Shown piece by piece: positions 1 through 64,000 of a DNA stretch of 64,000 nt. This DNA comes from Chloroflexota bacterium (GTDB lineage Bacteria; Chloroflexota; UBA11872). Each line of letters begins with the position of its first letter. Position 1 is the stretch's first letter. The translations under genes were made by a program, and so were the position numbers. The notes under the pieces were generated by a model. The model was not told the DNA's origin. It saw only the letters and a program-made list of their open reading frames with translations, and made no database searches. The stretch spans positions 2,201,496-2,265,495 of the forward strand of contig CBDEVI010000002.1 of NCBI GenBank assembly GCA_965243625.1, given 5' to 3'.

Positions 1-324
1 TTCGGCGATGGCCTCGGCCTGCTCGACCGTGCTCACGTGCGGCACCACCAGACCCATGGCGCCGGCGTCCAGGATCTGTCCGAAGCAGGCCGGGTCGTTG
101 GTCCAGGGACGCACCAGCGGCACGCAATCCTGCGACTCGATGGCCCGGAGTCCTTCCGTGATCATCCCCAGATCCCAGGGCGCATGCTCGGCGTCGATCA
201 CCAGCCACTCACAGCCGCCCACCGCCATCACCTCGGCGGCCAGGGGTGACGCCAGGTTGAGCCAGGAGCCAATGGACACTTCGCCTCGGCGCAGCGTGGC
301 CAAGACCGGATTAGGAAATCTCAC
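1..324 (-). CDS. HpcH/HpaI aldolase family protein (3' end outside window)
   Basis: Manual translation from GTG at 324: MRFPNPVLATLRRGEVSIGSWLNLASPLAAEVMAVGGCEWLVIDAEHAP...ILDAGAMGLVVPHV, with IDxEH and LDAGA..PHV motifs. GGAGG RBS at 331-335 (minus). Not in the ORF track because it is truncated. Confidence 0.85.
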   Translation of the reverse strand, partial: MRFPNPVLATLRRGEVSIGSWLNLASPLAAEVMAVGGCEWLVIDAEHAPWDLGMITEGLRAIESQDCVPLVRPWTNDPACFGQILDAGAMGLVVPHVSTVEQAEAIAE

Positions 325-501
325 GAACGTCCTCCATTTCGCACGGACTTGCTGACCTGATTGTGACGCATGCGGCGGAAGATCGGGACGGCCGCGGACC
401 AGACGACTGTCCCGCGTTGGCGAATATCGCTCCAGAGCTGTCGCGTTGAGGCGCACTCGGCCTCACCGGCGAGGCCGGCAGCCCTCCAACGCCCGCAAGA
501 G

Positions 502-622
502 GCGACCCTTGCAAATGCCGTCTAGGCGCGGTGACCCCAGGGAAGACCTAGCCAGCTTCCAGGTTCGACCGGACTGGATTCCGGCCTCCGCCGGAATGAC
601 GGCAGGGTCACGCAACGGTCTC
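502..622 (+). mobile_element. MITE copy 1 (121 bp) with internal REP-like hairpin
   Basis: Ends GCGACCCTTGC...GCAACGGTCTC, flanked by a perfect 6-bp direct repeat CAAGAG (496-501, 623-628). Internal TGGATTCCGGCCTCCGCCGGAATGAC at 575-600. Confidence 0.8.
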
Positions 623-681
623 CAAGAGTGCCGGGGCCAACTGCCGCGTACTCACGCACGGCAGCGAACGCCCCCGGGTCT

Positions 682-1149
682 TCAGCCCGATAGGCACGCC
701 ATCACGGGGTCGTAGTCGGGCAGCTCGGCCACCTCTGGCGCGGTTTCGATGTGTGCGACCTTGCCGTTGCCGTCGACGACCACGATCACGCGGTTGGCGA
801 TGTTCATGTCCTCGATGAGCACCCCGTACGCGCTCGCGGTGGCTCCGAGCGGATTGAAGTCGCTCAGCACCGGATAGCTCACGCCCGACTGCTCGGCCCA
901 GGCCTTCAACGTCCAGGTGTTGTCGGTCGAGATCGCGACCGTCACCGTGTCCCCGAGCCCTCCCAGCTTCTCCTCGATGATCGGGAGCTGGTCGCTGCAG
1001 ACCGGCGAAAACGCCGCCGGCACGAAGTTGATCACCACCGTCGACCCTCGATGGTCGCTCAGCTTGAACGGCTCGGCGTCCCTGGGGGCCGTCGGAAGCT
1101 CGAAGTCCGGGGCCTCGTCGCCCACTTTCAACGTTGCCGTCTCAGACAT
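682..1149 (-). CDS. Peroxiredoxin (AhpC/TSA, AhpE-like)
   Basis: LKVGDEAPDFEL, PAAFSPVC peroxidatic motif, LSDF; ATG at 1149. Confidence 0.85.
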   Translation of the reverse strand: MSETATLKVGDEAPDFELPTAPRDAEPFKLSDHRGSTVVINFVPAAFSPVCSDQLPIIEEKLGGLGDTVTVAISTDNTWTLKAWAEQSGVSYPVLSDFNPLGATASAYGVLIEDMNIANRVIVVVDGNGKVAHIETAPEVAELPDYDPVMACLSG

Positions 1150-1218
1150 GACACATCTCCCGCGGAAGTAGCTGACGCGATCGTACGGGCCGCCGCCCCG
1201 GCCCACAAAACGGTCTGG

Positions 1219-3075
1219 CTACCGATAGGCCGACGCCTGCATGCCGAACCAGGTGGCGTAGGTTCCGTCGCGGGCCAGCAGCTCCTCGTGCGTGCCGTGC
1301 TCGGACACCCTCCCGTCTTCGATCACGTAGATGCGGTCGGCCATCCGCACGGTGGAGAAGCGGTGCGAGATCAGCACCGCCATGTGGTCCGCGGTCAGCT
1401 CTCTGAATCGCTGGAAGACCTCGTACTCGGTGCGCGCGTCCAGCGATGCGGTGGGCTCGTCGAGGATGAGCAACTGGGCGTCGCGCATGTAGCCGCGGGC
1501 CAGCGCGATCTTCTGCCACTCGCCGCCGGAAAGCTCGGTGCCGTCGCCCCACCAGCGCCCCAGCGTGGTGTCGTAGGTGTCGGGCAGCCCGTCGATGGTC
1601 TCGGCCGCGCCGCTGCGTTGCGCCGCCGATTCCACCAGCGACCGCACGTCCTTGAGCGGCAGGTTGCCGTAGCCGATGTTGTCGTTGGCGGTGGCGTGAA
1701 ACTGCACGAAGTCCTGAAACGTCACCCCGATCTGACTGCGCACGCTGGCGACGTCGTACTCGCGCAGGTCGACGCCGTCCAGCGTCACGCGCCCGCGCGA
1801 GGGATCGTAGAGGCGGGTGAGCAGCTTGACGATGGTGGTCTTGCCCGCGCCGTTGGCGCCGACCAGCGCGATGGTCTCGCCGCGGTCGATGGTGAGGTCG
1901 ATGCCGCGCAGCACCGGCTCCCGCACGCCGGGATAGCTGAAGTGGACGTCGTGGAACGCCATCCCCTCGCGGATCGGTCGCGGCACCGGTCGTCGCCCCG
2001 GATCGGGGCGAATCGTCGGCTCGAAGGCCAGAAAGTCAAACAGGTTGGTCAGAAACAGGTTGGCCTCGTACATCGAGTTGACGCCGGAGAAGATTCGCCG
2101 CAGCCGCTCCTGGGTCTGCACCAGCGCCTGGTGATAGAGCGTGAGGTCGCCCAGCGTCAGCCGTCCCGCGATGGTGGCCAGCGCCACGAAGATGTACAGC
2201 CCGGACGCCGTGCCCGCGGACACGATGCCCAGCGCAAAGGTGATGCTCTCGCGCGACAGCGTGAGCTTGCGATTCTCGCGGTAGAACCGGGCAAAGGTGC
2301 GGCGGTATTGGTCCAGCAGATGGCCGCCCAGGTCGAACAGCCGCACCTCCTTGACCGTCTCGTCCGAGGTCATCACATAGCCCAGATACCAGAGCCGGCG
2401 GGCGTCGGGCGCGCGCCGCCAGTTCATCCGATAGCGCGCGCGGGCGAACCACATGTCGGCGCCCAGGTAGGGGATGGACGTGACCGCCACCACCAGCAGA
2501 ATCCACCACGCGAGCGCCGCCAGCAGCGCCGCCACCGAGACCAGCTGGATGAAGCTGCCGGCCAGCGAGAAGACGTTGGTGACCAGCCCGGTCGGGCGCA
2601 TGTTGGCCTCGCGGCGGGCGCGCTCCAGCATGTCGTAGAAGGTGGAGTCCTCGAAGTAGGCCAGGTCCAGCGTCTCGGCCTTTTCCAGGATCATAATGTT
2701 GATCCGGTTCGAGAAGCGGTCGCCCAGCATCGCTTGCAGCGCGTTGCCGCCGTGATCGAGCGCCGTGCCGACCAACGCCAGGGCCAGCTGCACCACCACG
2801 AGCAGGACCACGCGGTTGATCGACTCGGCGGACCCGCCGACGGCGATGGCTTCGACAACCGCGTCGATCACCAGCTTCGTGAGCCAAATTGTGGCCGCCG
2901 GAATGAGCGCACGAACCGCCGTGACGCCGGCCACGCCCGCGGTGAGCCCCGGACTGGTTTGCCACACCATGGCCATCACGCGCGGCGTATAGGCGAAGGT
3001 GGCGCCGAGGGCGCGCGCGAACTCGCGCGGGCTGAAGGAAGCCCGTCCCGACGACCGCCCGTGCGCGAAGTCCAT
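1219..3075 (-). CDS. ABC transporter, fused permease/ATP-binding protein
   Basis: N-terminal TM segments; Walker A GANGAGKT, signature LSGGEWQK, Walker B ILDEPT, ISHRFST. Confidence 0.9.
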   Translation of the reverse strand: MDFAHGRSSGRASFSPREFARALGATFAYTPRVMAMVWQTSPGLTAGVAGVTAVRALIPAATIWLTKLVIDAVVEAIAVGGSAESINRVVLLVVVQLALALVGTALDHGGNALQAMLGDRFSNRINIMILEKAETLDLAYFEDSTFYDMLERARREANMRPTGLVTNVFSLAGSFIQLVSVAALLAALAWWILLVVAVTSIPYLGADMWFARARYRMNWRRAPDARRLWYLGYVMTSDETVKEVRLFDLGGHLLDQYRRTFARFYRENRKLTLSRESITFALGIVSAGTASGLYIFVALATIAGRLTLGDLTLYHQALVQTQERLRRIFSGVNSMYEANLFLTNLFDFLAFEPTIRPDPGRRPVPRPIREGMAFHDVHFSYPGVREPVLRGIDLTIDRGETIALVGANGAGKTTIVKLLTRLYDPSRGRVTLDGVDLREYDVASVRSQIGVTFQDFVQFHATANDNIGYGNLPLKDVRSLVESAAQRSGAAETIDGLPDTYDTTLGRWWGDGTELSGGEWQKIALARGYMRDAQLLILDEPTASLDARTEYEVFQRFRELTADHMAVLISHRFSTVRMADRIYVIEDGRVSEHGTHEELLARDGTYATWFGMQASAYR

Positions 3076-3278
3076 TGAGGGCGATGGGATCCGAGTCTCG
3101 ACCTAGACTAGAGGCTAGCAGCGCAACCGCGCCGGTAAACCAAGCGGAGACGTGATATCGACCTCAGCAGGCGGGTTTGGCGGGGGACCACGGCTCGTGT
3201 GAGACCGGGGTCGTCGGCACGGAAGCTCGAGTTCGCCATACTCGCTGCCTAGTCGAAGGATTTCGGGAAATCCGCTCC

Positions 3279-4490
3279 GTGGCACAGGCGAATTCCGCGA
3301 ATAACCACTACGAGGGCATCACGCGCTACGCCACCTGGGCCGCGCGCATGGTGGTGCTGGCGGCGTTCTTCGATCTCTTCATGCAGTTTCCGATCATGGC
3401 GCCGCACGCCCGGGATCTCGGCGCGTCGGCCACGTTGGTCGGGGTGATCGTCGCGGCCTACTCGGTAACCAACCTTTTCGGCAACCTGGCGGCCGGGTTC
3501 GTCCTCGACCGGTGGGGGCGCCGGCTTCCAGTGCTTCTCGGCCTGGGAATCACGGCGCTGGCCGTCCTGAGCTACGCGGTTGTCCGCTCGCCGGAGCAGC
3601 TTCTAGTAGCGCGAGCGATCCACGGCCTTGGGGCGGCTACGCTCACGCCGGGGGCCTTCGCCATCCTGGGAGACCGCGCCGTGACCGAGCGGCGCGCGCG
3701 GGCGATGGCGCTTGCCGGCGCCCTGATCGCGATCCCGGCCATGATCGGACCGCCGGCCGCCGGGCTGCTTCGCGACGCGTGGGGCGCCAACGCGGTTTTC
3801 CTAGCCGACGGCGCCTTCGTGATCGCCACGCTCATCATCTTTGCGACGACCTCGCGAGGGGCATGGCGCCCACCGGATTCGCGCACGCGCGCAAGCGACG
3901 CCGAGCCGCTTCCCGCCCTGTGGCGCAGCCGATTGCTGTGGTCGGCCTATGCCGCGCAATTCGCCATCACCGTCGGCGTCGGCGTACTGGTAACGCACCT
4001 GCCCCTCGTGCTGGAGGACCAAGGCGAGACGGCCGCTCGTTCCGGAATAAGCTTCGCGATCTACGCGCTGGTGTCGATGCTGGTGATGGCCAGTCCCATT
4101 GGGGGCGCGAGCGATCGCATCGGACGATTCATTCCTCTGATCGTTGGGCTCTTTGGCGTGGCCGCCGGACTGGCCGTGGTCGGAACGTCCGGCGGCTATG
4201 CCGGGATTGCCATCGGAATGGCCGTCTTCGGCCTCGGGTACGGGCTCGTATTCCCGGCGGCGGCGGCATTGGTCACGGAAGCCACCGGCCCCAGGCGCCG
4301 CGGGCGAGTATTCGGGGTCTTCTATGCGGTGTATTCGCTGGGCGTGGCCGCCGGCGCGGCGGGGAGCGGGCGACTGGCCGGGCAATTCGAGGACATGGCC
4401 GGCCTGCCGTTCTTTGCGGCGGCGGTGGTCGTCCTGGCCGCGCTGCCGATCGTCGCGACGCTCAGATATGCGACGAGATCGCGGGGCTGA
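3279..4490 (+). CDS. MFS transporter
   Basis: About 12 hydrophobic segments; motif A GFVLDRWGRR and SDRIGR. Start uncertain (ORF open from 3177). Confidence 0.85.
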   Translation: MAQANSANNHYEGITRYATWAARMVVLAAFFDLFMQFPIMAPHARDLGASATLVGVIVAAYSVTNLFGNLAAGFVLDRWGRRLPVLLGLGITALAVLSYAVVRSPEQLLVARAIHGLGAATLTPGAFAILGDRAVTERRARAMALAGALIAIPAMIGPPAAGLLRDAWGANAVFLADGAFVIATLIIFATTSRGAWRPPDSRTRASDAEPLPALWRSRLLWSAYAAQFAITVGVGVLVTHLPLVLEDQGETAARSGISFAIYALVSMLVMASPIGGASDRIGRFIPLIVGLFGVAAGLAVVGTSGGYAGIAIGMAVFGLGYGLVFPAAAALVTEATGPRRRGRVFGVFYAVYSLGVAAGAAGSGRLAGQFEDMAGLPFFAAAVVVLAALPIVATLRYATRSRG

Positions 4491-4553
4491 CCCGGCAGTC
4501 AGCCCGAGCCCTCGACGACTGTCCCAGCACCCTCGCTCGATGCCGACCCGAGC

Positions 4554-5426
4554 CTAGGCATACCAGGGCAGCATCGGCTCGACGGCCAGCACCAGGAAAA
4601 CCAGCGCGAGGTAGACCAGCGAGAACTTGTAGGCGCTCAACGCCTGCTTGGAGCCGGCGCCGTTGCGCAGGGGCCAGGAGGCGCGCAGCCAGTAAACGCC
4701 AAGCAGCGTCGCCGCCAGGGCAAACGCCAGCCCGCCGTAGCCGGCGACGAGCGGCAGCCATGCCAGGGCCGTGAGCAGCAGGATGTACAGCATGATCTGC
4801 ACAGCGGTATCGCGAGGACTGGCAACGGCCCCCAGCATTGGAATCTTGGCCGCCGCGTAGTCATCGCGCAGCACCAGCGACAGCGTCCAGAAGTGCGGCG
4901 GCGTCCAGAAGAACACAAAGGCGAACATGTAAAGGCCGACAGCGTCGATGTGGCCCGACACGGCAGCCGCGCCGATCAGCGGCGGAAACGCGCCGGCGGC
5001 GCCGCCGATCACGATGTTGTTCCACGAACGGCGCTTGAGGAGGACGGTGTAGACGAGCACATAGACCGCGGCCGCGGCGAGCGTGAGCAGCCCGGCGAGG
5101 AGGTTGGTGGTAATGGCGAGGGCGACGACGGCGATCGCCACCAGCACCACGCCGGCAATGACGGCCGCGGTCGGGCCGACCCGGCGCGACGCCACGGCGC
5201 GTTCGCGGGTGCGTCGCATCCGGGCGTCGATGTCAGCCTCCAACCCCTGGTTGATGACGTTGGCCCCGGCGGCGGCCACGCCGCCGGCGAGCACGACCGC
5301 CAGCAGTACCGCGGGCTCGGGGCTGCCCGAGGCGGCTTTCCACACCCCGGCGGCGGCCGTGAAGACGAGCAGCAGGACGATGCGGGGCTTTGCGAGTGAG
5401 AAGAAGTGGCGCGCCAGGTTGGGCAT
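4554..5426 (-). CDS. ctaB: Protoheme IX farnesyltransferase (heme O synthase)
   Basis: LAKPRIV, DIDARMRRTRER, YTVLLKRR, GGAAGAFPPLIG, WTPPHFW; ATG at 5426. Confidence 0.92.
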   Translation of the reverse strand: MPNLARHFFSLAKPRIVLLLVFTAAAGVWKAASGSPEPAVLLAVVLAGGVAAAGANVINQGLEADIDARMRRTRERAVASRRVGPTAAVIAGVVLVAIAVVALAITTNLLAGLLTLAAAAVYVLVYTVLLKRRSWNNIVIGGAAGAFPPLIGAAAVSGHIDAVGLYMFAFVFFWTPPHFWTLSLVLRDDYAAAKIPMLGAVASPRDTAVQIMLYILLLTALAWLPLVAGYGGLAFALAATLLGVYWLRASWPLRNGAGSKQALSAYKFSLVYLALVFLVLAVEPMLPWYA

Positions 5427-6313
5427 TAGCGGCGCCACGGGTGGAGCGCCAGACCGAAATGAATGACCACAACCCACCAGAGCAGGGTGGCGAGCGCCAA
5501 ATGGAGCACGCGCAGCTCGGGATAGAGGCCGATGGCGATCGAGGTGACGCCGACGGCGAATTGCGCGGATGAAACGAGGCTCGCGGCCAGGCTCAAGGTG
5601 AACGGAAGACCGAGTCCCCCGCGCCGCCAGACCTGCCAGGCGGTAAAGAAAAACGTGAGCAGGAGCGCCGATGCCGCGGCCCGATGCAGCATGTGCAGGG
5701 TCAGGTTCTCCGCGCCGACGCTGCCGTCGCAGAGCGGCAGCGTGGGGCAGCCGGCGCTGGAGTTGGTGCCCACGATGGAGCCTCCCACCAGCACCACGAA
5801 GGCGGTCGCGACAACCAGCGCCCGCGTGCGACGCACGCCAGGCAGCGCCGCGCGGGTCCAACCCAGCGCGTGCAGCGCGCCGATGGTCAGCAGGGCCAGG
5901 GTGAGCAGAGAGAAAGTGAGATGGGCCAGCCGCACCATGCCGTGCAACTCGGTGAGCACGGTGGCGCCGCCCAACCCGGCCTGGGCGACGATGGCCGCCA
6001 GCGCCCACAGGAGCAGGCGGTTGGTCAGGGAATCAAGCGTGCGGGCGCGGAAGGCGTACCAGGCGGCCACGGCGGTGGCGAGCATGGTGACGCCGGCGTA
6101 GACGCGGTGACCGAACTCAATGGCGGTGGCGCCCTCGAGCTCAGGGACGATCACGCCTTCGCACAGCGGCCAGTCGGGACAGCCCAGCCCGGCCCCGGAC
6201 ACGCGCACCCAGGCGCCGTAGGTGATGAGGCCAATGGTGAGCACCGCGGCGCCCATGGCCCACTGCCCTGCACGGCGCACACAAACGGCGAGCGGATTCT
6301 CCGAGGCGTTCAA
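5426..6313 (-). CDS. ctaA: Heme A synthase, COX15/CtaA family
   Basis: GAWVRVSGAGLGCPDWPLCEG, EFGHR, second Cys pair and LHMLHR; adjacent to ctaB. Confidence 0.88.
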   Translation of the reverse strand: MNASENPLAVCVRRAGQWAMGAAVLTIGLITYGAWVRVSGAGLGCPDWPLCEGVIVPELEGATAIEFGHRVYAGVTMLATAVAAWYAFRARTLDSLTNRLLLWALAAIVAQAGLGGATVLTELHGMVRLAHLTFSLLTLALLTIGALHALGWTRAALPGVRRTRALVVATAFVVLVGGSIVGTNSSAGCPTLPLCDGSVGAENLTLHMLHRAAASALLLTFFFTAWQVWRRGGLGLPFTLSLAASLVSSAQFAVGVTSIAIGLYPELRVLHLALATLLWWVVVIHFGLALHPWRR

Positions 6314-6328
6314 GGTGTCGCTGCGCTT

Positions 6329-6529
6329 CTACCGGGCCTGCGATGACACCAGGACCAGCAGCGCGAGCAGCAGTGCCGGAAGCAGCGTCCACGAGATCTC
6401 GGCGGGCCGGCCGCCGACGACGCTGCGGGCCGCCGTGGACCGCACGCGCATGCGCAGCGCGGTGACGACGACGGCGGCCTCGACGACGGCCAGGATTCCG
6501 ACGACGAGCCAAAAGCCAAGGGTGTGCAT
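6329..6529 (-). CDS. Small 2-TM protein resembling the cytochrome c oxidase subunit II transmembrane domain
   Basis: Two hydrophobic helices and AEISWTLLPALLL (compare CoxII EIIWTxIP); lies just upstream of ctaA. Confidence 0.6.
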   Translation of the reverse strand: MHTLGFWLVVGILAVVEAAVVVTALRMRVRSTAARSVVGGRPAEISWTLLPALLLALLVLVSSQAR

Positions 6530-6658
6530 CAGGGCAAGGGTAGCGAGCCGGCGCCGGTCGTGGCGGCCGACAACCACACGGACCGCGGCGCACGGTACAC
6601 GCGGGAGCGCCGCCGGTCGAGGGTCGCGTGACAGCCGTTTACCACGATGGCGCGTCTG

Positions 6659-8131
6659 CTACTTGACGAGGCGGGTTTCGGGATAGAACGCGGCCCACGC
6701 GAACCAGAAGTGGTTGGCGTGGACGACCGGCGGAAGCTGGATGCCCTCCAGGGCTCCCGCCACCGCCTCGCCGGCGATCGACCAGGTAGAACTGGTTTCG
6801 CGGTCGGTGAAGGCCCCGTCCCCAAGCTCGAATGTCAGGGTGCGGCCGGCGACTTCGCGCCCAAACGCCACTCCCGATCCCACGGCCTTGGCGTCGGCGA
6901 TGGAGCGGGCGTCGAGCGCGCTGGCCGTGTCGGGCGACCAGAACACGACCACCGGCACGCCGCCGACGACGTCGTTGACCACGCCGACGCTCTGCAGGTG
7001 GGTGAAGGCGTAGGCCGCGGCCTCGCCGCCGATTTCAAGGGCCACGACGCGCTCCCCCGACCGCAGCCGGTCGTCCAGGGACCCTCGGAACAGGAACGGG
7101 CTGCCGCTAGCCGCGTCGTAGCCGGGGTAGGGATTGCGTCCGTAGTCGCGGCCAAAGCCGGTGTCGCGTCCGAGCACCACCCCATTGGGGAGCGACGCCT
7201 TGAATTCCCCGTAGCCGATGAGCTGCGCGGGCAGGGGGTCGAGAAAGTACCCGGCCAGGTCGCCCACGATGGCCTCGCCGGTGAGCTGCTGCCACCAGGT
7301 CTCGGTCAGGTCATCCCACATGATCAGGTCGCTGTTGCGCAGGTTGCCCGACACGCCGAAGCGCATGGTGGCTCCGAGCACGCTGCGGTCGAACACCAAC
7401 GACGAATTGCACAGCGGGCAAAAGGTCACGGCGACGGGTCGTCCGCCGACGACGTCGTTGACGATCTCGTGCCAGGTCAGGATCTGGAGCGGATAGGCGC
7501 GCGTTTCGCCGTTAGCGCCGAAGACCACCACGGGCTCGCGGTCGTCGAGCCAGGCGTCCGCCTCGGACGCGGCGACGAACGTGGGCATGTCGATGGGCGG
7601 GATGCCGTCGCGCGGAACGCCGCCGGACAGGATTTCCCCGTAGGACACCACGCTGAGATCGAAGTTCGTTTTCCAGCCGCTCCCGCGCCAGAAGTCGATC
7701 TGCCCCTGGTGACGCGGGTCGGGCGGGATCAGCCGCGGCTCGCGTCGCGCGACGACGCTCCCCGGCAGGGTTATGGCCCCGTCGGCAAGAACCACGTCCG
7801 CCGGCTGAATCGGCGCGGCCGCCGGCGCGGGCGTGGTAGGCGCTGCGGTGGCAGCAGGCGCTTGGGTGGTCGGAGCGGGGGTAGCCGGCGGCGGCGTGCT
7901 CGGCGGTGCGGTCGTAGCCCCCGGGGTCGGCGGCGGTGACGGGGCTTCCGTCGTTGCGGCGGCAGGCGTGGTCGCCGGGGCAGCCGGACTTGGGGACGGG
8001 GTAGATCCGTCCTCGGCGGTCGACGCCTCCTCGCCGCAGGCGGCCAGCAACGCGCTCGCGCCGCTTCCCAGAGCGAAGAACGCAGCGCCGCGCAGCAACC
8101 ACCGGCGGGTAAGGCCGGGCGTTCTCTTCAT
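6659..8131 (-). CDS. DUF3179 family protein, predicted Tat-exported lipoprotein
   Basis: TRRWLL Tat-like motif, LLAAC lipobox, Pro/Thr/Ala linker, RDGIPPID, AYPLQILTWHEIVND, VTFCPLC, FWFAWAAFYP. Confidence 0.8.
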   Translation of the reverse strand: MKRTPGLTRRWLLRGAAFFALGSGASALLAACGEEASTAEDGSTPSPSPAAPATTPAAATTEAPSPPPTPGATTAPPSTPPPATPAPTTQAPAATAAPTTPAPAAAPIQPADVVLADGAITLPGSVVARREPRLIPPDPRHQGQIDFWRGSGWKTNFDLSVVSYGEILSGGVPRDGIPPIDMPTFVAASEADAWLDDREPVVVFGANGETRAYPLQILTWHEIVNDVVGGRPVAVTFCPLCNSSLVFDRSVLGATMRFGVSGNLRNSDLIMWDDLTETWWQQLTGEAIVGDLAGYFLDPLPAQLIGYGEFKASLPNGVVLGRDTGFGRDYGRNPYPGYDAASGSPFLFRGSLDDRLRSGERVVALEIGGEAAAYAFTHLQSVGVVNDVVGGVPVVVFWSPDTASALDARSIADAKAVGSGVAFGREVAGRTLTFELGDGAFTDRETSSTWSIAGEAVAGALEGIQLPPVVHANHFWFAWAAFYPETRLVK

Positions 8132-8222
8132 GCGGCGCTCGCGAATCGTGGCGACGACTCTAGGATTCTCTCGACACTACGTCTGCAGTGGGGCGTCGGT
8201 TGGGAAGTTACCGGACAAACCG

Positions 8223-8471
8223 TCAGGCCGGCGCGGACGGGATCAGCTCGACTCCCCGCGCGGCGCCGATGGCCCGCAGCGGCGTCTCGATGGCGAGGTC
8301 CAGCGTCATCATGCGGCGCGGGCACGTGGCGCAGGCGCCGGTGAGCTCCAGCCGCACGTAGCCGTCCGGAGTCGCGCCCCAGTAGCGCAATCCGCCGCCG
8401 TCGACGGCCATCTGCCCGGCCGCGTGCTGCAGGACCTGGGCAACCGCAGGCGCCGGAGCGCCGCTTACCAC
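8223..8471 (-). CDS. NifU-like (Nfu) domain protein
   Basis: DGGGL...VRLELTGACATCP...MTL; GTG start overlaps the ggt stop. Confidence 0.7.
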   Translation of the reverse strand: MVSGAPAPAVAQVLQHAAGQMAVDGGGLRYWGATPDGYVRLELTGACATCPRRMMTLDLAIETPLRAIGAARGVELIPSAPA

Positions 8472-10153
8472 CCGCGCGCCTCGGCGGAGTGGAAGACATC
8501 GACCCCGCCCCGCAGCGAGCCGTCCCGACCGGCCAGGATCGTCACCGGGCTGGCGAAGGCCGACTGCTCCGGATAGGGCGGCACCTGCACGTCCCAGCCG
8601 CGCGCTCGCAGGTCCTCGTGCACCGCGTCGCCCAGGCGGGCGTCGGCGGTGACCCACGGCGTGCTCGCGTCGATGCGCGGCGCGTCGATGGCCTCCTGCG
8701 CGCCCATTTGCTGATCCACGACGTGGGAAATGATCTGCGAGACGCAGTTGGTGATGCGGCGTCCGCCGGACGCGCCGACGGCGAGCAGCGGGCGCCCGCC
8801 GCGCGTGACGATGGCGGGCGTCATGTTGCTGAGGCCGAACGAGCGCGGCCGCAGGCTGTTCGGGCGCCCCGGCCGCGGGTCGAACCACCACATGCCGTCG
8901 TTCCAGCAGATGCCGGTGCCGCGCGGCACGATCTCGGCCCCCCAGGCCCCGCCCAGCGTGTTGGTCAGCGACACGAACATGCCGTCGCCGTCCGCCGTGC
9001 ACAGATGCGTGGTGGACGAGTCGCCCTTCAGGCGCTCCATCTCGCGGTCGGCCGCCATGTAGGCCCAGGGATCGCCGGGACCGGCCGACACGGGCGCGCG
9101 CTTCGGATCGATCGACTCGGCCTGCGCCGCTGCGTGCGATTTGCCGACCAGCTCGGCCCAGGGCGCGTCGACGAAGTCCGGATCGCCCATGTGTTGGAAC
9201 CGATCGGCCTGCGCCAGCCGCGACGCCCAGATGTAGGCGTGCAGCCGGTCCGCATCGGCTTGGCTTCCGGATCCGTCGTATGCCTGCTCGAATACGTTGA
9301 GTGTGCCGGCAGTCGTCGGCCCCGCGCAGCCCGGGCCGGGCGTGATGACGGTGGCATCGCGATAGGCCGTTTCGAGCGGCTCCATCGCCCAGGCGCGGTA
9401 CTGGGCCAGGTCGTCGCGGCGCAGCGCGCCGCCGTTGGCCACGCAGTCGTCCACGATCGCCTTGGCCAGGTCGCCCCGATAGAGGGCGTCCGGCCCGTCG
9501 CGCGCGATGGCGTCCAGGCTGTCGGCCAGGTCGGGCTGCACCAGCAGGGGCTCCTCGCCCACGTCGGCGCGCGGCGGGCCGCCGTCGGCGTAGTAGACGC
9601 GCCCCAGCTCCGCGCGGCGCTGCCCGGCAGCCGCGTGCCGGCCCATTTGCAGCAGGTCGAACCACGTCAGCCGCGACCCGCGGCGCGCCAGCTCGACCGC
9701 CGGTTCCACCAACTCCCGCCACGGCAGACGGCCGTGCCGCTCGTGGAGCAGGGCCAGCCCCGCGACCGCGCCGGGAATCGACATCGACGACCAGCCGATC
9801 AGGTTCGCGTCGTCCACCACCCCCGGCCAGAGAAAGGCGCCGAGGGCGCCCCGGCCGTCCAGTGGATACCGATCGAGCGTGGCCAGGGCCGGCGACTGCA
9901 TGGGAAAGGCCACCACGTCGGCGCCATCCGGTCCCGCCACCACGCAATACCCACCGCCGCCGATGCCGCTCGACCACGGCTCGGCCACGCCGACGGCGAA
10001 GGCCGCCGCCACCGCCGCGTCAACCGCGTTGCCCCCCGCCTGCAGCGTGTCCAGGCCAATGGCGCTGGCCTCGGGGTGCTTGGTGGCGACCAGACCGCGC
10101 GACCCTTCCACCTCGGATTTCTGGATCGAGACCTGTGTGCGCGCGGGATCCAT
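8465..10153 (-). CDS. ggt: Gamma-glutamyltransferase family protein
   Basis: GGNAVDAAVA, SGIGGGG, TTHLCT nucleophile region, SLTNTL, GASGGRRI. Confidence 0.88.
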   Translation of the reverse strand: MDPARTQVSIQKSEVEGSRGLVATKHPEASAIGLDTLQAGGNAVDAAVAAAFAVGVAEPWSSGIGGGGYCVVAGPDGADVVAFPMQSPALATLDRYPLDGRGALGAFLWPGVVDDANLIGWSSMSIPGAVAGLALLHERHGRLPWRELVEPAVELARRGSRLTWFDLLQMGRHAAAGQRRAELGRVYYADGGPPRADVGEEPLLVQPDLADSLDAIARDGPDALYRGDLAKAIVDDCVANGGALRRDDLAQYRAWAMEPLETAYRDATVITPGPGCAGPTTAGTLNVFEQAYDGSGSQADADRLHAYIWASRLAQADRFQHMGDPDFVDAPWAELVGKSHAAAQAESIDPKRAPVSAGPGDPWAYMAADREMERLKGDSSTTHLCTADGDGMFVSLTNTLGGAWGAEIVPRGTGICWNDGMWWFDPRPGRPNSLRPRSFGLSNMTPAIVTRGGRPLLAVGASGGRRITNCVSQIISHVVDQQMGAQEAIDAPRIDASTPWVTADARLGDAVHEDLRARGWDVQVPPYPEQSAFASPVTILAGRDGSLRGGVDVFHSAEARGW

Positions 10154-11136
10154 CAGGCCACCGCCGTTTCCGAGAACAGCGCGCTCACCGACTCGCCGGT
10201 ATGGATGCGCCGGATAGCCTCGGCCAGCAGGGGAGCGACCGGCAGCACGCGAATCTTGCCCTGGGGCCGGCCCGGATCGAGCGGGATGCTGTCGGTCACC
10301 ACCATCCCCTCCAGCGGCGACGCCTCCACGATGTCGTAGGCCTCGCCGGTGAACACCGGGTGCACACAGGCAGCGTATACGGCCCGCGGCTCCTGTTTCA
10401 GGATTTCTCGCAAGCCCTCGCGTATGGACTGCCCGGTGACCACCTCGTCCTCCACGTAGAGCACGGTTCGTCCGCGCACGTCGCCCACCAGCCCGCGAAC
10501 CATGACCTCGGCCGAAATCGGGTCGCGGAACTTGTCCAGCACGGCCAGCGGCGCTCGCAGCCGCCGCGCGCACTCGCTGGCGGTCTTGATGCGTCCGGTA
10601 TCGCCCACAACCACCAGGTCGTCGAATCCCAGGTCTTCGAAGTATTGGGTGAGCAGCGGCATTCCGCTCAAGTGGTCGCTGGGGATGCTGAAGAATCCCC
10701 CGATTTGCTCGGCGTGCAGGTCCAGCGTGAGCACGCGGTTGGCGCCGGCGGTGGCCAGCAGGTCGGCGACGAGGCGCGCCGTGATCGCCACGCGCGGCTG
10801 GTCCTTCTTGTCGGACCGCATGTATGGAAAGTAGGGCACGACGGCCGTCACGCGCGCGGCCGAGGCGCGGCGCAGGGCGTCGATGGTGATGAATAGCTCC
10901 ATCACCGACTGGTTGACCGGCCGGCCCGCCGTTTGGACCACGAAGACGTCGGCTTCGCGCACGTTTTCCAGCACGCGGACAAAGGTGTTGTCGTTGCCGT
11001 ACTCGAAGGTCTCCATGGCGCCGGGCTCGCAGCCCAACTCGCGGCAGATGCCCTCGGTGAGCACGGGGTGCCCGCGGCAGCCGAAGACCATCAGCCCGTT
11101 GTCGTGCATGCTCAAGCGCCTTCCGTCGAGAGCCAC
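10153..11136 (-). CDS. prs: Ribose-phosphate pyrophosphokinase (divergent)
   Basis: ENVREADVF, DALRRASA, PYFPYMRSDKK, LDLHAEQIGGFF; alternative start at 11109. Confidence 0.8.
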   Translation of the reverse strand: MALDGRRLSMHDNGLMVFGCRGHPVLTEGICRELGCEPGAMETFEYGNDNTFVRVLENVREADVFVVQTAGRPVNQSVMELFITIDALRRASAARVTAVVPYFPYMRSDKKDQPRVAITARLVADLLATAGANRVLTLDLHAEQIGGFFSIPSDHLSGMPLLTQYFEDLGFDDLVVVGDTGRIKTASECARRLRAPLAVLDKFRDPISAEVMVRGLVGDVRGRTVLYVEDEVVTGQSIREGLREILKQEPRAVYAACVHPVFTGEAYDIVEASPLEGMVVTDSIPLDPGRPQGKIRVLPVAPLLAEAIRRIHTGESVSALFSETAVA

Positions 11137-11139
11137 CGG

Positions 11140-11574
11140 TCAGCGGATCGGGTCGTAGCACACGGTGACCGGAATCGGGCTCTGGCGCAGCACGTGCGTC
11201 GCCGTGGATCCCAGGTCGCACTCGTGCTGTCCCAGAAAGCGATGCGTGCCGATCACGATCGAAGCCGCGTCGTGGCGCAGCGCCGCCGCGATGATCGCCG
11301 TCGAAGCCGCGCGCGCCTGGCACACCTCGGTTTGCACCTTCACGCGTCGATCCCCCACGTGCTCCTGGGCTGCCGCCAAGACTGCTTCAGCCCGAACCAG
11401 CGCCTGCTCATCCGAGGTTTCCAGCGGTTGCTGATGACCGACCTCGATCACGTTCAACAGCAGGAGCGGCCGTCGATGCCGTCGCGCCAGCAGCGCGGCC
11501 GTGCCGGTGACGATTTCGTCCATATGCCCACCGTTGACGGCCGCCGCTACCGGTCCCTGGCCGTCTTCGTCCAC
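11140..11574 (-). CDS. Universal stress protein (Usp)
   Basis: IVIGTH...LGSTATHVLRQSPIPVTV C-terminal Usp signature. Confidence 0.8.
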   Translation of the reverse strand: MDEDGQGPVAAAVNGGHMDEIVTGTAALLARRHRRPLLLLNVIEVGHQQPLETSDEQALVRAEAVLAAAQEHVGDRRVKVQTEVCQARAASTAIIAAALRHDAASIVIGTHRFLGQHECDLGSTATHVLRQSPIPVTVCYDPIR

Positions 11575-11589
11575 GCTGGCCGGCGCCGC

Positions 11590-12615
11590 CTATCCGGCGG
11601 CCGCCGCCACCGCCTCGTCCTCGGCAGCCGCGCCCAGGGTCGCCGCCCGCACCGCCTGGTCGACTTGTTCCGCCAGGTCCGCGTTCTCGCGCAGGAACGT
11701 CTTGGCGTTTTCGCGTCCCATGCCCAGCCGCGTGCCGTCGTAGGAGTAGTGGGCGCCGCTCTTGGTGAGGATTCCCTGCTCCACGCCGAGGTCCAGCAGG
11801 TCGCCTTCCCGCGAGATGCCGGTGCCGTACATCATGTCGAACTCCGCCGTGCGGAAGGGCGGCGCGACCTTGTTCTTGACGACACGCACTCGGGTGCGGG
11901 CACCCACGCTCTCAGTTCCGACCTTGATCGTCCCGATGCGCCGGATGTCGAGCCGCACCGAGGAGTAGAACTTCAGCGCACGTCCGCCGGGCGTGGTTTC
12001 CGGGTTGCCGAACATGACGCCGATCTTCTCGCGCAGCTGGTTGATGAAGATGACGATGGCGCGCGAGCGATTGATGTTCGCCGTGAGCTTGCGCATGGCC
12101 TGCGACATCAGGCGGGCCTGCAGGCCCACCTGCATGTCGCCCATGTCGCCCTCGATCTCGGCACGGGGAACGAGCGCCGCCACCGAGTCCACCACGATGA
12201 TGTCCACGGCGTTGCTGCGCACGAAGACGTCGGTGATCTCGAGCGCCTCTTCGCCCGTGTTCGGCTGCGAGACGATCAGATCGGCGATGTTCACGCCGAG
12301 CTGCTCGGCGTACGACGGGTCCAGTGCGTGCTCGACGTCCGTGAACACCGCCGTCCCGCCCGCGCGCTGCGCTTCGGCTACCGCGTGCAGCGCCAGCGTG
12401 GTCTTGCCCGAGCTCTCGGGGCCGAAAATCTCCACCACGCGGCCCCGCGGGAGCCCGCCCACGCCCAGGGCAAGGTCGATGCTCAACGAGCCGGTGGAGA
12501 CGACGGGAATCGGGTCGCGGGCCTGGTCGTCCATGCGCATGACCGCGCCGGCGCCGAACTTGCGCTCAATCTGAGCGATGGCGGAATCGATGGCGCCCGA
12601 GCGCTCGTCAGACAT
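11590..12615 (-). CDS. recA: Recombinase RecA
   Basis: [43 protein letters not shown]. Confidence 0.99.
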
Positions 12616-12760
12616 GGATTTCCCCCCTGAGCACGAGGCGCTCGCCGCGCCGCGTCATGGTAACCGAGGGGCCGTGCCGAGGCATCCGAACCGGCGCCGG
12701 TTGCCGTCCCCGCGGTTGCGGGCTAGCTTGCAGCACGGCTCCGAATCCGAGGCCCTTGCG

Positions 12761-13810
12761 ATGCTTCCGAGGACGATGACCGCCGCCGTGCTCCACGGCC
12801 CCGGCGACTTGCGAATCGAGACCCGTCCCGTTCCCGGCGTCGAGCCGACCGACGTGGCGGTGGACGTGGACTTTTGCGGCATCTGCGGCACCGACCTGCA
12901 CTACTGGGACGGCTGGACCTTCGACGCCTGGCTGCCCAACTACGACCAACCCTGGGTGCCGGGTCACGAGTTCACCGGCACGGTGGCGGCAGTCGGCGGC
13001 GCGGTACCGGAGCTTCAAGTGGGCGACCGCGTGGTGGTCGAGCCGCGCACGCCCTGTCAGACCTGCCCGCCCTGCCGCAAGGGCATCACCAATTTCTGCA
13101 CCAGCATGCGCGGCATGCGCGGCAGCGGAGCCTGGGCCGAGTACACCGTGGTGGACTATCGCAACGTCGTGCGGTTCCCCGACCACCTGGACCCGCAACT
13201 GGTGAGCCTCACCGAGCCGCTGGGCTGCGTGCTGCGCGGGTTCGACCGCATCGACATCACCGCCGGCGATTTCGTGTTCGTGGCCGGGGCCGGGCCGATC
13301 GGTCTGCTGGCGATGCAGATGGCCAAGCACAGCGGCGCCTCCCGCGTGCTGGTCAGCGAGCCCCACCCCTCGCGCCGCGACCTGGTGGCGGAGCTTGGCG
13401 CCGACGTCATCCTGGACCCGACCACCGACGACGTGCCCGCGGCGGTGCGCGACGCCACGCGCGGCCTGGGCGCCGACATCTGCATCGAGGCCGCCGGCGT
13501 GAATCCGGCCTTCCAGGCCTGCATCGACAGCGTCCGCGACAGCGGCACGATCCTGGTGCTGAGCCTGGCCAATCCGGAGGCGAAATTCGACCTCAAGCCC
13601 TACGACCTGTTCTCGCACGAGCTGCGCATCGTGGGCAGCAACACCCGGCTCAACACATTCCAGCGCGCCCTGGACCTCGTGCCCCTGCTGGACCTGGAGC
13701 CCATCGTCACCGAGGTGCTGCCGCTCACCGAGGCTGTAACCGGCGTGCGCCGCGCCAAGGCCGGCGAGGGCGGCAAGATCGTGCTGGATTGCCGCGGAGG
13801 CGCGGGCTAG
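12761..13810 (+). CDS. Zinc-dependent medium-chain alcohol dehydrogenase
   Basis: CGICGTD, GHEFTG, CxxCxxC...C structural Zn site, GAGPIG. Confidence 0.9.
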   Translation: MLPRTMTAAVLHGPGDLRIETRPVPGVEPTDVAVDVDFCGICGTDLHYWDGWTFDAWLPNYDQPWVPGHEFTGTVAAVGGAVPELQVGDRVVVEPRTPCQTCPPCRKGITNFCTSMRGMRGSGAWAEYTVVDYRNVVRFPDHLDPQLVSLTEPLGCVLRGFDRIDITAGDFVFVAGAGPIGLLAMQMAKHSGASRVLVSEPHPSRRDLVAELGADVILDPTTDDVPAAVRDATRGLGADICIEAAGVNPAFQACIDSVRDSGTILVLSLANPEAKFDLKPYDLFSHELRIVGSNTRLNTFQRALDLVPLLDLEPIVTEVLPLTEAVTGVRRAKAGEGGKIVLDCRGGAG

Positions 13811-13828
13811 CGCGCAGAGGAGACGAGG

Positions 13829-14281
13829 ATGTCGTTCGAACAACGGCTGACCGAACTCGGCATCGAGCTGCCGGACGCGCCGCGGCCGATGGCTAGCTAT
13901 GTCCCGGCGGTTCGCAGCGGCGTGCAGCTCTGGATCGCGGGGCAGCCGCCGGGTCCCGATTGGGGCGGCGGGCAGATTGGCCGGGAGTACACGATCGAAC
14001 AAGGCGCGGCGGCGGCTCGCGCCGCCGGGCTGAACATCCTGGCCCAGGTGCGGCAGGCGGCCGGATCGCTGGACCGGGTGCGGCAGGTCGTCAAGATCGT
14101 TGGGTTCGTGAACGTGGCGCCGGGCATGGACCAGGCCCACCGGGTGGTCAACGGCTGCTCGGACCTGATGGTCGAGGTCTTTGGCGACGCGGGCCGCCAT
14201 GCGCGATCCGCCGTGGGCACGAGCACGCTGCCGGTGAACATTCCGGTGGAGATCGAGGCGGTGTTCGAGTTGGAGGCGTAG
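13829..14281 (+). CDS. RidA/YjgF family protein
   Basis: YVPAVRSG, VNGCSDL..EVFG..GRHARSAVG, PVEIE. Confidence 0.88.
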   Translation: MSFEQRLTELGIELPDAPRPMASYVPAVRSGVQLWIAGQPPGPDWGGGQIGREYTIEQGAAAARAAGLNILAQVRQAAGSLDRVRQVVKIVGFVNVAPGMDQAHRVVNGCSDLMVEVFGDAGRHARSAVGTSTLPVNIPVEIEAVFELEA

Positions 14282-14322
14282 CGTTCGGGCGAGCCGCACG
14301 GGGAGACGATTCAACAGCTAGA

Positions 14323-14349
14323 TAAGGGCGGTTCGCGAACCGCCCCTAC
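14323..14349 (-). repeat. GTAG-type REP palindrome
   Basis: Minus strand GTAG-GGGCGGTTCGCGAACCGCCC, a perfect 20-nt palindrome with a GTAG foot. Confidence 0.7.
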
Positions 14350-14369
14350 CCGAAGCACTCAGCGCGCCT

Positions 14370-14456
14370 TCTGGTTCGACCGGACTGGATTCCGGCTCCC
14401 CGCCTGCGCGGTGACAGGCTCCGCCGGAATGACGGAGGGGTGGCGAACAAGGTCCC
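14370..14456 (+). repeat. Right-half MITE remnant whose REP hairpin carries a 22-nt insert
   Basis: Shares GGTTCGACCGGACTGGATTCCGGC...CTCCGCCGGAATGACGG with copy 1; insert TCCCCGCCTGCGCGGTGACAGG at 14397-14418. Confidence 0.65.
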
Positions 14457-14546
14457 CTTAAGCAGGAACGGCCCGCTCGATGGCGGACCGTTTCTGCGTC
14501 TCCGAACATCAGGCCCGCAGCCGGTGGCCGCGGGCGAAGACTCGCG

Positions 14547-14600
14547 CTAGCTCGCGCGCACCTTCTCTGTTCGGGGACCCTTCGGACTGGCATCGCCCAT
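14547..14600 (-). CDS. Candidate 17-aa small ORF MGDASPKGPRTEKVRAS
   Basis: AAGGGGGTGATC strong SD-like sequence just upstream of the ATG; no homology evidence. Confidence 0.3.
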   Translation of the reverse strand: MGDASPKGPRTEKVRAS

Positions 14601-14796
14601 ACAGATCACCCCCTTCGCGTTTCGGGATATTCCGGCCGGCAGCCGGTGCCCGTTATGGGGTGAGTGTACGTCACGGCGCGGTGGATGGTCGCGCGGGGTC
14701 GCAGGCGACTCTCAAACCAGTGCGCCGCCTAGCGACCCGGCGCCGACGGGTAACCTCGATCCATAGGCTGACCCGCGGGGTGGATTCCCGCCTTCG

Positions 14797-14917
14797 GAGA
14801 CCATTGCAAAACCCAGCCGGGCTTGGGGAAGACCGGTCGCAATCTGTCCGCCCCGAGGATCATTGAAGGGTGGATTCCCGCCTTCGCGGGAATGACGAAG
14901 GGTCACGCAAGGGTCTC
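14797..14917 (+). mobile_element. MITE copy 2 (121 bp) inserted in a REP hairpin
   Basis: GAGACCATTGC...GCAAGGGTCTC; flanks CCTTCG/CATTCG; split host TGGATTCCCG|...|CGGGAATG. Confidence 0.8.
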
Positions 14918-14983
14918 CATTCGCGGGAATGTCGGGCTAAAGGTCGCCCGCTTTCTGCCAAGTGCGGCCGCGAGCACTTCGTC

Positions 14984-16096
14984 TTACGACTGCGGCCCCT
15001 GTCCGCCAATGCCCCATAGCTCGTGGCTTGGCTCCCGGGCCATGAGCCGCTGGCCGGCCTCGGCCACCGGCATGCCGTCGAAGAGCACGACATTCATCAG
15101 CTCGACAATGGGCATCTCCACCTGCAGGCGTTGGGCGAGCCGCAGCGCACCGCGCGCCGCTTCCACGCCCTCGGCCACCATCACCATCTGCGCGGTGATC
15201 TCGTCCAGCGGCCGACCTTGCGCCAGCTGGCTTCCGACGAAGTGGTTGCGGGATTTGGCGCTGCCGCAGGTCGCAATCAGGTCGCCTACGCCGGCCAGGC
15301 CGCTAAACGTGAGGGGATTCGCCCCGGCGGCAACCCCGAGGCGAGTCATCTCGGCGAGCCCCCGCGTCATCAAGACCGCCTTGCCGTTCTGGCTGGAGCG
15401 CAGGCCGTCGGCCATGCCCGCGCCGATGGCGATGACGTTCTTGAGCGATCCGGCCAGCTCGACGCCGATCACGTCGTCGCTGGTGTAGGCGCGGAACCAC
15501 GGCGCTCGCAATGCCTGTTGCACCGTCCGCGCCACTTCCGGGTCCGCCGATGCCACGACCGTGGCCGCGGGCTCGCGGGCGGCGATTTCACGCGCGAAGT
15601 TGGGGCCCGAAACCACCGCGAAGCGATCGGACAGATCACCGCCCACCAACTCGGCCATGGCCTCTGAGACCCGTGCGCCCGTCGGCGGGTCCAAGCCCTT
15701 GATTCCACTGACCAGGATGGCCGACGGCGGCAACCATCGCCCCACGCGCTCCAGGTTCTCCGCCAGCCGCCGCATGGGAACGGCCAGCACGACTAGGTCG
15801 GCGCCGTCGAGCGCCGCCGCGGCGTCGTGGGTGATGGTGAGCGTGTCGGGCAGCGGAATCCCGGGCAGGAAGCGGGTGTTCTCGCGCCGGCGCGCCATGG
15901 CGTCGGCCTCGGCCGCGCCATGGACCCACAGCACGCACGCGCCGCCAACGTCGGCCACCAGCGCCGCCAGCGTGGTGCCCCAGCTCCCGGAACCGATGAC
16001 GGTGACGCGCGTCGGAGTGACCTCGATGTTGGCTGTTGGCCGCACCAGTGTAGGCGTGGGCGGCCGCCTGGAACGGCGGGCGGGTCTGTTGGGCAT
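14984..16096 (-). CDS. gpsA: NAD(P)H-dependent glycerol-3-phosphate dehydrogenase
   Basis: GSGSWGT, SGPNFARE, GSLKNVIA, GLAGVGDLIATC, SRN. Confidence 0.95.
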   Translation of the reverse strand: MPNRPARRSRRPPTPTLVRPTANIEVTPTRVTVIGSGSWGTTLAALVADVGGACVLWVHGAAEADAMARRRENTRFLPGIPLPDTLTITHDAAAALDGADLVVLAVPMRRLAENLERVGRWLPPSAILVSGIKGLDPPTGARVSEAMAELVGGDLSDRFAVVSGPNFAREIAAREPAATVVASADPEVARTVQQALRAPWFRAYTSDDVIGVELAGSLKNVIAIGAGMADGLRSSQNGKAVLMTRGLAEMTRLGVAAGANPLTFSGLAGVGDLIATCGSAKSRNHFVGSQLAQGRPLDEITAQMVMVAEGVEAARGALRLAQRLQVEMPIVELMNVVLFDGMPVAEAGQRLMAREPSHELWGIGGQGPQS

Positions 16097-16164
16097 CCAA
16101 GTCGCGCCGCGTTAGCCTTGCCAGAACCGGACGGAAATCCCAACGACGGCACGCAGGAATCAGC

Positions 16165-17238
16165 ATGGACCAGCCCACGGCGGAAGTGCGCGAGGCGCTG
16201 CGCACGATTCACGACCCATTCCTGGGCGCGGCGTTTAGCGAATACAACCTCGCGCGCGACGTACAGGTCACCGATGGCGCCGTCGCGCTCGGCCTGGTGC
16301 TGCCGGTGCCGCTTGGACCGGTCCAGCAGTCGCTCGACGCGGCCGTTCGCGAGCGGCTGGCCGGGTTGCCGTGGGTCAGCGGCGTCGACATCGAGTGGAC
16401 TAGCAACGTCACCGCAAACTCCGGGTTCGGCCAGTCCGGTCAGCCGCTCCAGGGTGTGAAGAACACCGTGGCCGTCGCCAGCGGCAAGGGGGGCGTGGGC
16501 AAGTCGACCGTGGCGGTGAACCTGACGGTCGCGCTGCACGCCATGGGCGCCAGGGTAGGGATTCTCGACGCCGACATCTACGGCCCCAACGTGCCGGGCA
16601 TGCTCGGCGTCGACGGGCGGCCGATCCTCGCCAACGACAAGATTCAGCCGCTCTACGGCTACGGCGTGCCTGTGATGTCGATGGGGTTCCTGGCCGACGA
16701 GGGCACTGCCATGATCTGGCGCGGGCCCATGGTGGCGCAGGCCCTGCGGCAGCTCATCGAGGACGTGGACTGGGGCCAGCTGGACTACCTGATCGTGGAC
16801 CTGCCGCCGGGCACCGGCGATGCCCCGCTGTCGCTGGCGCAGATCCTGCCGCTGGCCGGCGCGGTGATCGTGAGCACCCCGCAGGAAGTCGCGCTACAGG
16901 ACGTGCGCCGCGGCATCGCCATGTTCGAGAAGCTGCGCGTGCCAAACCTCGGCGTCGTCGAGAACATGTCCTACTTCGTCTGCGGCAACTGCGAGGAGCG
17001 GCACGAAATCTTCGACCACGGCGGCGCCGCGCGCGCCGCGGAGACGGCGGGGGTGCCGTTGCTGGGCGAGATTCCGCTGGACCCGAGCATTCGCAGGGGC
17101 GGCGACCAGGGCCGCCCGCCCGCCGCGTCGGGGGCCGACGATGTGCTCGGGTCGGCGTACTTCGACGCCGCGCAGCACATGACGGCTCAATTGAGCAAGC
17201 TCAACGCCGCCAAGCCGGAGCCGCTGCCGGTTCTCTAG
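16165..17238 (+). CDS. mrp: Mrp/NBP35 (ApbC) Fe-S carrier ATPase
   Basis: ASGKGGVGKST, DADIYGP, WRGPM, DLPPGTGD, ENMS..C..C. Confidence 0.93.
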   Translation: MDQPTAEVREALRTIHDPFLGAAFSEYNLARDVQVTDGAVALGLVLPVPLGPVQQSLDAAVRERLAGLPWVSGVDIEWTSNVTANSGFGQSGQPLQGVKNTVAVASGKGGVGKSTVAVNLTVALHAMGARVGILDADIYGPNVPGMLGVDGRPILANDKIQPLYGYGVPVMSMGFLADEGTAMIWRGPMVAQALRQLIEDVDWGQLDYLIVDLPPGTGDAPLSLAQILPLAGAVIVSTPQEVALQDVRRGIAMFEKLRVPNLGVVENMSYFVCGNCEERHEIFDHGGAARAAETAGVPLLGEIPLDPSIRRGGDQGRPPAASGADDVLGSAYFDAAQHMTAQLSKLNAAKPEPLPVL

Positions 17239-17269
17239 GCCGTTTCCTCTCGTTCCAAGCGCCCCTTCC

Positions 17270-17397
17270 TGTCATTCCGAGCGCCCCTGCCTGTCACTCC
17301 GAGCGCCCCCTTCTGTCATTCCGAGCGCAGCGAGGAATCTAAGGGGCGGGGAGAAGGCACAACCTCCTTAGATTCCTCACGTTCGTTCGGAATGACA
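17270..17397. repeat. REPIN-like inverted doublet (TGTCATTCCGAGC...GGAATCT / AGATTCC...GGAATGACA) preceded by 22-nt tandem partial copies
   Basis: Arms at 17314-17344 and 17366-17397; tandem units at 17270-17291 and 17292-17313; between convergent genes. Confidence 0.8.
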
Positions 17398-17461
17398 GCT
17401 GAACAGACCCTTGGCAACTGCGATGACCGGCATGCGTCGATCTGCGTCGGGATGGAACGCG

Positions 17462-18151
17462 CTACCGCAAGGTCCCGCCGCTGCCGTAACGGCAGCCCAT
17501 AAGCAACGGGCACGTGGCGCAATCCGGGGTCGAGCGGCAGTGGGCCTTGCCCAGGCGCACGAACAGCCCGTGTGCTTCGGCGAGCTGCCAGGCATCGGGC
17601 GGCAGCGCCTCCAGGAGCAGCGCGCGCAGGGCGGCCCGGGGCACCGCCTTTGGAATAATGCCCAACCGCTCCAGCGACCGCTGCGTGTACGTGTCGACCA
17701 CGAAGCTCGGCTGGCGCGCCGCGTAGAGCAGGATGGCGTCCGCGGTCTCGGGTCCGACGCCCCAGATGCCGAGCAGCTCGCGCCGCAGCGGCTCCATTGG
17801 GGCTCGCAGCATGCGGTGCAGGTCGCCGTCGTGCGCCTCCCGCACGTGCGTGGCGAAGGCGTGCAGCTTGGCCGTCTTCTGTCGAAAGGACCCGCTCGGG
17901 CGCACCAGTTCCTGGCAACTGAGTTCGTCGAGCTCCAGGATGCCGTCGATCGACAGCGCGCCCGCGGCTCGAAGATTCTCGATGGCCTTGGCGGCGCCGG
18001 TCCAGGCCGTGTGCTGCACCAGCAGTGCGCCGGCGATCACCTCGAAAGGGTCGGCGTCGGTCCACCACCGCTGCGGGCCGAAGTGCTCCCCCAGCGCGTC
18101 CAGCAACGGCTCCAGCCGGTCGGCCAGCTCCGCCGGCGAGGGCAGGGTCAC
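17462..18151 (-). CDS. Endonuclease III-related HhH-GPD DNA glycosylase
   Basis: PFEVIAGALLVQHT, GVGPETADAILLYA, FVVDTYT, C-terminal CRSTPDCATCPL. Confidence 0.85.
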   Translation of the reverse strand: MTLPSPAELADRLEPLLDALGEHFGPQRWWTDADPFEVIAGALLVQHTAWTGAAKAIENLRAAGALSIDGILELDELSCQELVRPSGSFRQKTAKLHAFATHVREAHDGDLHRMLRAPMEPLRRELLGIWGVGPETADAILLYAARQPSFVVDTYTQRSLERLGIIPKAVPRAALRALLLEALPPDAWQLAEAHGLFVRLGKAHCRSTPDCATCPLLMGCRYGSGGTLR

Positions 18152-18663
18152 TCGATGCGAATCACGCTGTGCACGGGGTGGTCGTCGAGCTGCGCTCGGC
18201 CGTTCAGAAACGCAAGCTCGACCAGGAACGCGCTGCCGATCACCTCGGCGCCGAGCTCTCGGACCAGTTGCACGGCCGCCGCCGTGGTCCCTCCGGTCGC
18301 CACCAGGTCGTCCATCACCACCACGCGATCGCCGGCCTGCAGCGCGTCGCGGTGGATCTCGAGCGTGTCGCTGCCGTATTCCAACTCATAGGTGAGCTGG
18401 TGGGTCGCGGCGGGCAGCTTGCCGGGCTTGCGCACCGGCACCACGCCGCAGCCCAGCTGCACGGCCGCGGCCGCCGCAAAGAGGAACCCCCGCGCCTCGA
18501 CCGCCACCAGTGCGTCGGGCGGCGCGTCACGGTAGGGCGCCACGAGCTGGTCGATGGCTTCGTGCAGCGCGTCCGGATGTCGCAGCAGCGGCGTGATGTC
18601 CTTGAACATGATTCCCGGCTTGGGGAAATCCGGGATGTCACGAATGAACCGTTCCAGGTCCAT
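18148..18663 (-). CDS. apt: Adenine phosphoribosyltransferase
   Basis: PDFPKPGIMFKDIT, EARGF, RKPGKLP, VMDDLVATGGT. Confidence 0.96.
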   Translation of the reverse strand: MDLERFIRDIPDFPKPGIMFKDITPLLRHPDALHEAIDQLVAPYRDAPPDALVAVEARGFLFAAAAAVQLGCGVVPVRKPGKLPAATHQLTYELEYGSDTLEIHRDALQAGDRVVVMDDLVATGGTTAAAVQLVRELGAEVIGSAFLVELAFLNGRAQLDDHPVHSVIRIE

Positions 18664-18797
18664 GCGCGTGGCCTCCTTCCCGACCGCCCGCGTAAGGCGT
18701 CTCACAAGGGTTCTGCGGCGGCATCATGGCACGCGCCAAGCGGCCTCTCGCATGCGGCGTATACTCTGGCGCCGACGGACCTGCGCTGAGGACTTGC

Positions 18798-19022
18798 ATG
18801 CCGGCCTACACCTACGAATGTGAAAAGTGCGGCGACGTGTTCGATATCCGCCGCAGCATGACCGACGAGAGCCCGGTCGTTTGCACGTCCTGTCGCAGCA
18901 AGCGCGTCCGCCGCGTCTACCACGCGCTGGCCATGGTTGGGGCGTCGTCGTCCGGCGGCAGCGAGTCGCCGGCCGCGTATGACGCGGGTGCAACTTGCTG
19001 CGGCGGTTCCTGCGGCTGCTAG
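18798..19022 (+). CDS. FmdB-family zinc-ribbon protein with Cys-rich tail
   Basis: MPAYTYECEKCG...CTSC; tail CCGGSCGC; TATACT -10-like hexamer at 18760. Confidence 0.8.
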   Translation: MPAYTYECEKCGDVFDIRRSMTDESPVVCTSCRSKRVRRVYHALAMVGASSSGGSESPAAYDAGATCCGGSCGC

Positions 19023-19192
19023 CTCCGTCGCCCTAGACTTTTTACGGTCGGTCGGTCCGCGTTCCTTCGCCGTATTCGGGTCGTCGCCGTGACGTTTTGT
19101 GGCGATTCCCACATATGCGGGAACGATATGTGACCGTTGGGCGTAGTCTCTTCAGGACGGTGCCGCGCCGTCTTCCACCGAAGGAGCTGGAG

Positions 19193-19978
19193 ATGTTGAA
19201 CCGTGCACGAGTCACCCTGGCCATTGCCATCCTGGCGTTGGCGGCAGTCATCGGCAGCGTCGCCGTCGTTGGCGCGGACTCAGACGGGACGTCCTACCTC
19301 GAGCCGCCGCGCACGCTCACGGTGAACGGCGACGGCGCGGCGTCCGCGGCTCCCGATATCGTCGATATCCAACTCGGCGTCGAGACGATCGACGAAGACC
19401 CGAAGGCCGCCATCGACGACAACACCTCGACCATGCAAGGCGTCATGGAGGCACTGACCGATCTGGAGGTCTCCGAGGACGACATCCAGACCCGCAGCTT
19501 CAACATGTGGGTCGAGCAGATCTATGACGAAGACGGCCCGACCGGTGAGTTCCTCTACCACGTGGTCAACCAGATCTCCGTGCGCGTGCGGGACATCGAC
19601 AACACTGGCGACGTGCTGGGCGCGGCGCTGGCGGCCGGCGCCAACACCGTGCGCGGCATCTCCTTCGGCGTGGAGGACACACAGTCGTTGGAAGAGGCCG
19701 CACGCGACGCCGCCGTCGACAACGCGGTCGCCAAGGCCGAGCAGCTGGCCGAGCGGCTGGGCGTCGCGGTCGGCAGCCCCCGGCATATCGCCGAGATCAC
19801 GGGCGGCTTCCCTGAATCGGTCCGCGTCGAGCGAGCGGTCATGCTGGAGTCCGCCGGCGGGAGCGTGCCCGTGTCGCCGGGCGACTTCACGGTTCGCGTG
19901 TCCGTGACCATCACCTTCGACATCGAGTTGCCGTACGAGGACGGCAAGATGGACGGCGGCGACTCCGAGGAGAGCTAG
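19193..19978 (+). CDS. SIMPL (DUF541) domain protein
   Basis: Signal peptide, TLTVNGDG..APD, AGANTVRGISF, A..KAEQLA, PVSPG; AAGGAG RBS. Confidence 0.85.
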   Translation: MLNRARVTLAIAILALAAVIGSVAVVGADSDGTSYLEPPRTLTVNGDGAASAAPDIVDIQLGVETIDEDPKAAIDDNTSTMQGVMEALTDLEVSEDDIQTRSFNMWVEQIYDEDGPTGEFLYHVVNQISVRVRDIDNTGDVLGAALAAGANTVRGISFGVEDTQSLEEAARDAAVDNAVAKAEQLAERLGVAVGSPRHIAEITGGFPESVRVERAVMLESAGGSVPVSPGDFTVRVSVTITFDIELPYEDGKMDGGDSEES

Positions 19979-21900
19979 CCGCCGCCCGACCCGAAAAAGC
20001 GGTAGACATCCGCCAGCTCGGCGGTGCGCCGCGCGGGCGGCAGCGAGTCCAGCACCAGGGCGCCGTAGCGGCGGGTGGTCAGCCTGCGATCCAGGATGGC
20101 CACCACGCCGCGGTCCTGGCTCGAGCGAATCAGGCGTCCCACGCCCTGCTTGAGCAGCAGCGTGGCGCGCGGCAGGGCGAACTCGCCGAACCAGTTCCGG
20201 CCCTCGGCCCGCAGACGGTCGGTGCGCGCGGCGATGACCGGATCGTCCGGCACGGCAAACGGCAACCGGGTGATGATGACCAGGCTCAGCGCCTCGCCAG
20301 GCACGTCGACGCCTTCCCAGAACGACCGCGTGCCGAAGAGGACGGCATTGCCGGCCGCGCGGAACTGGTCGAGCAGCACCGGCGTGGGCGCCTGGCCCTG
20401 GCGCAGCACGGGGAACGCCAGCCGGCCCGAGAGACGGCGCCAGGCGTCGCGCAGCGCCCGGTGACTGGTGAAGAGGCAGAACGCGCCGCCGCCGGAAGCC
20501 TGCACCAACGCCTCGATGCGCGCGGCGATGGCGCCGGCGTAGGCGTCCGACGCGCCGCCGCCCGTGGGCGGTTCGGCAACGTCCCGCGGCAGATACAGGA
20601 GCGCCTGGCGCCGGTAGTCGAAGGCCGGCTCGGTGACCAACCCCTCCGCGCCGGCCAGCCCGAGGCGATCGGCCGCGTACTCGAACGAGCCGCCGACGGT
20701 GAGCGTCGCCGACGTGCCGATCACCTGACGGCGGTCGGCCACCAGTTGCTTGAATGTCGACGCCACGTCGATTGGGGCGGCGGTCGCGACGATGCCGCGT
20801 TCGTCGGACCGCTCCGCGTAGTGCACCCAATCCGGGTCGCCGACGCGGAACACGCGGTCGGCGTCCATCGCCAGCTCGCGCAGCCGGCGGCTGAGCCAGG
20901 TGCCTTCCTCACCGTCGGCAACCTCGCCGACCGCCTCGGCCAGGTCGGTCGTCAGCTCCGCCAGTCGGATTCCGGCGGGGACCTCCTCCCGGATCGGCGA
21001 GCGGCCCGCGCCCAGCATGCGCTCGACCTGGGCGAATGCCGCCGTGGACGCCTCCAGCGCCGCCCGAATGGTCCCGGCGCGCCCGCGACCGACGGCGTCG
21101 ATCACCCGCCGTGTATTGAGCATGCGCGAGGCGCGGCCGGCGTCGATCTCCGCCGCGAACACGGAGGTTGCCGCGTCCTCAAGGGTGTGCGCCTCGTCGA
21201 GCACCGCCGGCGCGCCCTGCGGAAGCGGCATGCCGGTCCCGTCTTCGTCTCCCACAGACCGGAGCTTGGCGTCCACCAGCACGAGATGGTGGTTGGTAAT
21301 CACGATTTGGGCGTCGGCGGCCTGCGTCCGCGCCTTCTCGGCCCAGCACTCGCGCACGTAGGGACACAGGCGTCCCTCGCAAGTCTCCATACCGCGCGTC
21401 AAAGCGGCGCGCAGCACCGGCGTCGCGCCCTCGCCGAGCTCATCCATGTCGCCGCTGGTAGTGCGGTCGGCCCAGGCCCGCACTTCGGGCATGTGCCCCA
21501 CGATTGCCGCGTCGGGCATCTGGGCCTGGGCATCGAGGGACAGCAGGCAGAGATAGTTGGCGCGGCCCTTCAAACGCGCCACGACGGGCGACACGCCCGT
21601 GAGACTGACGGCCAGCGGCAGGTCGTGGAACCAGAGTTGGTCCTGCAGCGCCTTGGTGGCGGTGCTCACGACGGCCTGCGACTTGGCGCGCAGCAGGGGC
21701 GCCAGGTAGGCCAGCGATTTGCCGGTGCCGGTTCCGGCCTCGACGAGCGCATGCTTGCCGGCGGCGAGCGCGCCTTCCACAAAGTCGGCCATCTGGAGCT
21801 GGCAGGCGCGGGTCTCGTATTCGGGCAGCAATAACGACAGCGCGCCGCCCGCGCCGAACAGCCGTTCGAGCGACCGCCGGCCGTCGGTCGGTCCGTTCAC
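19975..21900 (-). CDS. DinG/YoaA family ATP-dependent helicase
   Basis: EAGTGTGKS, Fe-S Cys cluster, DEAH, SATL, FWEGVDVPG, QGVGRLIRS. Confidence 0.92.
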   Translation of the reverse strand: MNGPTDGRRSLERLFGAGGALSLLLPEYETRACQLQMADFVEGALAAGKHALVEAGTGTGKSLAYLAPLLRAKSQAVVSTATKALQDQLWFHDLPLAVSLTGVSPVVARLKGRANYLCLLSLDAQAQMPDAAIVGHMPEVRAWADRTTSGDMDELGEGATPVLRAALTRGMETCEGRLCPYVRECWAEKARTQAADAQIVITNHHLVLVDAKLRSVGDEDGTGMPLPQGAPAVLDEAHTLEDAATSVFAAEIDAGRASRMLNTRRVIDAVGRGRAGTIRAALEASTAAFAQVERMLGAGRSPIREEVPAGIRLAELTTDLAEAVGEVADGEEGTWLSRRLRELAMDADRVFRVGDPDWVHYAERSDERGIVATAAPIDVASTFKQLVADRRQVIGTSATLTVGGSFEYAADRLGLAGAEGLVTEPAFDYRRQALLYLPRDVAEPPTGGGASDAYAGAIAARIEALVQASGGGAFCLFTSHRALRDAWRRLSGRLAFPVLRQGQAPTPVLLDQFRAAGNAVLFGTRSFWEGVDVPGEALSLVIITRLPFAVPDDPVIAARTDRLRAEGRNWFGEFALPRATLLLKQGVGRLIRSSQDRGVVAILDRRLTTRRYGALVLDSLPPARRTAELADVYRFFGSGGG

Positions 21901-21901
21901 C

Positions 21902-22153
21902 GAGACCTTGGCAGCACCGGGTCAGGCGCGGGATGCATGTGCGGAACCCGCTGCGTAGTCCTGTTTGGGTGGGGGATGGATTCCCGCATTCGGAGACCTT
22001 GGCAAAGTCCGGTCGGAGGAATCCCACCAGCCCCCAGTTTCAGTGAAGGGTGGATTCCCGCCTTCGCGGGAATGACGGAGGGGGCGCGAATGATTGAGGG
22101 GCTACGCACGAGTTTCCGTTCGCGGGAACGCTGAGTGGGTGCGCAATGGCCGC
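21902..22153 (+). mobile_element. Nested MITE: outer copy 21902-22153 containing inner copy 21993-22116
   Basis: Outer GAGACCTTGGCA...GCAATGGCCGC with flanks TTCACC/CTCACG. Inner GAGACCTTGGCAAA...GAGTTTC with flanks CATTCG/CGTTCG, inside the outer copy's REP. Confidence 0.7.
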
Positions 22154-22167
22154 CTCACGCCGGCGTG

Positions 22168-22869
22168 CTACGGGAGGATCCGCGTCGTGGCCGCGCTGCC
22201 GGCGACTGAGGCCGCCGCGAAGGCCTCGGCAAAGTCGACGCCTGCCTGGAGGCCGCGGTACGCCGACACCGTTTCGGCCGCCTCGGCGATGTCGATGCCT
22301 CGCCGGGTCAGGTACCACTGCGCCAGCGTCTTGAAGTGCGCGATGGCTGTCTGCTTCGCGTCGATCGTGTCGCTCACGTCCACGTAGGTGTCGGGGGTGA
22401 AGCCCTCGAGCCATCGCGGCTGGTAGGCGAACACTGCGGGCGGCGCGTCGAGGGGGTCGTGGTCGGTGCGGGCGGTTGGCGCGGCCGCAATGTGCGCGGC
22501 GTCGAGCGCCAGGCGCAAGACGTCGCGCAGGTCGTGGTGCGCGTCCACCGACGCCGGCGCGAGCAGGGCCTGTGGCCGAAACGTCCGCAGGACCTCGACC
22601 AATTGCATCCGCGTCACGGCGTCGTTGGCGACGCTGAAATCCGAGTGGCCGAACCAGAACAGCTCCGCGCCCAGGGATTTGGCCGCGGCCTCCGATTCGG
22701 CGCGATGCGCGTCGGCCAGCTCCCGGGGCGGCACGTCGCTGCCAAGGCTGTTGCCGTTGCCCAGCGTGCAGATCGCCACCGCACCACGCATGGCCGCCAC
22801 GCGCGCCAGCGTGCCGCCGCAGCACATCTCGGCGTCGCCGGGCGATGCGGCCAGGGCCAGGATGCGCAT
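22168..22869 (-). CDS. PIG-L/LmbE family deacetylase-like protein (metal ligands degenerate)
   Basis: Fold markers ILAL..P.DAE..CGGTLA, R.AE..AAAK.LG, PDTYVDVS, YRG.QAG..FAEAF; HPDD has become SPGD. Confidence 0.78.
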   Translation of the reverse strand: MRILALAASPGDAEMCCGGTLARVAAMRGAVAICTLGNGNSLGSDVPPRELADAHRAESEAAAKSLGAELFWFGHSDFSVANDAVTRMQLVEVLRTFRPQALLAPASVDAHHDLRDVLRLALDAAHIAAAPTARTDHDPLDAPPAVFAYQPRWLEGFTPDTYVDVSDTIDAKQTAIAHFKTLAQWYLTRRGIDIAEAAETVSAYRGLQAGVDFAEAFAAASVAGSAATTRILP

Positions 22870-22973
22870 GACTCTCCCTCGGCGTGAAGTGGTCAGAGTT
22901 TAACCCGGCACCTCGGGCGCCTCGGTCCACCGCGTGCGGCAGAATTGACCTGCGCCGCCGCCGTGCGGGTCCC

Positions 22974-24272
22974 ATGCCCGATTCCACCGCCAATTTCTTC
23001 GACCAGGCCCGCGTATACGTGCGCGCCGGGCGCGGCGGCGACGGCGCGGCGAGCTTCCGGCGGGAGAAGCACGTGCCGCTCGGCGGACCCGACGGCGGCG
23101 ATGGCGGCCGCGGGGGCGACGTGCTGATCCGGGCGCGCGAGAACTTGCATGCGCTGACGCACCTGCAATACCAGCATCGCTTCATCGCCGGCAACGGCGC
23201 GCCCGGTCAGCGCAGCCTGCGCCAGGGGCGCGACGGCAAGCCCGTCATCATCGACGTCCCGCTCGGCACGGTGGTGTATGACGACGCCGCCTCGCAGGTG
23301 CTGCACGATCTGGTGGAGGCCGGCCAGGTCGAGGTGGTCGCCCACGGCGGTTCGGGAGGACGTGGCAACGCGCGCTTCAAGTCGTCGCGGTTTACGGCGC
23401 CGGACCTTGCGCTGCGCGGCGCGGACGGGGACGAATGCCACCTGCGCCTGGAGCTGGAGTTGATTGCGGACGTCGGTCTCGTCGGTGCGCCCAATGCGGG
23501 CAAATCCTCACTGTTGACGCGCATCAGCGACGCCCGGCCGAAGGTTGCGCCGTACCCCTTCACCACGCTGCAGCCCGTCCTGGGCGTGGTCGCGGCCAGC
23601 GACACGCACATGGTCGTCGCCGATCTGCCGGGGCTGATCGAAGGCGCCAGCGAGGGAGCGGGTCTCGGCGCTCAGTTCCTGCGCCACGCCAGGCGATCGC
23701 GGGTGCTCATCCACGTCGTGGACGGCTCGGGACTGGAGCGACCGCCGATGGAGGCCCTGGATGCCATCAATCTTGAGCTGGCGAGCCACGGCGCCGGATT
23801 GGAGTCGCGGCCGCAGATCGTGGCCTTCAACAAGCTCGACCTTGCCGAGTCTCGCGCCGAATGGAGCGCCTTTGCCGCCGAGTGCCGCGAGCGCGGCTGC
23901 GAGCCGGTGGCGGTATCCGCGGCAACCGGCGAGGGTATTCCGATGCTCGTCCAACGTGCGCTGGGCGCGCTGGCCGAGGCGCCCGAGCCGGAGCGTCCAC
24001 AGCCGACGGTCCCGCCGGTGCTGCGCCCCGAGCCAGTCCATGAGGCCCCGCGGCTGTTTCGTCGCGAGGACGGGGCCTACGTCATCCGCGATCCGACCCT
24101 CGAACGGCTGGCGCGGCAACTCAACCTGAACACCCAGGACGCGGTCGACTATTTCCAGCGCCGGCTCGACCGCAGCGGCGTCACCGCGCGCCTCGAAAAG
24201 GCCGGCACCGAGCCCGGCGACACGGTGGTGGTTGGCGAGCTTGAGTTCGAATGGGAGGCCGAGGGGCTGTGA
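22974..24272 (+). CDS. obgE: GTPase ObgE/CgtA
   Basis: FRREKHVPLGGPDGGDGG, GAPNAGKS, YPFTTL, DLPGLIEGA, NKLD, C-terminal DUF1967-like tail. Confidence 0.96.
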   Translation: MPDSTANFFDQARVYVRAGRGGDGAASFRREKHVPLGGPDGGDGGRGGDVLIRARENLHALTHLQYQHRFIAGNGAPGQRSLRQGRDGKPVIIDVPLGTVVYDDAASQVLHDLVEAGQVEVVAHGGSGGRGNARFKSSRFTAPDLALRGADGDECHLRLELELIADVGLVGAPNAGKSSLLTRISDARPKVAPYPFTTLQPVLGVVAASDTHMVVADLPGLIEGASEGAGLGAQFLRHARRSRVLIHVVDGSGLERPPMEALDAINLELASHGAGLESRPQIVAFNKLDLAESRAEWSAFAAECRERGCEPVAVSAATGEGIPMLVQRALGALAEAPEPERPQPTVPPVLRPEPVHEAPRLFRREDGAYVIRDPTLERLARQLNLNTQDAVDYFQRRLDRSGVTARLEKAGTEPGDTVVVGELEFEWEAEGL

Positions 24273-24461
24273 TAGCATCCCGCCATGGTGATTTGCCTCC
24301 GAAACTGTCGCCCATCTCTGGGTGAAATCCGCGTCACTACCTAGCCCCCGCTATGTCGCGGCCAGCGCGCCGCGTCGCGGGGGCCGCGCCCGGCACCGCC
24401 GGGCGATTTTGTTTTCTCGGCGGGGTTCGGCCCGCCGCTCACCTGACGAAGGATCTCTCCC

Positions 24462-26228
24462 ATGAACGACACGCTCTCCCGCATGCGGCACTCGGCCGCG
24501 CACGTGCTGGCGACAGCCGTGCTCGACGTCTTTCCGGACGCCGAACTCGGCATCGGGCCGCCCACGGACGACGGCTTTTACTACGACTTTCTGCTCCCGC
24601 GCGCGCTCACGCCCGAGGACTTGAAGCAGTTCGAAGCGCTGATGCGTAAGCACGTGGCGGCGGACTACCCCTTCGAGTACGCCGAGCATGAGCGCTCGGA
24701 GTTGCTCGAGCGCTTTCGCGAGGATGGCCAGTCCTTCAAGGTCGAGCTGATCGACGACCTGGCGGCGGACGAAACGCTCAGCACGTATACGTCCGGGCCG
24801 TTCGTCGACCTGTGCCGCGGCCCGCACGTCGAATCAACGGGTCAGATCGGCGCGTACAAGCTGCTGTCCATCGCCGGGGCCTATTGGCGCGGGGACGAGC
24901 GGCGGCCGCAGCTGCAGCGCATCTACGGCACGGCCTTCGCCACGCGGGCCGAGCTCAAGGCGCACCTGCAGCGGCTCGAAGAGGCCAAGAAGCGCGACCA
25001 CCGCCTGCTCTCGCGCCAGCTCGACCTGTTTTCCTTCAACCCGCTGGTCGGCGCGGGCCTGGTGCTGTGGCACCCCAAGGGCGGGGTGATCCGCGAGACG
25101 CTGGAAGACTTCTGGCGCGCCGAGCACCGGCGCCGCGGCTACGACCTCGTCTACTCGCCCCACATCGGCCGCAAGGAGCTGTGGGAAACGAGCGGGCACA
25201 CGCAGTTTTTCGCCGACGGGCTGTTCCCGGAGATGGAGCTGGAAAACCAGACCTTCATCAACAAGCCGATGAACTGCCCCTTCCACGTGCAGATCTTCGC
25301 GTCGGGCACGCGCAGCTACCGCGACCTGCCGCTGCGACTGGGTGAGCTCGGGTCGGTCTATCGCTACGAGCGCTCGGGCACGCTGCACGGGGCGCTGCGC
25401 GTGCGCGGTATGACGCAGGACGACGCCCACATCTTCTGCCGCCGGGACCAGTTCGTGGACGAGGTCAGCGGCGTCATCGACCTGACCCAGATGATTCTCG
25501 GCACGTTCGGGTTTTCGGACTACGCCATCGACGTGAGCGTGCGGGCCGACGACGACCGCGACAAATACGCCGGGGACGACGAGCTGTGGGAGCTGGCCGA
25601 GCAGGGACTGGTCGAGGCCTTGAATCGGCATGGCCTCGAGTTTCGCCGCGTCCCGGGCGAGGCGGCCTTCTACGGTCCGAAGATCGACGTGCACCTGGTC
25701 GACGCCATCGGGCGCACCTGGCAGCTCACGACGATCCAGGTCGACTTCAATCTGCCGGAGCGGTTCGACATCACCTACGAGGCCGCCGACGGCAGCCGCG
25801 AGCGTCCGGTGATGGTCCACCGCGCCATCATGGGGACGATCGAGCGGTTCACGGCCATCCTCATCGAGCACTTCGCCGGAGCGTTTCCGGTCTGGCTGTC
25901 GCCGGTGCAGGCCGTGGTGATCCCCATCGCCGACCGGCACGCGGAGTACGGCCAGGGCGTGGTCGAGCAGTTGCAGGCTGCGGGGCTCCGCGCGGAGCTC
26001 GACGCGCGGTCCGAGCGCATGAATCGCAAGATCCGCGACGCCCAACTCCAGAAGGTTCCCTACATGCTCGTGGCCGGCGACCGTGACATCGCCGCCGGCC
26101 ACGTTTCGGTGCGTCTGCGCACCGGCGAGGACCTGAAGGGCATGTCCGTGGACGCCTTCCTGGACGCCGTCCAGCCCGTCGTCGCGTCGCGCGCGCACGA
26201 CACCCTCGGCTTCGATGCCACGAGCTAG
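24462..26228 (+). CDS. thrS: Threonine--tRNA ligase (short form lacking N-terminal TGS domain)
   Basis: RHSAAH, DLCRGPH, RDHR, KPMNCPFH, YRYERSG, AFYGPKID, HRA. Confidence 0.97.
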   Translation: MNDTLSRMRHSAAHVLATAVLDVFPDAELGIGPPTDDGFYYDFLLPRALTPEDLKQFEALMRKHVAADYPFEYAEHERSELLERFREDGQSFKVELIDDLAADETLSTYTSGPFVDLCRGPHVESTGQIGAYKLLSIAGAYWRGDERRPQLQRIYGTAFATRAELKAHLQRLEEAKKRDHRLLSRQLDLFSFNPLVGAGLVLWHPKGGVIRETLEDFWRAEHRRRGYDLVYSPHIGRKELWETSGHTQFFADGLFPEMELENQTFINKPMNCPFHVQIFASGTRSYRDLPLRLGELGSVYRYERSGTLHGALRVRGMTQDDAHIFCRRDQFVDEVSGVIDLTQMILGTFGFSDYAIDVSVRADDDRDKYAGDDELWELAEQGLVEALNRHGLEFRRVPGEAAFYGPKIDVHLVDAIGRTWQLTTIQVDFNLPERFDITYEAADGSRERPVMVHRAIMGTIERFTAILIEHFAGAFPVWLSPVQAVVIPIADRHAEYGQGVVEQLQAAGLRAELDARSERMNRKIRDAQLQKVPYMLVAGDRDIAAGHVSVRLRTGEDLKGMSVDAFLDAVQPVVASRAHDTLGFDATS

Positions 26229-26336
26229 CGGTGCTGACCGCGCGTTCGGAACTGCCCCAGCGTTAGCGAGACCTTTGTCGGGCCTGGCGTTCGGCCAGAC
26301 TCGGGCACGGGTCGGGGAGGGCAGTCACCGAGGGCG

Positions 26337-28103
26337 ATGAGCCAGCAGCCTGTGAACGTGCTTCGCACGGCTCGCCGCATGGCGTCCTATCTGCGCCCGC
26401 ACTGGCGAGCACAGGTGGGCGCAGTGCTGGCCTCGCTGGTGACCGTCGGCGCGGAGCTGCCGACGCCGCTGCTCATCAAGGCCCTGGTTGACGATGTCGC
26501 AATCGGCGGCGACCTGAGCCTGCTGCCGCCGCTGCTCATCGCCATCGGCGCGCTGGCCATTGCCGGGTCGGCTGGATACGTTGCCGCCAACTACCTCTTC
26601 ACGAGCGCCGGCGAGCAGGCGGCCAACGTCCTGCGTCGGGCGCTCATGGACCAGGTGCTGCGCCTGCCGCTGGCCTACTTTCGCGGGCACCGCACCGGCG
26701 ACACGGTGACCCACTTCACCGCCGACTCGGCAGCAATCGCCGAGGCCTACGAGCGCGCCTATGGCCGAGGACTTTCCGCCGCTATCTCGGTGCTCGGGAT
26801 CATCATTGTCGTGGCGGTGATCGACTGGCGCTTCGGGGTGCTCGCCGCCGCGCTGGTTCCGGTGTACATGCTGCTGCCGCGGCTCCGGCAAGGGCACCAT
26901 GTGCGCTCGGCGCAGCGCGTCCAAAGCGCCACCGGCGAGCTTGGCGGCCTGGCCACCGAGCTTATCGCCGGCATGCGCGACATCCGCGCGTTCAATCGCC
27001 AGGGGTGGTCGCTGGATCGCCTGCGGCGACTGCTCCGTGAGTTGCGCGATGCGCGCGTGTATCAGGGTTTCGTTCGCGGCTGGACCTGGGTGACCACGAC
27101 CATCTTCTGGATCGCCTACGCCTCGATCTTCTTTGTGCTGGCAGAGCCGATCTTCGGCGGCGAGGTGACGATCGGATTCGCCCTTGCCCTGGCGGGGTAT
27201 CTCACATGGCTCAACCGAGAGGTGACCCCGATGACGATGGCGTACGTCGACCTTTTGCACGCGGTCGGGGCCGCGCGGCGACTCTTCGGTTTTCTGGACA
27301 CGCCCGCGGAAGACGACGCCGGCGACGGGAAGCCTCTGGCCGCGACTCGCGGCGATGTTGAGTTTCGCGGCGTCGGCGCGGCCTACATGGCCGATACGCC
27401 GGTGCTAACGGATGTGTCGTTTCGGGTTCCGGGCGGCTCGACGACGGCGATCGTGGGACCGAGCGGCGCCGGAAAGTCGACCGTCGTCAACCTGCTGCTG
27501 CGGTTCCTCCCGCCAAGCGCCGGTGAAATTCGGCTCGACGGGCAGGACGTGGGCGCCGCCAGTGCGACGGAGACGCGGCGGCACGTCGGCGTCGTGTTCC
27601 AGGACCCGGTGCTCTTCCATGGGTCCATCGCCGAGAACATCCGGTTCGGACGCGAGGGCATCGGCCAGCGTGAGGTTGCCCGGGCGGCCGCCACCGCCGC
27701 CGCCACCGACTTCATCGAGGCCACGCGCGACGGATTCGACACCCAGGTCGGTGAGCGGGGTCTCCGCCTGTCGGGCGGACAGGCGCAACGCATCGCCATT
27801 GCGCGCGCCATCGCGGGCGATCCGCGCGTGTTGGTGCTCGACGAAGCCACGTCCGCCCTAGACGCCGAAGCGGAGCACCTGGTGCTGCGCGGCCTGGATC
27901 GCGCGCGCGAGGGCCGCACGACGCTGGTGATCGCCCACCGGCTGTCCACGGTGCACCAGGCGGACCAGGTCGTCGTGCTCGACGCGGGCCGCGTGCTGGA
28001 TGTCGGACGTCACGACGAGCTCTACGAGCGTTGCGGCCTCTACCGCGAGCTGTGCGACCGGCAGATGCAACCGGTCACCGACGTGCGGGCGAACGATGAT
28101 TAG
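26337..28103 (+). CDS. ABC exporter, fused TMD/NBD (subunit A)
   Basis: GPSGAGKS, LSGGQAQR, VLDEATS, IAHRLS. Confidence 0.92.
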   Translation: MSQQPVNVLRTARRMASYLRPHWRAQVGAVLASLVTVGAELPTPLLIKALVDDVAIGGDLSLLPPLLIAIGALAIAGSAGYVAANYLFTSAGEQAANVLRRALMDQVLRLPLAYFRGHRTGDTVTHFTADSAAIAEAYERAYGRGLSAAISVLGIIIVVAVIDWRFGVLAAALVPVYMLLPRLRQGHHVRSAQRVQSATGELGGLATELIAGMRDIRAFNRQGWSLDRLRRLLRELRDARVYQGFVRGWTWVTTTIFWIAYASIFFVLAEPIFGGEVTIGFALALAGYLTWLNREVTPMTMAYVDLLHAVGAARRLFGFLDTPAEDDAGDGKPLAATRGDVEFRGVGAAYMADTPVLTDVSFRVPGGSTTAIVGPSGAGKSTVVNLLLRFLPPSAGEIRLDGQDVGAASATETRRHVGVVFQDPVLFHGSIAENIRFGREGIGQREVARAAATAAATDFIEATRDGFDTQVGERGLRLSGGQAQRIAIARAIAGDPRVLVLDEATSALDAEAEHLVLRGLDRAREGRTTLVIAHRLSTVHQADQVVVLDAGRVLDVGRHDELYERCGLYRELCDRQMQPVTDVRANDD

Positions 28104-28118
28104 CACAGGGCGCAAGCC

Positions 28119-29900
28119 GTGACCGCCTCGGCGCCGAGCGTGGACGCGCCGCGAGCGTTGTCCGATTGGGCGATCGCCTCGCGCCTGTGGGCGTATCTGC
28201 GCGGGTCGCGCCTCGACTACGCGATTGCCGCGGCGGTGACCGCCGGAAACTCCGCCGTGATGATCACGCGCCCCTGGCTGCTGCACGTCCTCATCGATGA
28301 CGTGTTCGGTAAGCAAGACCGGGGCTTGCTGATTCCCACGCTGCTCGGGATCGCCGGCTGCGGCGTCGGGCTGGGCATCGCCGCCGTTTTCGGGCACTGG
28401 GCCCACACGCGGGCGGCGGAGGGCGCGATGTCGCGGATGCGTCAGGACGTCCTGCGACAGGCGCAGCGCATCCCCATCGGCGCGCTGCGGGGGCGGCGGA
28501 CGGGCGACATCGTGTCGCACCTCACGGCCGACGCGGCCGTGATCTCCACCGTCTATCTGCACGCCGGATCGGTGCTGTTTGCGCAGGCGCTGCGGATGCC
28601 CGGGTACCTGGTGATCATGTTCGCCATCGACTGGCGGCTTGGGCTCATCGCCGTGGCGACGCTGCCGATTCACGCGCTCATGGCGACGCGCGTCAGGGGA
28701 CGCACGCAGGCGGCCGGCGCGCGGGTGCAGGGCTCCATGGGGCGTCTCACGGCGGTGATGACCGAGCTGGTGGGCGGCGCCCGCGACGTGAAGGCCTTCA
28801 ACCGGCAGGGGTGGGCGGGCGAACGGCTCGATACCGAGACTCGCGGCTTGTGGCGGGCGCGCGTCCGGGTCGCGCTGCTCGAGAGCCTGGGACAGATGTC
28901 GCACCTGGCCTACTGGGCGGCGTTGATCGCGATCTGGGCGTTGCTGGCCGACGCGGTCGTGGCCGGAACGGTGGCGGTCGGATTCCTCGTGGCATCGGGC
29001 CAGTACCTGCTGCAAGTCGGCGGGCCGGTGCGGAACACGTTGAACGACTTCGTCCAGATCCAGGTCGTGCTCGGCACGGCCCGCCGCGTGTTCGGATTTC
29101 TGGACACGCCGAGAGAGCTCGACGATGCGGCCGGCCGTTCGTTGGCGGTGTCGCGCGGCGAACTCCAGGTCGAGAATGTCGAGTTTTCCTACGGCGAGGA
29201 CGACGTGCTGCACCGGGTAACGTTCGGCGCCTCGCCCGGTGAGCGGGTGGCCCTGGTCGGACCGAGCGGCGCGGGCAAGTCCACGCTCATCAGCCTGCTG
29301 CTCAAGTTCTACGAGCCGCGGGCGGGTCGGATTGCCATCGACGGGCAGGACATCGGGCAGGCCAGCGCGACGTCCGTGCGACAGGGCATCGGCGTGGTGT
29401 TTCAGGACGCCACGCTGTTCGACGGCTCGGTGTCGCAGAACATTTCGCTCGGACGCGAGACCGTCACCGAGGCCGATGTCCGACGAGCCGCGGTGCTGGC
29501 GAACGCCGATGATTTCATCACCGCTCTGGAGCACGGCTACGACACCAACATCGGCGAGCGCGGCGTGCGGCTGTCGGGCGGACAGGTGCAGCGCATCGCC
29601 ATTGCCCGCGCCATCGTGGGCGACCCGCGGATCTTGGTCCTGGATGAGGCCACGTCGTCGCTCGACGTCGAGTCCGAGTGGCTGGTGCAGCAAGGTCTGG
29701 AGCGGGCGTCGGCCGGGCGCACCACGCTCGTGATCGCGCACCGGCTTGCCACGGTGCGGCAAGCCGACCGCATCGTCTTCCTCGACGACGGGCGGGTGCG
29801 GGACGCCGGGCGGCACGATGAGCTCTACGAGCGCAATGACCACTACCGGAGGCTGTGCGACCTTCAGCTGCTTCGCGGTGAAGCGTCGGGTGCGGCCTAG
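28119..29900 (+). CDS. ABC exporter, fused TMD/NBD (subunit B, paralog)
   Basis: GPSGAGKS, LSGGQVQR, VLDEATS, IAHRLA; shares many blocks with the upstream gene. Confidence 0.92.
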   Translation: MTASAPSVDAPRALSDWAIASRLWAYLRGSRLDYAIAAAVTAGNSAVMITRPWLLHVLIDDVFGKQDRGLLIPTLLGIAGCGVGLGIAAVFGHWAHTRAAEGAMSRMRQDVLRQAQRIPIGALRGRRTGDIVSHLTADAAVISTVYLHAGSVLFAQALRMPGYLVIMFAIDWRLGLIAVATLPIHALMATRVRGRTQAAGARVQGSMGRLTAVMTELVGGARDVKAFNRQGWAGERLDTETRGLWRARVRVALLESLGQMSHLAYWAALIAIWALLADAVVAGTVAVGFLVASGQYLLQVGGPVRNTLNDFVQIQVVLGTARRVFGFLDTPRELDDAAGRSLAVSRGELQVENVEFSYGEDDVLHRVTFGASPGERVALVGPSGAGKSTLISLLLKFYEPRAGRIAIDGQDIGQASATSVRQGIGVVFQDATLFDGSVSQNISLGRETVTEADVRRAAVLANADDFITALEHGYDTNIGERGVRLSGGQVQRIAIARAIVGDPRILVLDEATSSLDVESEWLVQQGLERASAGRTTLVIAHRLATVRQADRIVFLDDGRVRDAGRHDELYERNDHYRRLCDLQLLRGEASGAA

Positions 29901-29985
29901 GAGCGGGGGCAAGGGCGGCAAGCAGGGTGCTTGCACGGTCGGCTACTGTGCGCCCGGCAGCGTGGGCAAACCCTTGGACCGGCAT

Positions 29986-30810
29986 ATGAGAATCCTGGTC
30001 GTGAACGACGACGGCATCGAGGACCGCGGCCTGTGGGCGCTGGCGGAAGCGCTGGAGCCGCTCGGCGAGGTGCGCGTGTACTCGCCGGACCGCAACTACA
30101 GCGGCGCCGGCATGTCCGTCGCGCTAACGCCTGAGTTTCATCTGCGCCGCGCCGGTCCGCCGGACGGCATCCGCACGAGTGTTCCCGGATTCACGGCGGA
30201 CGCTTCGCCGGCCAACCTGGCGGCTTTGGGATGCGCCATTGGATTCGATCGCGAGCCGGACGTGATCGTGTCCGGGATAAATCCCGGCTGGAATACGGGC
30301 GTGCAGGGCTATGTGAGCTCGGGAACCATGGGCGCGGCGCGCGTGGCGCTCGATCGCGGGTTCACCGGGATCGCCATATCCCACACCCCGCAATCGCCGG
30401 AGGACAAGCGGGGCATCGCCGCCGCGTTGGCGCGCTTCGTCGCGGCGGCCCATGCGCACGGCGTGCTGCGACAGCCGCTGCTGGTGAATATCAACACGCC
30501 CGAGCTGTTTGCGGCGACGGAGCCGGTATGGCTCACGCGGCCGGCGCCGTTCACGTTGTTCGCGGGGCTGCGCCCCACGGAAGCGCCGATCGTCGACGGC
30601 GATCGGATCACCGTCCGCGTGGAATACGGCAAGATCTTCGACGGTCCCGGCGCCGACGACGACGAGACCGCGGCGCTGAAGGCCGGCGCGGTGTCGATCT
30701 GCGTCACCGACCCGTTCACGGCGGAGGTCATCAAGGATGACCCGTGGCCCGAGATTGCGCGGGCGTTTTCGCCCGTGGACAGGCCCGCGGCCGACGCGCC
30801 TGCCACGTGA
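29986..30810 (+). CDS. surE: SurE-family 5'/3'-nucleotidase (divergent)
   Basis: MRILVVNDDGI, SGAG, VSGINPGWN, SGTMGAA. Confidence 0.8.
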   Translation: MRILVVNDDGIEDRGLWALAEALEPLGEVRVYSPDRNYSGAGMSVALTPEFHLRRAGPPDGIRTSVPGFTADASPANLAALGCAIGFDREPDVIVSGINPGWNTGVQGYVSSGTMGAARVALDRGFTGIAISHTPQSPEDKRGIAAALARFVAAAHAHGVLRQPLLVNINTPELFAATEPVWLTRPAPFTLFAGLRPTEAPIVDGDRITVRVEYGKIFDGPGADDDETAALKAGAVSICVTDPFTAEVIKDDPWPEIARAFSPVDRPAADAPAT

Positions 30811-30850
30811 GGGGCGGCATATGAGTGCCCCGTGAGCGCGGCGGTGAGAC

Positions 30851-30935
30851 TGTCATTCCGAACGCAGTGAGGAATCTAGGGAGGTTGGTGCGTTTTCCCC
30901 GCCCCTTAGATTCCTCGCCTGCGGCTCGGAATGAC
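30851..30935. repeat. REPIN-like inverted doublet
   Basis: TGTCATTCCGAACGCAGTGAGGAATCTA...TAGATTCCTCGCCTGCGGCTCGGAATGAC; same family as 17314 and 36127. Confidence 0.8.
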
Positions 30936-30958
30936 CGGTGGGGCGGTTCGCAGTGACA

Positions 30959-31069
30959 GAGACGGTTGCTCGGCATTACGGCCGGGGGTTATGGCGGGGT
31001 GGTTTCCCGCTCCCCGCCTTCGCGGGGACAGGCTCCGCGGGAATGACGGAGGGGCTACGTAGTGGCCTC
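30959..31069 (+). mobile_element. Degenerate MITE copy with 22-nt insert in its REP, followed by REP right halves
   Basis: GAGACGGTTGC...CTACGTAGTGGCCTC, then CTTGCGCGGGAATGAC; insert at 31011-31032; left target duplication not recognisable. Confidence 0.55.
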
Positions 31070-31116
31070 CTTGCGCGGGAATGACGGCTCTGTGGGAATG
31101 ACGGAGGGGAGGACTC

Positions 31117-32625
31117 ATGAGCTCCAAGCTTGACGAGCTGCGCCAGCGACTGCGTGAGGTCGGCGACTTGCGCGCGGCGGCGGCGGTGCTGCACTGGGAC
31201 CAGACCACCTATATGCCGCCGAAGGGCGCGGCGTCCCGCGGGCGGCACATCGCCACGCTGGAACGTCTGGCCCATGCGGCGTTCACCGACGCCGCCATCG
31301 GCGCGCTGCTCGACGACTTGCAGCCGCATGCGGACCGCTTGCCGCCGGAGCATCCCGACGCCGCGCTGATCCGCGTCACGCGGCGCGACTACGAGCGCGA
31401 CGTGCGCGTGCCGGCCGACTTCGCCGCCGCGCTCGAGGAGCACGCGGCGGCCTCGTACGCCGCCTGGATCAAGGCGCGGCCCGCCGACGACTTCGCGGCC
31501 GTTCGGACGGTGCTCGAGCGCACGCTCGAGCTCAGCCGGCAGCTAGCGAGCTACACGCCCAACGCGGAGCACGTGGCCGATCCCCTGATCGACCGACAGG
31601 ATCCGGGCATGACCGCCGCCGAGATTTCGGGCCTCTTCGCGGAGCTGCGCGCGCGGTTGGTGCCGCTGCTGCAACGGATTAAGGCAGCGGCGGCAAACGA
31701 CGATTCCGCCGTGCGCCAGCACTTCCCCATCAGCGCCCAGCGCGATTTCGCCCGCCGCGTGGTCGCGCTGATGGGCTTCGACTTTGACCGCGGTCGCATG
31801 GACGACACGGCGCATCCCTTCATGACCACCTTCGCCTCGGACGACGTGCGCATCACCGTGCGGGCCGACGAGCACTTCCTGGGCGAGCACCTCTTCAGCG
31901 CCATGCACGAAGCCGGCCACGCGCTCTATGAGCTGGGCGTCGACCCCGCGTTCGAGGGCACGCCGCTTGGCGACGGCGCCTCCAACGGCATGCACGAGAG
32001 CCAGTCGCGGCTCTGGGAGAACTTCGTGGGGCGCGGGCTGGATTTCTGGGAGGGGCAGTACGCGCACTTGCAAGCGGCGTTCCCGCGGCAGCTTGGATCG
32101 GTTCCGCTGGACGTGTTCTACCCCGCGATCAACTACGTGCAGCCGTCGCTGATTCGCACCGACGCCGACGAGGTCACCTACAACCTGCACGTGATGTTGC
32201 GCTTCGACCTGGAGCTGGAGCTGCTCGACGGGCGGCTGGACGTGCGCGAGCTGCCCGAAACCTGGCGCGCGCGCTACGCCCGCGACCTGGGCGTCGAGCC
32301 GCCGGACGACCGCGACGGCGTGCTGCAGGACGTGCATTGGTTCCACGGCACCATCGGCGGGGCCTTCCAGGGCTATACGCTTGGGAACCTCATCAGCGCC
32401 CAGGTATTCGACGCGGCCCGTCAGGCGCTGCCGGACCTGCCCGACCGCATTCGCCGCGGCGACCTGACGACGCTGCACGACTGGCTGCGGCAGTCCATCT
32501 ACCGCCACGGCCGCGTGTTCACGGCGGCCGAGCTGGTGCAGCGGGTGACGGGCGCGCCAATCGGCGTGGACGCCCTCATGGACCATTTGTCGCGGAAATA
32601 CGGCGCGATTTACGGGTTGGCATAG
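31117..32625 (+). CDS. Carboxypeptidase, M32 family
   Basis: WDQTTYMPP, HPF, HEAGHALYE, HESQSR, IRTDADEVTY, LQDVHW. Confidence 0.95.
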   Translation: MSSKLDELRQRLREVGDLRAAAAVLHWDQTTYMPPKGAASRGRHIATLERLAHAAFTDAAIGALLDDLQPHADRLPPEHPDAALIRVTRRDYERDVRVPADFAAALEEHAAASYAAWIKARPADDFAAVRTVLERTLELSRQLASYTPNAEHVADPLIDRQDPGMTAAEISGLFAELRARLVPLLQRIKAAAANDDSAVRQHFPISAQRDFARRVVALMGFDFDRGRMDDTAHPFMTTFASDDVRITVRADEHFLGEHLFSAMHEAGHALYELGVDPAFEGTPLGDGASNGMHESQSRLWENFVGRGLDFWEGQYAHLQAAFPRQLGSVPLDVFYPAINYVQPSLIRTDADEVTYNLHVMLRFDLELELLDGRLDVRELPETWRARYARDLGVEPPDDRDGVLQDVHWFHGTIGGAFQGYTLGNLISAQVFDAARQALPDLPDRIRRGDLTTLHDWLRQSIYRHGRVFTAAELVQRVTGAPIGVDALMDHLSRKYGAIYGLA

Positions 32626-32700
32626 CCGAACTTTGCCCGACTGCTTGGGCGACGTGTGGAATAATTGACTGGTTATATTCACTGGTTGAAACGGAAACTC

Positions 32701-32952
32701 ATGCGTGAAGTTGCGGCCACCGAGGCGAAGGCGCGGCTGGCGGAGTTGCTGCGCAGCGTCGAGCACGGCGAGTCGATCGCGATCACTCGCCATGGACGGC
32801 GCGTGGCGCACCTGATACCAGCCGAGGTACAGGAGCGCGCGGCGTTCAAGTCGGCGGTCGACCGCTTCCGGCGGCGTCGCGCCCGTTGGCCGCGCATTGA
32901 GATGTCCACCGCGGAAATCCTGGCTGCCCGCCACGAGGGCCACCGTTCGTGA
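32701..32952 (+). CDS. Phd/YefM-family antitoxin
   Basis: EAKARLAELLRSVEHGESIAITRHGRRVA; 4-nt overlap with the toxin gene. Confidence 0.9.
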   Translation: MREVAATEAKARLAELLRSVEHGESIAITRHGRRVAHLIPAEVQERAAFKSAVDRFRRRRARWPRIEMSTAEILAARHEGHRS

Positions 32953-33350
32953 CGGCGCTGATCTTGGACGCTTCCGTGGCTTCGGCCTGGGTCTTGGATG
33001 ACGAGCGTGAGCCGCGCGCGGACGCCGCGCTCGCGCTGCTTGAGGAGCGCGGCGGTCTGGTCCCGCAGCTCTGGCACCTCGAGGTGCGCAACGTGCTGCT
33101 GACGGCCGAGCGGAGAGGCCGCATCGCCGCGGATCCAGTGAATGACCGGCTGGCGGAGCTGGCGGAGCTGCCGATCCAGACTGCCGCGGAGCCGGACCTC
33201 AATGATGTGCTCGCCCTCGCTCGGGCCCATCGCCTGTCGGTGTACGACGCCGTGTATCTGGCCCTCGCGCGACGACACGATGCGCCGCTGGCCACGCTGG
33301 ACGCCGCGTTGGCTAGCGCAGCGGAAGCGGCGGATGTGCCGTCGGTCTGA
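32949..33350 (+). CDS. vapC: VapC-family PIN-domain toxin
   Basis: ILDAS, EVRNVL, LSVYDAVYLALA, LATLD acidic PIN residues. Confidence 0.9.
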   Translation: MTALILDASVASAWVLDDEREPRADAALALLEERGGLVPQLWHLEVRNVLLTAERRGRIAADPVNDRLAELAELPIQTAAEPDLNDVLALARAHRLSVYDAVYLALARRHDAPLATLDAALASAAEAADVPSV

Positions 33351-33486
33351 CTCAAGGCAATCCGCGCCGGCGCCTGACATCCCGCACTTACCGGACCGCG
33401 CAGAAGTGGCCGCAAGGGGGTCGACGCACGACGAGTCTTGACTACCTCGCCGCCCGCGCTCACCATCGGGTACAAGGAGGCCCGCC

Positions 33487-34596
33487 ATGGTCACCACCGC
33501 GCTGCCTGAAGCCGACGTCCGCACTGAATCCGAAGCCAAGACGCAACTCAAGCTCATCGACGCCGACGTCCACAACTACGTCAACTCGATCGACGAGCTG
33601 CTGCCGTTCCTGGCGACGCGCTGGCATGCCTACATCGAGCAATCGGGATTCGAGGCGCCGGGGGGCAACATTTACCCGCGCCTCTACGAGAATGCGGCGC
33701 GCCGCGACTCGTTCCCGCCCAGCGGCTGCCTGCCCGGCGGCGATCCGGACTTCGCCCGCGACCAGCTCCTGGACGGCTGGGGCATCGACGCCGCGATTCT
33801 GAATCCGCTGTATGTCGCGTCGTCGCTGCGCAACCTCGATTTCGCCAACGACCTCTCGCGCGCGGTGAATGAGCTGACGGCCGCGCGCTGGCTGGACCAC
33901 GACCCCCGCTGGCGTGGCTCGATCGTCGTCAACGTCGAGGACCCCGACGCGGCCGCCGCCGAGATCCGCCGCGCCGGTCGGGACCCGCGATTCGTCCAGG
34001 TGCTCCTGATCGTCCGCGCCGTTGAGCCCTATGGCCGGCGGCGGTACCGTCCCATCCTCGCCGCGGCCTGCGACATGGGCCTGCCGCTGGGGATTCACTT
34101 CGGCGGCAACCCCGGACCCATCACCGCCACCGGCTGGCCGTCGTTCTACATCGAGGACCACACGGGAATGCCGCAGGCTTTCGAGGCCCAGGTGCTCAGC
34201 CTGGTGGCCGAGGGCGTATTCGAGAGCTTTCCCGACCTGCGCGTGGCGTTGGTCGAGGGCGGCTTCGCCTGGCTGCCGGCACTGATGTGGCGCTTCGACA
34301 AGAACTACAAGGGGCTGCGGGACGAGGTCCCCTGGCTCAAGAAGCTGCCGAGCGAGTACATCCGCGAACACTTCCGGGCCACCACGCAGCCCATGGAGGA
34401 GCCGGAGGACCCGCGCCACCTGCTGCAGATCATGGACATGATCGGGCGCGACGATTTCCTCATGTTCGCCACCGACTACCCGCACTGGGACTTCGACGCG
34501 CCCGATCGCGCGGTGCCGTCCATCGTTCCGGACGACGTGCGCGAGGGGATCATGTCCGGCAACGCGGCGGCGTTCTATGACTTCGACCGCGCATGA
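33487..34596 (+). CDS. Amidohydrolase_2 family protein
   Basis: IDADVH, LGIH, VEGGFAWLP, FATDYPHWDFD; AAGGAGG RBS. Confidence 0.88.
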   Translation: MVTTALPEADVRTESEAKTQLKLIDADVHNYVNSIDELLPFLATRWHAYIEQSGFEAPGGNIYPRLYENAARRDSFPPSGCLPGGDPDFARDQLLDGWGIDAAILNPLYVASSLRNLDFANDLSRAVNELTAARWLDHDPRWRGSIVVNVEDPDAAAAEIRRAGRDPRFVQVLLIVRAVEPYGRRRYRPILAAACDMGLPLGIHFGGNPGPITATGWPSFYIEDHTGMPQAFEAQVLSLVAEGVFESFPDLRVALVEGGFAWLPALMWRFDKNYKGLRDEVPWLKKLPSEYIREHFRATTQPMEEPEDPRHLLQIMDMIGRDDFLMFATDYPHWDFDAPDRAVPSIVPDDVREGIMSGNAAAFYDFDRA

Positions 34597-34942
34597 CGTG
34601 GGGGCGCTCGCCGACTTTGGCGAGCGCCGCGCGCGCCGCGTGCAAGTCGGTCGGCATACCATCGTGGTGGTGCGCTGGGGCGACGAGGTCTACGCCCTGC
34701 GCGACACCTGCGCCCACCAGGGCGCGCGCCTGTCGGGCGGCACGCTGGGGCACCACGTGACCGCCGCCACGGCCGGCGCGCCCATCGTGCTCGACCCGGA
34801 CTCACGCGTGCTCCGCTGTCCCTGGCATGGCTGGCAATACGACCTGTGCACCGGCCGCTCGCTGCACGCGTCCGAGCGCGCCCGCGTGAGGACCTACCCC
34901 GCTCGCGTCGCCGATGGCCGCGTCTACGTGGACCTCGGCTAG
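34577..34942 (+). CDS. Rieske [2Fe-2S] ferredoxin
   Basis: CAHQGA and CPWHGW ligand motifs. Confidence 0.9.
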   Translation: MTSTAHDVGALADFGERRARRVQVGRHTIVVVRWGDEVYALRDTCAHQGARLSGGTLGHHVTAATAGAPIVLDPDSRVLRCPWHGWQYDLCTGRSLHASERARVRTYPARVADGRVYVDLG

Positions 34943-36083
34943 CACGGACGCCGCGGTGGAGGCGGCCGTCGCCGCGATTCGATCGTCGCGAGCCATGGTG
35001 GCGCTGGCGATCGCCGGCGGGGGATCGGGCGTCATCCCGCGCCTGCTGACCCGTCCCGGCGCCTCGCGCACGGTGTTGGAGGCGCAGGTGCCCTATGGTC
35101 GCCGCGCGCTGACGGAGTTGCTTGGGGCGGAGCCGGGTTCGCGCTGCTCGGCGGAAAGCTCGCGCGAGCTGGCGCAGGCCATGTATCGGCGGGCGCTGCG
35201 GCTGCGTGAGACTTCCCAATTGCCGGTGCTGGGGCTCGGCGCCACCGCCGCCCTGGTCACCGACCGCGAGCGCAAGGGCTCCCATCGCGTTCACGTGGCC
35301 GTCGTCGACGGCTTTCAGTCCTGGGAAGCAACGGTTCATCTGCGCAAGAACGCCCGCACGCGCGCGGAGGAGGAGGCGGTTGCCGAGCACGCCATTCTCC
35401 GCGCCCTGGCAGAGGCCATGGTCGGCGGAGAGGCGGATGCCGTCGTTGGCTCGGATGAACGCCTGGGCATCGAAACGGTCCCGCTGGCTCATGTCGTCGA
35501 CGTTATCGCGGGCGGCGAGCAGCCCTGGGCCACGGCCGATGCCGCCGGCCGCGTGCGCGCCGGCGGACCGTTGCCCGGCGCCGTAGTGCCCGGGTCGTTC
35601 AATCCGCTGCACGAGGGCCACGCCGCGCTGCTGGAGGCCGCCCGCCGCCGCACGACGGGGCAGGCGGTCTACGAGATCTCCATCACGAACGTCGACAAGC
35701 CGGCGCTCACCGCCGCCGAGCTCGACGCGCGGCTCCCGCAGTTTCGCGGTCGAGCGCCGGTGGTGCTCACGCGCGCGCCTACCTTCGTCGAAAAGGCCCG
35801 CCTGCTGCCCGGCACGGCGTTTGCGGTGGGCGCGGATACCGCGGCCCGCATCCTGGAGCCCCGCTACTACGGCGGCGCGGAGGCGCTGGCGCAGGCCTTG
35901 ACGGAGCTGCGTGAGCTGGGCGCGCGCTTTTGCGTGGCCGAGCGGCGCGTGGGCGAACGGCTCTTGCAGCTCGACGACCTGAGGGTGCCGCGGTCCGCCG
36001 CCGAAGTGTTCGAGGCCATTCCCGCCGCGGAGGTTGGGGTGGACATTTCGTCGACCGAGCTGCGCGAGCGGGGTGGGGTCTAG
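34914..36083 (+). CDS. CinA-like domain fused to HxGH nucleotidyltransferase domain
   Basis: N-terminal PGASRTVLE..VPY and C-terminal PGSFNPLHEGH, VGADT, ISSTELR. Confidence 0.7.
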   Translation: MAASTWTSASTDAAVEAAVAAIRSSRAMVALAIAGGGSGVIPRLLTRPGASRTVLEAQVPYGRRALTELLGAEPGSRCSAESSRELAQAMYRRALRLRETSQLPVLGLGATAALVTDRERKGSHRVHVAVVDGFQSWEATVHLRKNARTRAEEEAVAEHAILRALAEAMVGGEADAVVGSDERLGIETVPLAHVVDVIAGGEQPWATADAAGRVRAGGPLPGAVVPGSFNPLHEGHAALLEAARRRTTGQAVYEISITNVDKPALTAAELDARLPQFRGRAPVVLTRAPTFVEKARLLPGTAFAVGADTAARILEPRYYGGAEALAQALTELRELGARFCVAERRVGERLLQLDDLRVPRSAAEVFEAIPAAEVGVDISSTELRERGGV

Positions 36084-36126
36084 CCGCCTCGGTGGTGGCC
36101 GTTGAGAAGTTCGAGTCGTCTCAATC

Positions 36127-36450
36127 TGTCATTCCGAACGCAGTGAGGAATCTAAGGACGCTGAGCCTGTTCCGTGGCCCCTTAGATTTCTCGCTGCGCT
36201 CGAAATGACATTAGGGAGCCCCGGAACAGGCGGCACATCTCCGCGGGCATCGACGCTACCTCCGTTCGTCAACCCCTTCGACAAGCTCAGGGCGAACGGA
36301 GTGGGGACAAGGTGCACGGCCCTGGCCCCATCGATTTCTCGCCTCGCTCGAAATGACACCGGTGGGTCAAAACGACTTTGGTGGGTTGGGGTCGGTTGCG
36401 CGTGAACTCAAGGGTCATACCAAACCGTCCGACATGTCATTTCGAACACA
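36127..36450. repeat. Repeat cluster: REPIN-like doublet (36127-36210), CCCTTCGACAAGCTCAGGGCGAACGG hairpin (36261-36300) and single arms (36333-36358, 36436-36448)
   Basis: Direct comparison with the 17314 and 30851 copies. Confidence 0.75.
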
Positions 36451-36513
36451 GAGGCAGCCCGCCACCGGGTACCATCGGCCATCCGCGCCTTTGCCGTTGC
36501 GACCTGGGGGACC

Positions 36514-37179
36514 GTGGCCGCCGACAACGTCCGTCCCCCGCCGCCGCCCGAGTACGCCACGTTGCGTCGTCCCGCCCGCACCCGCGATTCCGGTCCGCGC
36601 GTCGTCGTGCGACCCGGCACGGCCTCCGATTGGGCGGCGTGCTGGGCCATGGACGTGTCCTACGAGACCGACCACGTGTGGCAACTGCAGGCGAGCGCCC
36701 AGTCCGACGTGTCGATGGTCGGCTTCGTGCAGGTGCGACTTCCCCGCACCATCACCCTGCGCGATCCGCTTTGGGGCGGGTCGGCCGATCCGCCGCAGCC
36801 GGAGCGGGGATCCCTGATCGTGGCCGAGGCCGGCGGGGGCGTCGATGGCTTCGCGCTTGTCGTGCCTGACGCGCCGCGTGACGTGGACACCCTCTGGATG
36901 TTGGCGGTTCGCCAGCGCGCCCGCCGGGGCGGTCTGGGTGCGCGTCTGGCGCGGGCGGCGGTCGAGGCGGCTCGTGCAAGTGGCCGCCGCGCCCTGTGCG
37001 CCACTGTGCAAGCCCGCAATTTTCCCGCCATTCGCACGCTCCAGGCAGCGGGATTCGTGCTCACGGGCTACGACGAGCAGTACTACCCCTCGAACGACGT
37101 GGGCCTGCGCTTTGCCCACCGCCTGACGGCCAATGGCGCCGGTCGCCGCGCGGGGAATCGGCCGCCAGGGACCCGATAG
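36514..37179 (+). CDS. GNAT family N-acetyltransferase
   Basis: LAVRQRARRGGLGARL acetyl-CoA motif; NFPAIRTLQAAGF. Confidence 0.8.
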   Translation: MAADNVRPPPPPEYATLRRPARTRDSGPRVVVRPGTASDWAACWAMDVSYETDHVWQLQASAQSDVSMVGFVQVRLPRTITLRDPLWGGSADPPQPERGSLIVAEAGGGVDGFALVVPDAPRDVDTLWMLAVRQRARRGGLGARLARAAVEAARASGRRALCATVQARNFPAIRTLQAAGFVLTGYDEQYYPSNDVGLRFAHRLTANGAGRRAGNRPPGTR

Positions 37180-37259
37180 CACGCCCAGCGCTGTACCTGG
37201 CGGGTATTCTGCCCCTTGCCGCCTCCCGTCTGGGTGGTGCGGGCTAGGGTGAGCCACGA

Positions 37260-38561
37260 ATGTCCAGCGGGATAGGACTCGGCCTGCTCGGCGTTGGCAA
37301 CGTCGGCTCGGCGGTCGCGCGCCACGTTCACGCGCGTGCCGAAATGCTGGAACGGCAGATCGGCCGGCCGATCACCGTGCAGCGCGCGCTCGTGCGCGAT
37401 CCGACCAAGCCGCGCGACGCCTCGATTCCCGCCGATCGCCTGACCACCGACGCGGCAGCCGTGATCGACGATCCCAATGTCGACGTCATTGTTGAAGTCC
37501 TGGGCGGCGTCGAGCCCGCGCAGCAATACCTGCGCCGCGCGCTGGAAGCCGGCAAGCACGTCGTCACCGCCAACAAGGAGGTCATGGCCGCCCATGGGGT
37601 CGATCTCTTGCAGCTTGCGGCAGACCGCGGACTCGATCTCTACTTCGAGGCCAGCGTCGGCGGCGGCATCCCGCTCATCGGGCCATTCCGGCAGGACCTG
37701 GCGGCGAACGAGATCGAGGAAGTGCACGCCATTCTCAACGGCACCACCAACTACATCCTCTCCCAGATGGCCGAGCACGGACAGAGCTACGGCGACGCTC
37801 TGGCCGAGGCCCAGCAGTTGGGCTACGCCGAGCCGGACCCGACCAACGACGTCGAGGGCCACGACACGGCCTTCAAGCTGGCGATTCTGGCCACGCTGGC
37901 GTTCCGCGGCCGCGTCGCTCCGGCGGACGTGTTTCGGGAGGGCATCTCGCAGCTCACCAAGGCCGACTTCACCTACGCCGCGGAGCTTGGGTACAGCATC
38001 AAGCTGCTGGCCATTGCCAAGCGACGCGGCGAGACGATCGAAGCCCGGGTCCATCCGGCGCTGGTGCAGCGCGACTTTCTGTTGGGGCAGGTCGAGGGCG
38101 TCTACAACGCGGTGCGCATTTCAGGCGACCTCGTGGGACGCGCGATGTTCATGGGTCGCGGCGCCGGTCCCGAGCCCACGTCCAGCGCCATCGTCTCCGA
38201 CCTGATCGACCTTGGTCACAACATGCGACGGGCGGCGCACAACCGGATTCCGGTGCTCCTGGACCGGCCGGTGCGCGTGCTGCCGATGGACGAGGTGACG
38301 TCGCGCTACTACCTGCGCGTCTGGGTCAAGGACCGTCCGGGCGTGCTGGCGCGCATCGCGGCCATTTGCGGCGAGCACGCCATCAGCATCGCCTCGGTGT
38401 TGCAGAAAGAAGTCGACCAGGATGCGCGCCGCGCCGAGCTGGTGCTGCTCACGCACGACGCCCGCGAGGCCGACTGGCAACCGGCGATCCAGCGCATCAC
38501 CGCGCTCGACGTGGTGCCAGAGGTCGCCAGCGTGATCCGCATCGAAGACCTGCTCGAATGA
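37260..38561 (+). CDS. hom: Homoserine dehydrogenase (with ACT domain)
   Basis: GVGNVG, VVTANK, EASVGGGIP, ILNGTTNYIL, GYAEPDP, DRPGVLA. Confidence 0.96.
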   Translation: MSSGIGLGLLGVGNVGSAVARHVHARAEMLERQIGRPITVQRALVRDPTKPRDASIPADRLTTDAAAVIDDPNVDVIVEVLGGVEPAQQYLRRALEAGKHVVTANKEVMAAHGVDLLQLAADRGLDLYFEASVGGGIPLIGPFRQDLAANEIEEVHAILNGTTNYILSQMAEHGQSYGDALAEAQQLGYAEPDPTNDVEGHDTAFKLAILATLAFRGRVAPADVFREGISQLTKADFTYAAELGYSIKLLAIAKRRGETIEARVHPALVQRDFLLGQVEGVYNAVRISGDLVGRAMFMGRGAGPEPTSSAIVSDLIDLGHNMRRAAHNRIPVLLDRPVRVLPMDEVTSRYYLRVWVKDRPGVLARIAAICGEHAISIASVLQKEVDQDARRAELVLLTHDAREADWQPAIQRITALDVVPEVASVIRIEDLLE

Positions 38562-39622
38562 CGCTGAGCGTCCCCGCGGGCGTCATCGAACGCTACCTCG
38601 AGTTTCTGCCCTTCGCGGACGGCGCTCCGGACCTCACCATCGGCGAGGGCGGCACCCCGCTCGTGCGCGCGCCGGTCCTGGAAGACCGAACCGGAATTCG
38701 GGAAGTCTGGCTCAAGCTCGAAGGCTGCAACCCCACCGGGTCCTTCAAGGATCGGGGCATGGTGGTGGCGGTGGCGAAGGCGCTGGAGGCCAACGCGCGC
38801 GCGCTCATTTGCGCCTCAACCGGAAACACGGCCGCGTCGGCCGCCGCCTATGGAGCGCGCGCCGGCGTGACGACGGTGTGCGTGGTGCCGCACGACTCCA
38901 CCGCCTCGGGAAAGATGGCGCAGACCCGGATGTTCGGCGCGCGGGTCGTGGCCGTGACCGGCACGTTCGATCATGCGCTGACCATCGTGCGCCGGCTGGC
39001 CGAACGCGACGGCGTGGAGCTCGTCAACTCGGTCAACCCGAATCGACTGGAAGGGCAAAAGACCGCGGCGTTCGAGATCGTCGACGCGCTGGGCGACGCG
39101 CCGGATGAGCTGTACCTGCCGGTGGGCAATGCCGGAAACATCGCCGCCTATTGGCGCGGGTTCGTTGGGTATCGCGAGGCAGGACGGGCGACGCAGACGC
39201 CGGTGTTGCGCGGGTTCCAGGCCGATGGCGCGGCGCCGATGGTGCTCGGGCATCCCATCGACGACCCCGTGACCCAGGCGTCGGCCATCCGCATCGGAAA
39301 TCCGGCCAACTGGGAAGAGGCGGCGGCGGCGCGCGACGCCTCCGACGGATCGATCGAAGCCGTGCCCGAGTCCGCGATCGCCGAGGCCTATCGAATGCTC
39401 GCGCAGGACATGGGCGTGTTCATCGAGCCCGCTTCGGCCGCCGGGGTCGCCGGCTTGCTGCAACGACGGGCGGGCGGCGGCGCCTCACCGGAGCGCGTCG
39501 TGTGCGTGCTCACCGGGTCCGGCCTGAAAGACCCGGACACCGCCCTGCGCGAGTCCGACGACCCGATCGCGGCGCCCCCCGACCTCGATGCCGTGACGCG
39601 CGTCCTGGGGTGGTCCGGCTAA
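38558..39622 (+). CDS. thrC: Threonine synthase
   Basis: KLEGCNPTGSFKDRG, CASTGNT, NSVNP.RLEGQKT, PVGNAGN, LTGSGLKD. Confidence 0.95.
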   Translation: MTLSVPAGVIERYLEFLPFADGAPDLTIGEGGTPLVRAPVLEDRTGIREVWLKLEGCNPTGSFKDRGMVVAVAKALEANARALICASTGNTAASAAAYGARAGVTTVCVVPHDSTASGKMAQTRMFGARVVAVTGTFDHALTIVRRLAERDGVELVNSVNPNRLEGQKTAAFEIVDALGDAPDELYLPVGNAGNIAAYWRGFVGYREAGRATQTPVLRGFQADGAAPMVLGHPIDDPVTQASAIRIGNPANWEEAAAARDASDGSIEAVPESAIAEAYRMLAQDMGVFIEPASAAGVAGLLQRRAGGGASPERVVCVLTGSGLKDPDTALRESDDPIAAPPDLDAVTRVLGWSG

Positions 39623-39746
39623 GTCGAAATCGCCCAGTTCGTGCGCGCCACTCGCGCCGCGGACGGCACTTGCTGGCGCTCGACGCCTCGCTCTACTATC
39701 GAGCCGCTCTGGCTGTGCCGCCGACCTGGCTTGGGAGTTCCAAAGG

Positions 39747-39929
39747 ATGGGGCAGGAAGACACCCGCGAACGATCCGATCGAATCCGCCGCGAAGTCCGC
39801 GATCTGACCAACAAGGGACTCTCGCCGCAGGAAATCCTGTCGCTGTTCTACATGCGGGGCAAATGGCGCAGCCGCCTCTCCGAGGAAACCGAACCGGACA
39901 ACGCACCGAGCGAAATCGGTCGCGACTAG
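39747..39929 (+). CDS. Hypothetical 60-aa protein
   Basis: GGGAG upstream, protein-like composition, stop overlapping the convergent coaE stop (CTAG). Confidence 0.45.
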   Translation: MGQEDTRERSDRIRREVRDLTNKGLSPQEILSLFYMRGKWRSRLSEETEPDNAPSEIGRD

Positions 39930-40546
39930 CCGGCCAGCAGGTCGTTCCAGCGGGCGGTCACCTGCGTCTGTAGCTCCTCCAGCGAGCCGTTGTTGTCGAG
40001 GCGCACGATCGGTCGCCCGGGACGAAGGTGGCGGAACGCCTCGGCCTTCTCCTCGGGAGCGGCCTGCATGGCTAGCCGGGCCCGAACCTCGGCGGCTGAG
40101 AGCCGTCCGCTGGCAGCGACGCGCTCGACCAGCACCGCCGGATCGGCCTCGACGATCCAGAGTCCGTCCAGGCGAGGGCCGGACGGTCCCTCGACCACGT
40201 TGATGGCTTCGATGAATGTGGCGGGTGAGTCGGTAGCCTCGGCCAGCAGCGCGTCGGTCGCCTTGCCGACGGACGGATACAACAGGTCCTGCAGCAGCGT
40301 GAGCTGTGCCCGATCCGCGAACACCGCTCGCGCCACCGCGGCGCGGTCGATGCCGCCATCGGGTCGTTGGGCCGCCGGAAACGCTGCACGCACTTCTCGC
40401 ATCACTGCCGCATCCGAGCTCAGCAGCGTCCGCACCGTCGCGTCGGAGTCGATCACGCGGGCGCCAAGCGCTCGCAGAATCGCTCCCACTGTCGACTTGC
40501 CGGCGCCGATGTTGCCGGTGAGTCCCCAGACCGGATGCGTGGCCAC
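39926..40546 (-). CDS. coaE: Dephospho-CoA kinase
   Basis: GLTGNIGAGKST, VIDSD, IDRAAVA..VF, LDNNGS. Confidence 0.85.
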   Translation of the reverse strand: MATHPVWGLTGNIGAGKSTVGAILRALGARVIDSDATVRTLLSSDAAVMREVRAAFPAAQRPDGGIDRAAVARAVFADRAQLTLLQDLLYPSVGKATDALLAEATDSPATFIEAINVVEGPSGPRLDGLWIVEADPAVLVERVAASGRLSAAEVRARLAMQAAPEEKAEAFRHLRPGRPIVRLDNNGSLEELQTQVTARWNDLLAG

Positions 40547-40549
40547 CGG

Positions 40550-41254
40550 CTAGCCCGGGTCGCGCACGATGGGCCACTTCCGGCGCCGAGCGATCTGGTG
40601 GAGGCGATCGTTCGGCCACACCGCCACCGGGTGGCCGACGAGTTGCAGCAGGTCGAGATCGCGCTCGGTGTCGGCGTAGGCGAGGCTGCGCTCGAGGTCG
40701 ATCGGCCGCTCGGCGTCCCGCCCCATGGCCATGACCCGCCGGACCTTTTCCGCGCCCGTCACCGTGTCGCCGATCACCCGACCCGTGACCCGGCCCGCGG
40801 CAACTTCCACCCGGGTTCCAATGACCACGTCGAAGCCCAGCGCCTCGCGGACCGGCTCCAGGAACGGCTCGTAGGTGGCGGACACAAGCGCGGTGCAATA
40901 GCCGTCGGCCTTGTGCCGCCGCACCATTTCGGCCACCCGCTCGCGCATGGACGGGCGGAAGATGGTCTCCCACGCATGCTGGACGAGGGCGGCGAGCTCC
41001 CGCTCGTCGATGCCTCGCACCGTCGCCCACGCGGCCGGCATCCAGCGCCGCACCATGAAATCGGCGCTCACCAGGCCGACCTTGCTCGCGAGGATGACGG
41101 GCAGCTGGCGCACGATCATCCGCGTCTTGCGACGTCTCCACGCGCCGCGTCCGCCCATCCACGATTCGATGGCCTGCCACACCTCGCCTGTGACGAGCGT
41201 GCCGTTGAAGTCGAAGATCGCGGCGGCCTGCGGGGCCTGGACCTGGTCTCGCAT
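40550..41254 (-). CDS. HAD-IB family phosphatase (SerB-like)
   Basis: FDFNGTL, LVSAT, GAEK, AYADTERDL..L..VGHPVAV. Confidence 0.8.
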   Translation of the reverse strand: MRDQVQAPQAAAIFDFNGTLVTGEVWQAIESWMGGRGAWRRRKTRMIVRQLPVILASKVGLVSADFMVRRWMPAAWATVRGIDERELAALVQHAWETIFRPSMRERVAEMVRRHKADGYCTALVSATYEPFLEPVREALGFDVVIGTRVEVAAGRVTGRVIGDTVTGAEKVRRVMAMGRDAERPIDLERSLAYADTERDLDLLQLVGHPVAVWPNDRLHQIARRRKWPIVRDPG

Positions 41255-41357
41255 GGATTCGGCGCTCAGTCCTGAGGTGTCGTCGCGGCAATGTCCCACA
41301 CGAGCCTGCGGCGGGCATGTGCTCAACATCACCGTGAGCCGCGTCTATAGTTGACCC

Positions 41358-41565
41358 GAGACATCGGCGATTCGCGGAGCAACCGTTGCGCTCCTTGGTG
41401 GGACGGGCTGCCAGGTTCAGCGACCGCTGGATTTCCGCGTTCGGAGACTTTTGCAAAATCCAGCCGGGCTTGGGGATGACCAGGCACATCCTTGCCGCCC
41501 CCAGGTTCAATGAGGGGTGGATTCCCGCCGTCGCGGGAATGACGGAGGGCTTCGTCAAAGGCTTT
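41358..41565 (+). mobile_element. Nested MITE: outer left part from 41358, inner copy 41444-~41565
   Basis: Outer GAGACATCGGC...CCAGGTTCAG..TGGATTTCCG|CGTTCG| followed by inner GAGACTTTTGCAAAATCCAGCCGGGCTTGGGG (close match to copy 2); right end degenerate. Confidence 0.68.
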
Positions 41566-41591
41566 CGCAGGGGGAAATCTCGTCGGTGACC

Positions 41592-42722
41592 ATGACACGA
41601 GTTCATACGCCGCCCGCGATTGACCAGGAGACCCTGGCGCGCGCCATGCACCGGGCCGTCGACCTTGCGCGCGCCGTGCGCGGGCGCACCAGCCCCCTGC
41701 CGCCGGTGGGCGCGGTGGTCCTGCAAGGCGACCGCGTGGTCGGCGAGGGGGCAACCGCTCCGCCCGGCGGACCGCACGCCGAGGTGAACGCGCTCGCCGC
41801 GGCGGGCGAGAGGGCCCGGGGCGGCACGCTGGTCGTGACGCTGGAGCCCTGCAATCACATGGGGCGCACGCCTCCATGCACGCAAGCCATCCAGCGCGCG
41901 GGGATCGCCCGCGTGGTGGTCGGCGCGCGAGACCCGAATCCCCACGTAGCGGGAGGCGGCCTCGAGGCGCTGGCCGCCGACGGCGTCGCCACGGAGGTTG
42001 GGCTGCTCCACCGCGAGACCGACGCGCTCATCGTGCCATTCGCGACCCTGGCTACGCGCGGCCGTCCGTTCGTCACGGCAAAATGGGCAATGACGCTTGA
42101 CGGCAAGATCGCCGGCCCGCGCGGCGGCGAGTCGATTACCGGCGCCGAGGCCAGGGCCGAGGCCCACCGCTTGCGAGACTGCGTGGACGCGGTCGTCGTC
42201 GGCTCGGCCACCGCGCGCATCGACGATCCGCGGCTCACGGTGCGACCCGAGCCGGCGGACGGACGGCAACCGCTGCGCGTGGTCCTCGACTCGGCGGCTT
42301 CGCTCGCGTCCGATGCGCGCATGCTCGGCGAGGCCGGGTCGACCCTGGTGATGACCTCGCGCGAGTCCGCCGCGGACCGCGCGCGACTCGAATGCGCCGG
42401 CGCGGAGGTCGTGCGCGTCGCCGGCGGACCGGAGGGCCGGGTCGAGCTGGCGGATGCGCTGGCGACGCTGGGCGCGCGCGGCCTGGCCCACGTGCTGGTG
42501 GAAGGCGGATCGCGCCTGCTGGGCGCGCTCGTGGCTGCCGACCTCATCGATGAAGTCGTGGTGTTCATCGCGCCGCGCCTGATGGGTCCCGGCGTGCCCG
42601 CGCTGGATCCCTCGCCCGAGGCCGCCGGCTTCCTGCCGTGGACGCTCGACGAGCCGGAGGTCTGTCAGCTTGGGCCAGACATCATGGTGCGGGGCCGTCG
42701 GCCCGCAGCCGAGGACGGGTGA
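41592..42722 (+). CDS. ribD: Riboflavin biosynthesis deaminase/reductase RibD
   Basis: PHAE, TLEPCNHMGRTPPC, KWAMTLDGKIA, DDPRLTVR, LVEGG. Confidence 0.95.
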   Translation: MTRVHTPPAIDQETLARAMHRAVDLARAVRGRTSPLPPVGAVVLQGDRVVGEGATAPPGGPHAEVNALAAAGERARGGTLVVTLEPCNHMGRTPPCTQAIQRAGIARVVVGARDPNPHVAGGGLEALAADGVATEVGLLHRETDALIVPFATLATRGRPFVTAKWAMTLDGKIAGPRGGESITGAEARAEAHRLRDCVDAVVVGSATARIDDPRLTVRPEPADGRQPLRVVLDSAASLASDARMLGEAGSTLVMTSRESAADRARLECAGAEVVRVAGGPEGRVELADALATLGARGLAHVLVEGGSRLLGALVAADLIDEVVVFIAPRLMGPGVPALDPSPEAAGFLPWTLDEPEVCQLGPDIMVRGRRPAAEDG

Positions 42723-42725
42723 CCC

Positions 42726-43385
42726 ATGTTCACGGGCATCGTCGAAGCGATGGGCGAAGTGGTCGAGACCACGAAGCGCCGGGGGCTGCAGCGCCTCGTC
42801 GTCGCCGCGCCGGTGCTCGCCGACGGCGTGGCCATTGGCGACAGCGTGGCGCTCAACGGTGTGTGTCTCACGGCAGTGCAGATCGAGCATGAACGCATGA
42901 CGGTCGAGGTCGTGCCGGAAACGCTTCGCCGCACGAACCTGGGCGCTCTTGCCGTTAGCGATGCGGTGAACGTCGAGCGCTCGCTGCCCGCCGACGGCCG
43001 CTTCGGCGGGCACATCGTGCAAGGACACGTGGACGCGACCTGCACCATCGTCAGCCGCGAGCCGGACGGCGCCGGCGAGATGGTGACCTTCACGCTGCCG
43101 CCCGAGCACGCGGCCCAGGTCGTCCCCAAGGGCTTCGTCGCCCTCGACGGCGTGAGCCTGACCGTGGTCGACGCGTCGGCCGAGGCATTTCGCGTGGCGC
43201 TGATTCCGCACACCCGCGGACTGGTGACGCTGGGAGCGGCCGAGGTCGGATATCGCGCTAACCTCGAGGTGGACGTGCTGGCAAAGTACGTGGAGCGCGC
43301 CATGTCTGTGATGCCGCGGGAGGCCGCGCTGAGCCGCGCGCAGCTCCAGGCGTCGGGACTGCTGGACGTGGAGACGGAGGAATGA
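42726..43385 (+). CDS. ribE: Riboflavin synthase
   Basis: MFTGIVE, GDSVALNGVCLT, GGHIVQGHVD, KGFVALDGVSLTV. Confidence 0.96.
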   Translation: MFTGIVEAMGEVVETTKRRGLQRLVVAAPVLADGVAIGDSVALNGVCLTAVQIEHERMTVEVVPETLRRTNLGALAVSDAVNVERSLPADGRFGGHIVQGHVDATCTIVSREPDGAGEMVTFTLPPEHAAQVVPKGFVALDGVSLTVVDASAEAFRVALIPHTRGLVTLGAAEVGYRANLEVDVLAKYVERAMSVMPREAALSRAQLQASGLLDVETEE

Positions 43386-44581
43386 GCGGGACCGAGATCG
43401 AGACCGCAATCGGCCACATCGCCGCCGGTGGGATCGTCGCCGTAGTGGACGACGGCCGCGATCCGCCGGACGTGGACCTCGTGGCCGCCGGCTCGACCCT
43501 CACCGAGGCGAGTCTGGCCGAGATTCGCGCCCTGACCACCGGCCAACTGCACACGCCCGTGGCGCCGGAGCGGCTCGACGCGCTGGGCATCCCGCTCATG
43601 ATCGAGGCGGAGGCCAACCCCGTCGCTCGCTCGGCGGCATTCACCGTGACCGTGGATCTTGCCGACCAGGCGCCGCAGCCGGGATCGCTGCCGGGCGTGG
43701 TGGGCACCATCCGCGCCCTGGCCGATCCGACGCGCGACGCGGCGGCGTTTCGCAAGCCGGGCCACGTGGCGCCGCTTCGCGGGCGCAGCGGCGGCGTGCT
43801 GCGGCGGTTCGGTCACACGGAGGCCGCCATCGATCTGGCGCGCCTGGCCGAATTGCCGCCCGTGGCGGTGCTCACCGCGCTGCACACGTCCGAGGGTCGC
43901 GCCGCTCGTCCGGAGGACGCCCTCAGGCTCCTCGAAGGCCGCGACATCCCCTCGATCGCGATTAGCGAGATCGTGCGCTATCGCCGGCTCAACGAACGCG
44001 TGGTGATCCGCGGCGCGGAAGCGGCGCTGCCGACGGCCGGCGGCACCTTTCGCGCGATCGCCTTTCGCGACACCACGACGAACGAGGACCACGTGGCCTT
44101 GATCAAGGGCGCCGTCGCCGGGGGAAGCCCGCCGCTGGTGCGGGTGCATTCCGAGTGCCTCACCGGCGACGCGTTCGGCTCGCTGCGGTGCGACTGCGGC
44201 GACCAGCTAGCCGCCGCCACGCGGCGCATCGAGGCGGAGGGCCGCGGCGTCGTGCTCTACATGCGCCAGGAGGGGCGGGGGATCGGGCTCGCCAACAAGC
44301 TGCATGCCTATCAGCTGCAGGACGACGGCCTGGACACCGTGGAAGCCAACCACCATCTCGGTTTCGCCGTGGACCTGCGCGACTACGGCGTCGGCGCCCA
44401 GATCCTGCGCGACCTTGGCCTGCGCGAGCTGCGTCTCCTCACCAACAATCCCAAGAAAACCGAGGGGTTTCGCGCCTACGGGCTGCACGTGGTCGAACAG
44501 ATTCCACTCACCGTCGAGCCGGGGGAGCATAATCAGCGGTACCTGGAAACCAAACGACAGCGAATGGGCCATGGCGTCTGA
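43382..44581 (+). CDS. ribBA: RibBA-type fusion: degenerate DHBP synthase domain + intact GTP cyclohydrolase II
   Basis: RVHSECLTGD...RCDCG, QEGRGIGL, LLTNNP intact; N-domain keeps PGH/GHTEA but lacks RENEGD. Confidence 0.9.
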   Translation: MSGTEIETAIGHIAAGGIVAVVDDGRDPPDVDLVAAGSTLTEASLAEIRALTTGQLHTPVAPERLDALGIPLMIEAEANPVARSAAFTVTVDLADQAPQPGSLPGVVGTIRALADPTRDAAAFRKPGHVAPLRGRSGGVLRRFGHTEAAIDLARLAELPPVAVLTALHTSEGRAARPEDALRLLEGRDIPSIAISEIVRYRRLNERVVIRGAEAALPTAGGTFRAIAFRDTTTNEDHVALIKGAVAGGSPPLVRVHSECLTGDAFGSLRCDCGDQLAAATRRIEAEGRGVVLYMRQEGRGIGLANKLHAYQLQDDGLDTVEANHHLGFAVDLRDYGVGAQILRDLGLRELRLLTNNPKKTEGFRAYGLHVVEQIPLTVEPGEHNQRYLETKRQRMGHGV

Positions 44582-45101
44582 TCAAGACCCGGCGCTGACC
44601 GACGGCGAAGTCATCGAGCCGCGACTCGACGGCGCGGGGCTTTCGGTGGGCATCGTCGCCGCTCGATTCAACGAGTTCTTCACCACGCACCTGCTCCGCG
44701 CCTGCCAACGTGAGCTGCGGCGGCACGGCGTGGCCGATGAGGACGTGATCGTCGCCTGGGTGCCCGGGGCCATGGAGCTGCCGATCACGGCGCGCGAGCT
44801 CATCGCCTCCCGCGACGTCGACGCCGTGGTGTGCCTGGGGTGCATCATTCGCGGCGAGACCACCCACTACGACCACGTGGCCCAGGAATCGGCCCGGGGC
44901 ATCGCCCGCGCCGCGCTGGATACCGGAACGCCCGTGATCTACGGCGTCGTGACCGCCGAAACGCTGGCGCAGGCCGTGGATCGCAGCGGATCGCGCGCCG
45001 GGAATCGCGGCGGCGACGCGGCGCTGGCGGCGATTGAAATGGCGCGCGTGCTGGCCGAAGTTCGCCAGGGTCGTCCGGTAGTTCCCGCCGCCGAGCTATG
45101 A
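44571..45101 (+). CDS. ribH: 6,7-dimethyl-8-ribityllumazine synthase
   Basis: ARFN, VPGAMELP, LGCIIRGETTHYD. Confidence 0.95.
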   Translation: MASDQDPALTDGEVIEPRLDGAGLSVGIVAARFNEFFTTHLLRACQRELRRHGVADEDVIVAWVPGAMELPITARELIASRDVDAVVCLGCIIRGETTHYDHVAQESARGIARAALDTGTPVIYGVVTAETLAQAVDRSGSRAGNRGGDAALAAIEMARVLAEVRQGRPVVPAAEL

Positions 45102-46120
45102 CCGCGGCGGCCGCCGTGACGTCTTACGCACCGCAGGCGGCGTCGGCGATGACGGCGGCGGCGCGGGGATTCCTGGAATCGCTCGACGCGGCGCAACGGG
45201 TGGAGGCCATGTTCCCGTTCGTCGGGGACGAGCGCTTCGTCTGGCACTACACGCCGGTGGCGAGGAACGGCCTGTCGCTCAATGCCATGCAGCCCGATCA
45301 GCGGACCGCGGCCCTGGACCTGGTGGCCACGGGGCTGAGCCCGCGCGGCTGGCGTCAAGCCCGGCAGATCATGGCGCTGGAGACCATCCTGGACGAGTGG
45401 GAGCGCGTGCAGGGCCTTTCCGTGCGGTGGCTCCGCGATCCGGAGGAATACCATCTCAGCGTATTTGGCCAACCCGGCGACGACCGCTGGGCCTGGCGCG
45501 TGTGCGGCCATCATCTCCTGACCCACATCACCGTGGTGGCGGAGGCGCATCTGGCGTGCGTGCCGCTGTTCTTCGGCGCCAATCCGGCCGAGGTGCGCCA
45601 CGGGCCCGAGAAGGGCCTGCGCATTCTGTCGGCGGAGGAAGACCTGGCGCGCGGGCTTCTCACGCAGCTCACGCCCGACCAGCGCCGCGTCGCCGTGGTC
45701 GATCCGCAGGCGCCCGACGACATCCTCACGAAGAACTACCGGGCGATTCAGCCCGGGATGGCGCCCCAAGGTCTTGCCCTGGGCGACATGGCCCAGGCGC
45801 CGCGCGACCAGCTCGTGCGCCTCATCCGGCACTACGTCGACCGCTCGGCCGGTGAGATGGCCGCCAACGCCTGGCGCGACATCGAAGGCGCCGGCCTGGA
45901 CGCCGTCACATTCGCCTGGGCCGGCCCCCAGGAGCCGGGACACGGCCACTACTACGCGGTTGTCGGATCAACGTTCCTGATCGAATACGACAACACCCAG
46001 GACGGCGCGAATCACATTCACTCGGTGTGGCGCGACTTCACCAACGACTTCGGCGGCGATGTGCTGGCCGAGCACTACGCCGAGTCCGCCCACCACCAGA
46101 TCACCCCGACGACCGACTAG
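45098..46120 (+). CDS. DUF3500 family protein
   Basis: WAWRVCGHH, PLFFGANP, NHIHSVWRD..NDFG; ATGA overlap with ribH. Confidence 0.78.
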   Translation: MTAAAAVTSYAPQAASAMTAAARGFLESLDAAQRVEAMFPFVGDERFVWHYTPVARNGLSLNAMQPDQRTAALDLVATGLSPRGWRQARQIMALETILDEWERVQGLSVRWLRDPEEYHLSVFGQPGDDRWAWRVCGHHLLTHITVVAEAHLACVPLFFGANPAEVRHGPEKGLRILSAEEDLARGLLTQLTPDQRRVAVVDPQAPDDILTKNYRAIQPGMAPQGLALGDMAQAPRDQLVRLIRHYVDRSAGEMAANAWRDIEGAGLDAVTFAWAGPQEPGHGHYYAVVGSTFLIEYDNTQDGANHIHSVWRDFTNDFGGDVLAEHYAESAHHQITPTTD

Positions 46121-46206
46121 CAAAGAGCGTCTCTAATGCAAGGCCAGCATCATATGTATTGTGCGAGCCCTCCCCAATCTGGAGGCTCTATTTGCCCAAT
46201 AACCTC

Positions 46207-46836
46207 CTAGCATATTCCCAGCCTCGCTATATGTATAGTAGGGTCGTATTCGAATCTGAATATCTCAGCCAATTGAAAGCTTCTCGCCTCTGGGTTACGC
46301 ATGCTATGCGCAGCAAGCTTTGCTGATTCATAGTTGCGCCTGAATATTGCACAGGAAACTACGTGCCTCAAGATAAACGTATTCCAATCTAATAGTTTAG
46401 CTCTACTAGCCGCCCACACGCTAGCATCGAAACATTCATATGGAAGAACATCCCGTACGGCACGCCACACTGATTCATCGTGCTTAAAATCGTCCGAGAT
46501 CTCTCCAGCTGCACTTACTCTACCTCGAACATCATAGCATATCGAATCAGGTGTCGGAGTAGCCGTCGGAATAACTGTAGGAGTAGGGGTAGGGGTGACT
46601 GTGGGTGTCGCAGTCGCGGTCGGAATAGCCGTAGGTGTCGGAACGGCAGTTGGCGTAAACGTGGGTAAAGGCGTAGGTGTAGGCGTTTGCTCTTCAATCC
46701 AACCGATAGGTTGTCCTACCATTCTGATCACCTCCGGAGTACCGACAACGAGACCGATAAGCACTTCAGCTACTAGAACTGCGCCGACGAACCAACGAAT
46801 CCAGCGATTTGATACTAGAGCCTGTAGAAAGCTCAT
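46207..46836 (-). CDS. Low-GC hypothetical membrane-anchored protein with Pro/Thr repeat linker
   Basis: One N-terminal TM, (TP)n tract, ~110-aa C-terminal domain; ORF open to 46899. Confidence 0.6.
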
Positions 46837-46931
46837 AGGAGCATTTTGAACGGGACTAGGCCGCACGTCTCCATACCGGCCTCTACGCATAACTGCCACA
46901 GTCCCTGACTAGGCATTTACGTTGGGGCCTG

Positions 46932-48497
46932 TCACACGCCCAGGGCGTAGCCCTCGCGCCGCGGGTCGGCGCCGCCCTCCAGCCACCCGGCCTCGGATCG
47001 CGCGACGCCTTGCATGCCTCCCATCGCTTGGTCGAACGCCTCGATCGTCTCCATGCGGTGGCCGCATGCGCGCAGCGCTTCGACCGCCTCCGGCCGTGCA
47101 CGAGATTCGATCCGCACCAGATCGCCATCGTGCGCGTGCAGGCGCGGCGCCTCGATCGCCGTTTGCACGTCGCGTCCGAAGGCCAGCATGCCGACCAGGA
47201 CTTGGGCTTGCGCCTGGCAAATCGTGTAGCTGCCCGGCGTGCCGAGGGCCAGCCGCGGCTCGCCCCCTTGCGTAACGATTGTCGGGGCGATGGGCAGGGA
47301 CAGCGGCCGGCCGCCGGACAAATGGTTGGGGCTGGCCGGGTCGCGATCGCCCCAATCCAGCAGGTTGTTCAGCACGATGCCCGTGCCCGGCACGACCAGA
47401 CCCGAGCCGAACTTGCCGCCCAGGCTCTGCGTCAGGCAGACCAAGTTTCCGTGCGCGTCGCCGGTTGCCAGCGCCGTGGTGTGCTGCGGCGGCTGGACCT
47501 CGCCCCGGTTGCTGGTGCGGCTTGAGCGGGCGGTGGCGGCTTCGGCGCGCATGCGCGCCACGGCGGCGTCGGCGAGCAAGGCCATGAGCTCGTCGCGCGG
47601 CGCATTCGTGTGCCGGATTCGGGCCGTTGCGGCCACCCGGATCGCCCTCACCAGCGTGTCCAAGTACGCCGGCTCGTCGTCGGCTTGCAGATCGTCTTCG
47701 AGAATTCGCAGCGTGAGCAGCATCTGGATGCCCTCGCTGGTCGGCGGCGGCGTGTGCACCTGGGCGCCCTCGAATGGCGTGGCCAGAGGCTCGGTCCAGC
47801 GGGGCTTTACGTCGCGCAGGTCGTCCTCCCCGATCCATCCGCCCTGGGACTGGACGTGTAGCGCCAGCGCCGCACCGAGCGGGCCGTCGTAGAGGGCGCC
47901 CGGTCCGTCGGCGGCGATTTGCTCCAGCATTGCCGCCAGGTCGGGCTGCCGCAGCATCGAGCCGGCTGGCGGCACCACGCGGTCGGGCGTGAACACGTCC
48001 AGCCACTCGGATTGCGCGGCATGGCGCTCGATGCAGACTTCGAGGAACTCGATGGCGAACGGCGAAAGCGGGTAGCCCTCTCGGGCAAGCTCGATGGCGG
48101 GCTGCAGCACTTCGGCGGGCGACTTGCTGCCGTAGCGGCTCAGCAATTCCCACCACCCGGCCAGGTTGCCGGGCGTGCCCGCCGTCTGAGCGGCGTTTGC
48201 CAGGTCCTTCCCGCGTCGGGCGTCCGTTTCGAGGCGGCGTGGCGCCGGCGGCACGAAGTCGAGCGCGCGCACGCGCCGTTCATCGGCCACGTAACAGCAG
48301 GCTGTGCCCATGCCGGCAAGGCCGGACATGTAGGGTTCCGCCACGCCCAGGGCCGCGGCAGTCGCCACCGCGGCGTCGAAGGCGTTTCCGCCGGCCACGA
48401 GCATTCGTGCGCCGGCAAGAGTTGCGAGCGGATGCGCCGACGCCACCATGCCGCGCATCGACCGCACGGCCGGTCTGCCGCCGGAAGGCGTGGGCAT
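46932..48497 (-). CDS. Gamma-glutamyltransferase family protein (second paralog)
   Basis: GGNAFDAAVA, HTTAL, TQSLG..FGSG...GTGIVLNN, GGADPRREG. Confidence 0.88.
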   Translation of the reverse strand: MPTPSGGRPAVRSMRGMVASAHPLATLAGARMLVAGGNAFDAAVATAAALGVAEPYMSGLAGMGTACCYVADERRVRALDFVPPAPRRLETDARRGKDLANAAQTAGTPGNLAGWWELLSRYGSKSPAEVLQPAIELAREGYPLSPFAIEFLEVCIERHAAQSEWLDVFTPDRVVPPAGSMLRQPDLAAMLEQIAADGPGALYDGPLGAALALHVQSQGGWIGEDDLRDVKPRWTEPLATPFEGAQVHTPPPTSEGIQMLLTLRILEDDLQADDEPAYLDTLVRAIRVAATARIRHTNAPRDELMALLADAAVARMRAEAATARSSRTSNRGEVQPPQHTTALATGDAHGNLVCLTQSLGGKFGSGLVVPGTGIVLNNLLDWGDRDPASPNHLSGGRPLSLPIAPTIVTQGGEPRLALGTPGSYTICQAQAQVLVGMLAFGRDVQTAIEAPRLHAHDGDLVRIESRARPEAVEALRACGHRMETIEAFDQAMGGMQGVARSEAGWLEGGADPRREGYALGV

Positions 48498-48620
48498 GGC
48501 TCCGATTTCCATTCGGCAGTCGGTGGCGCCCATTGTTCCGCCGTCCGGCGCGCGGTGTCACGCCGCCCCGCAATCGCCTACCATCGCCCGTGGCCGACGC
48601 ACCGCTTGAATCGAGCCGCC

Positions 48621-49730
48621 ATGGCGCCGAACGACTCTGTGACAGCCGACGTTTATGCCGATTTGGGGCTGGAGCGCGTGGTAAACGCCCGCGGCAATCA
48701 GACGGTGCTCGGCGGGTCGCGGCTCTCCCCGCGCGTGCTGGCGGCCATGGAATCCGCCAATGCGTCGTTCGTAGACCTTGACGCCCTGCTGACGCGCGTG
48801 GGCGAGTTGGCGGCGGAGATCCTGGGCTGTGAAGCGGCCTATCCGACCTCCGGCTGCGCGGCGGCCATGGCGCTTGGCACCGCCGCGTGCATGGCCGGCG
48901 ACGACCAGGAGCTCATCGCCCAGCTTCCCGATACGACCGGCATGCGGAACAAGGTCGTCATCCAGTCACCGCAGCGCAACGAGTACGACCGCATGCCGAG
49001 CGTGGCGGGGGCGCAGCTCGTGGTGGTCGAGCCGCGGGACTTCGAGGCTTCGCTCACCGACGACACGGCGGCCGCGTTCTTCGTGGCGTCGTATGACGGC
49101 CGCGGCGGCAGCGTGCTCCTGTCCGACGCCATCCCGATGGCGCACGCGCGGGGCATTCCGGTGATCGTGGACGCCGCCGGCAGCGTCAGCCCTCCGCAGA
49201 TGATGAATGAGGTCGTGAGCACCGGCGCCGACCTTATCGGCTTTGGGGCCAAGTACTTTGGCGCGCCGAATTCCACCGGCCTGCTGTGCGGGCGCGGCGA
49301 CCTGGTCCGCGCGGCGGCGTTGCAGGGCTTCATCGGCTTCGAGCTGCACGGCGGCAACGCGTTCGGCCGCGGCTTCAAGCTGGACCGAGCCGAGGCCGTC
49401 GCCGTGATCGAGGCGCTGCGCGAGTGGCGCAGCGGGGGTTACGAGGCCGTCCGCGACAGCAGCAACGCCCGCGCCCACGCCCTGGTCGGGCAACTCGCCG
49501 ACATTCCGGGAATGACGGCGCGGGTGGACGCCGACTTTGGGCGGGCCGTGGTCAGCTTCGACTCGGGAAGCGCGCACAGCGCCGAGAGCGTCGCCGCGGC
49601 CCTAAGCGAGTGTCACCCGCCGATCTGGGCGCGCGTAGAAGGCGTGGAGCTGGCGTTCCAGACGAACACGCTCAGCGACGACGATCTACTGATCGTCGCG
49701 ACGAGCCTGCGAGAGATTCTCAAAAGCTAG
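48621..49730 (+). CDS. SelA-like/DgaE-like PLP-dependent enzyme
   Basis: RVVNARG..T.LGGS, TSGCAAA, VIVDAA, GADL..F.AK. Confidence 0.75.
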   Translation: MAPNDSVTADVYADLGLERVVNARGNQTVLGGSRLSPRVLAAMESANASFVDLDALLTRVGELAAEILGCEAAYPTSGCAAAMALGTAACMAGDDQELIAQLPDTTGMRNKVVIQSPQRNEYDRMPSVAGAQLVVVEPRDFEASLTDDTAAAFFVASYDGRGGSVLLSDAIPMAHARGIPVIVDAAGSVSPPQMMNEVVSTGADLIGFGAKYFGAPNSTGLLCGRGDLVRAAALQGFIGFELHGGNAFGRGFKLDRAEAVAVIEALREWRSGGYEAVRDSSNARAHALVGQLADIPGMTARVDADFGRAVVSFDSGSAHSAESVAAALSECHPPIWARVEGVELAFQTNTLSDDDLLIVATSLREILKS

Positions 49731-49767
49731 GCGCGGAAGCCCTGCTTCCGTGCCGGCCGCGGGAGGT

Positions 49768-50130
49768 CTAGTAGCGACCGCCTCCGCCGCCGCCGTAGCC
49801 GCCGCCACCGCCGCCGTAGCCACCGCCACCGCCGCCGTAGCCGCCACCACCGCCGCCGCCGCCGTAGCCACCGCTACGCGGGCGAGACTCGCGCGGGCGC
49901 GCCTCGTTGACGGTCAGCGCGCGACCCATCAGGTCGGAGCCGTTGAGGGCCTCGATGGCCTGGCGAGCCATCTCGTCGTCCATCATTTCGACGAAACCAA
50001 AACCGCGCGACTTTCCGGTCACGCGGTCCTTGATCACCGTGGCTCGAGTGATCTCGCCGTATCGTGCGAAGAGCTCATGGAGCTCGTCATCGGTCGTCAC
50101 GAACGGCAAATTGCCGACGAAGATATTCAT
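49768..50130 (-). CDS. RRM RNA-binding protein with Gly/Tyr-rich tail
   Basis: RNP2 IFVGNL, RNP1 RGFGFVEM, VNEARPR, (GGGGGGY)n. Confidence 0.93.
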   Translation of the reverse strand: MNIFVGNLPFVTTDDELHELFARYGEITRATVIKDRVTGKSRGFGFVEMMDDEMARQAIEALNGSDLMGRALTVNEARPRESRPRSGGYGGGGGGGGYGGGGGGYGGGGGGYGGGGGGRY

Positions 50131-50344
50131 CAAGTCAAACCTTCCGCGGAACTCATGCGACGCTCGCCTGATCCGCCAACCTTGCCCGCCGCACACTCCG
50201 CGGTCGCAGCCAAGAATCCAACGTTGCAGGTTCCACGCGGAACCCGACACTGCGCAAACAGTACCACGGGATGCGGCGTTCGCCGCCAAGAATTTTGGAT
50301 GAATTTCGCGGTGGGCGGTTGCCGGTCGGCGTGGCGGACGGCTG

Positions 50345-51760
50345 TTAGCCGCCTCCGCCGCCGCCCGCGCGCACGCCGGCCTCGGTCATGGGCGTGGGGT
50401 CCAGCGCCTCCGCCAGCTCGTCGGGTGGGATATCCGTGAGCCTTGCCGCAACCTCCGGCACGCCTTCGCCCGTCGCCACGGCCTCCTTGGCGATCTCGGC
50501 GGCGGCCGCATAGCCGATGCGCGGCGCGAGCGCGGTCGCCAGCATGGTGTTCCGCTCCAGCCAGTAGCGCAGCATCCGGTCGTCCACCTCCAACCCGCGG
50601 ACGGCGCGGGTGTCGAATGCCCGCGTCGCGTTCGTCAGTACCTCGATGGACTGGCAGAGGTTGTAGGCGATGCAGGGCATCATCACGTTCAATTCGAGTT
50701 GCCCGGCTTCGGCGGCCCACTGGACGGCCGCGTCGTTGCCGAACACGTGGAAGCAGACCATGTTCAGGCACTCGGCCATGACCGGGTTGACCTTGCCGGG
50801 CATTATCGACGATCCCGGCTGCAGCGCGGGCAGCCGCAGCTCGGAGATGCCCGTGCGGGGACCCGAGGCCAGCAGGCGGAAGTCGTTGGCGATGCGGCTC
50901 AGGTCGATGGCCAGCGCGCGCAGCGCGCCGGACAGCATGGCGAACCGCGCCATGCTCTGCATCGAGTAGAAGAGATTCTCGGCGCGGCGGACGTCGAGCC
51001 CCGTGACCTCGGCGATGACGTCGATGACTTCGACCTGGTATTCGGGCTCGGCGTTCAAGCCGCTGCCGACGGCCGTGCCGCCGATGCTCAATTCCTGAAC
51101 CTGGGATTCGGCGTCGCGGATGAACGCCGCATCGCGGCGGATGGCCTCCGCATAGGCCCCAAACTCCTGGCCCAGCCGCACCGGCGTGGCGTCCTGCAGG
51201 TGGGTGCGGCCCGACTTCACGATCCCGTCCCAGTCGCACGCCTTCTCGTCGAACGCGTCCGCCAGGCCATCCAGTGACACATACAGGTCCTGCAACAGCT
51301 TCAGCGCCGCCAGGGCGATGGCCGTGGGAATGATGTCGTTGGTCGACTGGGCCATGTTCACGTGGTCGTTGGGGTGCACCGGCGCGTAGGCGCCGCGCTC
51401 GCCGCCCAGGAGCTCATTGGCGCGGTTGGCGAGCAGCTCGTTGGCGTTCATGTTGTGCGAGGTGCCGGCCCCGGCCTGGAAGACGTCGACGACGAACTGG
51501 TCCTGGTGCAGCCCGTCCGTCAGCACCTCGTCCGCGGCCTGCACGATCGCGTCCGCCAGCTTGGCGTCGAGCCGGCCGGTGCCGCGGTGGGCAATGGCCG
51601 CGGCCTTCTTCACCACCACCGTCGCCCAAATGAACGCCGGGTGCGGGCCGATGCCGCTGATGTCGAAGTTCTCAACCGCACGCTGCGTCTGCACGCCGTA
51701 GAGCGCGCCGGCCGGTACCTCCAGATCGCCCAGGGGGTCCGTTTCGGTCCGTGTCGTCAT
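50345..51760 (-). CDS. Aspartate ammonia-lyase / class II fumarase family
   Basis: YGVQTQRA, GAGTSHNMNANE, KSGRTHLQDA, GSSIMPGKVNP. Confidence 0.9.
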   Translation of the reverse strand: MTTRTETDPLGDLEVPAGALYGVQTQRAVENFDISGIGPHPAFIWATVVVKKAAAIAHRGTGRLDAKLADAIVQAADEVLTDGLHQDQFVVDVFQAGAGTSHNMNANELLANRANELLGGERGAYAPVHPNDHVNMAQSTNDIIPTAIALAALKLLQDLYVSLDGLADAFDEKACDWDGIVKSGRTHLQDATPVRLGQEFGAYAEAIRRDAAFIRDAESQVQELSIGGTAVGSGLNAEPEYQVEVIDVIAEVTGLDVRRAENLFYSMQSMARFAMLSGALRALAIDLSRIANDFRLLASGPRTGISELRLPALQPGSSIMPGKVNPVMAECLNMVCFHVFGNDAAVQWAAEAGQLELNVMMPCIAYNLCQSIEVLTNATRAFDTRAVRGLEVDDRMLRYWLERNTMLATALAPRIGYAAAAEIAKEAVATGEGVPEVAARLTDIPPDELAEALDPTPMTEAGVRAGGGGGG

Positions 51761-52956
51761 CCGTCGTCCTTCCCGATGTCTCGCTGTGTCGTGGCCGCGG
51801 CTGTTCCCAATCCACGCAAACGGTCGATCACTGCATTGCAAGCCTGCACCAGCACACGAAATCTTCCCAGGTCCGTGGGGGAAACGAGCTGAAAGACGGC
51901 CTCCCGCTCGCGCGTATAGTCCGCGACCGAAAGACTCGGGCGGCGCTGCACCGCCGGCAAGTGCTCGCCGATTCCCAGTGCCGTCAGGAAATCCCCCTGC
52001 GTGCCCAGGCGCGCCGCCGTCGCACCGGCGTGCGCTCCCGCGTCGATGAGTTCGGAGAAGTTTACGTGCGCCGTCAGGTCGGAGGAGCCCGGATCGGCCA
52101 ACACGTCCTCCGAGGCGCGGTGTTGGCGGTAGGCCAGCAGCGTTCCCCGGCTGAAGCGCGGGCCGTGAATCTCGGCCGCGAGGCCGCCGTAGTCGATGCT
52201 CGTCATAGTCCAGCGGCGGGCAATGCGACTGACGTGTGCGTAGATCTCGGCCACGCCCTCGCGCATCTCGATGATTCCGCCGTCGGGAACGCTTTGGCCG
52301 TAGCGTCGCGCGTAGGCCTTGGCTTCGACATCCGCCGGAAATGGCTCAAGGGACAGGAGTTCGTCGCTCAGGCCCACGCGCAGCTCGACCCAGTCGCCGC
52401 CGTTGCGTTGCAGCAGCCGCACGGGCAGGGCGTCGAATAGCTCGTTGCTGAGAAACGCGGCCGCCGGGCCGGCGTCGATTTCGTCCAACGACGCCACGAA
52501 CGCGGTCCTAGGCGCTTGCTTCCGGGCCCGCGCCAGTGCCTGGGCGGAGCGCTCGACGCCGACGTAGGCCAGGTGCTCACGCCAAGGGCGCTCCTGGGCG
52601 GCCGACGCGATTTGGCGGGCGAGCGTGCCGTTGCCGCAGCCAAGCTCGACTACCCGGAATGGTCGAGGTTCGCCAAGCGCGGTCCACACGTCATCGAGGT
52701 GCCGCGCCAGGAGCGTGCCGAAGAGCTGCGGGTGCACGGTGACGCTGGTGAAGAAGTCGCCGGCGCGGGACGGCGAGCGGCTATAGAAGCCGTGGCGCTC
52801 GTCGTAGAGGGCCGACGCCATGAAGTCGGCGAACGAAATCGGGCCGTCGGCGGCGATGCGCCGGCGAAGTGACTCGAAAAGAGGGCTGCGGGACGCTACT
52901 GCAGGTTCGAGACGACGATGACGAAGGCGATGAGCAGGATCGCCACGGCGGCCCAC
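51757..52956 (-). CDS. SAM-dependent methyltransferase, MidA/NDUFAF7 family
   Basis: GPISFADFM..ALY, GDFFTS, VELGCGNG, SNELFDALP, IDYG, DLTAHVNF; start uncertain. Confidence 0.85.
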   Translation of the reverse strand: MGRRGDPAHRLRHRRLEPAVASRSPLFESLRRRIAADGPISFADFMASALYDERHGFYSRSPSRAGDFFTSVTVHPQLFGTLLARHLDDVWTALGEPRPFRVVELGCGNGTLARQIASAAQERPWREHLAYVGVERSAQALARARKQAPRTAFVASLDEIDAGPAAAFLSNELFDALPVRLLQRNGGDWVELRVGLSDELLSLEPFPADVEAKAYARRYGQSVPDGGIIEMREGVAEIYAHVSRIARRWTMTSIDYGGLAAEIHGPRFSRGTLLAYRQHRASEDVLADPGSSDLTAHVNFSELIDAGAHAGATAARLGTQGDFLTALGIGEHLPAVQRRPSLSVADYTREREAVFQLVSPTDLGRFRVLVQACNAVIDRLRGLGTAAATTQRDIGKDDG

Positions 52957-53231
52957 ACGGTCAGCGGCAATCCCAGCAGGGTGGAGGACGGCGTGCTCGG
53001 CGCGGACTTGCGCGCGCGAGGCTCCGACGCGGCTCGCTCGCGCTCGGTCTGCTCACGCAATCGGCGTAGGTTTTCGCTGATCTTGGGCGCGAACTTGCCG
53101 GATTCGTCCGGGGTGGCCGTCTCAGAGCTCAGGTCGGCTTCGGTCGTCTCGGGTCGAGGCAGCTTCTCGCCGCAGTTGATGCACAGCCAGGCGCCCTCAG
53201 TGTTCTGATGGCTGCACTCCGGACACCGCAT
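52896..53231 (-). CDS. Zinc-ribbon protein with C-terminal TM helix
   Basis: MRCPEC...CINCG; hydrophobic C-terminus. Confidence 0.75.
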   Translation of the reverse strand: MRCPECSHQNTEGAWLCINCGEKLPRPETTEADLSSETATPDESGKFAPKISENLRRLREQTERERAASEPRARKSAPSTPSSTLLGLPLTVWAAVAILLIAFVIVVSNLQ

Positions 53232-53383
53232 ATGCACCGACCCGCAACGGCTTTCCCCTGCGGCCAATCCTAGCACCCGCCCTTTCCGTGATTGGTGCGA
53301 AACGCGCCAATCGCGGCGGGCATCCGGGCGGCGGGCTCCCTCGATTCGCCGGTTGACTTGCGGGGATGGATTCCCGCCATTCG

Positions 53384-53503
53384 GAGACCCTTGCATAGTC
53401 CGGTCGAACGAAGCCTGACCGTGCGAACTCCGTGCGCCCCCAGGTTCAGTGAAGGGTGGATTCCCGCTTCCGCGGGAATGACGAAGGATTAGGCATTGGT
53501 CTC
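53384..53503 (+). mobile_element. MITE copy (120 bp) inserted in a REP hairpin
   Basis: GAGACCCTTGC...GCATTGGTCTC; flanks CATTCG/CCTTCG; host halves TGGATTCCCG (53367) and CGGGAATGAC (53510). Confidence 0.8.
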
Positions 53504-53557
53504 CCTTCGCGGGAATGACAAACTCAAGAGGGCTCACCGCGGCAATGCCCGGGATCG

Positions 53558-53585
53558 TTGGGGCGATCCGGCGCGTTCGTATAAT
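53558..53585 (+). promoter_or_regulatory. Putative sigma-70 promoter for the fmdB-dtd-hisD operon
   Basis: TTGGGG-16 nt-TATAAT (TATAAT at 53580-53585 is rare at this GC content). Confidence 0.35.
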
Positions 53586-53651
53586 CCCGCTGGCGCCGCC
53601 GCGTGCCGGCAACCCATGGCGGCCCAATCTTTCCTCAAGGAGTCCCGCCGC

Positions 53652-54011
53652 GTGCCGACCTACGAATACGAATGCACCGCGTGCGGCCACAACTTCGACC
53701 TGGTGCAGAAGTTCAGCGACGAGCCGGCAACCCAGTGTCCGGAGTGTCAGGGCCGCTTGCGCAAGGTCTTTCACGCGGCCGGCATCATCTTCAAGGGCGA
53801 GGGCTGGTACGCCACCGACAGCCGCTCCAGCGACGAAAAGAACAAGTTCAAGGACGACGGAAAGGCGCCCGCCGAGTCAGGCGACGCCGGCAAGGACAAA
53901 TCGGACAAGCCGGCCAAGGATGGGGCGACCAAAGAGGCCCCTGCGAAGGAGACCGCGGCGGCCAAGTCCGACGCGAAGGCGGAGCCGGCGAAGGGCGCCG
54001 CGTCCGATTGA
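53652..54011 (+). CDS. FmdB-family zinc-ribbon protein
   Basis: PTYEYECTACG...CPEC...FKGEGWYATD; Lys/Ala-rich tail; AAGGAG RBS. Confidence 0.88.
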   Translation: MPTYEYECTACGHNFDLVQKFSDEPATQCPECQGRLRKVFHAAGIIFKGEGWYATDSRSSDEKNKFKDDGKAPAESGDAGKDKSDKPAKDGATKEAPAKETAAAKSDAKAEPAKGAASD

Positions 54012-54023
54012 GGCGCGATCCCC

Positions 54024-54491
54024 ATGCGCGTCGTCATCCAACGAGTCTCGCGAGCCCGCGTGTCCGTGGGCGGCCGCGAGGTGGCGGCCATTGGTTCGGG
54101 TCTCCTGGCGTTGGTCGGCGCGGCGGAGGGCGACGGTCCCGACGACGTGCGCTATCTCGCGGAGAAGGTCGCCAATCTGCGCATCATGCCGGACGCGGAC
54201 CGGCGCATGAATCGGTCCGTACTGGACACGGCGGGGGCCGTGCTGGTGGTGTCGCAGTTCACCCTGATTGCCGAAACGCGCAAGGGACGCCGCCCCAGCT
54301 TCACCGGCGCGGCCGCGCCGGCAATTGCCGAGCCGTTGGTGAAGGAGTTTGGTGCCGCCCTCGAGGCGCTGGGCGTGCCCGTGAGCCACGGCGAGTTCGG
54401 GGCCGCCATGGATGTCGAGCTGGTCAACGAGGGGCCCGTCACCATCATTCTGGATAGCCATGACCGACACATCGCGCGTCGGCGCGCGTAG
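54024..54491 (+). CDS. dtd: D-aminoacyl-tRNA deacylase
   Basis: MRVVIQRV, VVSQFTL, KGRRPSF, NEGPVT. Confidence 0.95.
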   Translation: MRVVIQRVSRARVSVGGREVAAIGSGLLALVGAAEGDGPDDVRYLAEKVANLRIMPDADRRMNRSVLDTAGAVLVVSQFTLIAETRKGRRPSFTGAAAPAIAEPLVKEFGAALEALGVPVSHGEFGAAMDVELVNEGPVTIILDSHDRHIARRRA

Positions 54492-54521
54492 CCGACGGTC
54501 GCGTCCGGGCACGGCCCAGCC

Positions 54522-55850
54522 GTGAGTATTCGCGTGATTCAGGGCGCCGATGTCGTGCGCCGGGAGCTGATCGCCAGGCACGGTGAGCTGGCCGTCGTCA
54601 ACGAGGCGGCGCGGCAACGCGCGTCGGCGGTCTTTGGCGAGTCCCTGAGCCCGCGGGCGTTCGTAGCCAAGGTGGTCGAGCGCGTGCGCGCCGACGGCGA
54701 CGACGCGCTGCGAGCGATCGGCGCCAAGGTGGGTGATCGAATCCCATCGCGGTTTGAGGTCGGCCCGGCGGAGCTGGCAGCAGCGCGCGCCAAGGCTCCG
54801 TCCGATCTGGCGGCGGACCTCGCAACCGCCGCCGAACGCATCCGGGCCTTCCACCAGCGCCAGATGCCGAGAGACTTCTTCGACGAGGTAACCGGTGTGG
54901 GGCAGCGCTGGACGCCCGTCGAGCGCGCCGGGATTCACATTCCCGGCGCGTCCGGTCCGCTGGCCTCGTCGGTGCTGATGACGGCCATCCCGGCGCGCGT
55001 GGCGGGCGTGCGCGAGATCGTGGTTTGCACGCCCGCCGCCGAGTCCGGCATCGACCCCGTCATCGCCCTCGCCGCCCATGTGGCCCAGGTCGATCGGGTG
55101 TTCCTGGTTTCCGGCGCGCAGGCGATCGCGGCCATGGCCATTGGAACGGCGTCGGTGCCCCGCTGCGACGCGGTCGTCGCCCCCGGAAACGCCTGGGTGG
55201 TGCTGGCGACGCGCGAGGTGTTCGGGCTCACCGGGGTGAGCGTGCTGCCGGGACCGACCGAAACCCTGGTCATCGCCGACGCGAGCGCCGATCCGGCGGA
55301 TGTGGCGGCGGACCTCATCGCCCAGGCCGAGCACGGCGGCCCGGCCAGCCCCATCGCCCTCACCGACTCTGCCGGGCTTGCCGACGAGATCGTCCAAGAG
55401 ATCGAGCGCCAACTAGAGCTGCTGCCGCGCCGGGAAGTCGCCGCCGACAGCTTTGCCGCCCGGGGCGGCGTGGGCGTGGTGGCGAATCTGGACGAGGCCG
55501 TGACACTGGCGAACGAATACGCGCCCGAGCACCTGTGCCTGCTGGTGGCCGATCCGCAGCGGCTGCTGGAAGGGGTGCGCAACGCCGGCGGCGTGTTCGT
55601 CGGCGCCTGCTCGCCCGAGGTGCACGGCGACTACGTGGCCGGTCCGAGTCACGTCATGCCCACCGGGGGCACGGCGCGGTTCGCGTCGCCGTGCGGGGTT
55701 TACGCGTTTCTCAAAGCCATGAGCGTGGTGGGGCTCGACGCGGCCGACTCTCAGCGATTGGCGCCGGTGGCCGCCCGCATGGCGCGCGCGGAACGGCTGG
55801 AAGGCCACGCGCGGGCCGCCGAGCGCCGGCGGAAACCCGCCGGGCCGTGA
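54522..55850 (+). CDS. hisD: Histidinol dehydrogenase
   Basis: SSVLM, GAQAIAA, GPTE, QAEH, APEHL, GDYVAGPSHVMPT. Confidence 0.93.
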   Translation: MSIRVIQGADVVRRELIARHGELAVVNEAARQRASAVFGESLSPRAFVAKVVERVRADGDDALRAIGAKVGDRIPSRFEVGPAELAAARAKAPSDLAADLATAAERIRAFHQRQMPRDFFDEVTGVGQRWTPVERAGIHIPGASGPLASSVLMTAIPARVAGVREIVVCTPAAESGIDPVIALAAHVAQVDRVFLVSGAQAIAAMAIGTASVPRCDAVVAPGNAWVVLATREVFGLTGVSVLPGPTETLVIADASADPADVAADLIAQAEHGGPASPIALTDSAGLADEIVQEIERQLELLPRREVAADSFAARGGVGVVANLDEAVTLANEYAPEHLCLLVADPQRLLEGVRNAGGVFVGACSPEVHGDYVAGPSHVMPTGGTARFASPCGVYAFLKAMSVVGLDAADSQRLAPVAARMARAERLEGHARAAERRRKPAGP

Positions 55851-55892
55851 CTACAATGGCGCGGCAACACGCGCACGAGAGGGTCGCCGGCA

Positions 55893-56492
55893 TTGGCTGA
55901 CCGCACCGCTTCCGTCCAGCGAACAACGGACGAGACCGACGTCACGGTGACCGTGGACATCGACGGCACCGGCCAGTTCGAGGGATCCACGGGCATCGGG
56001 TTCCTGGATCACATGCTCGCCCAGATCGCCAAGCACGGCATGTTCGACCTCGACGTCAACGCCACGGGCGATCTCAACGTCGACGGTCACCACACGGCCG
56101 AGGATGTGGGCATCACGCTGGGCAAGGCGTGCAACGACGCCCTGGGCGATCGCGCGGGAATCGCCCGCATGGCCGACGCCACCGTGCCCATGGACGAGGC
56201 GCTGGCCAACGTGGCCGTGGACCTGGCCGGGCGCGACCATCTGTCGTTCGACGCGGAGTTCCAGCAGGACGCGATCGGCGACCTCGAGTCCTCGCTCATC
56301 GAGCACTTCATTGGGTCGTTCGCCCGCCACCTGGGCGCGGCGGTGCACGTGCGGCTGCTCGCCGGGCGCGACGACCACCACAAGGCCGAAGCCATCTTCA
56401 AGGCGCTGGCGCGCGCCCTCGACGCGGCCACCGCGCTGGATCCGCGCCGCGAGGGCCAGGTGCCCAGCACCAAGGGCACCCTCGAAACCTAG
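55893..56492 (+). CDS. hisB: Imidazoleglycerol-phosphate dehydratase
   Basis: FLDHML, DGHHTAED, PMDEAL, DHHKAEAIFK, PSTKG. Confidence 0.96.
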   Translation: MADRTASVQRTTDETDVTVTVDIDGTGQFEGSTGIGFLDHMLAQIAKHGMFDLDVNATGDLNVDGHHTAEDVGITLGKACNDALGDRAGIARMADATVPMDEALANVAVDLAGRDHLSFDAEFQQDAIGDLESSLIEHFIGSFARHLGAAVHVRLLAGRDDHHKAEAIFKALARALDAATALDPRREGQVPSTKGTLET

Positions 56493-56501
56493 CCGCGGCC
56501 G

Positions 56502-57242
56502 GTGAAGAACCGGCTGGATGTCGAGCTGGTCCGTCGCGGACTGGCGCCCACGCGAGCCCAGGCGCGGCAGTACGTCCGTGACGGCTTCGTGCGGGTTGAC
56601 GGTGAAGGGGCCAGGCGACCGGGGCGCGTCGTGGGGTCCGACGCGGCCATCGACGTGGACCCGGAAGCGTCGCGCTACGTGGGACGCGGCGGGCGCAAGC
56701 TGGCCTTCGCCCTGGACCGATTCGGCCTGGACCCGCGCGGGCTCCGCGTGCTCGACGTGGGCGCCGGAACCGGCGGCTTCACCGACGTGCTGCTCCAGCG
56801 CGGCGCCGCGCACGTGGTCGCCGTGGACGTCGGGCATGGGCAACTCGCGGAGGCTCTGCGCGAGGACTCGCGGGTAAACGTCAGCGAAGGCACGGACGTC
56901 AGGGATCTCGGCGCCATCGAGCCGGCAGTCGATGCGGTCGTCGCCGACCTCGCCTTCATCCGGCTGCGCGACGTGCTCGACTCGCTGGTTCGCGCGGCGC
57001 CGGCGGCGCAATGGATGGTCGTGCTGCTCAAGCCGCAGTTCGAGCTGCCGGGCAAGAGCGTGCCCGCGGACGGCGTGGTCAAAAGCCAGGCGCAGCGCGA
57101 TGCGGTGCTGCAGGACTTTCAGTCTTGGCTGGCCCGCGCCGGCTACGTCGAGGTGGCCGCGTGCCCCAGTCCGGTGCCCGGCGTCGGCGGCAACCGGGAG
57201 ACCTTCGTGCACCTGGCGCCGCCGTGGCCCGCGCCCCACTAG
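56502..57242 (+). CDS. tlyA: TlyA family rRNA 2'-O-methyltransferase
   Basis: S4 domain RLD..L..RGLA, YVGRGG.KL, DVGAGTGGFTD, KPQFE. Confidence 0.9.
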   Translation: MKNRLDVELVRRGLAPTRAQARQYVRDGFVRVDGEGARRPGRVVGSDAAIDVDPEASRYVGRGGRKLAFALDRFGLDPRGLRVLDVGAGTGGFTDVLLQRGAAHVVAVDVGHGQLAEALREDSRVNVSEGTDVRDLGAIEPAVDAVVADLAFIRLRDVLDSLVRAAPAAQWMVVLLKPQFELPGKSVPADGVVKSQAQRDAVLQDFQSWLARAGYVEVAACPSPVPGVGGNRETFVHLAPPWPAPH

Positions 57243-57272
57243 AATGCGGCAAAGTCGGCGACGGGCCATGCC

Positions 57273-58136
57273 ATGCGCGTTGGATTGCTCTATCAGCCTC
57301 ATATCGCGGCGTCGATTCGCCACGCCGACCGCGTGCGCGAGCGGCTTGGAGACCTTGGCGTCGATGCGTGGGCGTCGTCGTCGTTCGAAATCGTCGACGA
57401 ACCGGACGCGATCGAGGGCTCCGATCTCCTCCTGACGTTCGGCGGCGACGGCACGGTGCTGCGCGCCGCGCGCACCGCGGCGCCGTTCGGCGTGCCCTGC
57501 GCGGGCGTCAACTACGGACGCATCGGGTTTCTAACCGAATTCAGCGGCGCCGACCTGGATGCCCGCTTGCCCGACCTCGTGGCTGGGCGCTATTGGATCG
57601 AGCCCCGCCTGCTCATCGACTGGACCCACACGGGTAGCGGCGGGGCGGAGATGCGCGGCATTGCCGCGGGTGACGTGGTGGTCGGCCGCGGGCGCATCGC
57701 GCGGGTCGTCGAGGTCGAGGTTCGCATCGACGACGCCGAGCTGACCACCTACACCGCCGACGGCGTGATCGTGGCGACGCCCACCGGCACCACGGGCTAC
57801 ACCCAGGCCGCCGGCGGCCCCGTGCTGCACCCCGAGGTGCGTGAGCTGGTCGTGACCCCGATTGCGCCATTCCTGACGCCGGCCAACTCGATCGTCGTGG
57901 GGCGGGACGTCACCATCGACATCGGCGTGCGCACCACGCACGAGGCCACGCTGTCGATCGACGGCCAAACGCAATACATGCTGGACGCCGGCGATCGCGT
58001 GGTGTGCCGCGCATCCAAACACGTGGCCCAGTTCGCGAGGATGCAGTCGCGCAGCTACTTCTACGCCACGCTGGCTGAGAAGCTGCGCTGGCGAGTGCCC
58101 CACCAGCTGGCGCGACCCTCGAACGCGGATTCCTAA
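57273..58136 (+). CDS. nadK: NAD(+) kinase
   Basis: GGDGT, GRIGFL, ADGVIVATPTGTTGY..AAGGP. Confidence 0.9.
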   Translation: MRVGLLYQPHIAASIRHADRVRERLGDLGVDAWASSSFEIVDEPDAIEGSDLLLTFGGDGTVLRAARTAAPFGVPCAGVNYGRIGFLTEFSGADLDARLPDLVAGRYWIEPRLLIDWTHTGSGGAEMRGIAAGDVVVGRGRIARVVEVEVRIDDAELTTYTADGVIVATPTGTTGYTQAAGGPVLHPEVRELVVTPIAPFLTPANSIVVGRDVTIDIGVRTTHEATLSIDGQTQYMLDAGDRVVCRASKHVAQFARMQSRSYFYATLAEKLRWRVPHQLARPSNADS

Positions 58137-58141
58137 GTCGC

Positions 58142-59917
58142 GTGCTGCTCCGGCTGCGCGTGCAGAACCTGGCCCTGATCGACTCTGTCGAGCTGGCGCT
58201 GGAGCCGGGTTTCAACGTGCTTACCGGCGAGACGGGCGCCGGCAAGTCGATTCTCATCGACGCGATCGACCTGCTGCTGGGGCGTCGGGCCCGGCCCGAC
58301 GACGTGCGCGCCGGCGCGCGGGCGGCGTACGTGGACGGCGTGTTTGCGCCGCCGGCGAGCACGGCCCTCGCCGCCACGCTGGAGGCGTACGGCATCGAGC
58401 CGGAAGAGTCGCTGGTCGTTTCGCGGGAGGTGATCGTCAACGGCGTGGCGCGCTCGGTGGCGCGCGTCAACGGGCGCGCCGTGCCGGTGCGAGCCCTGGC
58501 CGAGCTGGGGCCCCACCTGATCGATATTCACGGGCAGGTGGAGCATCAGTCGCTCTTTCGCCCCGCGCGGCAGCTCGAGTACCTCGACCGCTATGGCGGC
58601 CTCACGCGGGAGCGGTCCGAGGTGGCCCAATTGGTGGACCGCTGGCGCGCCCTCGAGGCCGAAGACGCGGAGCTGCGGCGGGACGTTCGCGAGACCGCGC
58701 GCCTGATCGACCTGCTGTCATTCCAGGTGAATGAGATCGAAGGGGCGGGCCTGTCGGCTGACGAAGACGAGGCGCTGCGCGTGGAGCGCCAGGTGCTGGC
58801 CAACGCGCAGCGCCTGCGCGAGCTGGCCGGCGTCTCCGAGCGCCTGCTGACGGGCGACGACGCCGGGGCGGCGGTGGACCGCCTGGGCGAGGCGATGGCA
58901 ACCCTGGCCGAGATCGCCGACCTCGATCCGGCGGTCAGGCCCGCGGCGGATCAGATCGCCGAGGCGCAGGCCGTGATCACGGACGCGGCGCAGTCCGTTG
59001 CCGCCTACGCCGCGAACATCGAATCCGATCCGGCCCGGTTGGAGGAGATCAACGCGCGGCTCGACCTGCTGGAGACGCTCAAGCGCAAATACGGCGATTC
59101 GCTGGCCGACGTGCTCGCCTTTGCCGACGATGCCCGTCGCCAGCTCTCGGAGCTGGGGGCCGCCGACGACCGGCGGCGGGGACTTGCCGCCGAGCAGGCT
59201 GCGATCGAATCCGATCTCGCGCGCGCCGCGCAGGACCTGCGCACGCGCCGGCTGGCCGCCGCCAAGCGGCTGACGCGGGTGATTGCCCGCGAGCTGGCGG
59301 ACCTCAACCTGCCCGACGCCGCCGTGGAGTTTCCGCTGGAGACGCGGGCCGATGCCGCTGGGATTCTGGTGGACGGCGACGAGGAGCCGGTGGCATTCGA
59401 TCGATCGGGTGTGGACGCGGGTGAGATGCAGCTCAGCGTGAACCGCGGGCAGCCGGTTCGAGCGCTGGCCGCGGTTGCCTCAGGTGGGGAAATGTCGCGC
59501 ATTCTGCTCGGGCTCAAGTCGGCGCTTGCCGCCGCCGACGAGACGCCGACGCTGATCTTCGACGAGATCGACGTCGGCGTGGGCGGACGCAGCGGCGACG
59601 TCGTTGGGCAAAAGCTGGCCCGGCTGGCGCGGGCCCACCAGGTCTTGTGCGTAACTCACCTGCCCTCGGTCGCCGCCTTCGCCGACACCCACTTCGTGGT
59701 GGAGAAACACGACGAGGCGGCGGGCACCGTGACCGACGTGCGGCGCCTCGACCCAGACGCCGTGGTCGAGGAAATCGCGGCCATGGGCGGCAGCCGCACC
59801 ACTGCCGGACGGCGCGTGGCACGCGATCTCCTGGCCGACGCGGAGTCCTGGAAGGACGCCGGCCGCTCCGAGCCATCCGGTGGGTATGCCACGGAGGCCG
59901 CGGCGCGCCGATGCTAG
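58142..59917 (+). CDS. recN: DNA repair protein RecN
   Basis: TGETGAGKS, IHGQ, ASGGEMSR, IFDEID.GVGG, VTHLP. Confidence 0.96.
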   Translation: MLLRLRVQNLALIDSVELALEPGFNVLTGETGAGKSILIDAIDLLLGRRARPDDVRAGARAAYVDGVFAPPASTALAATLEAYGIEPEESLVVSREVIVNGVARSVARVNGRAVPVRALAELGPHLIDIHGQVEHQSLFRPARQLEYLDRYGGLTRERSEVAQLVDRWRALEAEDAELRRDVRETARLIDLLSFQVNEIEGAGLSADEDEALRVERQVLANAQRLRELAGVSERLLTGDDAGAAVDRLGEAMATLAEIADLDPAVRPAADQIAEAQAVITDAAQSVAAYAANIESDPARLEEINARLDLLETLKRKYGDSLADVLAFADDARRQLSELGAADDRRRGLAAEQAAIESDLARAAQDLRTRRLAAAKRLTRVIARELADLNLPDAAVEFPLETRADAAGILVDGDEEPVAFDRSGVDAGEMQLSVNRGQPVRALAAVASGGEMSRILLGLKSALAAADETPTLIFDEIDVGVGGRSGDVVGQKLARLARAHQVLCVTHLPSVAAFADTHFVVEKHDEAAGTVTDVRRLDPDAVVEEIAAMGGSRTTAGRRVARDLLADAESWKDAGRSEPSGGYATEAAARRC

Positions 59918-60017
59918 GCTCGCAGCTACCTGCCCCGCCGGGGCAGGCCGCGTTTTCCGCGTGCGAAGCAGCGGAGGCCCCTCGCGCGCCGCACGCCCGG
60001 CATCGACCGGAGTTCGG

Positions 60018-61574
60018 ATGATCAACGCCAGCGCTCGCCGGGCGGCATGGTCGGGCGTTGCGCTGCCGCGGCCCAGCTTTCGCGGGACGGCCTACGGCCG
60101 GAAGGCGCTGGGCCTTCGGCTCTTGCAGCTGGCCCGCCGACGACAGCGCGCCCGCGCGCTGGCCCTGGCGCCGCGCCTGGTCACGGTGGGAATCGCCGGC
60201 ACGCTCATCATCGCCGTGCCGGCCGCGTGGCTGGGCGGTCCCGATCTCCTGGTCCCAGCCGGCATCGCCCTCGCACTGGCCGGCGTCGTCGTGCTGGCCG
60301 GGGTGGCACTCCATGTGCCGGCGCCCCACGAGGTGGCGCTGGCCTACGACAACCGCGCGGGTCTGCACGAGCGCCTCTCGACGGCGATTGCCGAGCTTCG
60401 AAACATCGATTCCGACGTGCGCGAATTGCAACACGCCGACGCGCTGGCGGCCGCGGGTCGCCTGAATCCCGGCGGGGCCATGCCGTACGGCGTGTCCAGA
60501 CGCGATCTATTGACCATGGCGCTGGCGGCCGCCGCGCTTGCGGCGTGGGTGGCCGCCATTTCCCTGACCCCGTTTTGGCGCACGATCAACCCGCCGCTTT
60601 CCCTCGATCAAGGCGAGGTCGAGCAGTCCGACGCCGCGGCTCCGGCGCCGGGAGCGCCGGGCGATGCAGCGGCTGCGATCGATCCGACGACGGCCGCGGA
60701 GATAGAGCGCATGCAGGCGGCGATCGATGAGTTGCGGGCGCAACTCGATCCCGAAGCCGGCACGGCGGCGCAGGCGCTCCACGAAGCCTCGGAGCATCTG
60801 CGCCTGTCGGACGAGGGACGGCGGCTCGGTCGCGAGCTTGGCAATCGCGAATACGCGGCCGCGGCGTCGGAGCTGCGCCGCCTCGCCGCCGAGCTGTCGC
60901 AGCTGAGCGCGGCCCAACGGGAGGAGCTGGGCGAGCGATTCGGCGAAGCGGCAGCGGCCGCTGACGCGGATCCTCGGCTGGCGGAACCGATGCAGGAACT
61001 GGCGGACGCCCTGGACAGCGGCCGGCTGAGCGACGCGCGCACCAGCTTCGAGGAACTGGCCAGCATGCTCGAAGCCGTCGAGGCATCGGCCGCCGGCAAT
61101 GCGGCGATGCAGCAGGAGCTGGCGGCCCTCGAGTCCGAACTGGCCGAAATGCTCGCCGACTCCGGGGCAGGCGCCGGACTGCCGGGCGAGTCCGCTCCGG
61201 ACGAATCCGCGATGCCGGGACAGGGCGGCATGGCCGGCGACGGCAACGCGGCCATGCTGGATCAGCCCACGGGCGCAGGCGGCGGCCTGGGCGGCTCGGC
61301 GGCCGAGGGCCAGGAGGTGCCGGCCAACATCGAGGGCCTGGCCGCCAATCAACGGCTGGACGCCGAAGGCCGGCTCGAAACCATATCCATCGACCCGACC
61401 GCCGAAGGCCAGGAGACGGTCATGCGTCCCGTGCTCGAGCTGGGCACGGACGTGTCGCGCGAGTTCGAGCCGTCGGCGGGCAGCCGCGGCACGGCGGTGG
61501 GGCGTCCCGACATGAGCCGCGCGCTGCCGGCGGACCGCCAGATTCTGCTCGACCGCTACTTCTCGACCCCGTAG
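60018..61574 (+). CDS. Hypothetical membrane protein with long coiled coil (MoxR-operon associated)
   Basis: Three TM segments, GLHERLSTA, helical acidic region, C-terminal ..LDRYF. Confidence 0.65.
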   Translation: MINASARRAAWSGVALPRPSFRGTAYGRKALGLRLLQLARRRQRARALALAPRLVTVGIAGTLIIAVPAAWLGGPDLLVPAGIALALAGVVVLAGVALHVPAPHEVALAYDNRAGLHERLSTAIAELRNIDSDVRELQHADALAAAGRLNPGGAMPYGVSRRDLLTMALAAAALAAWVAAISLTPFWRTINPPLSLDQGEVEQSDAAAPAPGAPGDAAAAIDPTTAAEIERMQAAIDELRAQLDPEAGTAAQALHEASEHLRLSDEGRRLGRELGNREYAAAASELRRLAAELSQLSAAQREELGERFGEAAAAADADPRLAEPMQELADALDSGRLSDARTSFEELASMLEAVEASAAGNAAMQQELAALESELAEMLADSGAGAGLPGESAPDESAMPGQGGMAGDGNAAMLDQPTGAGGGLGGSAAEGQEVPANIEGLAANQRLDAEGRLETISIDPTAEGQETVMRPVLELGTDVSREFEPSAGSRGTAVGRPDMSRALPADRQILLDRYFSTP

Positions 61575-61583
61575 GGTGCCAGC

Positions 61584-62582
<999 letters not shown>

Positions 62583-62588
62583 GACACC

Positions 62589-63482
62589 ATGGCCCGGCGG
62601 GCCGAACCGGCCTTCGCTCCGGAGGCCGGGCTGCGCGCCCAGCTGGAACGGCTGGCCGTGGTTTCCAACCGGCCCCATGGGCATCTCCACACGGGCGGGC
62701 GCCGCAGCCGTAAGTCGGGATCGTCCATCGAATTCGCCGACTACCGCTCCTACACGCCGGGGGACGATTTCCGGCAGATCGACTGGAATGTCTACGCCCG
62801 CAGCGACGAGCTGTTCGTCAAGGTCCGCGAATCCGAGGAAACGCTCGTCGTCCACCTGTTCCTGGATGCCAGCGCCTCGATGGCGACGGGCCGGCCGCCG
62901 AAGTTCGAAGTCGCCCAGCGCCTGGCGGCGGCGCTCGGTTGGGTGGCGCTCACCAGCCACGACTACCTGGCCGCGACGCTGATCGGCGGCGACGCCACCC
63001 AGCACTTCCCGCCCCAACAGGGCCGCGCGGCGGCGAGCCGCCTTTACGACTTTCTCGACGCCCAGTCGCCCACCGGCCCCACCCGCCTGGCGGCGTCGGC
63101 GCGCGCCCATGCCGCTCGCGGCGGGCCGCACGGGGTGGCGGTGCTCATATCGGATCTGCTGGCCGACGACGCCACCGAGGCCATCGGCATGTTGGTCGAA
63201 CGGGGCCACGAGCTTGTGGTGATCCACGTGCTCGACGGACAAGGCGTGCAGACGGACTTTGCCGAAGAGGTCGAGTTGGTTGACGTGGAGACCGGCGTCA
63301 ACCTGGATCTCTACGGCGACGCGGCGCTCCTGGCAGCCTTTCGGGCCACCGTGGCGGAGTGGACCAGCGAGCTCCAGGCCTTCTGCCACCGGCGGCATGC
63401 GCGCTACATCCCCATCGAGTCGGAGTGGCCGGTCGAGGAGGTGCTGCTCCGGCGGTTGCGGGCGCATCGCGTGCTGGCATGA
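62589..63482 (+). CDS. DUF58 domain protein
   Basis: GSSIEFADYRSY.PGDD.R.IDWN, LDASASM, LISD. Confidence 0.9.
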   Translation: MARRAEPAFAPEAGLRAQLERLAVVSNRPHGHLHTGGRRSRKSGSSIEFADYRSYTPGDDFRQIDWNVYARSDELFVKVRESEETLVVHLFLDASASMATGRPPKFEVAQRLAAALGWVALTSHDYLAATLIGGDATQHFPPQQGRAAASRLYDFLDAQSPTGPTRLAASARAHAARGGPHGVAVLISDLLADDATEAIGMLVERGHELVVIHVLDGQGVQTDFAEEVELVDVETGVNLDLYGDAALLAAFRATVAEWTSELQAFCHRRHARYIPIESEWPVEEVLLRRLRAHRVLA

Positions 63483-64000
63483 CCTGGGCCGCGCCGCTGG
63501 CGTTCGGATGGCTGGCGTTCATGGCGCTAGTGGGGCTGTTCTACCTGTTGCGACCCAAACGGCAACGAGTCGCCGTGGCCTCGCTGCTGTTGTGGCGGCG
63601 GACGTTGCAGCGTGAGCGCGACGAATCGTGGCTCGACTGGCTGAAGCGGCACCTGCTGCTGATTCTCCAGCTGCTCCTCGTCGCGGCCCTGGCCCTGGCG
63701 CTGGCGCGGCCCGAGTGCACCGGCACGCGCACCGTCGGACCACCGGTGGCGGTGGTGGTGGACGCGTCGATGTCCATGCAGATTGCCGACGTGGGCCGTC
63801 CCCGGATCGAAGCCGCCAAGGACCAGGCGATCGCGTTCGTTCGCACGTTGCCCGCCGACGTTCGCGTGTCGGTGCTCAGCGCCGAAGGCGCGCCGCGGCC
63901 GCTGGTGACGCACAGCGACAACCGATTCGAGGTCGAGGCCGCGATCGACGGGATTCGGCCAACCGCCGCCGAGGGCGCGATTCCGAGCACCCTGGACATT
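63479..64000 (+). CDS. BatA N-terminal + VWA domain protein (runs off window end)
   Basis: Manual translation MTWAAPLA...FYLLRPKR...SLLLWRR...LLLILQLL...ALARP...VVVDASMSM (MIDAS DxSxS); ATGA overlap with DUF58. Confidence 0.85.
   Translation, partial: MTWAAPLAFGWLAFMALVGLFYLLRPKRQRVAVASLLLWRRTLQRERDESWLDWLKRHLLLILQLLLVAALALALARPECTGTRTVGPPVAVVVDASMSMQIADVGRPRIEAAKDQAIAFVRTLPADVRVSVLSAEGAPRPLVTHSDNRFEVEAAIDGIRPTAAEGAIPSTLDI

What the first reader, a model, noticed from the sequence alone, without database searches (positions are those of the whole stretch)
14705..14947. Self-targeting Russian-doll MITE: the element carries its own preferred insertion site
Seen: at 14797, 21993, 41444 and 53384 the MITE splits a TGGATTCCCG-C[C/A/G]TTCG-CGGGAATGAC hairpin at the same position. 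The CNTTCG hexamer is visible on both sides at 14797, 21993 and 53384; the right side at 41444 is degenerate. The same hairpin is carried inside each MITE, usually about 73-75 nt from the left end. At three loci the split host hairpin itself lies 70-76 nt downstream of an older left end (GCGACT at 14705, GAGACC at 21902, GAGACA at 41358). Degenerate outer right ends follow at ~14947 and ~22153. Inference: each insertion delivers a new target, so the family makes its own safe harbours and nests. REP-targeting IS elements are known (IS1397, IS621), but I do not recognise a MITE that both carries and targets the REP.
Basis: partly seen in the sequence, partly recalled or inferred. Interest (0 to 1): 0.85.

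Follow-up and report, generated by a model that had tools for sequence, protein, structure and literature searches.

The report
Hairpin-seeking MITE that carries its target
A 121-bp mobile DNA element, a stripped-down copy of an IS5-type insertion sequence, inserts into the loops of short GC-rich palindromes; because it carries one such palindrome itself, copies can land inside older copies, which is a new twist on a known habit of insertion sequences.

Summary
At window 14797, 21993 and 53384 a ~121-bp element (ends GAGACC…GGTCTC) splits a REP-like hairpin in its loop, and the element carries the same hairpin. At 41444 only its left arm and hairpin are present.

Orthologous loci in same-genus genomes prove sequential insertion. 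Locus 21993 exists empty, with the outer element alone (hairpin intact), and with outer plus inner. Locus 14797 shows the same three states.

- The element is a MITE of an IS5-group DDE insertion sequence. One full 1187-bp copy with the same ends lies at C2:1386277-1387463. There is no RAYT.
- The target is not only its own hairpin. Of 100 left ends, 34 lie in REP-A, 28 in an unrelated CCCTCTCCC/GGGAGAGGG palindrome, and 24 in none of the eight palindrome classes tested.
- Of 18 occupied hairpins, only 3 lie in a host showing the family's left arm. The "older left end" at 41358 is conserved host sequence.

Full-length relatives in other Chloroflexota genomes sit in palindrome loops in 54 of 78 cases. 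Duplications are 4–8 bp and match the spacer length.

Hairpins and MITEs are about 85% co-oriented by chromosome half. This is unexplained.

The parts
14704..14948 (+). Outer, older REP-bearing unit with diverged ends (GGCGAC...GGTCGCC).
   Evidence: Present alone with an intact hairpin in G009 (L005) and G005 (L009). Absent in G010 and G007. Present with the inner element in G003. Not detected by the family HMM apart from its hairpin (h2216292).
14781..14796 (+). Left half of the host hairpin (TGGATTCCCG) plus the left copy of the duplicated spacer CCTTCG (14791-14796).
   Evidence: The empty site in G009 reads GGATTCCCG-CCTTCG-CGGAAATGAC.
14797..14917 (+). Inner MITE, 121 bp, with ends GAGACCATTGC...GCAAGGGTCTC.
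   Evidence: 231 nhmmer hits of the family in the genome. Folds as a long terminal stem with the hairpin as a branch: -30.3 kcal/mol, z -3.9.
14871..14896 (+). REP-A hairpin carried inside the MITE.
   Evidence: 0 mismatches. (-8.7 kcal/mol as DNA).
14918..14933 (+). Right copy of the spacer (CATTCG, 14918-14923) plus the right half of the host hairpin (CGGGAATGTC).
21902..22153 (+). Outer MITE with near-canonical ends (GAGACCTTGGCA...GCGCAATGGCCGC).
   Evidence: The site is empty in G009, G010, G004, G003 and G005:C9. Outer-only with an intact hairpin in G005:C90 (L095). Outer plus inner in G000. Its own duplication is TTCACG, flanked by CCG/CGG.
21993..22116 (+). Inner MITE (124 bp) in the loop of the outer MITE's hairpin. 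Spacer copies are CATTCG (21987-21992) and CGTTCG (22117-22122). Its internal hairpin lies at 22051-22076.
41444..41543 (+). Left arm plus hairpin of a MITE copy inside an older REP-bearing unit. The inner right arm is absent.
   Evidence: The same orthologous loop holds a 22-bp mini-hairpin in G010 and G009, and a different MITE carrying a type-B palindrome in G004.
53384..53503 (+). MITE (120 bp) in a REP loop. Spacer copies are CATTCG (53378-53383) and CCTTCG (53504-53509). Internal hairpin at 53457-53482.
   Evidence: All 5 relatives searched lack both the host unit and the MITE here.
502..622 (+). Further MITE copy of the REP-B subfamily, with a perfect 6-bp duplication CAAGAG (496-501 and 623-628). 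Its target is not a clear palindrome.
30987..31085 (+).
   Evidence: hit C2:2232482-2232564, HMM 62-121..

Best explanation
The ~121-bp repeat is a MITE: a non-autonomous deletion derivative of an IS5-group insertion sequence, moved in trans by that element's DDE transposase. One full copy is present in this genome (1187 bp, 323-aa transposase, same termini).

This IS lineage integrates into the central spacer of short palindromes whose arms are C-rich on the 5' side and G-rich on the 3' side (CCC(G)-N4-8-(C)GGG). It duplicates the spacer. The MITE carries one such palindrome (REP-A or REP-B) about 73 nt from its left end, so each insertion adds a usable target and later copies can land inside earlier ones.

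Shown:
- Termini, duplications and copy number.
- The cognate IS.
- Empty, outer-only and nested orthologous states.
- Enrichment in palindrome loops.
- Use of at least two unrelated palindrome families.

Inferred:
- That the transposase of this particular IS copy, or a close relative, moved the MITEs.
- That the enzyme reads the hairpin or cruciform shape rather than a sequence motif.
- That nesting serves as a safe harbour.
For: MITE anatomy and abundance:
- blastn gives 224 hits and nhmmer 231 hits, all on C2.
- 21 near-full copies show terminal inverted repeats and flanking direct repeats.

Cognate IS:
- C2:1386277-1387463 begins GGAGACCTTTGCATAAATCCAG and ends TTATTCAAAGGTCTCC.
- Its ORF matches DDE_Tnp_1 (97.8 bits) and DUF772 (93.4 bits).
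- It matches NCBIfam IS5 family model NF033581 at 282.7 bits against a cut-off of 140.

Target choice in G000:
- Of 100 left ends, 34 abut REP-A, 28 type-B, 8 the mini TCCCCGC hairpin, 5 REP-B, 1 CCCCGTA and 24 none.
- Background at random positions is 0.9% for REP and 2.1% for type-B.

Empty sites:
- Locus 14797: G010 and G007 have no unit, G009 and G005 have the outer unit alone with an intact hairpin, and G000 and G003 are nested.
- Locus 21993: empty in 5 places, outer-only in G005:C90, nested in G000.
- Locus 41444: the same loop is filled by three different inserts in different species.

Full-length relatives:
- 78 of 80 loci have both ends.
- 54 of the 78 have flanks pairing at 6 or more of 7 positions around the insertion.
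- Controls: 6 of 390 random positions, and 5-21 of 78 in each of 200 flank shuffles.
- Palindrome families differ between genomes.

Other mechanisms:
- No Y1/RAYT gene in the genome.
Against: - The single full IS copy in G000 does not itself sit in a clear palindrome. Its flanks read CACCG / CACGG.
- Its right end (TTATTCAAAGGTCTC) fits the MITE right end (TTACGCAAGGGTCTC) less well than the ends of relatives in other genomes. The actual driver may therefore have been a lost variant.
- 24 of 100 left ends and 19 of 75 right ends lie in none of the palindrome classes tested.
- Copies are old. The best match to the 14797 copy elsewhere in the genome is 89% identical, and many duplications carry a mismatch. 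No recent activity is shown.
- IS5-group elements are recalled to make a fixed 4-bp duplication. Here the duplication is 4-8 bp.
Confidence: 0.85

Rival explanations
1. The split hairpin halves are part of the element itself (an extended terminal inverted repeat ATTCCCG-N6-GAGACC). On this reading nothing was targeted, and the hairpin halves are carried along at each transposition.
For: The arms of the hairpin are inverted repeats that continue the element's own inverted repeats. In a few copies the two spacer copies are inverted rather than direct, which makes one long palindrome: C2:767012 and L037, L039, L072.
Against: Orthologous sites carry the intact hairpin with no element (G009, G005, G005:C90). 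The same element ends abut unrelated palindromes or no palindrome. The host flanks outside the arms differ at every locus.
Confidence: 0.03
2. The nested pattern is one ancestral composite that was copied as a unit, or it arose by tandem duplication or recombination. It did not arise by repeated insertion.
For: Some loci are rearranged. Six copies are followed directly by a second hairpin-half plus right arm (HMM 85-121 abutting 1-121). Flanks are chimeric at C2:2623209 and C2:2006186. The inner right arm is missing at 41444. Recombination between nested copies clearly happens.
Against: Empty, outer-only and nested states of the same locus exist in related species. The 18 occupied hairpins have unrelated surroundings and hosts of different kinds. 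Inner and outer units belong to different subfamilies.
Confidence: 0.03
3. The element is moved by a single-strand or RNA-guided system known to act on REPs: a RAYT/IS200-type Y1 transposase, or an IS110-type recombinase with a bridge RNA. On this reading the IS5 copy is a coincidence.
For: Orientation of hairpins and MITEs follows the chromosome half at about 85%, as is known for IS200/IS605 elements (passages seen in PMC3971601). One IS110-family gene lies next to the IS5 copy.
Against: No Y1_Tnp match in a genome rated 96.8% complete. The element has terminal inverted repeats and target duplications, which those systems do not make. A full IS with identical termini exists. 78 related full-length ISs show the same insertion habit. 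Full-length ISs lie in either orientation relative to the hairpin: 11 one way and 7 the other, by my reading of the rows.
Confidence: 0.03
4. The MITE and IS reading is unchanged, but the target is read as a DNA sequence motif (CCC(G)...(C)GGG half-sites) in ordinary duplex DNA. It is not read as an extruded hairpin or cruciform. The palindromes are hit simply because they contain the motif twice.
For: Palindromes with the opposite polarity (GGGCGGGTC...GACCCGCCC, about 75 copies; GGGCGACG, about 27) are hit at 0 of 100 left ends and 2 of 75 right ends. REP-B, which has CCGG in place of CCCG, is hit 5 times against 34 for REP-A at similar abundance. The outer element at 21902 went into a minimal CCG-N6-CGG site.
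Against: Identical-length IS copies within one genome (L024-L034, L055) have duplications of 5, 6, 7 and 8 bp that track the spacer. This is hard to reconcile with a fixed stagger on B-form DNA.
Confidence: 0.4

Closest known systems
IS1397 / ISKpn1 (IS3 family) and the REP-targeting ISs catalogued by Tobes and Pareja 2006 (PMC1525189; passages and table rows seen)
   Same: DDE insertion sequences that integrate into REP-type palindromes. That paper lists five IS families with this habit, including one IS5-family member (ISNm1106: 4 of 7 and 7 of 14 copies in REPs).
   Different: Those are full-length ISs hitting a host REP family. None is described there as a MITE that carries the target; 'MITE' and 'nested' each occur 0 times in that text. 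Here several unrelated palindrome families are used, and the duplication length follows the spacer.
IS1272 (IS1182 family) of Staphylococcus (PMC5678879; abstract and section 22 read)
   Same: A DDE IS related to IS5 whose new insertions hit inverted-repeat (stem-loop) structures of different size and sequence, with 4-6 bp intervening regions. The authors conclude that the target is a structure.
   Different: IS1272 is reported to replace the target's inverted repeats and to leave no duplication. Here both arms survive, flanking the element, and the spacer is duplicated. The transposase here scores as IS5 (282.7 bits) and falls below the IS1182 cut-off (187 against 270).
IS621 / ISPpu9 / ISPpu10 (IS110 family, bridge-RNA guided; search listing and abstracts only)
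   Same: High specificity for REP sequences.
   Different: Those use a DEDD recombinase with RNA-guided site choice and have no terminal inverted repeats or duplications. The element here has both, and its partner is a DDE IS5 enzyme.
Coxiella QMITE2 (as summarised in the MITE review PMC10969869; passages seen)
   Same: A MITE that contains a REP-type palindrome which served as an insertion target.
   Different: In Coxiella the incoming element is an unrelated IS (IS1111). Here the incoming element is another copy of the same MITE superfamily, so the family seeds its own targets.
REPINs and RAYTs (PMC3116915 and PMC2817692; search listing and abstracts only)
   Same: Abundant short palindromic repeats dispersed in intergenic DNA, which form composite structures.
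   Different: No RAYT gene in this genome. The mobile unit here has DDE-type ends and duplications.
Nested MITEs of maize and rice (recalled; not searched or read here)
   Same: MITEs that often insert into other MITEs.
   Different: As recalled, the plant cases reflect a short sequence preference (TA/TAA) and AT-rich MITE bodies. They do not involve a discrete hairpin target carried by the element.

Membership tests
MITE (non-autonomous DDE transposon) | Terminal inverted repeats | tested here: met
   GAGACCnTTGC...GCAAGGGTCTC in 21 of 21 near-full copies.
MITE (non-autonomous DDE transposon) | Target-site duplication, confirmed against an empty site | tested here: met
   The empty site CCCG-CCTTCG-CGG in G009 becomes CCTTCG|MITE|CATTCG in G000. 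Perfect 5-6 bp repeats are seen at many copies.
MITE (non-autonomous DDE transposon) | Small, non-coding, many copies | tested here: met
   About 121 bp. 231 nhmmer hits, of which 61 span the full model.
MITE (non-autonomous DDE transposon) | Autonomous partner with the same termini | tested here: met
   1187-bp IS at C2:1386277-1387463. Related ISs L013-L092.
IS5 family, IS5 group (the partner IS) | DDE_Tnp_1 catalytic domain with N-terminal DUF772; NCBIfam IS5 model above its cut-off | tested here: met
   PF01609 at 97.8 bits and PF05598 at 93.4 bits. NF033581 at 282.7 bits against a cut-off of 140.
IS5 family, IS5 group (the partner IS) | Fixed 4-bp target duplication (recalled from general knowledge of IS5; not checked in a source here) | tested here: not met
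   29 perfect direct repeats: 4 bp in 1, 5 bp in 10, 6 bp in 14, 8 bp in 4 (my tally of the rows).
REP / REPIN-RAYT system | A RAYT (Y1_Tnp) gene in the genome | tested here: not met
   PF01797: 0 matches in G000, completeness 96.8%. The control search found it in 6 of 14 reference genomes.
REP / REPIN-RAYT system | Short imperfect palindrome, highly repeated, intergenic | tested here: met
   252 sites match the hairpin pattern. About 110 REP-A and about 95 REP-B have perfect 7-nt arms.
IS110-type REP-specific IS | DEDD transposase inside the element; no terminal inverted repeats or duplications | tested here: not met
   The element has both inverted repeats and duplications. The only PF01548 match (C2:1385403-1385873) is a separate gene.
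IS1272-like hairpin-replacing IS (IS1182 family) | Target inverted repeats replaced; no duplication | tested here: not met
   Both arms are retained and the spacer is duplicated. The IS1182 model scores 187 bits, below its cut-off of 270.

The most novel reading that the evidence does not exclude
This clade of IS5-type DDE transposases is guided by structure. It attacks the two loop-stem junctions of an extruded hairpin or cruciform, probably at the replication fork. As a result:
- The duplication equals the spacer whatever its length (4-8 bp for identical IS copies).
- Gap repair across a palindromic target sometimes copies the other junction and leaves an inverted spacer.
- The MITE, by carrying a hairpin, manufactures its own landing sites.

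The roughly 85% co-orientation of hairpins and MITEs with the chromosome half would then be a footprint of that coupling, or of a polar function of the hairpin itself.
Probability: 0.25. Interest if true: 0.8.

Novelty: new variant of a known kind. Interest (0 to 1): 0.55.

Why it matters
REP-type palindromes are already known as landing pads for insertion sequences. A MITE that brings the landing pad with it closes a loop: the more the family spreads, the more harmless intergenic targets it has. This may explain how small genomes come to hold hundreds of mosaic palindromic repeats, here in a lineage whose nearest IS relatives are all Chloroflexota/Dehalococcoidia MAGs.

The spacer-length duplications give a concrete and testable hint that a DDE transposase can read DNA shape.

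The strongly polar orientation of the hairpins is a separate puzzle about chromosome organisation in a little-studied phylum.

Tried and rejected
Searches for the mobilising enzyme:
- RAYT/Y1 transposase as the mobiliser: no PF01797 match.
- IS110 as the mobiliser: one gene found, but the element's anatomy does not fit.

Other readings of the repeat:
- Known RNA family: 0 Rfam matches at E up to 1 over window 14400-15100.

Scans that were too noisy:
- Loose scans for terminal-repeat pairs to find the parent IS or hairpin-less MITEs. The stricter scan found the IS.

Explanations tried for the orientation bias:
- Hairpin more stable on one strand: -8.7 against -8.9 kcal/mol, no difference.
- Bias follows gene orientation: hairpins between co-directional gene pairs lie 64 with and 55 against the genes. 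My crude ORF set is 1280 against 1223 co-oriented with the segment majority.
- GC skew changes sign near both switch points but is weak, and it is negative from 950 to 1800 kb.
- dnaA lies at 2.54 Mb, about 210 kb from the nearer switch. Calling the two halves replichores is therefore tentative.

Strict same-family nesting:
- Under strict end criteria, 1 of 15 occupied hairpins lies in a complete outer copy.
- With the HMM, 3 of 18 hosts show the left arm.

Literature:
- Four searches found no description of a bacterial MITE that carries the target of its own transposase. The 2024 MITE review (PMC10969869) does not contain the word 'nested'.
- The paper on small dispersed repeats in cyanobacteria that I recall was not found.
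- Supplementary files were not opened.

Full report
**What is there.**
The window is G000:C2:2201496-2265495, in a genome of 3.25 Mb and 68% G+C.

At 14797-14917 lies a 121-bp element with ends GAGACCATTGC...GCAAGGGTCTC. It sits between TGGATTCCCG-CCTTCG and CATTCG-CGGGAATGTC, which are the two halves of a hairpin. The element carries an intact copy of the same hairpin at 14871-14896.

The arrangement recurs at 21993 and 53384, and in part at 41444. The hairpin pattern has 5 matches in the window against 0 in 100 shuffles.

**Family size and structure.**
- blastn with the 14797 copy gives 224 hits. A profile built from 21 near-full copies gives 231 nhmmer hits at E up to 1e-3, all on the chromosome contig C2.
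- A hairpin-anchored scan found 252 hairpin sites, of which 237 could be oriented.
  - 45 have both element ends.
  - 55 have the left end only.
  - 30 have the right end only.
  - 107 have neither.
- There are two hairpin variants: REP-A (CCCGC...GCGGG) and REP-B (CCGGC...GCCGG).
- Several subfamilies differ by internal modules, some of them other palindromes, so the family is mosaic.
- The 14797 copy's best match elsewhere in the genome is 89% identical. The copies are not recent.

**The transposase.**
A strict scan for the terminal motif outside known copies found a pair 1187 bp apart, at C2:1386277 and C2:1387463.
- The interval starts GGAGACCTTTGCATAAATCCAG and ends TTATTCAAAGGTCTCC. It encodes an intact 323-aa protein.
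- The protein has DDE_Tnp_1 and DUF772 domains.
- It scores 282.7 bits on the NCBIfam IS5 model NF033581, whose cut-off is 140.
- The genome has no Y1/RAYT match and one IS110-type gene, which lies next to this IS.

The repeat is therefore a MITE of an IS5-group insertion sequence.

**Proof of insertion into a pre-existing hairpin.**

Locus 14797:
- G010 and G007 have nothing at the site.
- G009 and G005 have the outer unit alone, reading ...GGATTCCCGCCTTCGCGG(A/G)AATGAC...
- G000 and G003 have the outer unit with the MITE in the loop.
- The duplicated piece is the 6-bp centre CCTTCG.

Locus 21993:
- The site is empty in G009, G010, G004, G003 and G005:C9 (...CCGTTCACGCGGTTGCC...).
- G005:C90 has the outer MITE alone, with an intact hairpin.
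- G000 has outer plus inner.
- G005 thus holds both an empty and an outer-only version on two contigs. This may reflect a strain mixture.

Locus 41444:
- The same orthologous hairpin loop holds a 22-bp mini-hairpin in G010 and G009.
- It holds a MITE left arm in G000.
- It holds a different MITE, carrying the other palindrome type, in G004.
- G003 has no unit.

Locus 53384:
- None of the five relatives has the host unit or the MITE.

These states rule out both the extended-repeat reading and the copied-composite reading.

First, the element's own hairpin is not the only favoured target.
- The 100 left ends are classified as follows:

| Flank class | Left ends (of 100) |
|---|---|
| REP-A | 34 |
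| Unrelated CCCTCTCCC-N5-GGGAGAGGG palindrome (type B) | 28 |
| Mini TCCCCGC hairpin | 8 |
| REP-B | 5 |
| CCCCGTA | 1 |
| None of the tested classes | 24 |

- The 75 right ends give type B 24, REP-A 20, none 19, mini 6, REP-B 2, GGGCGGGTC 2 and CCCCGTA 2.
- An earlier, looser classification gave REP 37 and type B 32 of 100, against 0.9% and 2.1% of random positions.
- Intact palindromes with perfect 7-nt arms number about 110 (REP-A), 95 (REP-B), 85 (type B), 75 (GGGCGGGTC type) and 27 (GGGCGACG type).
- About a quarter of REP-A and of type B are therefore occupied, about 5% of REP-B, and essentially none of the palindromes with G-rich 5' arms.

Second, nesting inside a recognisable copy of the same family is uncommon.
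- 18 of 61 profile-complete copies rebuild a hairpin when cut out in silico.
- Among the 18 hosts, 3 match the family profile through the left arm, 6 match hairpin plus right arm, 6 match the hairpin alone, and 3 do not match.
- Several hosts, including those at 14797 and 53384, belong to a diverged hairpin-bearing unit with ends like GGCGAC.

Third, two details at the 41444 locus do not hold.
- GAGACA at 41358 is conserved in relatives that lack the unit.
- The 41444 copy lacks its right arm, probably through recombination between the inner hairpin and the outer hairpin half. That cause is inferred.

**Behaviour of the full-length IS elsewhere.**
The transposase found 164 relatives in the genome collection. 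The best 80 loci are MAGs labelled Chloroflexota or Dehalococcoidia (58-87% identity), plus three from Bauldia.

78 of the 80 loci have both ends. In 54 of these, the 7 bases beyond the putative duplication pair at 6 or more positions. The controls are 6 of 390 random positions, and 5-21 of 78 in 200 flank shuffles.

The palindrome family differs by genome: REP-like, CCCTCTCCC type, CCTGCCCCC type and GTACCCCC type.

The 54 palindromic cases break down as follows:
- 29 have perfect direct repeats. By my tally of the printed rows these are 4 bp (1), 5 bp (10), 6 bp (14) and 8 bp (4).
- 2 have a direct repeat with one mismatch.
- 9 have spacer copies that are inverted relative to each other (4 perfect, 5 with one mismatch).
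- 14 are unclear.

In one genome, 1189-bp copies of identical length show repeats of 5, 6, 7 and 8 bp (L024-L034, L055).

**How it most likely works.**

Shown: a DDE IS and its MITE integrate at the centre of CCC...GGG palindromes and duplicate the spacer.

Inferred, with moderate support: cleavage positions are set by the two arm-spacer junctions rather than by a fixed stagger. This would be natural if the target is extruded as a hairpin or cruciform.

A motif-based reading remains open. It is favoured by the polarity rule, the weak use of REP-B, and the CCG-N6-CGG site of the outer element at 21902.

For the inverted spacer copies I propose a template switch during gap repair. The free 3' end of one arm pairs with the complementary arm at the other junction, copies the spacer there, and returns through the terminal inverted repeat. 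This is untested.

**Orientation.**
- 198 of 231 profile hits follow a two-segment pattern: minus strand from 0 to 683 kb, plus strand from 683 to 2334 kb, minus strand beyond.
- So do 201 of 237 oriented hairpins. The best breakpoints, chosen after the fact, are 646,596 and 2,330,565.
- The bias holds for every class tested:
  - MITEs in REP: 33 of 37.
  - MITEs in type B: 29 of 32.
  - MITEs elsewhere: 22 of 26.
  - Solitary hairpins: 88 of 107.
- It does not follow neighbouring genes: 64 with and 55 against.
- Inner MITE and host hairpin are co-oriented in about 14 of 18 cases by my reading. That is what two independent 85% biases would give.
- In G014, a one-contig genome of another genus, 31 of 36 hairpins fit a two-segment pattern by my reading of the rows. 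G006 and G002 show it only in part, and G012 not clearly.
- IS orientation biases tied to replication are documented (PMC3971601; passages seen).
- The cause here is open.

**Comparison and novelty.**
- REP-targeting ISs are known in five families, including IS5 (PMC1525189).
- A hairpin-targeting relative, IS1272, is known but behaves differently (PMC5678879).
- A MITE whose REP was hit by an unrelated IS is known in Coxiella (PMC10969869).
- I found no description of a bacterial MITE that carries the target of its own transposase.

I rate this a new variant of a known kind.

Noticed in passing
G000 C2, whole chromosome (switches near 0.65 and 2.33 Mb); also G014:C1: Hairpins and MITEs are about 85% co-oriented by chromosome half (198 of 231 hits; 201 of 237 hairpins). 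The bias is independent of gene orientation. GC skew changes sign near both switches but is weak, and dnaA lies at 2.54 Mb. G014 shows 31 of 36 in a similar two-segment pattern.
   Followed up: partly
window 31003-31024; C2:43490, 691038, 799973, 1312711; flanks at C2:190228, 2690696, 2772584; L106/L107 (G010, G009): Mini-hairpins of 22-24 bp (TCCCCGCCTnCGCGGGGACAGG, or CCCGTATCrAGTACGGGGCAGGCT) sit inside hairpin loops, and MITEs in turn sit inside the mini-hairpin loop. That makes three levels of nesting. It is unknown whether they are tiny mobile units, excision footprints or repair products.
   Followed up: partly
C2:767012; L018-L021, L037, L039, L072, L082, L088: In 9 of 54 palindromic IS insertions and at least one MITE, the two spacer copies are inverted relative to each other rather than direct. 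L038 (direct) and L037/L039 (inverted) are the same IS in one genome.
   Followed up: partly
L024-L034, L055, L064, L090 (one MAG chromosome): IS copies of identical length (1189 bp) carry direct repeats of 5, 6, 7 and 8 bp that match the palindrome spacer. This is unusual for a DDE transposase.
   Followed up: partly
G000 C2, genome-wide: Abundant palindromes with G-rich 5' arms (GGGGCGGGTCTCAGACCCGCCC type, about 75 copies; GGGGCGACGCATGCGTCGCCCC type, about 27) occur as modules inside MITE subfamilies but are almost never insertion targets (0 of 100 left ends, 2 of 75 right ends).
   Followed up: partly
G000 C2, e.g. 96968, 2702799, 2904718: 55 copies have the left arm and hairpin but no right end. 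Several continue into another palindrome (CCCGGTGGCCCAGGCTGCGTGCAGCCTGGG). The origin of this truncated class is not explained.
   Followed up: no
C2:1385403-1385873 (L001/L002): An IS110-family transposase gene lies immediately beside the only full IS5 copy. Its own target and boundaries were not examined.
   Followed up: no
L085, L086, L088: Related ISs (about 59% identity) occur in Bauldia MAGs (Alphaproteobacteria). One of them (L088) is inserted in a CCCTCTCCC-type palindrome. This suggests that the habit crosses phyla or that the IS was transferred.
   Followed up: no
orthologues of window 14700-14950 in G001, G008, G004 (L008, L012, L007): The same intergenic spot carries different palindromic units in different species, including an oppositely oriented hairpin with a mini-hairpin in G001. 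It is a recurrent landing site.
   Followed up: partly
C2:583140-583307, 630255-630409, 1463334-1463490, 1483881-1484039, 1896511-1896664, 2623146-2623306: Complete copies are followed directly by a second hairpin-half plus right arm. Some have a left flank of a different palindrome class (C2:2623209, 2006186). This is consistent with recombination between nested copies deleting the outer left arm.
   Followed up: partly
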